64,000 bases of DNA from Klebsormidium nitens (GCA_000708835.1 DF236977.1:62001-126000), one strand, 5' to 3'; shown: positions 1 through 64,000, numbered from the stretch's first letter. The notes: generated by a model not told the origin, from the sequence alone. Program-made: numbers and translations.

Positions 1-65
1 ACTTGTGACAGCTCGTGGTGCCTTTGGTTGTGATCACCACTAGGTCCTTGCTTTATTCTCCTGTA

Positions 66-2756
66 ATGGCAAAGCGTGAAGCGCCTGCCGAAGCACCGCC
101 CGAGATTGTGGTGAGTTTCTTCTCGCAATTTAGCAGGACCAAGAGCTGGCCACAAATGCATGCACTCCCATGTGCCTTGACTGCTTCCTTTCAATCTGAA
201 ATTTTCTGCAAGACAACAGGTCTCTTGTCATCGATGCCTTAATATAAGTCTCATAGACACCCACGGATGCGCTGACCGTCTACAAAGACCTTGACATCCT
301 TGTTTCAACACTTTCTCACTTCTTCATGAAGGTATTAAGCCATAATTGGGAATGTTAGTAAGGCAGTCAGGCATCGCTCAAAAGTTAAAAGAGAATGCTA
401 CCTGTTTGACACTGCAGCAAAAACATGAAATGTACTTGTGTTTGGCATCTTTAGCTTGCTTATGTTGGGAGCTTTTGCATATTCCCATTACTCTGCTTGG
501 TAGAATGATAAGTAGATTGGTGCGCACAGGGCTGTTAACTGGGAATTTTCTAGCTAGAGAACTTGAAGTCATTGAAGTCGAAACTTGGTAGTCATATCCA
601 TTGAAAAATGGCTTCAGAAAATCAATGTGTTCCCTCCCTTCTGGATACTAGGAAAAGGATCCAACCCGTCGACAGTTCTACCCTCTTCTACCACTTTCCA
701 GTTCAATTCACAATCTTATAAGCTGCACCTGGTCAAACTCTGTCCAACACAATGCCACGCATAGTTTTCGCTTCACAGACACCCGTGACAATGACATCCT
801 TTACGTCTATATTTGACTGTGTTTGTGTCAATACCTTCAGCAGCAAAGATGATAGATTCTCGCTCCTCATCTACTCATGTTTTCTGTGCAGGCCTCTACA
901 AGCAGAGATGTGGAGGCTGCGGGACCAGCCCCGCTCCCTGATGACGCGATTCGCCTCCCGGAGAGTTTGCCTGGTTGGAAGTATGATGGAATCCTCTACT
1001 TCTCACGGCTACTCAGCTTTGTCACGGCCACAGCGGCTGTCATTTGCGCCGTGATCCACGGGCTGGCAGCATACCGCAGTTTCAAGTACCATGGAGATGT
1101 GAGCACATGTCTGGGAAACTGTTGCTGGGGCCGACCTGATTGATGACTGAGGGGATGCCCAACGGTCTGCTGGGGAGTCTCGATGCCTTTCAGAACTCCT
1201 TTTCTCAGGTTTCTTCTTCTGAAACAATCAGTTCCTGTGCTTTCCGGTGGCTTCAGAAATAGCACCCGAACTGAGTTGAGGTTTATCTTTAAGATCGAGC
1301 GAGTACTGTAGCATTGCTTCGAGAATCCAGGAGTAAAGAGTGAGTTGAGGTGTCTTCAGAAGGGTCTGGAATCCACTCGAGCTTGATCGGAGTTGACCGC
1401 TGGTCCCAAAAGCATTCGGTTGACTTTAATTGGTTCTGCTTGTGAAGCTGCATCACTCAAGTCTTCTCTTGCATAGGTTGTTCAGATCTTGTTCAATCAA
1501 TTCCCATTCCTCTTCTTCCACATTTAAGTCATGCAGAACCTGAGTGCGATCAACGATATGTTGAACCAAGCTCATGATCCGCAAAGCTTCTGCTTGCACT
1601 GGAGAAAAGTCTCTATCCCTGCAGGTGTTTCTTGGTATACTGCGGATATATGCTGTCCTGATATCGGTCTGGACGGCATTAGCAGAGACGGAGTGGGAGT
1701 TTGTCTTCAGGTCGTTCTCAGTCCTCCAATACTGGATCGCCCGCGGTGTGCTCCAGATCTTGTAAGGCGCCTTTCCTTCTTCTCGAGGTCTGTTATGCTT
1801 GTTGAGTTTTGGACAAAGCTGGGCAGATATACAGAATTCTCTGGTGTCCCAGTCCGTTCCCATTCGATAGAGTTCTCTCGGAACAAAGTCGGAACCAGGC
1901 CTGATAGCAAATATTGCTTTGCGAATATCGGGACCGGCCTGAATTCACCGCTCACCGTGCCTGCCTGTCATTCCCCAATTGCCCGCGGACGTCCATGTAC
2001 TGCTATATGTCCGTCACCAGAGTTCCTCCTGAAAAAAATTGGTCCGAGACTGGACCAAGCAATTGTGCACCTCCAATCAATTATTTGCCGACATCGAACG
2101 ATCGTTGGCAGTAACAGAAGCTGTCGAACCTGCCACAAGGTACTATTTGGTCTTTCTGCACGCTCGACAGGTACGTTTTGCCGAATTTTGGACAGTGCTG
2201 GTACCTACTCTACCTGACTCGGCGTCTTGCTCGCTTGCGCAGCGTCGCCGTGCTAACGAAGGCGCTTGGCCACACGGTGTTCTCGAGCGACTACGAGGTC
2301 CTTTTGCACATAGTGGCCAGCTGGATCCTCTTGGGATGCGGAATCGTGTACATCCTGGCCGTGAGTCGCATCTAAACTCCCTGCGACGTTTTGAGCATCA
2401 TTTCCAACAGTCGTGTCTGAACCCGCTCGTCTTAAGTGCAATCTCGAATTGATCGTGCGTCACCCAGAGTCATGTGCTGCAACACCATCTGAGTGACTCC
2501 GTGCGAAGTCCAGCTTGAGAGACTTGTGATGCTTCCGTCTACTTATTCGGATCTCGAGACCGAACCCATTGTGCTGGTATGACATATGCCGTTGATGTCA
2601 ACGAACTCTGATGACAGAAGTTGTGTTTCTGTCATGCAGGGAGCCATGTGCATCGGCAGCTTGAAAAGGACGCGCATGCAAAAGGCCTTGCGGCGGGAGG
2701 AAGCGATTCGAGATCTGCGGGAAAGTCACGGAGTTAGGGAACGTTTGCTCGCCTAG
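66..2756 (+). CDS. COPI-associated / Golgi membrane protein TVP15-like (5 exons, ~207 aa)
   Basis: Exons 66-110, 892-1098, 1625-1761, 2243-2360, 2640-2756, all GT-AG and phase-consistent (624 nt). Hydrophobic segments VFLGILRIYAVLISVWTALAETEW...LQYWIARGVLQIF and WILLGCGIVYILAGAMCIGSLKR match the plant TVP15/COPI-associated family as I recall it. Confidence 0.85.
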
Positions 2757-4204
2757 GATGTCTCTGTATGTCGAGCGGACCGGCTTCTTTAGAAACCTTT
2801 GACAGGTCGCTGTACGACGGTGTATGATCCGGTTAGGGAGTCGAGACAGTAGTGTAATATAGGTTGTCAACAATCAGAAACATAAGAGCCTCCAACTCTG
2901 GGCTGAGAGGCGTGCTGAGAGGCCACCAAGTGAGTTTGCAGGTCATGCATCACGATTCTAGCTTAGAAAGCATACGAGCGATCCCGACTGTCCCTCTCAG
3001 CATGAGAAGATCGTAGATAAGAATAAAAGCACTTCTAAGCAAAGCCCGAGTTGTGCCTCTGTTTTCGCCTTAACGTGTCAATCTGCAATGAATGAACCGA
3101 CTGGGAGGGCTGCCACGTTCAGCTCGAATGCGGTTTAGAGCGAGCTTGTGCAAAGGCAATAGTTCACATCGCCCGCGCCGGGTGCAAGCTGTAGCCGCCA
3201 CTGACCTGTTTACCCAGATCTTGGCTTATAGGCTGTTGCAGCCAGCGCACCTAGGTGGCATGCGGCCAGGGGTAAGCCCGCGCAGCATACAAATATGGTA
3301 CATAGATGCATGTAATAATGACCAGCTGGACGCTCTCAGCTGATACAGGCGTGACGGCTACATGCCGAGTCAGTGACGTGCGCGTACGTGTACGCACACC
3401 ATGTTTGCGCCACGGTGCAGGTTGGCTGGATCCTGGAAATTGTCACAGATTATCATCTAACATTGTATAAAACGGTTACTAGTGTACTGTTGTGTAAGTG
3501 AAGCATGTCGGATGTTCGTGAATTGGAATGCGTATGAATTATATGCTGAATCTTGGATCTAGATCATGTCCTAGCGGACTATATCATTACTGCACTGAAG
3601 CGCCGCCCAACGGATTCATATGCTAGCATGACAGTTACTGAGCCTGCGCAGCACATTACGAGCTTGCGCACATGTGCATGACCTGCGTTGGACTTATTGC
3701 AGCCCCGCCGCGCGTCTAGAGAATACCAGTCCCATGCCGGCATCTTCCACATTGAAAATGAAGGTCACCAAGAAGACACCGACAAGCCGGCGGCGGCGGG
3801 CTAGATTGCAGAACTTGTGCGCAAGTCGATGTTGCTGTGAGTTGCGCTAGCGGACGAGCTTATATGGATACTCATGAGCAGAGGGCGACCGCAGGGCAGG
3901 TGTCTGTTGGCGACTTTATAACGGATGTATTTGCGAACGGACGAGAAATGGACCCAAAGCAGAAGCTATGGCTCAAACAGAGTCCTGAAAAGTATAGAAG
4001 ACCTTTGAAGGCGTCATGAGCCACAAGATCAATGGAAGGACAACGAAACACTACTCGAGTGGGAGGGGTTTTCTCAGCACCAAGCTGAATATTCGTCCCA
4101 TCAACCTTGGTTCTTATAAGTCTACTTCCGAGCTCTTAGCTTGAGCTGATTCATTCAGAACGGCACGTAACCTCAGCGGCAGGTTCAACCTGCCGCCACG
4201 GACA

Positions 4205-5941
4205 TCAGTGGCACAGATCCTTGTGCCCCTCTTTCCAAGCCCTCTTTTGACAATCTGCAAAAAGAAGTGCAACGGGTACTCAGCGAGATATAAATCTTGC
4301 AACCCTGACTACCTCGAAAGGAATTTTGCGGTTGCAATCTCTGGTTACCCACCTGTCTGGTAGGTGAGACTGCTATTTTCCACAGTGAATAAGGCTCAAA
4401 GTGATTTGAATTCTAAACTTACTACGCTTACACGATTGTCCCATGAGGACTTTGAGTGATTGTTGGAACTAGTCCTGCGACAATGTTGTCATTTCGCTAA
4501 GCCAGACTTCTAAACACTTCTCGTACAGAATCCATGCAGTCTCATCATGATCTTGAGATACAAAAACTTGAAGTGTCTCACCTTTGCTGCAGTAGACAGC
4601 CAGCTTGCATCTTCCACACACCTGAAACTGGCCTGCCACAGACTCTGTATTGCCGCAACCAATGTTCGAGCATGTCCTGCGCTCGAGGCGTGCCCTGAAG
4701 GGAAGGGTTGCAAACTTTCGTCTCTCTTCACTGGAGCGTTGATCTTTGTCTTGCTTGTTTCTCCGCCTCTCAATGTGAAACGCTTCGCAGATGTCCTGTG
4801 GTGCTGCTGAGGTAGAATATACTCTGCATAGTTGAATTGCCCGTTGCACTGCCTTCTTGTCATCTTTGAAGCGCTCAGATACGTCTAACGTGGCCATCTG
4901 TCCGCCCTGAACCGTCTGGATCTCCTTTTTCCAGAAGTCATTCGCCGCACAGTTTACCAAGTCCCGGGCAAATTCGCCGATTCTGTCTCCCAGAGAAAGC
5001 AAGGCAAGGATTGAGGAGCCAAGAGACGGGTACTCTGAGATGCAATTTTCCTCCAAATCGGCGTTTGCGGTCATAAAGAGGAGCTGGATAGCCATGTCAA
5101 TTTGCACTCGGCTTTTTGCGTTTGCCAGCACGTGTTCCACAAGCTCGTACAGATCTCGTTTCAAGGCCCGCAGATCGACCTTCTGTGTGAATGCTGCATT
5201 TTGGACGATCCCAAGGGCTATGAAATATGATTCCGCTTCCGCTCTACTCGTTGCTTCGTCCACGTCTTTGATGCTCGCAGCATAAGTCAGGATCCCCTTC
5301 AGGAGAGCAGTATTTGCTGCATCTATTTTTGTGAAGCTTTCAGATCCCGCCATCAGGTTCATGAGCATTTTTGTCAACTCCGCCCCTGCCTGTCTTCGCA
5401 ATCTGCAGGCTTTGTGATGACTGACTTCTTCGGTTGACGGCTCCTCGAGTAACATACCACTTGCAATCTTAGCCACATCCGGAAATTCTTTGAGAATGAA
5501 AGCTACACAGCGGTTGTCCACGGCGGCCAAGGAAGCGAGACACTGGCTGTAGATCAGAGCTTTGTTGACCGTGATCTTCCGGGCTGATTTTGAGCTGAGG
5601 TCCAACGATTTTTCAACCAAAAGATGTTCCCAGTTCCCTGTTAGAACTTCTCTCATCCCTGACGCAATGGCTTGCACAGCACCCCTTTCAATCACGAAAG
5701 CGGCAACATGCACGTAAGCTTGACTCTCTCTAGTCATATGAAGGTTCTTGAGGCATTGCCTGATCTGGTATGACCCAATCAACCTTCTCTCTGAATCTTT
5801 GGACCGCGCTGATTCCAGGATCTCGAGCAGCAAGCCACACGTCTCGGGTTTTTGTATCCCTGCGCTCCTTAGAAGCTTAGTCAGAAGGACATCATCCGCG
5901 TAGCTGCTAGATCCGACGAAGCCCTCAGAGGCACCTGCCAT
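4205..5941 (-). CDS. Predominantly helical protein with C-terminal MYND-type zinc finger (2 exons, ~469 aa)
   Basis: Exon 5941-4582 splices in phase 1 to exon 4254-4205, completing CSNIGC...CGRCKLAVYCSKDCQKRAWKEGHKDLC, a MYND Cys/His pattern. The N-terminal region is Leu/Ala-rich and helical-looking; an ARM-like fold is an inference. Confidence 0.8.
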
Positions 5942-7341
5942 TCCAGACTCGAAGAAAGATGCAAGCCCCGTCCTGTTGCTCGTTTCTTTCTTCCAAGACG
6001 TGCTCAGTATCCCTGAAAGGCAGGCTCCGCTTCAAGTGCAAACGTCGCTGGCGCCCCTGTAGGAAGGTTTTTCTGCGTTGCAAGCCACTAAAAATGCGAA
6101 ATCACGGGAGTAAGCTGGAATATTGTTGCTCATGATGAGACGAACATCCCGAAAACGTTTCTGTTTACGTCACAGAAAACAAAGTAGGCGGCGAGTCGCG
6201 TCAAGCATGCGTGCAGGCTGGGGTGCCTTATCTAATCAGGCGATTGTTCGCAGCTTCCTAGGAGCCATTGTCATTGACGTTCCAAGTGACGGCTAAATTC
6301 GCATGTCACAGTCACAAGCTTCCCAGTCGCTATTCTAGTTCTGAACAAGTTTGCTTCTGCAATTTCGAAAAGTGGCTTGCATGGTCGATTGGTCGTCTGG
6401 GGGGCGCGTTGCTGACGTTGCAGTTTCGACATGCGCCGCAACGTGACCTTCACGCCCGCGCGCGCACGCGCGCACGACGGCCGGGCGACAAGAAGACGTG
6501 TGGATCGGATTCACTGGCACACTCTTCACCACTTGAAGCAGATACAGTCGCGACCGGGGCGACAGCTTTTGTGCCGGTCTGGATGCACCTCCGAGGAGTC
6601 CTAGGCAGACTCCAGATTGTAGCGGCCGCATATGGGCTAGCTTTTCGCTCATATGCAGATCATTCACGTAGAACTTTGTTCGATTGCAGATTCTCTGCAA
6701 GTTCAGGAGTCAGGAACGTGCATATGCGCAAGATGGATCTGAGCAGATCCGCCTGCTGCAAATGCATTGAAACCTCGAAAGACTGCAGATAAACGGCACG
6801 AGACCCATGAGAAGAGATACGGACATTCATGAGGGGAGCGATCTCTGTCTGCTTCACCCTTTGTTACTAAGGCTGAACACATGCATGATACAAGTTGCCA
6901 TGAGATGATGTTTCGATCGTCTATACTCCAAGTGGGCAGTAATCGGTACAGTAGCTTTAGGAGCAGTGAGATGATCCGTCATGCATGCCATATGGAGTGC
7001 TTTTGAGGAACAACTATCGGCCGTCGAACCTTCTTCTGTAAACGTTGATTCGGGTTATCCGATTCTGGACGGAGTCAATCTGCTGATTGCAACTAACGTA
7101 CAAACCATATTCCGCAAAGCCGCACGTCGACTGTAAGGCTTCGAACTTCAGCAGGTTGGATGCAGCCTTCAATGGCGAGTAAGGCGACTCTCAATGAGTC
7201 AGATCGCACTGAGCTCATGAGTCATTCTGCATAGGGTTGCTTGAAGCTCTTCCTCTCAGACCTTTGGTAAGTTGCCACGGTGCTGATCCAAAAAACGTCA
7301 GAAGAAGTAGGCAGATTGACATGATGTCTGTTTGGCGTCAG

Positions 7342-9911
7342 TCAGTAGAGCCTGGATACGAGCTCTTGCACGAGCTCATTCTCCGCAATGTCCTTGAACG
7401 TCACCCGCTCCGCTCCTTGAGAAGCTCTGCGAGCAGAAGAAACGAAGCGGTTTTGCGCAGTGCCAAGATTACGGCTGGCACCTCTCAGAACGGAACAGAT
7501 ACGTCATATTTGTGGTCTTTCAACAACTCTGGTGATGCACGCCAAGAATGCGAGTAACGCAATACCCAAATCTGCCGGTCTTCGAGAAGCATTTTGATCT
7601 TGAATTGATGATCTACATAGCCGTACCAGTGCTGATTAAAGACCCAAGCCTTCGTCATCCCAAGGACGGAGGCCAGAGTACTAGTCTGCCCGCTTTGAAA
7701 CGCAACAGTCAACAAGAAGCAATTCCCCGAAACTTTCTCGTTTGTCGATTTGCTGATCCGAGAGTAGGTAAATGGTTGGAGGGAATTCTGGAGTCGACTC
7801 ACAGGTCCCGCGATAGCTCCGCGGCAAATGTGGTGGTGACGTCCTGATCTCGCGCCGCTAGAATTCCAAACAGCTCCAGGAAGAGCTCCCGGGGCAGTGT
7901 CCCCGCCTCGTCTCCACAGACCAGGAACAGGTACTCGACGACAGACAGAAAGTTCTGCAGGGCTCACTTTCGTTCGTCAGTACTCTCCTACTCTCCTTGT
8001 TGCATCAGATGAAGCGTGCGAAGTTCAGAGCGCCTCGAAGATCAATGGCCGCAATCGTTAACCAGGAGTTGCTGCTAATATGCATAACGAATGTTCGAAA
8101 CCGCTTTGAAGGAAAAGGGCGCATAGATAATACGAAACTTTGGACGGAAAGCTCAAGGCCGCCTTTGCCATCCACTTCGGCATCACCCGTCCGCAGTTGA
8201 TGCGCAGCCAGCGAGATAAGCGATTCAAGCGACTTAACCGCTGTATGCTTACGAAGGACATGCCTACGAACTGGATCGGTAAGTCTCCATGGTCAAGGAC
8301 GCAAAGGAAGGGAACCCATACGTACGTGGACACCCTCAGGGCCTTCTACCGTTTGAGTCTATTGTCACGGCTTCTCGTGAAGAAACAAAAGCAGCGTTGC
8401 AGCTTACCGGGGCAGTCATCGTGATCAGGAGAACGAGCACCTCCTTTGGATTTACGGAGCCTCCCCAGTTGCCCAGCTTCCATGCTTTCTCCTGCAAGTG
8501 GACTCGTACCTTTGAGTCCGTCTGATGAGGTCCTGCAGACTTCAAAGGTTTTTCATGCGAGTATCTGCAGACGACGTTGACACCGTAAGAGAAACATTGC
8601 CTCCGAGAAACTCCAGTTGCGCACTGTTCGTCCGAGCTTGCCTTGCGGACTGGCCTTTTGAATACAGCCTCTTCCATCACACCTGAGCATCTTCTGTTGG
8701 TCTGCAGACTTTGGAAGCTCGCTCCGACGAAGACACGAGTACTCAATCCACATCTATCTGAAAGCAAGTCGCCTCAATAGTCAGGCTGTCGCTAGTGACG
8801 GTGCGGAGGGCGAACCGTTTCGTAGTAACCAAAGCAACGACCAGTACCCTTAGCCACCCGTCCCAGCTACCTCCCTGAGAAGCCAGAACAAATTTCGTTA
8901 CTCTAGGACGAGAGGGAGAGCCCACCGTTGTGCCCTCTGAGATACCCGCTGCCGAGCAGGCCCCTGCTACTGCATCTCGAGACATGCTCTCTGCCTCTCT
9001 GGTCCGTTCCCAGACTCTTTGCAGCTGCTCTTTCGTGGGCAGACTGTCGCTGCTCTGAGTCTGTGTGACTGCGGCCAGGTTTGCGAAGTACTTAGCCGAG
9101 AACTGGATGAGATCGGCGGGCTGGTGGCGCAACACCTGCAAGCGCCATTGAGATCGACTTCGAAGAAGAAAGAAGGACCTCACAGAGGCCTGGAAGCTTG
9201 CAATCGTTCGTTATCCCTTACGAATGTCGAAGAGCTTAAGTCGTAAAGAAAGCTGATAGGCAGCACGATTGCTGATGGGAAAGTGTCAAAAAGCGTGGCC
9301 AGCTTGGCAAGTTTGATGAGTCTGAAACGAAGCCCTGTTTTGCCAAATGGACACAAGCGTAATGACGCAACCTAGCCGAGCCACCCGCTTGGCCCAAAAA
9401 ATCGGTCAGATCTGGGTCTCTAGGCTGGCCGCTTTATGTGGCTTCGTTAAGCATAGGGCAACGCTCCGCCAGTGTCAAAAGCTGTTCTTCTATAAATACC
9501 ACATTCTGCCGTGTCTGCTTTTTGAAAGAAGCCCCAGGTGATTGTTGTATGCGTGAGCCCATCAGTACTCTGCTGACCGTACTCTGCTGACCTCCCGGGG
9601 GATACTTAAACACGGGCGGGAGCGCGTGTCGGCGAGGCGCGCAGAAGCGTGGCAGCGGCGCATTACAAATGTGAGCTGGTGAACGTCTTGTTGCAAGATT
9701 GTGCTTTTCCTAGTCCATACCATGAAAGGCAGGAATGGTTCCCAAGCAGAGGGAAAACGGGTCCACCTCTGTGAGGCATATTCGTGTGTGTGTGGAGGTA
9801 AGCCACCCAGCTGCAGCATGCTCTCACCTCCTTCGTAAAGGCCTTCAGAACATCTGCCAGGTCCGGTGGTATGTGAATCTGCTCTGCGCAGTATATCGGC
9901 TCAACATCCAT
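7342..9911 (-). CDS. RSP11: Flagellar radial spoke protein 11 / ropporin-1-like, RIIa-domain protein (5 exons, ~204 aa)
   Basis: Exons 9911-9828, 9135-8926, 8491-8408, 7954-7803, 7426-7342 (615 nt, phase-consistent). N-terminus MDVEPIYCAEQIHIPPDLADVLKAFTKEVLRHQPADLIQFSAKYFANLA closely matches the RIIa domain of Chlamydomonas RSP11/ROPN1L. Confidence 0.9.
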
Positions 9912-11357
9912 CTTGCCCTGTACTTGCGTAGATCAGAGGGTCTGCATTGGGACAAACAGTGGAAAACCTTGTAAAGAGCTCCTCTTCTACATCACTTACA
10001 ATAATTCTCACTGGACCCAATCAACTTGGGCAGCATCGAAAGGCTGTCTGAAGCCTAGGAATAATCCACTCTCTTTTCAAAGCTTCTCTCAGAGCTCATC
10101 CAACTGGACGCAGCTGAGTTAAGCATGCAGCACCACTAAAGTTGGGCAGTAGCACTGAGAGCTCCGGTTTCTGCAATTTGAACGGCCCTTCACGGTCAGG
10201 AAAGTAAGGCAAGGGCGTATGGTCTAATGTGCAAACATAAAGTGACCCTATGTTGATAGAGGTCCAGCTTTCATCATGGCAGCAAGAAAGCATATTGCAC
10301 CATAAGAGCTGAGCGCTGAAGTTGAGGCACTCTGCGACCGGGCTGCCCGCCCCTTTCCTTGTGAGCAGAGATAGTTGTATGCGTGGGCTTGGGACATGTG
10401 GATCTTTGAACATGTGCAGCTGTTCCAAAGCGCATCCAAACAATTACAGACTGCTGGTATGGTCAATTTTGAAAAAACCCGCTTACTCTGGGCCAGTATT
10501 GCGAGCCCGAAGGGCTGGAGCCTTGAGTAGAATCGTCCCCAGTATCTGTTAAAGTGCTCCCACGGACTCACTTGAGTAAGTGATGCACAAATGACTGCTT
10601 AGCTGGTTAGGAGGAGCTCAGTTGCTGCTGATGGGAGCCGCCAGAGACCTCAGACGATATTGCGCTAAGAGAAACTGTGAGATCTAAAGTCGTCAAATTG
10701 TCTTCCAAATTCAATGCGATCTGTCATGGGGCAGGGCCGAAATTCGAATGTGGAGCATCATGCATGGAAGGGAAGACTACTACATAGTACTGCTGGAAAA
10801 TTCAAGTTGCGAGTGCCTAGTAGTAGTGGCAGACAGTTTTCATCCGCCGTCTGAATGGAGACATGGCCTTGAAAGCGTCAATCGGACCGCTCACAAAGTG
10901 CATCAAATCAATCTGACGGTATAAACGTGCTCAACTCTTGACACAAACGACCAGCTCGTTTCAGCTCGTCTGCTCGAGGCAAATTAATTGAAAAGACTTT
11001 CCTCGAGAGCACACTGAGCAAAACTTACCAAAAGACAGTCTATCCTAAATTAATACAGGCCCCCTTTTGCCATTTTGAAGAAGAAGAAGCTGCTGCATTT
11101 AGCAATGCTGTAACTCGTCATTTTCGTCCACAGCTGCCCTTGAGCAGCCTGCCAGAGTCCGGTTGCAGGACGCACTTTGATGGTCTTGTTGAGTTAGTTA
11201 GATCTGGATTGAAGTCTCACCAATGTGGAATCGAGTGTAGAAAACACGGTGCTCTCTATAGTATAGAGAAGATATTGTTTGATTGTAATTCTGAACAAGG
11301 CGTACATTTCAATCTGCGGGCTTATTAAGCTTCACTTTGTCCTCTTAAAAGGAGAGC

Positions 11358-13314
11358 ATGGTCTTCTCCATTAAGTATGAAGTTTCGGAGAAGGACCGTA
11401 GCAAGGTGATCAGCGGCAGCTATGAGGTCAAGTCGGATGAAGATACCTTTAGAGGGCTCGCTGGTAAGCCGCCCTGTCGTTCTGTCTTGGGTGTTGCTCG
11501 GACCATGTGCATAAGTGACTGCTGCTTCTTTGGTTGTCTACATGCAGAAGCTTTTACAGTTTGTGGTGTAGCAAAACCGGGGGGAGCTGCAGTGGCATCT
11601 CACACCTAAAAGCCTTGAGTTGGCACGTTGAATAGCAACATAGAAATAACACTCAAATGGACCATAGAACGCCGTTCAAAGCGGACATCTAATCTGCACC
11701 TTCTTCGTTTGCGGGTAGAAATGAGTGTTGATTGTCAAAGCAGAGCTACTCAAAGAGGCGACTTTTCACTTCATTACCCATTGGTGCCAATGTTTTGCAG
11801 AGGCGGTGGCAGCCATTTACGAGCAATCGACCAATGAATCGGTTACATTCTCACAGCTCTACTTGGGGAAAAGTGGCGGAAAAGCTACAATGCATGAAGT
11901 TCCAGAAGAGACTCTTGATGGCAGTCTCACTTGTAAGTGTCGTCGAGACAGTAATGATCTTGTCCTGTTGCGTTTCTGCTCTTAATGCTGACTGTACGTT
12001 GTGGCTAGCATTGGTTCTCCTGAAGTCGATTAACCAATTGCTATTTTCTTCATGTCTATTCAGACGTATGCCAGTGTATCAGCTTATATCGATCAGGTTC
12101 TGTTGTGATGCTACTTTGCTATGCCCCGCAATTCACTGGCACTGCTTCGTCGACTACCTCATGCAGCGGGAACTGGGTAATCGAAACGGCAAGTCAATTG
12201 TTTGCAGATGACCTGATGTCCGACGTTGTTTGGGTTGTCGTCAAACGAAGCGAGGGAAGGTCAGGCATTGTTGCAGGCCACCTGGCTCCAAATAAAGCTG
12301 ACAAAGCGGTCTTTACTGTAAAGTACGAAGTGTCCAAGGCAGACCGCCAGGGTTTGATTGACGGAGTACACAAGGTGTACTCGGACGATGAAACATTCAA
12401 AGGGCTTGCTGGTAAGTTGGTAATCAAAGCTCCTCTCGCCCGTGTTTCAGTGACTTGGAAGCTTCCACGTTTTGTTCCGCTGCCCACGACATGTTCCGCT
12501 CTGCTGTGCGTGCAACCTGATCCTCTTCATATGACGTTATTTCTTGAGGCCGTTTCTCACGACCTGTCAAGGATGATTTCAAGCTTTGCAGATGCACATC
12601 GGAAGCGTAAGGGATGAAGACAGAGTGCCACCATCATCAAAGCCTTTTATTTGTTTGACTACTTCACTTTAGTTGCGAACCAAGTCCTTCTGAAAAGATC
12701 CGCTTCCTTCTGTAACCTGTAATCATTGCACGATTCGCTCCTCTCTTGATTTATGAAAGATGACAGCGACGTATCTTGTGCTGTGATGACAGACGCCTTG
12801 GTGGCAAAGTACCAGGAAGCCACCAATGAGCATGTCGACTTCTCCAAGCTGTACCTGGTGAAGAAAGGAGCAGCAGCTGCTAGTACGTTTGAGATCTCAA
12901 AAGAGTCTCTCAATGGGAGCCTTACTTGTAAGTATCCTCTTCTGTCCTGCTTATCAATCTCGACTTAGCTGTATGCTTGGCAACTCTCAGATGAGGTCTT
13001 GCATCAAGGGACCAACATTCTTTTCTGATAGATATTGCGAACCACTCAATTACACAAAAATGCGTGACCCCCTCTACCCAGATTCAAATTTCGTGTTTTC
13101 TGAGAGCATACCTAGTACACTTGCGTTTTTGACAAGAGAGAGCATCACACAAGGTAGTGATGGCTCCAAAGCAAAAGCACCCGTTTGGCCTGGTTTCAGA
13201 CGGGTTAGCTGATCTTTTGACGGTTCTGGCTGGGCGTTGACGACTTGAATTTTTTTTTACTATGCAGATGATTTGATGTCGGATGAGGTGTGGGTGGTTG
13301 TCAGAGCAGCTTAG
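11358..13314 (+). CDS. Uncharacterised protein of two tandem ~90-aa repeats, probably beta-grasp (ubiquitin-like/PB1/Crinkler-header-like) (5 exons, ~207 aa)
   Basis: Exons 11358-11463, 11801-11932, 12208-12411, 12793-12927, 13268-13314; all introns GT-AG phase 1; 624 nt open. Repeat 1 VFSIKYEV...TFRGLAEAVAAIY...SQLYLGK...GSLTYDLMSDVVWVVVK; repeat 2 VFTVKYEV...TFKGLADALVAKY...SKLYLVKK...GSLTYDLMSDEVWVVVR. The 5' end is uncertain because an acceptor-like sequence lies just upstream of the ATG. Confidence 0.8.
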
Positions 13315-15425
13315 AGAACTGCACCAGCATCATGGGATCAGAAAGGATATGTTTAACGTACATCCTTTCTTGGTGGTATTTTGTACATTTAGTCCACGTA
13401 CACAGATGTTCGCCGTTAATAACTCGACTCAGAGAGATTGCAACTTTTGTATAGATATTATATTGTTCGATGTGAGCTAGTATCGGAAGATATAGACCCT
13501 CACTTGACTTCAGCTATTTATATACTGGAGGATTCCACACGGGACGGGCAGGCTAATCAGGTTGCCTCCGGTGAGCCTTCGTGGCAGATGTTAAAACGTG
13601 CCTTTGTCAAGGTACATCACATAATTGATTATGTCGTAAAGTCAGGGATGCACGTTTATGTAGCAATAAATCTCTCATGCAAGATTACTTTCGTTGCATA
13701 AAAACTTCAACGCGCCAGCAGATTGAATCAGCCAACAACTGAAAGTTCAAACTCAACGAAACTTGATTGGCTTTATCAGGTTCAAAGCTAGCTACTGGGC
13801 GGCATTTAGTGCTAATTCCGAATTAGTTTTGAGGATCTGTTTGTGTTAAGCACGGTACACCGTACAATCCCGATCAAGAATTCCTTATGTGAGCTATTAT
13901 TGAATATCCTGCACATTTGATTGTGGAGGGTATTATGCCAAGCGTGAAAATTCATACTAGCTTATGATTGAGGAAATTGTCACTAATCTGTCATATATTT
14001 AATCAATCGAAACGAACTGAGCCCTGGCATGCATGGACTAGCGCGCCACTGATCTACTATACTTACGCGTGACTCGCAAGCATATGCAATTACGATCGCC
14101 ACCAGCCCATGGGTGCAGGATCCTCACCGTAGCGCATGCTTAGACTGCTCTGCTTTTCAGGTATGAAGAAGATCCTCATCTCGGCTCAAAAGAAATGACG
14201 TGCTAGGTTGTGCAGTGGGTTCGTTGGTTTTAATCTTGCAGTGAGACGAAGGCTTTGCAGCTGCTGTTGCAACCCATTCTGCGTGTCACATGCCTAATCT
14301 TAAGCAAACCTCTGTCTGCGGTAGCTCTGCTGGGCAAAGCTTGTGGGAGTCACAGAACACGTTTCTCGGGACTTAGCCAAAGTAGAGCTTAGGTTTGCAA
14401 GTTAAACAAATAGCAGAAGGAAAGGACTCAAAACTAACTACAGTGTACGTAGTCAGTTAGCAGGACCTTTCATTGAATTGGATGCCGCTTTGAGGTAACA
14501 TATTAGCGTCCATTTCTGCTTCTTGGCATGTGGATTATTCATGATTCTCATGGTATATGATAATCACCATGCCCTACATTTGAGAGCTATTTCGTATTGA
14601 AGCATGGAAGACGGAACAAGTGTCTGACTTGTTCTTCAGACAGAATCATTCTTGCTATCTTGGGGACCGCAAGTGGTGAGAATGCTTCCAGCTCTGCCAT
14701 TCGTACGATACACATGCCAAAATAATTGCAATTGGCTATTATATATCGGAGCGTAAGCCGCCCTGCTGGTATTGACCTGGTGACCGCCAGATGCCCTAGA
14801 TAGGCTCATGCCCCGACAGTCCAGCCTGGCCGCCTCTCTTCAAGACGGTATACGCATGTTGGACTTTCTGCACAGTGCGCTTCGCGGTGCTGAGCCTTGC
14901 GGAGACTTGGGCGGATCCATGGGTCGGACTGAGAGCGCCAGAACATCGAGTCCGACTTTCCCACATTTGCCCACACTGGTTGGGGCTAGTTCTGACTCAA
15001 GTCTCAATCTCGAGACGGTCTAGATTGAAGGCGTCCGCATGTTCACAAGGGAACGTAGACGTATTCCTCGCTGCTGCCGCGCAGTAACATTGACACACAA
15101 TGCTCTGCCCCTTGCTGTTGCACTGCATGGCAATGCTTAAGCGACATCATACATTATGGTGGCCGTGTGCTCATCAATCATTGATTGGAATAGATTGTCG
15201 ACATGCTTCGCAAAAAGGCTCGTTCTACTTCGCTACCAGAACGATTCTCTTAAGCTGATCCTCTCTAGCCGCTCTACCTCCTGTTGCTCTTCGTTGACCC
15301 TAGATTAAGACTACGGTTTCTTCATGACAAGCATGCAATCGGAACTTCAATTGACGTGTTCCTCGCGCATAATCGAAACTTCAATGTCGCGTAGCAATGT
15401 CTCTTAAGCTCCAAGACGAGCCGAC

Positions 15426-18400
15426 TCAGTGCCGATTCATCGTCTTGAAGGTGGCCGCGGCAGATGGGGACAGTTTGCTCAGATACCGGAACACCTAGAG
15501 ATAAGATCGACGTGTTATTATCAGTCCGCAAATTTTCCACCAGTAACCGTCGCTTACGTGGAGGACGCGCTATGAAAGACCAACCAGTCACAATCAGCAT
15601 TCTAAAATCATCACCGGGCTTTCCGAAAGCATCTAGCAAATTGCTCTCACCTACTCAATATCAAATTGCGTTCAGAGGCATGGGTGATAGCGCACTCCGT
15701 GCTTGATTCGTATTCAACCAAAATCCATTCCGGGCCTTTCAAAACCGGAAGTCTTAGCAGCAGAGGGCAGCGCTGCACACTTAGCTAGACCCAGGTTCTC
15801 AAGGCACGGAACGTCAATCTTGCGGTCGATAGTCGCAAACAACAAAGGCGTACGAAGCTGACGCCAGCGCCTCACCCAGAGCTTGAAGACGGCGTCGATG
15901 GTGACGGGCACAGTCGAGACGAAGATGTAGATGCTGTGCTGCTCCACCTCGAGACCATAGTGATCCAAGACCAGCTCCACGATCGTCTCCCACCCGTGCT
16001 CCGAGTGGTACCCCAAAAAGATGTCCGTCAGCAGAATGATGATGAACGCCTTGCCCGTGTCGCTGATGTTGGTGAAGATGCGCTGCCCCGTCAGCTTGAG
16101 CAGAGCGACGCGCCGCGGGTTGAGAACGAGTACCAGGAGGCCCGCCAGGAACGCCACGAAGTCGGACACGATGTTGGAGAAGGACGACCGGTTCTCCGCA
16201 CGAATCTCCTCACGCAGGTGCAGCCTGAGCATGTGATGGCGGAATTAACCGATGAGTGTGCGTGCAGTAGGCGTGCCATCCATACATGATGGACAGGAAG
16301 GACTGAGTGAGCACGCGAGGGGTGCTACCTCAGGAAGAAACGGTGGGGAGTCACGGAGGGGCGTCACACTCGCCGCACCAGTTTTGTAGCCGCAGAGAAG
16401 CTAGTATGATGAGAACTGATACTTGGTTTTGGTTAAAAAGCCACTAACAATCAAGGTTCAGAAGTGAGGGCATCCACAAGGCGGCAACCTCAATCCTTTC
16501 AAGAAACAGTCAGCTCGTCAAAAAAAGCGTCCGCTCCGATCTTCTCGACCGGGCCAGTATTATAGAGATGTCTTCTATTGGAAACAAATACTGAATGTTA
16601 TCGACCCTCAAAAGGAGGTACATACGACGGATCCGACAGATTCGCGTTTGCAAACATGGTGCACGAAAGGCGGCGCCACTCACGCCTCCTCGCGCATGTG
16701 CTCGCGCATCTCCTTCTCGGACAGCGGCGGCGCCTTGCCGATCTCGGCCTCGAAGCGCACGCGCTGCCGCTCCAGCTTGAGCCGCTGCACGATGTCTAGC
16801 TTCTGCTTCTCGCGCAGGTCGAACGCCTTGGCCACCAGCGGGACCTCCTCCGTGTACCTGCGCAGGGGCAACAAATCTTGAGCTTTGGGCAGAGAACCGG
16901 CTGCGCAAGCTTGGAGATGAAAAGGTTGTCGACCGAATTTAGATCTCAGATCGTGACTGAGCTCTTCGTATTTGGTGGATGGCGACCGAGGTCTAGGGTG
17001 TCGGAAAAGAAGGTGGGCTGACGTAGAGTTTTTCATGGGCATAAGCGTGATTGAATGACAGCTAACAGTTGGCAGTCCCATTGACTGGGAGCTACGCTTC
17101 CCCGTACCAAAGCGCTTCTGGCACGCTTACAAAGTGTTAATTCCGTGCAACCACCGGGGTGACCGACTACGTCTCCAGAATGCAGGCATCGAAGAGACCG
17201 CTTGTGATCTCAACGTAGTCTAAATTTTGCAGCCAGCAAGAAGAACGAGATTCACTCCTGAACGATTTGGCACTGTGCTTGCCAGTGACAGGTTCTTCTA
17301 TTGTAGGAGATCCCAAGTGAGAAGAAAAGTCAGAATAATGTAGAGGGTCCGCGCTTCAAAAAAAATCCGGTTTCACTCTAAGCTGAAGGGCCGACCTCAC
17401 AAAGCAACTCGATACGTTGCAGAGGCATGGACCCTCAAAGTGGGAAGACAGGGCAGCTTCTGCTTTACCATGCTCGGGCAGCCAATGTGGTGCTGACGAG
17501 CACTCCTCGTCAAGGGCACGAGAAGCCTCACCTCCTCATAAAGGGCACGAGAATGAAGTCGTGCACGATCCAGTCCGACACGGCGAATGTGAAGATGAGG
17601 GCCACCACGAACTTGGCCTGCCAAGTCGAGAAGATCACATCAGCAAGAATATAATATTTGGCCCTTTTTCTTAATCTCAGGATCCCGGTAGGTCAGCGCT
17701 GAGAGCCCCTGCTCAGGCCCCTGCGGTGCAAAAGCTGGTCTGGTGTAGGCATCCCAGTCAGCCAGCGTCCCAGCGCTAAGGTGTCCGTTCGAGGCAACTT
17801 GTATTCCAGATGGCAGCCTTGATTGTGGTTCTGAAGCAGAGCCCCGAATGGCGCATTCAATTTGTGAAGACGTGAGAGGCTGGTTGACCCGATAGTCAGA
17901 ACGAGAAGGATCATGAAGCCAAATCCTGAAACAGAAAGGCGACCCAAATGTCCACATGTACTCCCAAGCTGGAGGCTTGGAAGCTCACCGTTTCCTGAGT
18001 GGTGAACCGGAATACCCGCTCCTCAAACGCCAGGTCGTCCTCCACCTCATACCGCGGCTCAAAGATGCGCAGCACCATCTCCTTGATCGTGCGGCTCATC
18101 CCCCGCTCGGGGATGTCGGGCGGCAGCCGCGGGTTCCCACCCTTGAGCCACTCGTTTTCCTCCTCATACCAACCGTTCCCACTTCCCCCCACGTAATCCG
18201 AATACTTGTTACTGTAGCTCTCATCCAGCCAGTCGATCCACTCCCCCGGGGGTTTCGGATAGTTTAGCAACCGGTCCAGCGTTTCGTCGAGCTCGCTCGG
18301 CCCCTCGCCGAGCGGCTCACCTTCCAGGGGGGCCCCGTTGTCCCTCCTCGGAGGACGCTCCGGCCGGCGGTCCCCATCCCAGGGGGGACGGCGCTCAGTC

Positions 18401-19779
18401 GGCGCAGACTGCTTGGACCCCCCCAGTGGAGGGAACAAGCCCTCCAGTCCCCACCCCCTTCTCCTACGGCGCTCCCACCAGGGGCCTCTCCGCCCACCCC
18501 CCCATGCGTTTCGCCCTTTTTTCTTCCGGCCCCCCCGAAAAATGTCCCACCAGCTCTCCTCGGGGTACCCGTTTTCTTCCAAGCTGTCTTCCAGGGGGTA
18601 CTGAAACCGGCTAGCTCCCCCCAGGGGCTTCCAGGTGTCCGCCCTCCTGTTTGGCTCAGGGGGGCGTGGCCGGCCTGCTAGCTCGTCTAGAGTGTTCACC
18701 CCCCGTCGAGGTACCTCCGGCCGTTCTGGCGGCTCGTCCCGCCTCCGGCCCTCTCTGAAGAGATAGCAAAAGTAAGGAATCTAGGCCTTCTCAGAGCACC
18801 CATGTCTTGTCGCTGACGGACCGGGCCTGACATTGCGCACCGCCTATCCAATTCCTTTGCGTAAGCTTAAGAACTTGCGCCACTTCTTATTGCTCGAGGT
18901 GCTCAGTCCCAAGGCAGTGGTACTGGCTTCGTCTTTCAAGCAAGAGAGCTTTTCTGATCAAACTACCTCAATCAAACTACCCTCAGTGCTCTGAGGGTGT
19001 CACTCTTGTAGTAACAAAAGCTACTTACGCGCCAGTAAGCTTCTACGAGCTTTGGCCGCTTTGTCAGTCAAGCGATCAAAAGCAAGGTCCTTCAGAAGAC
19101 TAGTGTTCTGCTCAGGAGAGGGTTCCAGAACAGAATCGTGGAATTTCACTGACGAGCTCAGATCAATCCAACTTGAATTGAGATTGTACTTTTTCTATTG
19201 TAGTAGGCACTGGCTCCGTTATCAAAACCTTGCGGCCCTTTGCTGCCATCGGCGCCTCAGCAACAGCAGCAAAAGGTTTGTGGAGCACTGCCAGCAGCCT
19301 CACCTGCGATCGCTCCCTTCGCCCCACGGCCTGCTTGCACCTTTTCTTCTTTTCCCCACCCCCAGCTCTCCCAAGAGCTCCTGCCACCACGGAACCTCAT
19401 CCTCCTGACATCGCACGCCACTTCTCCGCTTCTGCCCCTTTCTGCCCGCCCCTGCTGGTCTCCCGCTGTTGACGGCATTATTGCGTCGGCAGAAGCGCAG
19501 CTCCTGAGCACTACCACTAACAAGGAAAGACGACGAGGCGCTACCAATGAATGTGCGAGAAGGGGTGGAACAAACTCTTGCCGAACCTTCTAAAGCGGTG
19601 CCAGCGTACCTGGCGTCTGTGACACAGCCTACTTGACAGCCCTGCGTGTCCAAGAGTCTCTTTAGTGTCGTGGAAAGGTAAACCTGGCGGCACACAGGGG
19701 AGGGAAACCTCCTGCTTCTGCCTTGTAAGGGGAACAGTCTGCATCTTGGTGGATGCGATTTCACCGATTGATGGGACAT
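15426..19779 (-). CDS. Nuclear-encoded CemA/Ycf10-like chloroplast envelope protein (DLDG1-type; 6 exons, ~639 aa)
   Basis: Exons 19779-19304 (start codon tentative), 18754-17989, 17617-17532, 16857-16684, 16224-15876, 15494-15426, phase-consistent. CemA-domain motif SDTGKAFIIILLTDIFLGYHSEHGWE...[27 protein letters not shown]; Ser/Arg-rich transit-peptide-like N-terminus ending in VRC. Confidence 0.85.
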
Positions 19780-20971
19780 CGGTTCTCGCGCCGAAACTGG
19801 ACTGCGACATGGCGACAACAGCTGGCTGCTATGGCAGCCTGTTCTGCATCCTGTCAGGCTGGGAATTTCTTTCTTTGGCCATTCAAAAGCCCGTGCCACA
19901 TTGCACCTCATTGTACCCACCAAGTGTCAGCCATTGGTATCGGAAATCGGCAGACCTGTAAGCAGCGCCAGATTGACTGCAATAGACTCTGGCAATTCCC
20001 CGAAATGCAATGCTGGGGTTCTTCAACCAAACAATGAGCGCCCTTCTTAAGCACCGCTGAAAGGCTTGAATGTGTGCCACCACTGGCGGACGCTACATTT
20101 AATTAGCTGCTTCCTAGCTTGGTCCTTCTGGTGGAATGGCGGCAACGCCTTGACTGTGCGCACTTGCCAAGTGATTCCAGCAAAAGTAGGAAAGAATAAC
20201 AGCCTACTGCGGAGGCGAATGCACCGTAATTGCACAGCGCCTCAACTCCACCACTCCAATTGCAGCAGCGTGCGGAATGCCGGTGCTGCGGCTCTCAACC
20301 ACGTAGCCAACACGCCTCCCACCGCTGCTCTCTCCCTCCTAAGTCCTGGCGGAGCGGGCGGGTTGTCAGCGTTGCAACACTGCCAATGCCAATGCTCTGA
20401 GTCTGAGCTGCACCTTGTGCATGACCCTTTCAACGGGTGGAGGAGCTGAGGAGGCGCAATTCAGCGGCAGTGCGGCCTCAAGACTTCAGCCTCAGGCTCT
20501 GGTTGGCTGACCGAGCGGCTAACCTCGTACTGATTCTATCGCAGTGAGTAGCCCAGTTGCTGTATTTCACCAGGGAGAATACGGCTCAGCCTTGACTAGT
20601 AGTCAAACTTAAATGAGTTTCCAACTGAACTGACTTGGGTTCTCAGAGAGAAATGCTCAAGAGAGAGAAGTTGAACTTGACGAGAGAGAGAGGCGTTCAG
20701 AAACACCACTGTCAACAGAGAGTCAGAAAAAGAAGTCGCCTTTCTTTGAGCATCAAGGCACGGTGGACCTTGCCTCGTGCAGCAAGGCGGAAAGGCAGCA
20801 GGTTGTGTGGCAGACGAGCACGGAAGAAAGACTTTGGAGAAGGGGAGGTACGCTACGGACTTTCTGTGTACTGTAGTCTCAGTGCCTCGCAGATTGCCGA
20901 TTCTGTCGTTTCATGGGTGCGTCTTGTTCTTGATTGCAATTGCAAGCCACTCTCAACCTTCGTTTGCAGGT

Positions 20972-23900
20972 ATGGATCCGGGCATGGACTTCAGTGGCCC
21001 TCAATGGACGGCTAACGAGGTGCAGCTGGGGGTGAGAGCGGAAAATGCTTCGAGAGTTTCCAACTTGCTGGCTTGGTTCAAGGACAACTGCGTACATACT
21101 GTGTGTATTGTGTAATACAGAAAATTTGTTTCGAGAGCTGCTTGTTGTCTTGCTTTGCCAGTTTTAGGGGAACAGGCAAGTGAAGTCGGAGCTCTTTAAA
21201 GGTGCCAGCTGACTGGGCTCAGTTGATATACATCCAGTCTAGGTTGTGTGCAGAAATGCCTAGGTGAAGGCTGTATCACTGGTGGCAGAGCCATAGCTAT
21301 CATTTTCCTCCTAGAGAAGGAGGGTACATCTGCCGTTATTAATCTACTTATGTACCCTCATTAAATTACTTATGTATCTCTCTTGTCAAATGCGCAGTGG
21401 GATCCTAAATTTAGGGACACCATAATTGTTGCTTCGATTGAGAGTAGCCAAGGAACTTCGAATGATAAGTCAGAAATGAATCCATCTAAAATCCTTGAGC
21501 TGCACGCTGCAGACAACGATCATGGCGGTTGAGTTTGATGGGGGAGTGGTCATGGGGGCAGACTCGCGGACATCCACAGGTAGGGCTCTGAGATCTTTAC
21601 AGTGGGGAGTCACAGTGGGGAGGCACGAATCATGCACCTCTGCTCGGGGGGCACATCTCTGACCATTTGCACAATCGCAGTCTTCTCACAATCGAACTGT
21701 ATCTATCGTTTATCATGGACGCATGTTAAGCACCAATACTTTCAAGTTTCGTTGGCATGTTTGTCTTGACATTGGGCTAGCAATTATTCAGGTTATACAA
21801 GTTCTTGCCGCAGGGGAATACCTAGAAACAAAGGAAAAAGTCCTGATGCCTAAGCTTCTGAAAAGTCTTAAGCTGCTCCTTTCCTTTTGGCACTCAGTGC
21901 TGCTTGGATTGCCGCGCAGGAAACTATGTATCGAATCGGGCGTCAAACAAGATCACAGCCCTGACAGACAACGTGTACATATGTCGATCGGGCTCGGTGA
22001 GTTGATCACCCCAACCTCGCTGTCATTGTGATTTGTGCGTGCTCACATGCTCAAGCAAGGACCTGAGATGAGCGACCGAGCTTGCATAGCTAGATCATCC
22101 TGAGGGCCTTTGATTATGAACAATGCTCACTACGCTGAGACCCTCACAACTCTGGCAGTCAGGCGTCCTACTGAATTCCATGTCGCTTTGCAGTCCATCT
22201 TAGCTTGAAAAATCGCCTCCTTACTGGATAAACAGAGTGTTTCCGGTCAATTAGCAACTCTTGAGATGGTTACCAAGTACTGAAGCCTGTTAGCTGATTT
22301 CTCTCGTCTTCGTCTGCAGGCTGCAGACACACAAACGATCTCGGACTACGTCAGATACTTCTTGAATCAGCACGTGTGAGTTACAGCTCAATGCCTTATC
22401 TCCTGTTTGCTGGCCTCAATCCTGCAACACTCCTGGGAAGGCAAGCGAACGAAGTCTGTCCTTATACTGCCACTTGTGAGGCAGAAAGTAGAGTTTACCC
22501 CTTCCGAGCATCTCCTATCTGTGCACTCAAGAACACTTTTTGTCTGCTTTGACATCGTGGTCAAGCACCGCACTGACAAGCACCCCTGCAACAGAGTTGA
22601 AAAGGGCGCTCCCGCGGACGTCAAGACCGCGGCCAATCTGGTGAAGCAGATGGCGTACCAGAACAAGAACAACCTGCAGGCGGGCATGATTGTGGCCGGG
22701 TGGGACAAGCACCTGGGGGGGCAGGTGTATGGCATCCCCCTTGGGGGCACGCTCCTCAGGCTGCCCTTCACCATCGGAGGCGAGTGTTCAGTTCGATTTA
22801 GCAGTCTTTTCACTCTTGCATGGTTCGGTGTTTTGCAGTTGTTGGGGGGTTGGTTTGTGGGTCAACTGGAAAAGCTAGCAGCGGCATTGAAGATGCGGAC
22901 TTCCCAAGTCAGGCAGTGGTTTAGAAAGCGTGTGGCGGCCCTTACTGAAAGCTCTTTGCACTAGCTGGCCCGGCCTCTGCGCTTTGCAGATGCGAGCGCG
23001 TTGTTCAGAAAGTTGCGTGAACAAGTGCACGGAGTGTCCACGTCAGCACACCTGGGCCATCCTACTACCTACGCTCTATTCTGTGTCATCCACGCACTCA
23101 ACTTTTCAGCGATTGAAACGACGCTCCTCACCCTGTAGCAGTCGTTGGGAGGGGCTGCGTGTGGCTTTGGGGAGGTGATTTACGGTAGCATCAGGTGGCA
23201 TGTGCCTGGGGGAGACAAAAGCGAAGTTCTTCTGGAGGAAATAGCGACTGAGGAGAAAGGAGACCAGAGAACAGAGACTGATTGGTGATCTGACATGGTT
23301 TGCTTTTGCCCTGCAGGTTCCGGGTCCTCGTACATTTACGGCTTCTGTGACCAGGCTTACAAGGAGAAGATGACGCAACAAGAGTGCGAGGTAAGTTGAG
23401 ACTCGCTCGACTGAGTCGCAGATTTTGGTGCAAATCTTGGCGTTTAAATCAATCACTGCAACAACGCTATTTTCTTAAGTAGTAGAGTTCATGTCTATCA
23501 GCTTCGAAAGGCCTTCTGCATTGTTGTGGAGACTCGATGTCCAATCAAATCGTCCTTTATCGCATCTGCGTTTCTCGAGATGATGGAAGGATCAATTATC
23601 TAAAGAGGCCGCTGAGCGAGTGCACAGGTATTAGTTGGGTGGCTAAACATATGTGTTTCGTCCGCTGCCACAGGACTTCGTCATCAAGGCCGTCTCCTTG
23701 GCCATGGCTCGGGACGGCTCCAGCGGGGGGGTCATCAGGACGGCCACGGTAGGTTTGCCAAACCAATGCTGTGTTCTTTGCCGATTGAAGCAAAGCTAAG
23801 CGGGTTGGCACTTGGATTGGAAGCGCCTCTTCTTGTCCTGTTGGTTATGTCAAATCAGTCGCATTTTCAACGATGTCCTACCGAGGTCGACTGCAACTTC

Positions 23901-24195
23901 AAAAGTCTGCCGAAACCAGCTTTTCCGACTGATTACCAATTCCAGAAGAAAGTGCTACCCCCTCTGAAGTTCCGAGTAAGGATGGTCGTCCTTGCGCTTC
24001 CGGAAAGTCCGGCTTCTTGAGACGAAAGTGGGCAGCTAGACAGACCCGCTCAATTGCCCGCAGATTACGGAGAAGGGCGTGGAGCGCAAGATGATTCCCG
24101 GAGACAAGCTGCCCCTGTGGTTCGAGGAGATTCCGGTAGAACCAGGGTTCAGGCCTTTTGCCAAGCCAGCCGAGGAGGCAACGACCGCAGCTTGA
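20972..24195 (+). CDS. PBA1: 20S proteasome subunit beta 1 (beta type-6, caspase-like; 8 exons, ~241 aa)
   Basis: Exons 20972-21031, 21513-21579, 21920-21996, 22320-22375, 22595-22779, 23317-23390, 23674-23748, 24064-24195. Mature N-terminus [23 protein letters not shown] with Thr1, Asp17, Lys33 and Arg45; GSGSSYIYG and [11 protein letters not shown] motifs. The fifth coding intron has a GC donor; a probable 5' UTR intron lies at 20848-20969. Confidence 0.95.
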
Positions 24196-25413
24196 GTAGC
24201 TATTTAGCAGTTGCGACGGTCTCGCTTCCAACTCGTGCACTATTTGCAATAGCTGTGCCCAACCAGTCTTGAGCAAGCCATTGGCATCCGTATGTGCGTG
24301 ATTGATTACGTTAATTACAATGAGAAAAGACGTATGATATGCAGATTAAGAAGCTGCCATTTGCAACCGTGAATGGAAACATCACCATCAAATTTGCGTG
24401 CTTACTCCGAATGTAGAAGCATGATGACAATGCGGAATGGCGGCCTGCATGCCAGGGCCGCAATGATGCAATTGAAGAGTTCCGAGGCGGCCTGGTGCGC
24501 AAATACCCCGGCACTTAGTATATCAGATATAACCAGTAAGGAGATGTATATGTCCCGTCTGCATGTAACGAAGATCCGGTGTTAATTAAGTTGCTATAGA
24601 TATCGCACGACAAGCTACGTGCAGTTTCAAAAGCTGCGGACTGAATCAAGATTGTCATTCAGTACGTTGCCAGACGTGACCCGCGCCGCGCGCCACCTGT
24701 TGCGCCATGATGAATCAACGATCATGCAAACGTACATGAGTGGATCGCCCATGTGAACTTCCTGCATCCTGCCATGGAGGCAACTAACTTTCTTCCTACG
24801 CGTACATGCATGAGGGGTACATGGGTACAACTTACATCCACAGTTCTTTCGGTATTTATGTTACGACTATATAGTCCTAATCGAAATTTTTACCAGATTC
24901 GCTTCTAGCAGTGGTGAGGACTCTCCAACAACTCAATAAACCACACTGGCGCCACGTGCATTTCTGACCCTACGGCCGCGGACTTACTTCCTGATTGCCG
25001 TTGTTCGCGGCCAAAAGCTTACTTTTGAGTGCACGCAGTTATTCTTTGGTGACCTACCTTGCCGTCGAACTTCTTGCTGCCGCCTGCAACACTCCTGCCT
25101 TCGCTCAATTGCTAGGTCCGACAGCTGGCGGCCGCACGATTCTGTTCTATATTGCGAGTACGTGCAATTTTGTACGTAGGCTCATCATGACACGTTATAA
25201 AGCTACAGCCTTTATGAGAATCGTAAACAGTTTTGATATAGTCATGCAATCGTCCCTGTGCACAAAAGCGAAATCAGGGTGTCCTCCTCACACGACCTCA
25301 GTATTTGCAAGTCTTTTGCTCATCAGCCGCCGCTGTTGTCGTTCCCCGTCATCCGCCTGCGGAGACATTTCGCCACTTTCTAGGGGGACCGCCTCAGTGG
25401 TAGGATGATCCCC

Positions 25414-28400
25414 CTACGAGACCATAGCGGGGGCCTTCTTGACTTTGCCCTCCGGCATGCCGTGCCGGACCGCGTTGAGGTAGTTGGTCGGGCTGTGTGC
25501 CCCGATCGCCGGCAGAAAGAGCGCCGCGACTCGGGCAAGCACCTGGGGGACACTCTCCGAGGGGCGCCGGGCGGGCTGCGGGAAGAGGACGGCAGCGATC
25601 GACTGCCACACCGTGTTGTAGAACAGCTCGAACACGGCCGTGGCATGCGCGCGGAGCATGCGCAGGGGTGGCTGCTCGTCGAAGGTACCGTTCTGGAAAG
25701 GGGGGACACGGGGAAAGGTATCAGAGGGGTGGAACGGCAGACTTCAGCGTCCTTGATGAGATGGAAAGCGGATAGGGAACACAACGACCGCCGGTCACGA
25801 TTTTCATTTGTGTAAAGGGGGACGGTTTGATTGCGTCCTCTGTGTGGAGGAGGACGAATTCAAGGTTCTGGATCGGTAAGGAGTGTCTCATTCATTCACA
25901 CTCTCCGACAAACCGCTTTCACTGACATCGTGAGAAGATATCAGAAGCAAACTGCATCGTCAGCAAATTTTTGGCAACAAGTTCACGTGTACCGGCCTCC
26001 ATGCAAGTGGATGCAGTCGAGTTATGTGCTCAAATTCCAAACAGCCCACATGCGAAGCAGGACGACACGTGGCGAGAGGGGGGGCGTCACCTTGACGTGG
26101 TAGAGTGAATTGGCCCAGTGGAAGGGCCCCACGTGTTTGAATTCAAACAGGTCCGAGTCGAACGGCACGCGCGGCACCAGGTCGGAGCCGTAGACCATGC
26201 GCACGTACCGGTGCTGTGGCACGTTCAGCCTGCACACAGACGAAGGCCAGCGTTAACCAAGCTCGGTTTGTGGTTGGTCAAGTGCCGTTCTACCAAGCGA
26301 GCGTGTTTCATGTCTGGTTCCATATCCAGCGAGGTTCTTTCGTCTTGTCGCGAGAAGGATCTTACACAAAGCGGCTTCGTCGTGTGCTCAAAAGAAAAAC
26401 CTGATGGATGGTGCCCTTTCAATTTTGGGCTGGCTGAGCCATGAAGGGTTGGAAAGATACAACAAATCGACGAGGGGGACGAATGTCCGAATGCCAATCT
26501 CAAGGATCCATAAGCAGGAACTCAATTCAAGTGTGTGCTGGGGATTCGATCGATCGATACCGGACATCCAGCGATAACCTAAATCCTCTTGACACAGAAG
26601 GTCCAATTCGATGCAGCTCCACTTAGAGGACCTTCACAAGAATAGTCGAAGAGAAGGACATTTAACTTTCCGAACGCACAGACCAGCACTCACACAAAAC
26701 ACTGCTCATAAGTGATGCCCAACAATGAACGCCCACCTGTTGTGCAGGAACCAGGCAAACGTCCAGTCACCGATCCGCGGCTGGCCGAACGTCTGCAGCG
26801 CGCTGATGCGCTGCGTGATGACGTCACTCTCCGCGGCGACCAGCCCCGTGAAGAGCGCCGCGAGCGCGCCGCCGAGGCTGTGCCCGGTGATAAAAATGTG
26901 CGCGTGCGGATCCGCTCTGATGTGCTTCAGCAGCTCCGCGCGGATCTGCCAGTACAGCGGTGCGTCGTTCTTCACCTCGCGCGGTTCCTTTTCGGCGCCG
27001 GGTTTCTCGCCGGCTTTCTCCGCGCGGCTCGCGCACTTGTTCGACTTCTCGGCGAGGACGTAGTTGTCCTTGAACCGCCACTTCTTCTGCGCGCGCTGGT
27101 CGTCGAGGTCCTTGAAGAACTTCTCGCGCGCGGGGGTGGTGCCGGTCAGCGTGGACCGCTCGGCGACCGCCTGGAAGCGGGTCATGCACGTGGAGATGTA
27201 CCTGAGTGACACGTGGCGGCATTGGGTCTAAATACGGGGTCCTTGTGATGGAGAAGGAAGCAAATCCTGAACTTGATTGGCAGAAATACGGAGATTGAAG
27301 AACGGGAAAGCTTTCATTGAGTGAGCGTGAAAAGACTCGACTTTTCAAGGACACCAGCCGTACAAACTACGGGTCTTCGCTCTTGAGCAACCCATCCACA
27401 GGATCCTTGAAGCGGCTAGTGGAACTTGAACGTACCTTGCTACCATGACGCACAGCTTCACACATTGCGCTTCACAAAACGGACACAACATCCGTTCTCA
27501 CACACCGCTCTTGGGAAAGAGAGAGCTCACGCATGTCGAGTAAAGTGGGCCCTGATAATCTGGATGTTCGTAGCACGAAAACCATTCCCAAAAGCGAAGC
27601 AAGTGCTAGCGGCTCACTCGGAGAAGTCGTCCAGCTTTGCATCCTCGTGACGCGACGCCTCCTCCACCTCCCGCGCGTCGTCCGTCGCGACGGGGGCGCC
27701 TGTAGGGGGTGCGCGCTTGGGGTGCTTGCGGTCGATGGGGAAGCCCAGGCCGAGGCCTTGCAGGAACCCGGTGTGCACCCTGAAGAGCACAGCAAAAGAA
27801 TCAATCTCAAAGCAGACCTGTATAGAAAAGATGGTGTTGAAGCGAAGCCGGGTCAGTAAATTGAGTGCTCTTCTCGCTTGGCACTCTCCGTCTATGTAAC
27901 GGTTTACGGCTGGTAGACGGGCCTCGTATCAGGACCGTACTGAGGACAGAAGGCCGCACTAAGGAGATACAATGAAAACAAGTCCGCTTCTACCTGCAAT
28001 TTGCGCGAGTAGACGCCGCTTACGGAACAGACCGCTCTGTGACGGCGCTGCTGAATCTTTGTTATCTTCGAGACCGCCTCTCACGGTTCATCTCGCTGTC
28101 AAGTCTGGTTAGCAAACCCTCGGTACTGTGCCCAGGAGGAAGCCGGAAGCCTCAACACTCCTTTTAACCAAAGCGCACTAAAATCCCTCAACAAGAGAAT
28201 GCCAACTCACCTGCCGAGTGCAGGGATCTCCCACCAAGGGAAGTAAAAGTCGGTGGCCCAATCGACGGCGCTAAACGGCTCAGTGCCACGGAACGCCAGC
28301 ACGATTGTGTTGCCCTTTCTGATTAGCATCGCTTGGGTCTCTGCACAATGACAGTCCATGAAACCCGGTAAGGGTGCCAGCGATGCAGCTACGGAGCATG

Positions 28401-30685
28401 CAAAAGGTGTCCTGAGACGGCGAGGGACCGATTGCAGCTTTCTCTAAAACACAGAAGTTTCTCATAGCATTCCCAGGATTACTTCCAGCCTGCCAACTGC
28501 AATGAGTCCGCATCTCGATCTGGCAAATTCTATCAAAACGGATCTGTCTTGATGTAAGGGCAGGTTTCCTGTTGGCGTAGTAGTTTTGGAACGAGTTCTC
28601 ATAGAAGGGAGCTCACCCACTGTGTCGCCCTTCGATCCCTCCCTTCTCCTTGCGTAGGAGAACCACTTCAAGAACTCGAACTTCTCTTTTGGCGGTTCGA
28701 TGTACTGCAAATGGAAGTGGGAGAAAATTGCAGGGGCTCAATCAAGAAAGGGATTGCTCGAAACTTTGACGTTGTTCTTGATCGTCCCTGGCAGCCTGCC
28801 GCGCTCAGCGCCTGCTGTGCAACGCATACGTGCGCAAGCCTTGACGACCCCAGTGCGTCACTGTGAGGTGAACTTCAACTAGACTGCTAGAAACATGTAT
28901 TGAATCGGCAAACGAGCCACGATGACACAGTCCGCGCGTCTGGTTCTCGGCTGACCGACTGAAGAAGCTGACATCATCAAGAAACTTCAACACGTTCAAC
29001 ATCAGACCTCCCCACCTTGATCCCCCGCCCATCCTCGGTGACCTGCACCGGCGAGTTCCACACCCGGTCGATGACGTCACGCACGACGGCCTCGTCCTCG
29101 TACACGATCTTGGACGCCATGATGCACACGTCAGCGTTCGGGCGGGCGCTCGGGGTGGGGGACGGGAAGAGGCGCAACGTGTCCTCTTGCAGGGCCACGC
29201 GCTTGTCGAGGAGGCCGATGAGAGTGAGCGGAATCTTGGTGCCGTCTGTGGCCTGATAGCCGCCTGGGGAACGAAAGTGGTCTGGTGAGATGGCGGTCAT
29301 GAAGGCTTGAGGAGAAGCGACTACTAGCAATGGGTGCCTTCTAGCCAAGTAAGCAAAAAGTGCTTCCCATCGTGGACAAGTCTGGCTTGGAACAATTTCT
29401 GGCGGGCTACCTGGGTGTTAAGGTGCAATTTGACCTAGGTTGACGTAGAGTCTCAGGTACAGATGCCAAGCTGAGCAGCGGTCATCAAAAGGGAGGAACG
29501 TATATAAATTTCATCTGCAAGGCTTGAGGTGAAAAAAGCAATGAAGCTCTGAAGCAGGTGATTGCGTCAGTTATGCGGAAGGCGTATGAGTGGCCAAATG
29601 CTGTAAAAGTTTGACGCTGGTAATCAGCCTCGAGTTCACTGAAGTCACTTTGAGAATCTGCTTTGAGCCTAGCTGCAAAAGAAACAAAGAGTGAAAGTAG
29701 GGCCTACCAAACATCTCGTTCCCCTTCCTCTCGATCAACCGGCCAAAGTCCTTGAGTGTTCGATCGTTGAGCGTGAGTACATTGACAATCGCGGCAGACA
29801 ATCCTTCCTGCACGAAGGTGGACAAAACGATCGAATGATGATGGTGAGAATCCATAAGAGAAACCTTTTGAAAAGGTTTGGACTTGGTGGACCGTAAAGA
29901 AACTGATTTAGGAGCTAGTCGTGATACAAGAGCATCTACAAAGTTTCCGAATCAGACTTTGCTAAAGCTTTATTCAACAGGGATTGAGACCGTCAACGTG
30001 AGCTGCTCTGCCTATCAGCACGGAATGTAGCAAGACTGGAATAGTGCTTTCGTATGGTTCTTGACTTAAAAAATGATGCTGGAAAGCAAGTCAACGTCAA
30101 GGAGCCAGACCTTCTCTTATTAAGTTGTTCAAAGGATCATCCGCTTGTCATGTAGAATTCTTGAAACAGCTTGAAAGGCTACTCCTACAATAAAGGTGGG
30201 AATCTAGCCCAGATACTTCACCTCAAAGGAGATGAACTGAGCAACAAACTACCTCAACATGGACTTTCTTGACCTAGACCTACACAGGCAGACTCATCAA
30301 GCAGTGTCGTGCCCTGTACAATGGATCAAGGTTTGACCCCAAGCATTGACCCAGCTCTTAACTGGGCACCAACCCTAACTCGAACCTGGCCCCCTCTCAC
30401 CTGCCAGCCAACAGTAACCAGGTAGCGCGTGATGCGCAAAAAGTCGCGGAACTGGAGTATGGGGAACAGCAGACGCTTCATCACAAAAATCACCACCGCT
30501 CGGAGCTGCTGATACACACTCCACACATCCTGCTTCAACTGCTCTGCCTCGTCGGCTGCCGCTTTGTACGATCTTCTGAATGAGTCGCGCAGCCTCTTCT
30601 CAACGGCGGCCAGATGGGGATGCCCCCTGTGGTGCTTCTTATGGACAGGGGAGCTTCCAACGTGGCCATTGCCTGATGGCTGCAT
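25414..30685 (-). CDS. Class 3 triacylglycerol lipase, oil-body lipase OBL1-like (9 exons, ~637 aa)
   Basis: Exons 30685-30401 (start tentative), 29807-29708, 29281-29016, 28704-28617, 28340-28211, 27779-27618, 27201-26737, 26229-26091, 25692-25414, phase-consistent. Motifs IVLAFRGTEPF, VHTGFLQGLG, ITGHSLGGALA (nucleophile Ser), TFGQPRIGD, DLVPRVP (Asp) and AHSPTNYLNA (His). Confidence 0.9.
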
Positions 30686-32160
30686 TCTCAAGATGGGGTC
30701 CAGGGAAAACCTGGAGAGAAGGAGCTGATGTTTAGTGACTTCTATCTTCTATAACAATTTTCACATGATTATAAGGGTTTGTTACAATGCTCCATATTGA
30801 CCAATGACTGCCGTGTTCTTACCCTTGCAAAAGGAGGAGGCCTGATTCTTGATTGGTACATGCAGCAATCTTCATCTCTTTATTTATGAGTAGAGTGGAC
30901 CCGGCATTTCTGCTGCGAGTTTGTGTCTGATACTGCAGCGAGTTCCTTTTTTGCAAGAGCTACTTGTGGAAGGACATCTCCTTGGTAGATATAGATTTAA
31001 GGCCGTGGAAGATGAGAGGATTGAAGATGCCAGGAAAGTTTTTGAGGAGCTTTCAGGTTTTGCCTATTTTCAATCCAAAGCGGGGTGAGGCCAGCAGTGT
31101 GAGGGCTCGACACTTGAGCGTGCAATCTCGCGCGAAGACAGGTCAAGGCTTATCAATCCTACTCACACGAGAATGTTGGATGCTTCTACCCAGAACAAGG
31201 TCTGAGCTTTGTGAGCTTCAGGCCTGATCCAAGGTGCCGACTTGCGAGTTTGATGTAGAGTGGGCAAACCCATTTATGTAGTGAACAGGAAGTCAGATTT
31301 AGGAATTGGCCAATGTGTTAGCCCACTAGAGAGAAACCGTGCCTTCGGAAATAGGTGCAAGACGTGGTCAACATGATGTACGGGGCAAGGCAGACAGACA
31401 TCACTCAGCTCGTCACAACCAATCAGAACCCTCTATTGCTTGAACCTAATTATATCAAGATACGGGGATTTTTGCACTTGAACATAGGCAATGCTGCAGA
31501 CAAGCCAATAAAGTCCTGTGTTAGAAAAGGGTGATCATGATGTGCATTGAGCAGAACCATTCCAGTCTAGCAGCTTTGCAGCCACTGCTTGGACAACCCT
31601 GCTGTATTCAATGAAAATTTTCACATCAGTGCAGAAAGGCTTGGGCCAAGACTGGATTCCAGAAGGCTCCCTATCAGCGATGGAGCTGATGAACGGTTTG
31701 CTTTCAAATCAATGGAGGCCTTGGCATGTCGGAACAAGTCTTACTTGGAACCAACCAGTACTCCGCTCCTTTCAGCAGCTTATGTTGAAAGCGTCGCAGC
31801 TCTGTTCTGTGTGATAAGCGCAACGCTGCTAGTAGAGGGCTAGTAGATGGACATCATTGCAGCGCCACTGGCCTCATCAGGTGCTCAATGCAAGGAGGAA
31901 AATCTGCTGTCCACCTTTGTTGTAGACCTTGTTCAGAGTTTGATTAAGCTGGCGGGATGCACGTGCCTATATTGATATTCTTGTACCTACTACCTTTCTG
32001 AAAAGCGAATGTCTGCGCCGATCGAACCTTTCAATCGCACGCGGAACAGCTTTCAGCTCTCAAGCATGCGGATTCCGCTACATGGAATTCAGGCATGTTT
32101 TTGAGGACCAGCTCTGGGAAATTCAAGAGGAGAAGGAATCAACTTCTCGCTTTTGAGAGC

Positions 32161-32180
32161 TCATGACTCATGAGTCATGA
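32161..32180. promoter_or_regulatory. Perfect 20-bp palindrome containing two TGA(C/G)TCA bZIP-type motifs
   Basis: tcatgactcatgagtcatga equals its own reverse complement. It lies about 1.5 kb upstream of the tentative lipase start; a regulatory role is untested. Confidence 0.3.
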
Positions 32181-33193
32181 TCCATAATCCATCACTCCTC
32201 GTGGTGCAAAGGAAGACGAGATCGTCACCATAATAATACGGTAGCGACAGGATGAGCATTGAGGACTTGCATGGTATGAAGCAGCAAAAGCTAGATACAT
32301 ATGACAAGCATGCCAATCTTCATGCAAGCATATGAGGACTTGCATGGTCATTACTGCAATATGCCAATGGTCAACGGTACGGACTCGCAAATGGGCAGTC
32401 AAGACTCAAAAAGTCGTCGGGACTCTGAAGCCGAGCCGCTCGAACCCTGCGTCACGCGTGTGGGGCGCGGCCGCGTGGACCGGGAGGCCCGGCGCCGGCG
32501 ATCGTCGACGTAGGCCACCGTCGTACGGTAGTGAGTGACTGTATGCAGGCTACTACAGTGCATGTGGACGGTCAACTGATCTATGATCGAAGAGAGACTA
32601 CATATGAGTCTCACATTTTGCAGGTTCGATGAATGCCAGTGCAGCCACATCGTGCCTGGCAGATCAAGTCACTGGAAGACAGTGCATCATGTGTATTGGG
32701 GCTGAACATGTTGTAGCTCACAAACGTTAATGTGACTGCACATACCTCATGCAATTTTCGTGAGCATCTTGTTTCATAAGCAACAGTCAGATCGAAGATT
32801 TAGCGGCTTTCACATTCTGCAATTGCCTCATATCATTTGACATACCTCTGGTCAATCACTGAGATTGCCAGTGCCGACTACCAACAACGCATGCAACTCT
32901 TTGACCCATATGCTCGCTAGCTTTGACTATCTTAGTGCTGTCACTACTTCATCAGTACCACCTCCGTCCGTAACTGTTATTGACGTACTTGTCTGCACTT
33001 TCGTTCACACACCGGCCTGTTGCTCTACTTGAACCCGGCACATTGATACACCGGCCTGCTGCTCTAGATACTTATACGCCGGCACAATAAGATTAACGCT
33101 AGGAACTGAGATAATTTAGACGCAAAGACGCAAAAGGCTTGGCCACATAGACTCATCTCTTTACTGCCCGACCACGCTTTGGACAAGTGGATG

Positions 33194-36100
33194 CTACGCT
33201 GAATCCTGAAGACCCGTTACCGCACGACCGGTCAGCAGTGGGTCGGACGCCAGCTGGTGCAGGAACAGGTTGGTCATGCTCATGGAACCGCTCCAGGGCG
33301 CCACGTTGCCCACATAGCAGCACCGCTCGTACTTCCACGTGAGGGTTCCGCAGGGTTTCTGCACCACGAAGAAACGTTTCCGTTCACGAGAAAGGGTTTT
33401 CGTCTAGAGGTGTTGCGTGTACGAGGTGGCTGCGCTTCTCCGTAATATGGACGTCCGGTTTACAGGGTGTCAAAGTACGCTCTGAAGTGATACTCTGAAG
33501 AGAAACGGTACCTACCAATCGAACCCACAAACCGGTTTTGCTCATTTTACAGACACAGGCGGCTGTGACGTGACAAATAGTAAGTCCGCTAAGGAGACAG
33601 CCCAAAGAGGAAGTCCGCTCAAAGAAGAGTCACATCCGCAGTAGTTTCAAAGGAGACGTCCTAAGTGGTCGTAAGGCCGTCCTGATCCTGCCAGCTGGCC
33701 AGTGGACCTTTTGCTCAGCGACTTTTCACTAAAGGAATTTGTCTCGTGCCAGATTCTCGTTGGAGGCTAGTCCCCGAGGGCAGGCTACAATCCATTTACG
33801 AAACCCCCTGCAGCGATGAGGGCCCAGTTCTGAGTTGCGCCGAAGACCCACCTCGATGCACTTGTGGGAGAAGAAGTGGTAGCTATCGAGCGATCGATCC
33901 GGCCTCGCGTAGACCATGTCGAAGACGTCCTGCAAACCGGAAATCCACTTGGGTGTCAAATTTGAACAACTTTCCCCGTTGGCCTCACCATTATGAGACT
34001 CTGGGACTTCCAAGTCAAGTTCGCTGATATTGGATCAGCAAATCGGAACGGGCCTTATCTCTCAAGAAGCGCGACAGGGCTTCTGGAAGATCCTGAGCAA
34101 TTTTAAAGGGCACCCTGTCTGGCCCACAAGCAGCACGCATCTGCTCACGCAGTGAATTGGAGCGGAATGCGAATCAAGTCTGATCAGATGTATCCCACGG
34201 CTTTGTCCAACCTTGCTTACCATCAGCAACGGATTCCGGTCCCAGCTGGCGGTGCCACCAAAGCTCTCCAGCAGCATGCGGTCGGTCTCCAGCTTCTGGG
34301 CGCACACCTGCCACGTGGCAAGCGAGGGCTGTTCAGTATGGCTGCAGCATAGTGTGCCGTGATCTTGAGTACCGAACACGAAGCTTTGCGAACCGGAATC
34401 ACGTGGGTGTACAGTCTGCTGAAGTTTTCTTGTCGGCAGTCTCTCGATGTCCAACCGCTGCTCTTCGGACGCTAGTATGCCATCGGCTCTTTGACCACAT
34501 GACAACAAAATGAAGTGTTGTCACAGATTCTCTCGCAAACCAGGAAAATCTCCTCAAAACACCCAAAGTCCGGGTCTCAGTCCTGACAGGTCAGAGTTGT
34601 AAGATCGTCCGATATCTAAACGTTGAATTGCGCGACAAAGCGTCGTAGAACAATGTTGCAGACGGTAAGCTAGATCTCAGCAAGCCAAAACATCCCACAG
34701 CGCAATCCCACGACACCAACTTCCAAGACATTCGCCAAAACACCCACCTCCCCGACGTCAAACACGTGCTTGTACCCCTCCGTGCACATGTTGTGGTCGT
34801 CAAACTTTCCGGTGATCGAACGGTACACGACTCTCCCCGGGAACGGCTCCACGCACCGCGCCTTGACCACGTCCTTAACCTCCCACTCGCCCCCCACGCT
34901 CGCATTGTAACCCTCTCCAGTTACGGGTAAACCAAGATTTCGCAACCCTGATTTCCAGTCGCAGTCGAAGGGGTCGATTCCTTCTTCCAAAGGGATGGGC
35001 ATTGGGCTGTCGCGCTTGCATCGCAAATGGTCCAACAAGATCCGGATGAGTGACGTGGGCGCGCAAACCGGGCTGTACCGGTGCCACCACCACAGGCCGA
35101 AGTTGGCCAGGACTGCCCGGTAGGTCCGCTCGGGGTGGGCTTCCTGTCGAGACATAAGTTTCAAGCATGAATGGGCGTTACAGCAAAGTCGGCAAGTAGA
35201 CCCGGCAGGTAAAGGTCGTGGTTACTCCATGTTGGAAAGCTTAGCTCTTCCATTTGTGTGGCAGCGTATTCGACGTCGTTAGTACAACGTTCTCGAAGGT
35301 TGGCAGCTCAAGAAGCATTCCGCTTCAGCTTCGAATTTTCCAGAATCCCGTACTGTTCGCTTAATTCGCTCGAGATGCCAATAGCTACCGTGCGTTTCCG
35401 TAGCAGGATCAAACAGAGAGACGGCGGAGAAAAGCAACCAGACATAACGGGCCGGTCTGCCACCGAGGCCACCCAAATTAGTGAAGATGCTCAGATGAAG
35501 GCCTTCAACTTCCCTGCATTCTACAAGTGCCACCCTCCCGCGAACTCGCCTTTCCAGTTCAGAATCCCTCGTTGTTGCGAAGGCTTTCAAGTCCATCCCA
35601 AGACGAGCAAGAATCTCTTTGTTCATCCCGCCTTAGTCGATTGCAGCGTGCGTCCTCCATAGTTGAATGAAATGATCCTGAATCGTCGAAAAGAGACCAT
35701 TCAGATCCGAACAGTTTGGGCGCGCCGTTCAGCACCGGACCTTACCACGTGCTTCCAGACCTCGGCCTGGGCTGTCGCAAACGTCTCCGGTTCTCGCGCT
35801 TCGATGTACCGGATACGGACGTCCTCAAACTGCACACAGCAGGCCATGTGTCAACAGAAAGACTGGAAGATCACCGAGAAAGGGGCCGTGCTGAAGACAC
35901 GATTCACTTCCTTGTGTAAAGAAGGAGGCCATATCTGGATGAATCCCAAAGACCTCGATTTTGCGAATTGTACTCTGGCATCATCCAGAATAGCCAGGAT
36001 AGAATCCAGCAAATCGTAAGATTCTGCCGAAGACCAGTGCTAACTCATGTTAAGAGAAGGGCAGCCATTCTTGCTAAGGCGAGGCAACTAACAGAGTCTC

Positions 36101-38779
36101 TATGCAGATACATCATACGATAGGACGGCTACAGAAAAGTGGCCTTGCAATTTTGGTCGGCCTTTGATTCGTCCAAACCGAGACCGTGAGAGCGCCTTGC
36201 TTTCGGTTAGCGGAACTAACCTGGAACGGGTTTGGAGAAACCACCGCGAAGTTCTTGCTGACCGGCTGCAGGTCGTTGTAGCCGCACGTGCGGTAGTCCC
36301 AGCTGCTGCTGCCGTCTGTGTGCATCTCGTACGGTCCGGAGAAGAATTCGGGGCCGTTCTTGAAGTGCAGCCAGTTCTGGAGGTCGCAGAACGTGCCTCG
36401 GACCTGGAAGAGGGGGACTTGCCATGAGAAGACGTCGGAACGGAAACAGATGCTGACACTCACAGGCCTACTGTGAGCCAACCTCACTGTTCACATTGCA
36501 GCGGATTGACCTCTGAATGAGGCTTTTGGCGTCAAGCAGCCCGAAAACAGGCTGCACACAATTATAATCGGCATTCGTTCTTTGTGGTAGCGGTACGACT
36601 GCCCTTTTCGTGCATAAGAGCTTGTCATCAGAGGGTCTTTCGCCGGCTCACCGTGGAATCCCCCATGAGAATCAGGTCCGCTCCCGCAAAGCGCCGTCCA
36701 AACTCCTCCCTTGAGAAGAACGGTAGCGTGCATTGCCGGGGCACCCACACGTGTTCGTCATCATGCCACTCCTCCACCGCCCCAACCGCTTCCAATCCGC
36801 ACTGATCCGCCAGAACCCCCTTTGAAATCCACTGCCCTCCTAGTGTGCCAACATCAGGACCAGTACACGGTTGACAACCTCGCGGGGCAACTTTCGGGTT
36901 TGGGAGAACAGTGAGGGTTATGGGGCTTTCCGCAATGAGTTCGTGGTGATGCCAGGGGACGAATTTGGAGTTTGGGGGGAGAGCGCGGACCGTCCCGTTG
37001 GCATGGGAGGTCTTGCAGGAGATCCACAGCTGGTACTCGCCAGGCTGCAAAACAAGGCTGGATGTGAGCAACAAGGGGCGGCGTGCGACAGACGTTCGAA
37101 CCTGGGAGTATGTGCAATCTGGGGGCAGTGACCAGCCAAGGAGGAGAGATGTTTTATTCACTCTTGTGGAGGAACGCCACACATGCAGTTCAGAGAAGGA
37201 GACACTGTTGAACACAAGCTTTCCATTGCTCGCCTTGCATCCTGCACTGAGGCATTGCAATCTCGTCGAAAAGCTGCAACTAATGTAAGCTTAACATTCC
37301 AGGAAGCATCCTGATAAATTAACTCTTCTTTATCTGGACGCACGTGTGTCTTTGAATAGGACCAACAGCTTCACTAAAAGCAACCCATCATTTTCTGTCC
37401 TGTCAAGATGGTTCTGTTCAGCAGATTCCTGAGGACATAGAAACTTCCTGCAATCAGCCCCTTTAGAGAAAGCTCTCCGCGGCAAACAATTGCCTTACCT
37501 CATGGGCTGTGTAGCTTCCCCTCAAGATGTGCAGGCCCTCAAACTTCATTTTCACGACAAAGATAGCAGGGCCGGTCATCCGAGCATAGCAGTTGTCCTT
37601 CCAGCTGCAAGCACGACACAGCCAGTAGGCGGATGATCAGGTTGGCAGTTGACTTGCTTATTCTGCTCAACGACTCAGTCTTGTCTTGAGATAAACCTAC
37701 AAGCCAGTACGCGGCTTGTATTGTAAGCAACTTGCCATGTCAAGTGGCAGCATTTCATGTTTGTTTTGGGGGAAAAGCACGAAACAGGGCAATTGAACAA
37801 AAAGGCTATTTTGACAGACAGGCACAGAAACATCCTTCCTGTACTCAACTTATGATGTAGTCAGAGAAATCAGTGACGTAACGGATGGACAACGACAGCA
37901 AAGCGAAAGAGGACACATTAGTGGACTCAACAAATAGCGGTGGACAGAGGCCTCTGCCTTTTGCCCCTCGGACAGGGACAAGCTCTCCTAAGTAGAATAG
38001 GTACATCAATTGTTCAGAGGAACCTTTCTTCCGGTTGCCCAATGCTGCCCCGCCTTCTTGTCAGTTGTGTGCCAAAGAGCTTTTCTCACATACTGCAGTG
38101 CATGCATAATAAAAAACAGAGATACTCAAACATATGTTTCTTAAATGCTGCCCCGCACTCACTTGAACACGTTGATGAAGAAGTAGGTTGGCTCCATCAC
38201 TTTAGCCCCCCTGGCCCCAGGACCATACACGCACGTGGCTTTCCCCAGTTCGTGCCCTTTGCGGCCACACTGCTCCCACTGGTAGGGAACAGCTTGGTCA
38301 ACCCATGGCAGTTGAACTGCTTGCTCCTCAATGACAGTGTCCTCAGAGTACCCTGCAGAACCTTCCCCTTGCAACGCCTCCATGCTCCTCTCTTCCAAAG
38401 GTCCATCAGGGACTGTCACTTCCAAGTCTGCAACCCCCCTGTCTTGCGCAGCATTGTCCCTGGTAGGACTTCTAGCTTCTGTCAGACTCGTATTCTGCAC
38501 TTGGAACTCACGAGTTTCACCTTCTGCTAGTGCCACGCTCATTAGGTCCTCAAGCTGTCCCGTCCTCTCTGCTCTAATCTCCTCATTGTCGATGTTCAGG
38601 AGGGTTGTAAAGCTGACGCCTTGGATCAGGAACTGACCAGAGGCGGCCTTCTCCAACATGTTCTCATCCGACTGAAGGCAAGCAATCAGCAGCAGCGCCA
38701 GCAGCAGCATTGTGCATCCTGCAACCGTGGGCCTCACAATGCAGTGAAAGCTCGCCCGTAAGCTCCCCAGATCCATCAT
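33194..38779 (-). CDS. Type II membrane protein with Ig/filamin-like domain and SGNH-type (NXPE / PC-esterase-like) acyl-esterase/transferase domain (>=9 exons, ~700 aa)
   Basis: Exons 38779-38163, 37604-37499, 37044-36652, 36403-36221, 35829-35746, 35143-34748, 34307-34221, 33929-33852, 33358-33194 (2109 nt, phase-consistent). N-terminal hydrophobic anchor, YARMTGP...PGEYQLWI Ig-like segment, WVPRQC, LMGDST|VR (Ser block), VLANFGLW block and DSYH (DxxH). Confidence 0.75.
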
Positions 38780-40599
38780 CTCAGCCCCGTCCTCGGATAA
38801 TCTATATCAGCAGCCCTGATTCACAGAACTGGCACTGGGGTCAGTGAGCATTTGTTGCTGAGGATTGCAGGCTCAGATCTAGCAGACTAGCTGGCCAGTG
38901 CCCCATAATGCCACCTTTGGACCCACCTTTGATCCAACTCTCAGAATTGGATGCTTGAAGCGTTCCTTCACCTTTAAATTCAAAGCTCACATGAGAGACC
39001 GCCCTGGTGGCCACCCTGCCAGCTTGCCCAAAGAAAAGGCAAACCTGCAATGCAATGGCAACATTACTACCGGTGTGCTTGAAGTTGGAAGAGACACTCC
39101 ATATATGGTGGCATAAAATACAAGATCGAGCTAGGGAGCTGAGCTGGACCAAGAGTCGAACTAGAGCGGGCCGCACTGAATAAGCTCCAAATTCTTCAAA
39201 GCGGGCAATGGACGTTAATCTGACAGTGACCGTTCAACCATTTGCACGTGCAGCTTTCACGGTTCGATGAGGGTGCCGAAAAACCCGGACACGTCCAGTA
39301 TACGATCCATACGCAACGTGAGCCATCGATACAGCGCGAAATTGATCGACGGCAAACATCTGGTATCAAGGCAACGGTCTACAATGAGCCACCTGGCAGG
39401 CGCCTCGCCCGAGAGTGGCTGCTGCGGGATCCCCCAGGACTCACGTGCTCCACTTCTATACGTACTCCACTTCTCCACTTCTACTGCAGGCTGTCCGATC
39501 TTGACCGATTCATTCATTGTCAAAACCTATATATACCGTAAAAGCAGATGGTCAGACGTACATGGTCCGGTCTCTTCCGATAGCTTATAATTAAACTTGA
39601 AAGTCCATTACATTAGTACGCGTACGGATCATCAGCGGCAACAGCTAGTAATGTGGACTCAACCATGGCGTCTTTTGCAGAGCTAGCAAAAACTATAGAC
39701 TACCGATCTGATCGATCATAAATGCATAAATCAATTGCAATTTTGGCCTCCAAGCGATACTGACATGTACAGCCCTTCAAGTCACGAATATATTTCCGGC
39801 TCCAGGTCAAGCAAATCCTTGAACCATGTCCACTTACGTGAGTCAAGCATCTCTCAATCTCAAAAATGGACGGCCAAAAGATCAGGCCATATCGAATCCA
39901 GATTTTAGATGTTTGAAGTGAAGCCAACGGTACCTTTACTTGAGTAAAGATGACAATCACAGACATTTTTGTAATACAAAATTGGTTCGTAAGCTGAGTC
40001 CAAATGCATGCACCGCGGCGCGCGTGCATACAACAGGGCTGGCGCGGTCTCAAGAATAGCAATGCCCGTTTGGGGGCCGTTTTGACATCAAGTGCCTCAA
40101 TAAGCGTCATTTATAATATCCACTATCAATCCAAGTCGAAGTGGCACGTCTGAACGTACCGATCATAGAATCTGAATTCCGAAGGATTCCCAAATTGCAC
40201 CTCACTTTTACGGACGTCTTTTTGAACCTACTGATTACAAGGTTTTGCACGAAGCGTTAGTTCACATGCAAACTCGTCATGTCTCTACTGAGTGCCGTCC
40301 GACCGAAGACCCTTTACAGAATCTCCACATTGATACCTGCATTACATGAAGGTGTCAAAGACGAACTGAAGAACTGTGCTGATTCAAGAAGCTTGCTCAT
40401 CGCTACTTCATGTGCTTGTGTGCTGTTCTGAGATGACACGCATGTTTGAGCAACTTGTCAGCTTTGTTTCACATACATTCGAAGATATACTCGGGGTTAC
40501 AGAGGAGGTTCGTCCGCTCACCAGGTTTGTTGACCGCCACCGTTCGATAGCAGATCAGACACCATCTGGTCGATCTTTGATCCAACCAGCACTACCTTC

Positions 40600-42830
40600 A
40601 CTACTTGCGCCTGGGAAGAGGAAGCAGATGCAATCTAGAGTCACAAACGGCTTGCTACACCCTTTTTCAGGATTGTAAAGCATAATCAAGAGTCATTCCC
40701 CTAAAAAGCTTGCAATGGATGCAGCACAATAACAAGCACACCAGCGTCTCACCTTTTTGTGATCTAATGGGACATTCCGCTTAGGAAGAAGGCCTCTAGG
40801 GGCTTCTGCTACACAAGCTCCCAGCAGAAGCACGTGCATCTTCTTTGTGCCTGCCAAAAATGGATCTACGAATTCACTCAGTATGTAATGCCTTGAAACA
40901 TTCATCCATTTTCAACTCATCGAGATGCTTCATTAGATCAAACGTTGCCGTTGCGTCCCGGAGCAAGCATAGGTCACATAAAATGGGTGAGCAAGCAAAG
41001 ATCTCAAGGCATGTCGAGCTTCTTTTACGTGCAGAATCCAGTGGAATGAAAGCACTTGAGTGCACCTCCGCACAGGGTTTTGAACCAGCTCCAGATCAGG
41101 ATCTACATCTGTCCATTACTGCACGTGTCAAACCAGCGAAATTGCACGTTCAGTTTCAGACGTACACAACAACGAATGCGCCAAAGTACAGGAAAGGGAA
41201 GTGCACGTACCTTGGATATTGCCTCCAAAATTCATCCGGCTTGCATTCATCACCAAGGCCCTCACTACCTGCACGTACCACTCTGGCCACTGATCATACC
41301 ACCCCAGCACAGAGAGTGGTGCTAAATCGAAATAAGTTCCTTAGAAGCCGTTGCTGTGCGTGAATTACCCTTTGCCCAGCCAGTTCGCAAACTCGTAGTT
41401 GGTTGCAAGGCATGTTTGTGTCTGCTCACCTTCTTGGCGATGATTTCAATCGGTTTCTGGACGGCGTCAAAATTCTCGTCCTCCCTTAATAGGCTTACAC
41501 TGAATTGCTCACGTTGACTGTCTGCAGGCTCAGGCTGTTCGCATATGCTGCTACTGTTGACCTGGATGGTCCCAGACTGTGAAGTGGATTCAATAGCATC
41601 TGGTTGCCTAAGCTGGTTCAGTACCCTAAAGTCGAACTGGTAGATGATGCTAGGGCGCAACAAGGACGGGCCAATGAGAAGAACGGCTGCTTTGGAATCT
41701 AACGCTGCAATGCTGGTGGCTGTGATTGCATCAAACATTTTTTCAACACCCGCAACGAACTGTAAAACCAGAGGACGGGGCCCTCGTCAAATCATCATGG
41801 ACACAGTATCTTAGTCTGAGTAGGCAGTTGCATTAGTGATCAGATTCCAGGACATTGCTGCAGCAACCTGTGCAACTTGGTTAAATCATAGCAGAGCCTT
41901 TGCTACTGCCTGCCACCAAGCGCAGCACTTCAACACTTGGTGGGAAGCAGCATCAGCGTTCGTATCCACTGTTACTTTCACTACCTTACACCTTGCAACC
42001 AGATGTGATGAGGTCCAAGTGCCAACCTTGTAGGTTCTTCGATCTGAGATCTTTCTGCGGGTGGTTCCGAGGTTCTGAGTAGATCCTGACTGCTGACATG
42101 TCGCTTTCAGTGTGTCGTAAATACTGTGGAAGGAGAAGAAAGTGATCAAATGCATGAATTGTTTCCCCTCTTGCAGATAGGGTGCGGTGAAATTATGGCC
42201 AATGGTTGTTGGATCATGAACGCGAGTATACCCATTAAAAGAGTGAGTCCCTGAATAACATCGTCGAATGTACTTGAGTAGACATTCCCACTTGGAGGGC
42301 AAAAGTGGGGGCTTAACTTGCACGTGGCAATCAAAACGAAGCAGATTGATAGACAGGGGCTGACTTTTAGCTTACCTTGGCGTCAACCCTTGGTCATACA
42401 AGCAGAACTTTACAAGCTCCTGAATGAGATGTGCAGCTGCCTCATGTTCGTAGCCAGAGATTCTGCTCTGCTGCGCCTCTGAAAGCTGCACCTCAACTTC
42501 CATACAGGCAAACTAGCTGAAAGTAACCAGGGGATGAATTTCAAAGCAGCAACAATTCTGCAATCATGTTGCAGAGCTAGAGACTGCGGATTCTCAGACT
42601 TGTAGATCAGGAAATGCAGAATTGCCAGCCATCTGCATCTAGCTTCACTGCAGGTCAAAAGGTGGTGACTTGGCCACGACTCTGGCAGCCTCAAGCGTGT
42701 CTTCGTCGTTGCGAGTGCAGATGGAAGCACTGTCACATGCCGTTCTGCTTTTCAAGAACGGCATCTTCACAAGAAATGCTTGTCCAGAGCTCTTATGCTG
42801 CATCTTCCACATCCAGCACATCTATATTTT
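40600..42830 (-). pseudogene. Degenerate hAT-like transposase relic
   Basis: Stop- and frameshift-broken fragments in hAT order: BED-like KYRCAGC...LDKHFL*RC (~42760-42820), VTVDTNADAA (~41950-42000), LELVQNPVRR...EARHALRSLLAHP (~40980-41110) and EFVDPFLAGTKKM (~40840-40880). The similarity is by eye only and boundaries are approximate. Confidence 0.4.
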
Positions 42831-43050
42831 AACAAAATTGGGAAGCGGCTGTCCCCTCCCTACTCCCTACTCCCTACTGACAGGCAGCCTAAAGTGCCTA
42901 CTCGCAGCATTAGGAGAGAACAGCCGCCACTGCTGGCACCACTGCCACCAGCATAATTTGCAAGCTGCAGCACCACCGCTGCGTGCAGTTGGTGGAGTCT
43001 GGTCTAGCATTGGTACTAGTAGTAGTACTACTAGCAAAGTTACCTACCGG

Positions 43051-43329
43051 TCCAAGGTAATGATTCCGAATAAATAAATAATTATTTGCATTCGGAAAAC
43101 CGAAGATTCGGATTTTACATTCGGAAAGTGGAAATCCGGAAAGATTAGTTATTTCTGAAATGGTCTTCGGAAGCCCGAAAACGGCCAAACTCGGCCTGAA
43201 AATCCCCTTTCCTAGTGAGAGCATAGGGCATTCGGATTCTTGTCGGAATCAGCATAAATAAATCCACTTTTCTGGTCGGATTGTCGGAAAATAATTCCAA
43301 TTAAAATCGTTCGGAATCATCACTTTGGA
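43051..43329. mobile_element. MITE-like non-autonomous DNA element with 20-bp terminal inverted repeats
   Basis: Left end tccaaggtaatgattccgaa versus reverse complement of right end tccaaagtgatgattccgaa (18/20). AT-rich interior with about a dozen TCGGA/TCCGA-type subterminal motifs. No clean target-site duplication. Confidence 0.7.
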
Positions 43330-43346
43330 TTATGGTAGTCTGCTGC

Positions 43347-43691
43347 CAGAGCGGGGACAAGGAGAATAAGTCTTCGCAGGATCGGAGCCGGGGACACTGT
43401 TGGGAAGGTGGTCACTGACGTCAGGCTGGGCTTTAGCCTTTGAAGTTGGATCTAACCGTCGATGATCTCGAGGAACTCAATCTGACGGTGGGAAGGACAC
43501 TCTGAGTGGGACCTGCACAGGTTGTGCCCCGGATTAGTCCCGAGGAAGAGCCGTCGATCCTGTGTCCAGGGAAGCATCAAGGGCTGAGAGCACCGCCCTG
43601 GGACCACACTCCGACAGGGTGACACCGTCCAATGGCAACAGCGCCCCCGGTTCCGATCTTGCGAAGACTTATTCTCCTTGTCCACGCTCTG
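43347..43691. repeat. Long inverted repeat (foldback), ~55-bp arms around a ~235-bp spacer
   Basis: Arm 43347-43401 matches the reverse complement of 43636-43691, including a perfect 24-nt core ggacaaggagaataagtcttcgca. Confidence 0.8.
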
Positions 43692-44425
43692 CCAGTGCTG
43701 GGTCTGTGCAGCTGGTTGAGTCTGATCTGTGCGCGCTGAAAACGCGCAGCTTCAGCCAGCTAGCTCCAGATATAGATAGGTAGCTTCAGAAGTCCAGACG
43801 GACCCCCGGGGCAGGGCCAGACCTCCTTGGAGAAGTCGGGTTTTTCTTGCCGAGGAAATGACCGGCTGTTAAAGACTTCAGCCTTTCAGGCTTCCTGTGT
43901 TGCTTGTCACCCTTTGTGGAATTTAGAGGCAGAGAAACGTCAGGCGAGCTGCTGCCGGTTCGCTTCGAAGAAGAGAAGCCCCCGGGCACGGCTCTTTGCC
44001 CCGGGCTTCGTGCTGAGTGGATAAAATGTGCTGGCAACGTGGCGCCTTGCGTTGCGAAGTCGATGAAATGAAGGGCTCACAAACCAGCATTTGAGCTGAG
44101 CAGCAATGCAACGCAGCTCAGCTTGACTTGCAACTTCTGCCAGCAGAATGTGGCAGAATGGTCGTCTCAGGTCGTCTTTCGTTTATAGCTGCAGCTGTGA
44201 TTCTGCCCTCAGAGGCGAAAAGGCTGGTCGTGGTTGTGGTTTGATGGGCCAAGCAACCAACTGTGCATTGAGTTGGTAATGGTGCTCACCACCGGTTGGG
44301 TTGAAGAGATTGTGCACGAGTTTTGTATCCAATTTGATTTTTAGTGAGGGTGCTTGAGTTCTCTGATCATCATAAGCAAGTCCTTGTTACTCGTCTTTGT
44401 TGCATTGCGTTGATCAGCGGGTAGG

Positions 44426-47400
44426 ATGGCGGGCGCCTCAAGCTGTGCGGTGGTAATGCAGACAAGATGTGTGGAGCTTGCATTTGCTGCTCCAAATAGA
44501 TTCCGACAATCTCCATCAGCTTCCCACCATGCAATGAAAACTGGCAGCAGCCACCTGTCAAGTCTTGGGAGTACCTTTGTGGGTAGTGCAATACATGCAG
44601 GCCAATCACCACAAAGCATGAGTAAGGAGACCACACGAATGTGGATCAGAATGTTAGCAGGACGACATTGCCTCTACTCTACGCTTGTTGCGAGGGCTTC
44701 CATGAAGGGACCTCATCTAAGGTCTCTTTTTAGTATTTTTAGGGGAAAAGCATCCAACAGTGTGCAGGTGCACACCTCTAGACATGTCAAAATACACTCT
44801 TGTAAATTCCTCACACAGTCATCTTCCATCCTGAAACGTATCGTCTGTTGACAGACTCTCTTGACCTGGCTCCCAATCCATGCCTGTAAGCCAGAGACTC
44901 CTACTGTCTCACCCTTTCCTGTTTTGGTGCTGACAGACTGCCGTCCCAAAAGGCTAGGTGGGGCCAGGGCTGCCATTGAGGAGGAGAATGCAGGCCGGTA
45001 CTCGAGAGAGGAGATAGAAAGGCAGCACAAGTTGCTGGCTGAAAAGATCGCATCCGGCTCTTACTCCGTGAAAAGAAGACCGTGAGCCGCCCAGTGCTGC
45101 GCGAACTCCTTGTTCCCTATTATCCACTGGCAGCAATTGGCACCTGCAACATCCAAGCTCTACATCGTTTTCAGCATTAGTACCTTTTGAGAGGACTGTT
45201 CAGAGCGGCCTGTCAATAATCTGAGTGGAACAATGGTACTTGATTTATCAAACATTTACTTGTCATAAAGCTCCCAGTGATCAACACTATACTGTGGGAC
45301 ATCAAGGCAAGTGTCTGGTTGAACTCATACAATTTAGAATGTCTGAACAGTCTGGTCCCCGACCTGACAATCTCTGCATTTCCTAGCACCATCGCTCCTT
45401 TCTCCTTTCTCCTTTGACCAAACACTTTGCTTCTCTTGCCTTGTTGCAAAAATCACAGCCTGCATTGATTGATCCATCTCGCACCACAAGGCTCTCTTCC
45501 TGCTGTCCTCTTCACACTTAGCGGCCTCATGTTTCTTTTCAGCCCTCCTTAGCTGTCCTTTTGTTCTGCCTTGATGCCACTCCAGCAATTCTTTGAATCA
45601 CTCACATTGATAAACATCAATCATGTTAACCCATGGTTCAACTCACTAACCCTGTTCCTGGGGTCCGCCACAGCCCCGGCGGCCTTCTCCGATTGCGGCG
45701 TGTGCTGGCGCGGGCTGGGCCCCCAGGCCGCGGCGCTGCAAAGCTGCTGGCAGACATCGAGCGCGGGTGGCGCCTCCTGGTTTCCGCCAATATGCCGGAG
45801 GCCCGGGGAGACATCCGAGAGATTGTTGGCCAGCCAGTGTTCGTGCCGCTCTACCGGCTGTTTCTGGTGTATGGGGGAGTCTTCCGCCTTTCCTTTGGCC
45901 CAAAGGTGAGGGTCGATTCGGGTCACAGCTTAATTTGTTTGACCAAAATCTTAAAAGTTCGGATACTGCAAAGGCTTCCTGTACTCCTTTCTCAAGTTGT
46001 CGTGTTTCTTGAACAGCAGATAACCTACTTCATTGAATTTCCTTTTAAGATGCTGCAGCAATGGTCTCTGTTCTGGTGATACTGACCGTTGCTCTGCTTT
46101 TCATGTGCAGTCTTTTGTGATCATTTCCGACCCACTCGTGGCGAAACAGGTTCTGTTCAAGAACGCAAAGAATTACTCCAAGGTGAGCAGAACCCTCAGA
46201 CAAAGGATTTTTGTGATGGATGGCCGCTGCTATTTTCTCAATCTTATGTGATGCCGACAACGTCAAAAAGAATTGCATGGGTCTCGACAAAAGATCTCTG
46301 AAAGTTTGAACATTTCAGCAGAGTCCATACCGAAAACAGACGAAGTGAGCAGGATTTGATTAAGAGACCATCCGATTGGTGGTTGTTTTCACTCAGGCAA
46401 TTCCTGTATCAAAATTGCTTGTCTTGTCCAAAAGAGCGTCAAACAGGCACTGTGACAAAAGTTGTGGCGGGGAGATTAGATCGGGACAGACCCGTTTACT
46501 AAGTTGTTTTCTGCTTACTTGTTTGTGCAGCTTGTTCAGGATTTAAACAACCAGCAGGTTGCAATCACCTAACTTGTCTTGTGGCTCGTCACCTCTAATC
46601 TGCCTTTGAAAACGATGAAAGCGTCCGTGTATGCTTTGCAGGGGATCCTGTCAGAGATTTTGGAGTTTGTCATGGGCACCGGACTGATCCCTGCTGATGG
46701 GGAGGTCTGGAAAGTGCGTCGGCGGGCAGTGGTGCCTGCGCTGCACAAAAAGGTGAGCCCCTTGGCAGCGTCACCTGAGACTTGGCAGCAAAGTCCCTAT
46801 TCCGACCAGAGAATCAATGCAGAATGACGAGGGACGTGAACATCGGTCATTCCAACGCTCGACTGTGTGAACAATGTGCTCCAGTGTCTTTCCTCGGAGT
46901 ATGACACAACCTGCCAATCGTATTCCGACAATGGCCATTGCACTCCAAGTTTCTTACTTCGAAAGCACCTTAGCTTCGCAAATTAGAGTTTCTTCAACCC
47001 CCAGCTGTTGGTTGTGCTTCAGATAGCGCTTGACAGCAATTCATTTCTTTGTCCAGTACGTGGCGGCCATGGTATCGCTGTTTGCTCGATGTGCGGACCG
47101 GCTAGGCGATAAACTAGAGGCGGCTCATAAGAAGGGCGAGTCGGTCGAGATGGAGTCCCTGTTTTCGAGAATGGCCCTCGACGTGATCGGCAAGGCCGTG
47201 TTCAACTACGAGTTCGACTCCCTGTCACACGATACTGGCATCGTTGAGGTGAGGGACTTGCAAACAGTCGACTTTAAATCTGGGCGCTTTCCGGTTAAGG
47301 GATGAGCCACAATGAGGCCGAACCTGGCAGAGGAGCAAAGCGAACAGCATAGGGGGAGATGTGGTTTGTTGGACTGTAGCTTGTTGTCTTTAAAGCGATC

Positions 47401-50400
47401 GTACAAAATCAGGTGCGAGGGGAACTGCAACGTTCTGAAAGGTCATTGGCAAAGCTGTTGACCCCTTTTAATAGCAAGGTACAAGCGCTATGATAATCTT
47501 TATTTTAGCAAGATTCTTGATCCGAGCTGAGGGATAACAATCAGAGTGCGATCAAGTTGACAAGCCTTATTCACATCCCGGCTTCTATATGACCAGAGAC
47601 GCTCCCGCTTCCGTTGAACTCGAGCGAACCCGGCTGTCGAACGTACGGTCTCGCGTCTTCGCAATCGAGACTAGATGGAACTACAAGCCAGGACTCTTCT
47701 TGGGTCCAGCACTGTTTGTGCACCACTGTCAAGAAAGCAAGAAGGCGCTTTCCTTCACGTACGAAGTCGGTTTCGAAGCAGGTTCCCTGATGCAAAGTTC
47801 CAAAGATTCTATCGACGTCGCCCATACTCCCTTCGACTTTGTCTCGGCGTGCCGTCTCCGCAATCAACGCCTCAAATCCTGAAAACCGAGCCACATATTG
47901 AAGAGTTCAGGCTTTGAGGTCCGTTTCTACGGCCAGTTAGCGTTGCTTAAAAAGACGCACTAAATCAAGCGCACTCCTTGTCCGCAGGCTGTATACGTAA
48001 CCCTGAAAGAGGCCGAGTACCGCAGCGTTGCGCTCTTCCCCTACTGGAAGGTCGCTGTCTTCAACTGGATCGTGCCACGGCAGCGCCGGGTAGCTGCCGC
48101 CCTCAAGCTCATCAACGCCACCCTTAACGACCTCATTGCGCAGTGCAAGGTGAGTCTGCGCCGGGCTGAAAACAAACTTTCTTCGTCCAGTCAAAGCTGC
48201 ACGTCAACACCGGAATCTTAAAGAACGGGGCCGATTGATGGAATTGTCGTGGAAGGCAAACCTTCTGCACCTCGTTTCAGTCGTGAAGGCTCCTTCGTGA
48301 GACCGTAAGAAAAGACAGGACATCCAAGTTGGTATGCTCTGGATGCTTTATCCCGCATACGTCTGAGCGAGTACGAGGTTTCTCTCGTTTGTATTCAACA
48401 ACCGGTATGCCTGGTTTCGTCGTACTTTTGCTGGGTGCCATCGGTAAGCCCAACCGAAGCCTATGGTGGGTGACCCCTTTGAAACTCCAGCTTTCAAAGC
48501 AGTTTTTTTGTAGGACAGCCTTTACCTACTCAAGATTTCCACGTGACGAGCCATCCCGGCAGAGTCCGTAAGGGAGATGTTATTGTGACTCGAACATAAT
48601 TGCGTGTTCAGAGGAGCTCGCATCACGAGATACATTCCGTCCGCTTGTGATCTTCCTTGTGTGAATGTTTCAACCTTTCGCTAACTCTGACACCTCAAGA
48701 GCAGCTAAGGCTGGCGAGGCAACTTCAAGTTCGTTGCCGATATTGCCTGCCTGCTTTCCTTCTGGCTTACAGTGCATCCTACTGCCCAAGCATTTGCTCG
48801 TCGTCTGCGTTAACCTGCCTCCCCTAACCCAAGTTTGCACCGCATGGCCTACAAGGACACAAATGTCCACGATTAGTTCTCCTTTGCAGACCTTTTTTCA
48901 CTCGTTTTCCTGAATCTGCACACCTTTCCTGTCTTCTGCTGACCCACTCCCTTACCCCGCACCGCCCGCAGCACCTGGTCGACGAGGAGGACGGCGAGTT
49001 CCACGTAAGGAGTTCCAAATGAGGAGTTCCTTTCGCGGATTCGTCTGTAAAGCAAACTCTCGAAACCATAATCGTGCCCTCCGACCCGCTTCATAACCCG
49101 CAAACCGTATGGCGCATAGTTGACGAGCAGGACGCCGGGTTCCCCGTGCGATTTCCCTCACGCAGACCCATGTGACAGTCGAATTTCCCGAATCAAACCA
49201 TAAACTCTCTGGCTTCGGCTGACCCGTTTCCCTGACCCGCAAACCTTCAGCGCATGGTGGACGAGGAGGACGCTGAGATTCACGAATAGTTTTCCTTTTG
49301 CAGACCCGTTTTTGAATTTGCAAACTCTTCGAAACAACAAATCCGCCACGGTGTCTGCTAACTCAATTTATAACTCGCAATCGCCAGAGCGCATGGCCGA
49401 CCGGCAGGACGCCTGCTTCACGCTTTTGTGCAGACCCGATTCAAAATCAAGTTCCCCAAAGTGCAAACCTGCCACGGCTACTGCTAACCCCCTTCTCACC
49501 TCAATAACCCCTACAGCGCATGGTTGACGAGGAGGAGGCCGAGTTCCACGAAGAGTTCCCTCTCGCAGACCCGTCTTGTATGTCGAGATCTTGCAAACCA
49601 CATTCCTGCCTGCTAACCCGCTTCTTAACCCGCAAACCCTACAGCGCATGGTCGACGAGGAGGAAACCGAGTTCCACGAGGAGTACGTGAATGCGGAGGA
49701 CCCCAGCATCCTGCGTTTCCTCCTGGCGGCCGGGGACGAGGTCTCGAGCAAGCAGCTGCGGGACGACCTCATGACCATGCTCATTGCGGGGCACGAGACG
49801 TCTGCCGCGGTGCTGACATGGACGACGTACCTGCTGTCGCAGGTGAGAGCAGCTGGCCTCTTATTAACTTGAGTGTGGTGACTTGAGTGTGGTCGTGGTG
49901 ATCGAGACTGCAGAATGGGCTGTCCCATAACTGGGAGCCTGGTTGTGTGGCAATGGCTGGGGCTTGTGAGGAGCAACACGTCGGAAAATGTAGAGTTTTG
50001 AAGTATTTTGAGCAGACTCGGCTGCCGACTTGTTCTGTTGGCGGTTGGAACGGCGGAGGATGCAGTGGAGAAAGACTGACTACAGCGAAGTCTCTTTTGG
50101 TGTTTGTGCTGCACGCCTGCAAAGAGGACATGAGACATTGGATCCTTGATCAGACAATGCGCATGCCCGGCTTGTACGGCGGCGTTGAACGGTCATCATA
50201 CGACCTCCGGACCTTGCAATCATACCTGGAGTCTTTTTTGCAAGCATTTGAGCTAGAGGGAGATAGTTGCTCACTTCTCAGTCCATAATGTGGGCATTTA
50301 TTTGTATTTTGTTAGTAGGTAGAATGTTTCAATTCATGTACGATTTTTCACGATCGAGGTTCCGGTAGGTTCCTGTCTCTGTTGATTTACCAGCGTGTAT

Positions 50401-52602
50401 GTAATTGTCCTTTCTTCGGCTCAGGCTCCCTCTTGTTTGACGCCAGCAGTCATCGGTCCTCCTTATCAAGCCTTCTTTTGCCCCTCATCCCCGCACTTAA
50501 ACCTCCGGTTCTTGCCCCATGGCCCGAGCCTCCCGTAACCTCCTCTTCCTTCCGTCCAGCACCCTGCGGAGGCCGCCAAGCTGCGCGCCGAGGTAGACAG
50601 CGTTCTGGGGGACCGCGTCCCGACGATCGAGGACATGCGGCGGCTGCGCTACACCACGCGCGTAATCAACGAGGCAATGCGGCTCTACCCGCAGCCCCCC
50701 GTGCTCATCCGGCGAGCCATGGCGCCCGACGAGCTGGGGGGCTTCAAGATCAAGGCGTGAGTAACAATCTGGTGCCCAGCGAAATATCGCTAGGGTAGTT
50801 GCAGGCTCGACTGCGTGCTAAGACTCTTGGTTCAGCTGATGGCTGACGTGTGAATGAGTGGCGGGTCTGGGCCCCAGATCTCGGTAGCTTCTGCTGCTGA
50901 CGTAGTCAACGTGTAAGGCATTGGCGTACGTTAGTTTGGTTGTTATCGAATTGTCTACGAGGCGGTCGGGCCTAGTCTGAGATTGTCACGATACATTATT
51001 CCGTGCAGAGGGCAAGACATCTTCATCTCCACTTGGAACCTGCATCGCTCCCCGGCCATCTGGGACCGCCCGGAAGACTTCGTTCCTGAGCGGTGGCCGC
51101 TGGACGGACCGGACCCGACCGAGACTACCGAGAACTACAGGTCTGGTGACGTCATGCTTGTGGTGCAACCATTCCGTGTCCCGTTGCCGAACTGTTTGTG
51201 AAGCAACAATCTCTAGCTTGAGACCTTCAGAAGGCATGCTGGGGTGCGATACTCATAGAATCAGACGATGAGCTTTTTGTATCATCTTCCTTCCTACGTG
51301 GTAACCATCAAATGCACGGATCGCTTGGTGACCGTGCGACGGACTCTTGACTGTATTGCTACGTCGACTGTGCAGTTACATCCCCTTCGGAGGAGGGCCT
51401 AGGTAAGCTTCGACTTTTGGAGAAGGAAGCCTCCTTCAATGCAAGATGCAAGGTTACTCTGCCGATGGCTTTGACCGGATCGACAAACCAGGATAACTGC
51501 GTCACAACAAAAGTCAGGAAAGTGGGAAGCTCTGAAAGCCTTTGGTTGGGGAGCGCAGTCTGTGTAAAGGCTGAGCTCTGGTGATATTGTGTATCGATGA
51601 CGTGTATCCAAGAAGGCTCATCGCCGTCGGTTGACAGCCTCGACAAGAACGCTCATAATATAAGATGTTTGAAAAATGTCTCCACCTCAAGCTGTGGAGC
51701 AAAAGCAAGACCCAGGCAACATTTTGAAAAGGGGCTGACTGCCTCTCTTATGATTTCAGGAAATGCTTAGGCGACCAGTTTGCACTGTTTGAGGTGAGCT
51801 TTGCTTCTGGAGCGCAACTTCATGTGTGTATGTAACTGCACAAAAGTCCGCTGGATAGTTGCTGCTGACTATTGCATTATTGATCTGACTCCCAGGCTAT
51901 ATTGAGATCTGCGTGACTCCAGTCTGTGGAAGCGAGTGAAAGCGAGTTGGAAGTTCAGGAGTCAGATCATAGCTTAACGTCTGTTTTGCAGTCCGTGGTT
52001 ACCCTGGCGATGCTCACAAGGCGTTTCACCTTCGCTTTGGCTCCGGGAGCTCCAAAGGTAAGTGCGTCACGCGGAATTACTGATGGCATCTGCTTGCCGC
52101 TTTGCATGAAACAACGAAGACTGCTTACATTTCGGCAACGCTGTAACGAGGTCCTATCCAACCGCTTCCCGATCAGCAGGCAGTATGACTGTGTCTGCTG
52201 ATTTTCCACTCCGGCTCGGTGAATTGGGCAGAGCAACAACGACCAAAAAACAAGTGGAAAGTGTCTCGTTCGTTACCAATCAACGATAGCATTGACGGTG
52301 CTTATGGAAAAGCTCCTGCAAATGACAGGGTGTATTGCTCGACTGTCTCCAAGCACCGTGTTCTGTACATGCATATCCCAAATGTGCTTGCTTATCCCAA
52401 GCAGGTGGGAATGACAACGGGAGCGACTATTCACACGACCGACGGACTGCATATGATAGCAACGCCTCGACAACATGGAACCGTAGCTTCAGAGCAGACA
52501 TTGTTGCACGAAGAGAATGGAAAGGCGGATAATGGGCACGCCGGCAATGGGGTGTTCAAGGAAGTCGCAGAGGAGTCGATACCCATGGCAGCAAAGCGAT
52601 GA
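44426..52602 (+). CDS. CYP97A: Cytochrome P450 CYP97A, carotenoid beta-ring hydroxylase (LUT5-like; 14 exons, ~653 aa)
   Basis: Exons 44426-44621, 44937-45081, 45674-45905, 46111-46182, 46642-46752, 47057-47248, 47988-48149, 49645-49842, 50560-50756, 51009-51140, 51376-51402, 51760-51793, 51992-52057, 52405-52602. Motifs [53 protein letters not shown] (heme Cys) and [10 protein letters not shown]. Confidence 0.95.
48930..49690 (+). repeat. Tandem array of six ~127-141 bp copies of the CYP97A intron 7/exon 8 boundary
   Basis: Exon-start homologues at 48972, 49113, 49251, 49390, 49517 and the true exon at 49645, each resembling cag|CGCATGGT(C/T/G)GACGAGGAGGA...GAGTTCCACGA, with spacer motifs gcagaccc and cgcaaacc. 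Confidence 0.9.
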
Positions 52603-55310
52603 CATTGGAAGGTACAGTCAGGTAAGGTGACAAAGACGTTATGCATCATGATAGGCCGTCGCAAACGTCCGGGACAACTCGGTAGACGTGAGGTCTTGCT
52701 CACAAGCATCTAATGATAGAAAACTTGCGAACAATAAATAGATTGAAAGGTGTAACATAATAGCACATTGACCACCATAATCTGCAAACCTCGCAAGCTG
52801 AGAGTCCGAACTTGAGTCCTGAAGCAAGCTGCGTGCGGTGGTTAAATAGGAGGAGGTTACAGGTAAACTTCAGCTGCATGTGATTTCTAAGGGGTTCAAG
52901 AACTCCAGTCGAGCTCGCGCCGCGGCTTGAGACCTAGCAATCATTGCTCGTGCTTCAGATAGATGCTCTTCGAGTCGGAGATCTTCAGATTCGTACACTC
53001 ACACTATGACCGTCCAAGCTGCTAGAAAGATGCTCGAAAGAACCAGCTGTTGGCGCTCGCGCTGCAGGTACGTATTAGTATTATATGGCAAGCTTCTTTG
53101 ATTACGTTGCAAATACTGGGCCCGAGGCTAAACGTTGCATCTCAAAGCACGGCATGTACATACATATCATGATTTAACTAGCTACACAGCCGGTTCAATG
53201 TCAGCAGTTCTCTTATAATAGACCGTCTATTCGAAATATCATCATATCTATACGGGCTGGGCCGCTGCAAGTCAGGTGTGCAACGTTGTGTCATATCTTG
53301 TATCATGCACACCAGATTGCGGATCATGAATGATTTGTTGTATGTGCATCGACGTACAGCCACCAGCAAAATTTGCTGAGTGACTACACCGTATAGGACG
53401 TTCGGTTATAATCGATAGGCTCCTGATAGGGCCTCTTTATCGATCAGCTACTAGTGTCAGTGCTAATAATCTCAAGCTATAGTACCGATCAAGAACAACG
53501 ATTTTCAAGTACTTGTGATACTCTCATGACTGATAAAGTACAATTAACCATGCAAGGCTTGCACAAACATTCAATTGATTTGTTTGCCAACTTCACTAAC
53601 CGTTCCTCAAATTCAAGCACGTGTCTAAATTTTCCAATCCATTGAAGCGTCACGAAGGCTCCATGGCACATCTACATTGAATGATCCGTGGGTTTGAGCA
53701 TACCTATATGCGCACCCAGCTGTAATCAACGGTCTGAGCTTTTTGGCCCTTAGAACCTCCGTGGAACGTGCGTGGAACGATGGAAGACGACAAGGCTATA
53801 CTTGCATACTTGGTCTGTCGATACCTAAAATGATAATTTTCATCACAAAGAAGTCGGGCCGGCTCAGTGACATCTTGTCACTTGACATCAACATCTTGAC
53901 ATCAACAGAGAGAACGATATCTTGTACTGTTGTACACTGTACAGCACTCACAGCACTTGTCAATGCATGAAGCAGTGCCGCCGCACGTTGGTCGGGTGAG
54001 CGTGTCAGGCCTGCTCCGGCCGCCGGGCCCCGGCCTTCGATATGTTCCGATCATGCCCACGTGTCCAAGAACCGAGGTCCTTAACCTTTGGATCAGGATT
54101 AAAATTGACGGTTGCAATGCACCGGTTGACTCTGGACTGTCCGTGCGTGGTAGGTACGTAGGTGCGGTACCTACCTACGTGCTGGTGGTGACGTGACTGG
54201 ATTGAACCGTCCGCCTTCGTCTGCCCCGGTGAATAATACCGGCTGCCCGGGTGGGTCCCTAGGTTGGGTTCGGCAAAGATCGGCAAAAGCTCGCGGAACG
54301 TTGGCCGTTGAGCAGTCGGGACTCAAGGACTCAGGAAGTACGGTGAACTGAATATACCTATTTAAATATCAAACCCGGTAGGAGAGACAACCGCCACCAC
54401 GGTATTGTGACGGTACCTGTTTCAGAAGTTGTACCTACTGGGCACGCTCGGTTCGTGTCGCGTGACGTGGTTCCGACGGTTCCAGGAACCTGGGAGGGCA
54501 ACTGAAGTCCTAGGTACAATTGAGCCTTAGGTATATGTATCGTTACCTTGTGTTAAATCTGACAGCAAAACCAATACAAGTGAGGCTTGCTGAAAGCTTG
54601 TCGAGAAATCACCAAAAGCAAGGCGATCTTGACACCAAAGGTTGGGTGTACTGGTCTCCGCGCAAGGCCTCAGCGCAGCCGACGCCAGCCAGGGACTGCT
54701 TTGAGCCAGGAAACCTCAGCCACAGATGCAAAACGGACAAATGCAGCCGAACTTTTCTTTGGAAATACCTAGATAAGTTGCGGACGCAGGTTTCTCACTT
54801 TTGGTCCAGTAACCACGACAGGCAACTGGGCACTCCGTGTGACATTAGGGTTCTGTTGCAAGCCTGTGACGGTTTTTTTTAAGGGTCGCGACTCGCGCCA
54901 CCCTACTGTGACTGAACTACGATTTAATAGGGGTACTCAATACTAACGGCTCAGACATGTTCTTCGATTTCAGTGTTGGCAAGGCTCCCGGTATTTCTAA
55001 ACAGTGCCCGGTTTGCTAGATTGAACGGTGTCCGCATATTTTTGTCCAAAAGAGAAGTTCGGCTGCTGTGTGCCACAGAACCGTACTCCCAACTTCACAC
55101 TCGGCGTACAGTAGGTGCGGTACACCCTGCACAGCATGTCAGGGACCACAGCTAGCAAATTCGTCAGAACACCTGTGACCTGGTTAGCAAAGTTGTGCTG
55201 CGTGCAGCTTCATGCCAGCCATACGCGAAAGGGAAACATTCGTTGGCCCTGGCGCCAGGAAAAAGCGTAGACGGAGAGCATAGCAGGGAAGCATCAACCG
55301 CAACTGTATC

Positions 55311-58300
55311 ATGGCACTGAGCCACACTGTCTCATCGAACGCGGCAACGAGTGGTAGCCACCTGCAGAAAAGATCTGCCCATCGCTCTGCTTCCAGTGAT
55401 CTACCCCTGCAGAACTCTGTTGGCAGGTCGAGCTCGAGCCCCTTGGTGCAATCCACTGCTTTTGGATCCGTAAGATCTGGATCAGGACTGTCAAGGATCA
55501 GCGCGCATGCAGCTGTAAAGGAGATTAGGAGAGCAGGGGGGTCGAGTAGAAGGGTCAAAGGGACAAATGCAAGGGTGAGACAGCATTGGAAGGATCAGGC
55601 ACAGGAGTCCACTCATGTGTGCCCGCTCTGCCGAGCTGGATCAGGTGCCTGTAATGCCTATGGGACTTCAGCATGGGGCTTTGATTGCAGGAGTGCGTCA
55701 GTAGATCGCAGACAGTCTGCCCTGCGCTGTTCGCCTGACTCACCTAGCGATTCGGTTATAGAAGCGCCCCCACCTCGTAGTAGGCCAGAAGCCCCCACAT
55801 TACAGCCCCCTTTTGACACGTTCGACAACGTCCCTGCCTTCGACAGTCCTTTGCCGGAGACTCATGATGGTGTCTCGAGTTTTGACAGTCCTGGCCTGAC
55901 GCCTGATGCTCACATCCCCCCCTTTGAGGACACCGTTCGGTTGGGTCGAGTGGTTAATACGCCTGGCTTGGATGATCCAAGCTTAGCCCCTGACTATAAT
56001 ATCAAGGATGGCACTAATAGAGAAGGCACAGCTGAGGCTTCCCCTGCCGTCATTAAAGATCGCTTCAGCAGGGGTGTGGAGGAGCCTCTCCGCGCGGAAG
56101 ATGATATCAGCAGGGTTCCGGCGTCGCAAGCGGTGGCAGCAGCTAAGCCTGCGGTGCTGGAGTCACCGGTAGAAGAAGACCTTTTGGATCAGGGGGACTT
56201 ATGGGAGCAGGCCAAGAGGATCATGGCATTTGCAGGTACTATTCGTGACCCCTACGGTTTGATTCCCTCAACATAGAAGTGCTGGTATTACCTGCCTTAT
56301 TTGACCACAGCGGAGTGGTTGAAGAGGCTTGCATGCATCGATGTGACACTTTCTAGCAGAGGTTGGGCCCTACATGTGAAAGTGAGCCGGCCAAGGGATG
56401 AGGAGGAGGATGAATTTTAGAACTGCTGAGTTTGCCGTTTATCACTGCTATTGCTTCTTCGAGCTCCCCAGAAGGTGCCAGACTGTATCTTGATTTTCTC
56501 TGTGGCTATGCGCAGGCCCGGCACTTGGAATCTGGTTGGGTAATCCAACAATGAGTTTGGTAGATACGGCAGTCATTGGGACGGCAAGCTCCTTGGAACT
56601 CGCAGCGCTTGGTAAGCACCACCTTCTTCATGGCAGTCAGTGTTGTTGCCAGATTGCAGTCATCTGGTCGCAACGTCCGGCACAAATCGATCTGTGCTGG
56701 TTCGATTGTCATGCAATTTCTGACTGGTAGCTTAGCTGACTGATTGAACCTTGTTTCTCCTCTCAGGACCTGGGACGGCCCTCTCCGATGGGTTTGGTCA
56801 CCTCTTCATGTTTTTGTCGGTGGCCACGTCGAATCTGATTGCAACTTCGCTCGCCGAGAAGGTACGCAATGTTGCACAACATCCTTGAGCATGGCCATTG
56901 AAGAGACTTGATCGAATGTTACACTTGATGCAATCCTGCTCTTTGCCTTCAGGGGCCCACTAAAGCACATTGTTCCAGCTGTTTGCTGTATTCCTGGATG
57001 CGAGTCTGACCATAAAACTTTGTGCCTTTAACATCAAGTTTGGGTACTGAGCAATTGAACAGGCTCATCATGAGCCCCAACTCCGGCTTTGTACAGGAAA
57101 ATTTTGACATTCCGTACTCATCTGCTGCCTCCTATTCAATGCAGGAGGCAGTGTGTGGAGGCCGGGCAGTACTTTTCATTGCTTGTGGTCTGTAAAGTCT
57201 GACTGAAAGATTGGAGGGGAAAAGGCCTCTCCTTTGAGGGACAGTGTTCTCATTACCTTGTGTATCTTTCGGTTGCGCAGGATCCTGAGGGAGCTGCCCG
57301 ATCCTTATCTCGTGCGCTCTTCATTGCCCTGGTGTGTGGGTTTGGGATCACTGCCATTTGCGAGACGCTGCACACGCCCCTCCTCAAGGCGTTTGTGGGG
57401 AAGAATGTGGGCCTTATTCCCGCTGCCCGCGTCTATGTTCAGGTCAGCAAACGGAACACATGTTTCATTGTGGTCACCTTCCTCTCATTGCTAGTCATGT
57501 CTTTTAGAACATCTCAGTCGTTCTTCTCACCTTATTTGTTTCATGCATCGAATCAAGGTTTGCAGTGATTCTGAATGCCTGTACATTTGACTGTAGACCT
57601 GTGAAACTCACCTTTTCCTCTATTTTTTCCCCTTTTTTTTCCTTTACCTAAGCTGTACTTCCTCAGGAAGTGGTTGCTTTTGTAACCATGCTCCTCAAAA
57701 TTGGCATCACAATCCCCACCTCTCTGCAAGGCAACTGCCGTGTTGTACAGATCCATCAACAATCCTTCACCGTCGATGACCCCCCTGTTTGCAGATTCGC
57801 GGGCTTGCTTGGCCCGCTGTGTTGGTTACCATGGTGGCGCAGAGCGCGTGCCTGGGCATGCAGGACGCGTGGGGCCCTTTGCGGGTGCTCGTGGTTGCTG
57901 CGTCGATCAATTGCCTGGGGGACATCCTCCTGTGCAGCGTGTTGAAGATGGGGATTGCAGGGGCTGCGTGGGCCACAGCCGCCTCGCAGGTGAGTGGACC
58001 CCTTTTCTTGAGTGGTCTTCACTGGACTTCGCTCCCTGTATGAGCGTTGGAGCTACCTTTTCGAAATTGTGGAGTTCGCGACGAAAAGTGAAGCTGCCAA
58101 AACCCCTCTGGCGGCCTCGAATCTGTCGAATCTCGTCTGTGGTACTAGCAACGGGAAGTGGATAAATTGACCCCAATTGGTTGATTGGGCCGACAAGGTT
58201 CTGGTGGTGTCACTTTTGGCAACATTAGGTGGGGTGGACCTGAGATGTAATGCTTTTCGATTCCACAGTTTGTAGGAAGACTTATAGAACAACGAGTACT

Positions 58301-61300
58301 TTGATGATTGTTTCCTTAAGAAAAGCATGTGCGTATAAAGGGCCTGGGGTGAATCCTGACCCGATGCATAGAGCACTCTGAAGAAAGCAACGAGTGTGGT
58401 TTAGTCGTTTGTCAAGAAGCTGACTGCTCCTTCTGCAACTTCCATGAAAAGAACCGCCAGGTGGTTGAGTCTCCCACTCAGCTTCTTATGGTCAGCTCAA
58501 ACCCAGGCTCCTTTCTCTTGTGCAGATTGTTGGGTGCGTGTTGATGCTGCAGAGTTTGCGTAAGCGCAGCACTATTCCGCTGTACCTGTCAGTCCCTCGT
58601 TTTGCGGACCTGGTCACATTCATGTCCATTGCGGGGCCAACGCTAGTAACCATGTTCAGCAAGGTGAGCGGGCGCTGCTGTTATCGTTGGACATGTATTC
58701 GAATCAACAATTGCTTGTTAGCTTGGTAAATAGTTGCTCGGCCCCTTGTTGTTATCCTACTCCTATCAAGCTGAGGTTCAAAGGGTCGTGGTTAACGAGA
58801 GAATCATCATGCTCTGCAACCCAGCAATTAAGGAAAGTTCAGGTCTCAATACTCCATGAAGAAGCCGCTCTATTCCCCGACGATTGGTTTTAAGCGCCGT
58901 TTAAGACAATGGTACTGTTTGGAGTACGATTCGTCTTGGCTGTATCACAACTACGCATTCTGGCGTCATAGTTGGTGTTTCGTTTCAGACGGAAGTTTTG
59001 AGTGAAGTCTTATGCTATATTCTTGTATGCAGGTGTCGTTTTATACGTTGATGACATACGTTTGTACAGCTAACGGCACTGCCACGGGGGCAGGCCATCA
59101 GGTAAGACAATCTCGCTCTTCTTTGCACAGCATGTGGCCAAAGACCTTGCGCTTATCTCTCATCCTCCGAGTCGTTGACCTCCGTGTGTGACTGCCTCCT
59201 TTTCCTGCTCTTTGACCGTGGTCTTGCTGCCGACCCTCACCTTCATGATGCCTACTTTGACGCCTTCGATTGTGTAGGACGGAGCCTTGAGTAGGGGTAA
59301 GAACACTGACCGTCTCAAGCTTCCAAACTCCCTTTAAAATTTGTGCCGAGTGACAGTTTGGACGAGTAATTGGGACCTTCGTCAGAAGCTGCGCGGAACC
59401 GAACCCTCCAATAAGCGTCCCGCTTGCCCCCGCAGGTGATGATCGGACTTTACGCGTTCTTCGCCGTGTTTGGCGAGCCGCTGTGCCAGACGGCGCAGTC
59501 GTTCATCCCCGAGTTCATCCGCGGCGCTAACCGGTCGCTGCACAAGGCGCGCAAGCTGCTGCAGTCGCTCGTGCTCATGGGCGGCCTGCAGGGCCTGGTG
59601 CTAGGGGCGGGGGCGGGCCTCATGCCCTGGGTGCTGCCACAGCTCTTCTCCAACGACGCGGCCGTCATTGATCAGGTAAGCGTGTGATGACGGATTTGAA
59701 GGAATCTGCTGATTCTGAGTTGCGTCTCTGCTGATGGGTGGATTTGAAGGGATTTGAGTCGTAGTGCAGAGCTTTGATCGTAGTTTGCCGATTGTTTTTG
59801 AGTTCTGATGTCAACATATGAGAGCTCTCAAACGATAGAAAATACTCTATAATTAAGATCGCTGTCACATTCTCAACAATCTACATCGGATGGTTGTGCT
59901 ATATTCTTTCAAGTAAGAACCTTCAAAATACGGGTTAAAAGGAGGTTGACCAACGTTGCTGTCTTGCAAAGTGTGCCCCGGGACTCAGCGTGTTCAGATA
60001 GGATCCACTACAGTAGTGGCTGACATTCAATACAAACGATTGCACAGCATCTGCAGTTGTCATCTGCTTGCTGTATTCTGATTCGCGCTGTCTCGTACAG
60101 ATGCGTCGAGCGTCGTTCCAGATTTTTGCTGCTAACACTATCAGCGGGATGAATCTTTCGATGGAGGGCACGCTCTTGGTAAGCTGTTGCATCTCACGCG
60201 TTTTGCGTTCTTTGATCCACTACTAACCCGCCCACTAACCACGCGGTCACCCACCTTCTTTTGTGACCGCAGATGCGTCGCGTGTCTGTCCAGATATTCA
60301 TAGCAGTTGTGCTCACCCCTGTGAATCTGTCCATGGAAGGCACGCTGTTGGTAAGTGCTGCATGCAGGGGCTTAGTTACCGTTGTGAATTATGTCTTTCG
60401 TAGGGCGAGTCGTCAGTCTTACTAGAGAAGTCTTCAGGGATAGCGGTCCTTAGAAACATCACAACAACCAATTCCAAAGAGTAATGTAAGTCCGCCTTCA
60501 CAGGCAGCTTTGCAGCATGTTTCCTAGGGTCTCACAAGAAGAATAGGAAACAGAAAAGTAGCACCTCACGCAGATGACACTTCGTGTGCTGGCGTGGAGA
60601 GTAGGTTGCATATCAACATGTTTCATTCAGAAAGTTTCGGCGAACTCGACTGCAGTTTGTCAGGAGTGAGTGCTACCACAGGGGTCCTGATTGCTGTGAT
60701 CTCGGTTCCTGCAGGCTGGCCGAGATCTTGTTTACCTGGCGATCAGCATGGTCTGCAGTTTCTCCATCATGGCTAGCGCTTTGCTGGTAAGACGGATCTG
60801 TGACAAGCTAGACTTGGTGGCGTTGATGCCAGGGTTTTGCTGTCCTCAACTGGTTGCAATTGCTGTTGTACACGTCGGCAGCTCACATAGACAGCCTTCC
60901 GTTCAGCCGCTTCTGTTGACTTTATTCAGTATTTATTGTCTCTAAGAGCTGCTCTCAGCGCGACCGTTTGCCAGCCAGAAGTTTGTATCTTATGCGGTAA
61001 CGGGTCTGAGACGGTCTGAAATGGTTTCACATACTTGTACAGTTGCAGCGTTTCTTGCTCTGCTTCACTGGTATGGACGGAATGGATTAGTAGCCAGTCA
61101 ATTTGATATGGGCTTTGTGTAAATGACGGGTTTTAAAACTCAGGTGAGCTGTGGCCCTTAACACCTATGGCATTTTTGCAGGTGGGCAGCAAGAGGGGTA
61201 TTGGTTTGGGGGGCATCTGGTGGTGCCTGGTCGGATTCCAATCGGTAAGGCAACAATGGACGATTGGTGTACCTTCTCGGAAGGGGACACATTGGTTTGT

Positions 61301-61599
61301 CAGCCATAAGAGACATCCATGGCCGGGTAACTTTATACTGGAGACTCCTTAGCGTTCTTTCTGCTTCATACGTGCTATTGGTTGTTGACAGTGAAGACTG
61401 AGGGGTAAATTATGTAGATTGCCGTCCGGCAATGTGCAATTTCTCGCACCGCAGGCGGACTCAATGTTATCCTCGGTTCTGCTTGCAGATCCGCTTTGTG
61501 TCAGCATCAATGCGCCTTTCCAACCCAAAGAGCGTCGTTGGTGGTTTGAGGACAAGGAGAACGTCACCGGAGCCCATTCCGGTTGTTATGGGAAAGTGA
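55311..61599 (+). CDS. Plastid MATE efflux transporter, DTX46/EDS5 clade (~747 aa), with duplicated alternative exon 9
   Basis: Exons 55311-56235, 56516-56611, 56767-56861, 57281-57442, 57795-57989, 58526-58663, 59033-59101, 59436-59675, [60101-60178 or 60273-60350], 60715-60786, 61182-61244, 61489-61599. Motifs [51 protein letters not shown] and [10 protein letters not shown]. Confidence 0.93.
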
Positions 61600-62419
61600 T
61601 CCGATCCTTAGCTTGGACATAGACAGTTGGATTGTAGATGGTTGCGCGCCGTCATTCTTTCTGCGTAGCAGGTAAACGGTGATAGTTTAGAGTGCAATCG
61701 TGGGCGGCTCAACCATCTAGTGGGAATTAGTATGCAGGAATGTAGTTGGAAATCGATGTTATCGCTTCCCATTTAGTTTATAGATATGCTGAGAGTTGAA
61801 ACCCTAGTGTAGGTGAACCAGGATGTAGGCTATTGCAGCATCACGGGGGGGGGCTCAGTAGTTGCGTAGGTGATTGCAGGCGTTATAAGCTTGTGCTTCA
61901 GGGGTTGGTTATACTACAAACGCAGAGTGTACAACATTCCGCTTTCAATTGTTTCACTTCTTAGTTTTCGAGTGTGATTTTCACCACCAATCAGGGTACC
62001 CTTACATTGAGTTTCGGGCATCAGTTTCCATATTATCGATTCATATGATGCCCGTACTGACACGAGACCCGAACCTAGGCTAGGCGCATCTGGTGCAACC
62101 ATCATGATGTGGTTTGCATACCTCATCATGTTGTGTGCCATGATTGTGTACGTGCTCGAAGGCTTCATGCAACATGGCGCTTCGAACCTCACATGCAGCC
62201 CGCCCTCATGTTAGCGTACGCGTTTGGACCATGAGCACAAGTGCATAGCTTTTGAATATGTGAAGGACCTTTAAATGCATGATCAATTCGATCCGACCAC
62301 GTCGAATGCATGCATGCAACGTACTGCAATTTATTTAGCATGTTATGACGCGCGCTGCGTGAAAGCGATCAGCCCAGACAAGGCATCATCATGGGGCCCA
62401 TGCGCGGTTACTATATATA

Positions 62420-63208
62420 CACCCCGATTCACAAGTTTTATAACGTGGACTGATTAACCCTACGGGCAATTGAGGCCATTCTCAATTGGTTTCAAAATTT
62501 GGAAAATTAGCCAACCCCTATTATGAGATGTTTGAGGTGCAAGCACCTTGAAAGTTGATGTGAGGTGGCCAATACAAAAATGGCAATAAAATACTAGGAC
62601 ATGTGCCAAATGGCCTTGTTTTTGCCACGAATGGTGGTGACCCTTGTGCGGTAAGGCTCCATTCTTGACACCTCAAATGGATTCTTCTTCCTTCCAATGG
62701 TGCTTTGTGAACACAATGGCTTGTTGTGTTTCCCCATCGGCGTTCGCCGGAAGAACCGTACTCGAAAGCCGGTGGCGGGCGTACAAAGTCACATGTCCGC
62801 CGCGCGAGTTTCGTTGATGATGGAAAGCTTTGCATTTTAAATTCCAGGGGCCTCGTGTTAACCCCAATCCATTGGTAACGGACCGTTTTGCGAAGCACGC
62901 GAGTTTTGCCCATCAAAAAGTGATCCATGCAAAACAGCAAAAACTGCATGGAGTCGGGCTCGAACCCGCGAACCCGCGACCTCGCGCTAGGCGCTCGGAC
63001 GCTCAGCTCGGCTACGGACTACGAGGCAGAGGCGTCAAGAGGCCATGATCTGGCGCAAATGCTGGCACATTGCTGGCCTCATTTATACCATATAGGGTTG
63101 TGCTTAATTTGGTCAGGTCAAAGGACACAACCCAATAATGTGTTAACCGTAACCCGGTGAAGTTGCCACGTCATCCGGGTTAGGTTACAAAACTTGTGAA
63201 TCGAGGTG
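62420..63208. mobile_element. MITE-like element with ~25-bp TIRs and TA target-site duplication (Tc1/mariner-type inferred)
   Basis: Left TA|caccccgattcacaagtttttataac versus reverse complement of right TA|cacctcgattcacaagttttgtaac. TA flanks at 62418-62419 and 63209-63210; no transposase ORF inside. Confidence 0.7.
62950..63025 (-). other. tRNA-derived (SINE-head-like or tRNA pseudogene) fragment inside the MITE
   Basis: The minus strand has an A-box-like TAGCCGAGCTG (63014-63004) and a B box GGTTCGAGCCC (62966-62956) preceded by GAGGTCGCGGG, with an internal 8-nt duplication. It does not fold into a full cloverleaf. Confidence 0.4.
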
Positions 63209-64000
63209 TAGTAACCGGTAGTACAATATGTACCTGAAGTGTTGTTGTTTGCCATGCAGTTGAACTTGCAACATTATTATGGTATCGCGCGCCTCAGCCC
63301 CCAGACAGTAATTGATTTGCAGACATTATACCTCTAAATGTCAACTAGCTGAAGCAGGCGGAAGCGATCCGATGATCAACAGCCTCCATGTGTCCAGGCC
63401 AGCCTTATAAGCTGAGCTGTTAATCAGTGCATAATGTCACTAAATGTTATCGCATGATTGAGCTATGCACATGGTAGAGATGATATGTGCAGAAAACGAT
63501 TATAAGTACCACATGGGAGAGCGAATACACATGCTCGAGTGCACTGTAGATGATTGGCAGTTTGACAGGAATGCAAAGAAATATTACTGGCGTCAAACCT
63601 AATGTCAAACTCCGCTCCTGGTGTTGAAGGTGACTTCCGTTGTCATGCACCAGACACTAGGCTACTAGTCACCCGATAAGAGTCTATCTTAATTGGACCA
63701 CAAAACTGCAAGCTTCTGTACTTGTCCTAGTGCGTCTGTGTGATTTTACAAATCATCTGTCTACTTGACACTACCGCTATATGGGTCCCCATAAGAAGCA
63801 TAATGTTTCTCATATGAAACAAGAATTTCACTACAATTACTCTAGTCAACGTGCCAATTTCCTAGATCCGAAAAATATCAGTGGAGTGCTGAACGGTTTC
63901 CATCTATGCCAAAGCCAAGCTGCAAACGCAACACAAATGTCCCGTATGTAAAGTACCATGCGATTAGTTGAGCAACCTCACTGTAAAGCAATCTACACCG

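What the first reader, a model, noticed from the sequence alone, without database searches (positions are those of the whole stretch)
60101..60350. Tandem duplicated, probably mutually exclusive exons in an EDS5/DTX46-clade MATE transporter
Seen: exon 9A (60101-60178, [26 protein letters not shown]) and exon 9B (60273-60350, [26 protein letters not shown]) are both 78 nt and phase 0-0, each with cag and gtaag sites and homologous donor flanks. 17 of 26 residues are identical, yet 9 of those 17 codons differ synonymously, which points to purifying selection on both copies. Substitutions cluster in the helix just before the shared acidic EG. Established: MATEs have 12 TM helices with acidic cation/substrate-binding residues in the C-lobe; Arabidopsis EDS5 is a plastid-envelope exporter needed for salicylate synthesis; mutually exclusive splicing is rare in plants. 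Inference: including both exons would add an extra helix, so one gene likely makes two transporters with different TM10-region pockets. 9B resembles angiosperm sequences more (TP motif) and 9A looks like the derived variant, making this a splice-encoded substrate or coupling switch.
Basis: partly seen in the sequence, partly recalled or inferred. Interest (0 to 1): 0.85.

Follow-up and report, generated by a model that had tools for sequence, protein, structure and literature searches.

The report
Alternative TM10 exons in algal MATE transporter
A plastid-type MATE transporter gene of the alga Klebsormidium carries two tandem copies of the exon for its tenth membrane helix, and transcripts of a sister species use either one or the other, a kind of splicing seldom documented in the green lineage.

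Summary
Exons 9A (60101-60178) and 9B (60273-60350) are both 78 nt and phase 0-0, with cag/gtaag sites and 17 of 26 identical residues.

The window is Klebsormidium nitens. The gene is the EDS5/DTX46-like MATE GAQ79316.1, whose public model uses only 9B, so 9A is unannotated.

Three related genomic contigs keep both exons intact. Each exon is under purifying selection (dN/dS 0.10-0.17), and both have about half the synonymous divergence of the constitutive exons.

Three intron-free transcript contigs from a sister species splice exon 8 to 9A to exon 10 (two contigs) or exon 8 to 9B to exon 10 (one contig). Outside the swapped exon they are 99.3-99.7% identical. None has both exons or neither.

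AlphaFold models place the exon exactly on helix TM10. Including both would give 13 helices and including neither would give 11.

9B is the canonical form. 9A replaces the near-invariant Thr-Pro with Ser-Gly and a conserved Leu with Asn or Cys.

Chara, Closterium and Marchantia have one copy, so the duplication is lineage-specific.

The functional switch and the mechanism that enforces exclusivity remain untested, and no docking/selector RNA pairing was found.

The parts
55311..61599 (+). EDS5/DTX46-like MATE transporter gene of Klebsormidium nitens. It has 12 exon positions, with position 9 present twice, and gives 747 aa per single-exon isoform.
   Evidence: Gene model built from tblastn against homologues and GT-AG junctions. 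The MATE core is identical to GAQ79316.1 (P0086). It is colinear from residue 1 with the full-length transcript L004 of a sister species.
55311..56235 (+). Exon 1. It encodes a long Ser/Arg-rich N-terminal extension, presumed to be a plastid transit region, and the start of the MATE core.
   Evidence: The orthologous transcript protein P0206 starts MALCQT..., matching this ATG. The transit function is inference only.
56516..59101 (+). Exons 2-7: 56516-56611, 56767-56861, 57281-57442, 57795-57989, 58526-58663 and 59033-59101.
   Evidence: All junctions are GT-AG. The frame matches P0086.
59436..59675 (+). Exon 8, constitutive, 80 aa (TM8-TM9 region). It donates to either 9A or 9B.
   Evidence: phmmer with this exon found the relatives.
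59676..60100 (+). Intron 8 (425 nt). A conserved CTGAT branch-point-like motif lies about 20 nt upstream of the 9A acceptor.
   Evidence: Four-genome intron alignment.
60101..60178 (+). Exon 9A, the derived alternative copy of the TM10 exon. It is not in the public gene model.
   Evidence: Transcripts L003 and L005 of the sister species use the orthologous exon.
60179..60272 (+). Intron between 9A and 9B, 94 nt, the shortest in the gene. It has two conserved CTAAC motifs (60223-60227 and 60235-60239). A hairpin found only in the K. nitens clade, GCGGTCAC 60243-60250 with GTGACCGC 60263-60270, lies over the 9B polypyrimidine tract.
   Evidence: The hairpin is absent from L001 and L006 and is not significant against shuffles (z -1.4 and -1.9).
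60273..60350 (+). Exon 9B, the canonical copy of the TM10 exon. It is the one used in GAQ79316.1.
   Evidence: Transcript L004 of the sister species uses the orthologous exon.
60351..60714 (+). Intron 9B-10 (364 nt).
60715..60786 (+). Exon 10, constitutive. It encodes AGRDL... at the start of TM11.
61182..61599 (+). Exons 11 (61182-61244) and 12 (61489-61599, stop included).

Best explanation
A 172-bp unit holding the 78-nt exon for transmembrane helix 10 was duplicated in tandem in the Klebsormidium lineage. The gene is the EDS5/DTX46-type (presumably plastid-envelope) MATE transporter gene.

Shown:
- Both copies have been kept as functional coding exons.
- Mature mRNAs carry one or the other.
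- One gene therefore makes two 12-helix transporters that differ at 9 residues (K. nitens) in the N-terminal two thirds of TM10.
- 9B keeps the family's canonical helix, with the near-invariant Thr-Pro. 9A has Ser-Gly there plus Asn/Cys-Thr where the family has hydrophobic residues.

Inferred:
- The swap reshapes TM10, a C-lobe helix. It keeps the invariant Glu-Gly at its C-terminal end and so tunes substrate or ion handling.
- The choice is regulated, because different samples show different isoforms.
- Exclusivity is enforced mainly by exonic and near-exonic splicing signals read by trans-acting factors. Low synonymous divergence in both exons is consistent with this. It is possibly helped by the unusually short internal intron.
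- Exclusivity is not enforced by frame-shift/NMD or by a conserved docking/selector RNA duplex.
For: Identity and duplication:
- The two exons are as described.
- The window is K. nitens and the public model uses 9B only.

Conservation:
- Both exons with cag/gtaag sites are conserved without indels in L002, L001 and L006, while the introns carry indels.
- dN/dS between the window and L001 or L006 is 0.12-0.15 for 9A and 0.10-0.17 for 9B. Neutrality is rejected for each exon (p = 0.004-0.04).
- Synonymous divergence is 0.26-0.31 in 9A+9B against 0.555-0.565 in the other exons (p = 0.0005 and 0.005).

Transcripts:
- Intron-free contigs L003 and L005 join exon 8, 9A and exon 10. L004 joins exon 8, 9B and exon 10. 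All map at 98-100% to genomic contig L006, which has both exons in tandem.
- L003 and L004 differ by 6/896 and 2/752 nt outside the exon slot and by 28/78 nt within it.

Structure and ancestry:
- AlphaFold models of both isoforms (pLDDT 89.8 and 88.5) place the exon on the tenth long helix, which is intact in both. The fold is MATE.
- 9B scores 35-37 bits and 9A 14-15 bits against the segment profile of 57 homologues. Thr15 and Pro16 are present in 54 and 55 of the 57.
- Both copies share the Klebsormidium-specific residues Q7, I8, N18 and M21, and Chara, Closterium and Marchantia have a single copy.
Against: - Only three transcript contigs exist. They come from assembled community samples of a sister species, not from K. 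nitens itself.
- The 9A and 9B forms come from different samples, so co-occurrence in one organism is not shown.
- Minor isoforms with both exons or neither cannot be excluded. Both would stay in frame, so NMD cannot remove them.
- No mechanism for exclusivity was found. No complementary intronic pair is conserved in all four genomes. The internal intron of the species with transcript evidence is 124 nt, probably long enough to be spliced.
- No functional data exist for either isoform, and the substrate of the ancestral EDS5H/EDS5A type is unknown.
- Residue orientation in the pocket could not be read, because model coordinates are not exposed.
Confidence: 0.8

Rival explanations
1. 9A is a dead relic of an exon duplication, a pseudo-exon that is never spliced in, as the public annotation implies.
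For: GAQ79316.1 contains only 9B. 9A departs from near-invariant family positions.
Against: Two independent spliced contigs contain 9A in place of 9B. 9A has kept its frame, its splice sites and a dN/dS of 0.12-0.15 across lineages whose synonymous sites are about 55% diverged.
Confidence: 0.03
2. The two exons are independent cassette exons. All four combinations are made, and the single-inclusion contigs are simply the ones that happened to be assembled.
For: Both exons are 78 nt and phase 0-0, so including both or neither keeps the frame and escapes NMD. No exclusivity mechanism was found. Only three transcripts are available.
Against: All three contigs have exactly one copy, and the protein cluster holds no member with both or neither. 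The exon is exactly one transmembrane helix, so an 11- or 13-helix product would invert the topology of TM11-12 and should be non-functional. The internal intron is the shortest in the gene.
Confidence: 0.12
3. The choice is fixed per strain or population, with each using one exon constitutively, rather than regulated alternative splicing within one organism.
For: The 9A contigs and the 9B contig come from different samples. They differ at a few other positions, 8 in 1648 nt.
Against: Every genome examined keeps both exons and both sets of splice sites under purifying selection. That is not expected if one copy were permanently unused in a lineage. The genomic contig L006 matches both isoforms at 98-100%.
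Confidence: 0.1
4. Mutually exclusive splicing is real, but the two isoforms are functionally equivalent transporters. The pair would be kept for expression control or by drift and subfunctionalisation, not as a specificity switch.
For: The invariant motif EG.LL at the end of the helix is identical in both. AlphaFold predicts the same intact helix for both.
Against: 9A-specific residues are themselves conserved among species: F6, A10, T13, I14, S15, G16 and M17 are identical in all four genomes. They replace the near-invariant Thr-Pro and a conserved Leu of the family. This argues for selection on a distinct helix.
Confidence: 0.25

Closest known systems
Homologous mutually exclusive exon pairs made by tandem exon duplication in animal membrane transporters and channels. 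Examples from my own knowledge are the mitochondrial phosphate carrier SLC25A3 exons 3A/3B, insect ABCC/MRP exon clusters, and voltage-gated Na+/Ca2+ channel segment exons. The prediction criteria are those used in Kassiopeia/WebScipio (PMC3923563).
   Same: The exons are adjacent, of equal length, in the same phase and of clear sequence similarity. Each encodes the same structural element, here one transmembrane helix. Transcripts carry exactly one. Both copies are under purifying selection.
   Different: This case is in a streptophyte alga. In 2014 no internal homologous MXE was annotated or described for Arabidopsis (PMC3923563), and I found no report for Klebsormidium or for EDS5-type MATEs. 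The enforcing mechanism is unknown here.
Arabidopsis EDS5 (DTX47), EDS5H (DTX46) and Marchantia MpEDS5
   Same: They belong to the same MATE clade by best hits, at 49-54% identity over the exon 8-12 region. They share the 12-helix MATE fold. The 78-nt TM10 exon has the same boundaries in Marchantia (L012 5697-5774). The motif TP....EGTLLAGRD is conserved.
   Different: Land-plant, Chara and Closterium genes have a single TM10 exon or segment. In Brassicales diversification came from gene duplication (EDS5 versus EDS5H, PMC12305054), whereas here it comes from exon duplication plus splicing. The isochorismate/salicylate role is specific to Brassicales EDS5 and cannot be transferred.
Docking-site/selector-sequence MXE control (Dscam, 14-3-3 xi, ATE1; PMC6071210, PMC7797038)
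   Same: It is also a tandem array of homologous exons, of which one must be chosen.
   Different: No complementary intronic pair conserved across the four genomes was found. The only strong local stem, over the 9B acceptor, is restricted to the K. nitens clade and is not significant.
Steric-hindrance MXE (alpha-tropomyosin exons 2/3; my own knowledge)
   Same: The intron between the two alternative exons is very short, 93-124 nt against at least 155 nt for the others. Its branch-point-like CTAAC motifs are conserved.
   Different: The distance from the 5' splice site to the proximal CTAAC motif is about 56-57 nt in the K. nitens clade. It is 86 nt in the species where exclusive transcripts were seen. 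That is longer than the roughly 40-50 nt at which sterics are known to block splicing.

Membership tests
MATE (MOP superfamily) transporter | MatE domain (Pfam PF01554) | tested here: met
   Precomputed PF01554 hits on the orthologous transcript proteins P0087 and P0206. Single exons alone were too short to score.
MATE (MOP superfamily) transporter | Twelve transmembrane helices in two six-helix lobes, the MATE fold | tested here: met
   The AlphaFold model (pLDDT 89.8) has 12 long helices. Foldseek against PDB matches HvAACT1, hMATE1, PfMATE, NtMATE2 and AtDTX14 with TM-scores of 0.72-0.79. phmmer against PDB gives HvAACT1 at E = 2e-19.
EDS5/EDS5H (DTX46/47) clade | Closest relatives are EDS5/DTX46 proteins rather than other MATE clades | tested here: met
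   All best full-length hits are named DETOXIFICATION 46 chloroplastic, EDS5 or MpEDS5. No formal phylogeny with other DTX clades was built.
EDS5/EDS5H (DTX46/47) clade | Plastid envelope localisation | not testable with these tools
   Exon 1 encodes a long Ser/Arg-rich N-terminal extension. No targeting predictor was available.
EDS5/EDS5H (DTX46/47) clade | Export of isochorismate or salicylate | not testable with these tools
   According to PMC12305054 this activity is confined to Brassicales EDS5. Non-Brassicales homologues failed in reconstitution.
Homologous mutually exclusive exon cluster | Neighbouring exons of similar length, with the same phase and splice-site type and significant sequence similarity | tested here: met
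   Both are 78 nt and phase 0-0 with cag/gtaag sites. They share 65% aa identity, E = 7e-12.
Homologous mutually exclusive exon cluster | Mature transcripts contain exactly one exon of the cluster | tested here: met
   L003 and L005 carry 9A only and L004 carries 9B only. All three map to L006. The sample is three contigs from a sister species. The K. nitens public model has 9B only. Quantitative exclusivity was not tested.
Homologous mutually exclusive exon cluster | Both copies maintained by selection | tested here: met
   dN/dS is 0.10-0.17 for each exon and neutrality is rejected.
MXE enforced by frame-shift and NMD | Including both exons or neither shifts the reading frame | tested here: not met
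   78 nt is 26 codons. The both and neither constructs translate without extra stops, to 773 and 721 aa.
MXE enforced by competing RNA structures (docking/selector) | A conserved intronic element complementary to a site near each alternative exon | tested here: not met
   No inverted repeat is shared by the four genomes. The intron alignment shows conservation only at splice-site and branch-point motifs. RNAalifold finds little covariation. With only two divergent clades, power is limited.
MXE enforced by steric hindrance | The branch point of the downstream exon is too close to the 5' splice site of the upstream exon | tested here: inconclusive
   The proximal CTAAC motif starts at intron position 56-57 in the window and L002, and at position 86 in L001 and L006. 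The minimal spliceable distance in Klebsormidium is unknown.
MXE enforced by U2/U12 incompatibility | One intron of U12 type | tested here: not met
   All relevant sites are GT-AG with gtaag donors.

The most novel reading that the evidence does not exclude
The exon swap is a regulated, condition-dependent switch. It converts the ancestral, still uncharacterised EDS5H-type plastid exporter into a second transporter with a different substrate or ion-coupling profile. It does so by replacing the Thr-Pro kink and hydrophobic face of TM10 with a polar Asn/Cys-Thr...Ser-Gly helix. That would be an algal, splice-based counterpart of the EDS5/EDS5H gene duplication of Brassicales. It would be controlled by an exonic RNA code visible as suppressed synonymous change.
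Probability: 0.3. Interest if true: 0.75.

Novelty: new member of a known kind. Interest (0 to 1): 0.62.

Why it matters
Mutually exclusive splicing of homologous exons is a textbook way for animals to diversify channels and transporters. It is hardly documented in the green lineage. In 2014 none had been described for Arabidopsis (PMC3923563).

This is a clean case with transcript support and evolutionary constraint, in a streptophyte alga close to the ancestry of land plants. It lies in the clade that later gave rise to the salicylate-pathway transporter EDS5.

It adds a missing exon to the K. nitens annotation and probably corrects the N-terminus too.

It also offers a natural two-allele experiment on what TM10 does in EDS5-type MATEs. 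Their ancestral substrate is unknown.

It poses a mechanistic question as well. Exclusivity here cannot rely on NMD, and no docking/selector structure is evident.

Tried and rejected
- Pfam on single exons gave no hits because they are too short.
- Tandem Repeats Finder did not report the 172-nt period because the copies are too diverged.
- A junction-pattern scan of metagenome contigs for more spliced transcripts returned 60 loci. Only one was the gene, and it was L004 again. The rest were chance matches and were screened only by tblastn. None of these contigs was taken for human.
- A second protein search with the short 9A fragment P0204 found no further Klebsormidium transcript fragments.
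- RNAduplex on whole introns gave meaningless full-length duplexes and timed out, so it was abandoned.
- An inverted-repeat search and RNAalifold found no pairing conserved in all four genomes.
- The GCGGTCAC/GTGACCGC hairpin over the 9B acceptor occurs only in the K. nitens clade and is not significant. I rejected it as a general mechanism.
- RNAalifold paired CACTAACCA with the 9B donor TGGTAAGTG. I discounted this because branch-point and 5' splice-site consensus sequences are inherently near-complementary.
- Literature searches for this case (Klebsormidium + MXE, EDS5 + MXE, Klebsormidium + EDS5) and for the sample accessions found nothing relevant.
- tRNA and Rfam scans of the window were empty.

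Full report
**Observation.** Reading the window and translating it confirms the finding to the base. Window 60101-60178 encodes [26 protein letters not shown] and 60273-60350 encodes [26 protein letters not shown]. Each is 78 nt, preceded by cag and followed by gtaag. They share 52/78 nt and 17/26 residues, and 9 of the 17 identical codons differ synonymously. The exon ends are reported as direct repeats 172 nt apart. BLASTP of the two peptides gives E = 7e-12 for the single comparison.

**Gene and organism.** I used tblastn with homologues and GT-AG junctions to build a model on the + strand from 55311 to 61599. It has 12 exon positions. From intron 3 onward every intron is phase 0. A phmmer search with exon 8, followed by a cluster look-up, showed that the window is Klebsormidium nitens. 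The gene is GAQ79316.1, annotated as a MATE efflux family protein (P0086). P0086 is identical to my model over the MATE core, but it contains only exon 9B, so 9A is absent from the public annotation. The closest full-length relatives are named DETOXIFICATION 46 chloroplastic, EDS5 or MpEDS5, at 49-54% identity over the exon 8-12 region.

**Conservation in other genomes.** Three genomic contigs from relatives were retrieved: L002 (Logan SRR23617307), L001 (JGI 3300060285) and L006 (JGI 3300060284). Their exons are about 93% (L002) and about 80-85% (L001, L006) identical to the window. All three carry both exons with intact frames and cag/gtaag sites and no indels. The introns around them have many indels and little similarity.
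- Nei-Gojobori dN/dS between the window and L001 or L006 is 0.12-0.15 for 9A and 0.10-0.17 for 9B. The other exons range from 0.03 to 0.18.
- Neutrality is rejected for each exon separately (p = 0.004-0.04).
- Synonymous divergence of the two alternative exons is 0.26-0.31, about half that of the constitutive exons at 0.555-0.565 (p = 0.0005 and 0.005). This is a pattern typical of regulated alternative exons.
- Between the paralogues dS is saturated (1.5 or more), so the duplication is much older than the split of these species.

**Transcripts.** The 90% cluster around P0087 holds proteins from three short JGI contigs that have no introns.
- Mapped to genomic L006, L003 and L005 join exon 8 (ending at 10354) to 9A (10988-11065) to exon 10 (starting at 11729).
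- L004, which is full length at 731 aa, joins exon 8 to 9B (11190-11267) to exon 10.
- L003 and L004 differ at 6 of 896 nt upstream and 2 of 752 nt downstream, but at 28 of 78 nt in the exon slot. They are therefore isoforms of one gene with the exon swapped.
- No cluster member has both exons or neither.
- More transcripts could not be found.

This is direct though small (n = 3) evidence for mutually exclusive use. It comes from a sister species and from different samples. K. nitens itself contributes only the 9B-only public model.

**What the exon encodes.** AlphaFold models were made with a 59-60 sequence alignment for the 9B isoform core (pLDDT 89.8) and for the 9A isoform (pLDDT 88.5).
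- Both place the exon on the tenth of twelve long helices, residues 340-362 of the core. The helix is intact and confidently modelled in both.
- Foldseek confirms the MATE fold, with TM-scores of 0.72-0.79 to HvAACT1, hMATE1, PfMATE and others.
- Including both exons would therefore give 13 helices and skipping both would give 11. Either change would invert TM11-12.
- Both constructs stay in frame, so NMD cannot police them.

**Which copy is derived.** I built a profile from the same 26-residue segment of 57 homologues.
- 9B scores 35-37 bits and 9A scores 14-15 bits.
- 9A replaces Thr15-Pro16 (present in 54 and 55 of 57) with Ser-Gly. It replaces Leu/Ile/Met12 with Asn in the K. nitens clade or Cys in the L001/L006 clade. 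It replaces Val/Ile4 with Ala or Ser.
- The invariant Glu22-Gly23 and Leu25-Leu26 are kept in both.
- The 9A-specific residues F6, A10, T13, I14, S15, G16 and M17 are identical in all four genomes.
- Both copies share states unique to Klebsormidium (Q7, I8, N18, M21).
- The orthologues of Chara (intronless), Closterium and Marchantia have one copy. In Marchantia it is a 78-nt exon with the same boundaries.

The duplication therefore arose within the Klebsormidium lineage.

**How exclusivity is enforced.** This is unresolved.
- Frame-shift/NMD and U2/U12 incompatibility are excluded.
- No intronic complementary pair is conserved in the four genomes.
- A GC-rich hairpin over the 9B polypyrimidine tract exists only in the K. 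nitens clade and is not significant.
- The internal intron is the shortest of the gene, at 93-124 nt against at least 155 nt for the others. It has two conserved CTAAC motifs. The proximal motif starts 56-57 nt from the 9A donor in the K. nitens clade and 86 nt in the species that yielded the transcripts. Steric hindrance alone is therefore unlikely.
- My best guess, which is inference, is competition governed by exonic and splice-site-proximal signals and trans-acting factors. The suppressed synonymous change is consistent with this.

**Function.** The salicylate context needs updating. According to PMC12305054, the role of EDS5 in the isochorismate pathway arose within Brassicales. Non-Brassicales homologues failed in reconstitution. 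The function of the ancestral EDS5H type is unknown.

**Novelty.** Homologous mutually exclusive exons are a known kind of system. I found no report of this case or of any EDS5-type or Klebsormidium example. The Kassiopeia paper noted that no such genes had been described for Arabidopsis. I rate this a new member of a known kind, of moderate to high interest.

Noticed in passing
window 55311-55700 (exon 1 start): The public K. nitens protein GAQ79316.1 starts MQGSASVDRR... and is 623 aa. The full-length transcript of the sister species (P0206, 731 aa) starts MALCQT... and is colinear with an ATG at 55311 (MALSHTV...). That start gives 747 aa, so the annotated N-terminus is probably truncated or mis-spliced.
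   Followed up: partly
window 60768-60791 versus 60160-60183 and 60332-60355: The 3' end of constitutive exon 10 (..ATGGCTAGCGCTTTGCTGgtaag, MASALL) is 71% identical to the 3' ends of 9A and 9B (..ATGGAGGGCACGCTCTTGgtaag, MEGTLL). This may be chance or a trace of an older internal repeat of helix-coding exons.
   Followed up: no
window 60243-60250 and 60263-60270; L002 1422-1449: A perfect 8-bp GC-rich stem, GCGGTCAC/GTGACCGC, encloses the polypyrimidine tract just upstream of the 9B acceptor. It is found in K. nitens and L002 but not in L001 or L006. It could modulate 9B use in that clade.
   Followed up: partly
L010 2001-4904 (Chara braunii BFEA01000105.1): The Chara orthologue (GBG68787.1, 967 aa) is encoded by a single uninterrupted ORF. 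The Klebsormidium gene has 12 exon positions, and Marchantia shares at least the 78-nt TM10 exon (same boundaries). The Chara segment reads ..LLFSAVNIFLEGVLL and lacks the Thr-Pro, as 9A does.
   Followed up: no
L001 7500-10846 (- strand): A Ty3/gypsy-type retroelement (RVT_1, RNase H, integrase and a PHD-containing ORF) lies about 1.5 kb downstream of the MATE gene in the JGI 3300060285 contig. It is not seen at the corresponding place in the window.
   Followed up: no
window 63603-63999; L002 3937-4327; L006 15092-15706: The region downstream of the MATE gene is syntenic in the relatives (86% nt identity to L002). In L002 and L006 it is followed by an ankyrin-repeat gene.
   Followed up: no
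window exons 9A and 9B versus other exons: The first 8 nt and last roughly 18 nt of 9A and 9B are almost identical to each other, although synonymous divergence between the paralogues is saturated in the middle. This suggests nucleotide-level constraint or local gene conversion at the exon ends.
   Followed up: partly
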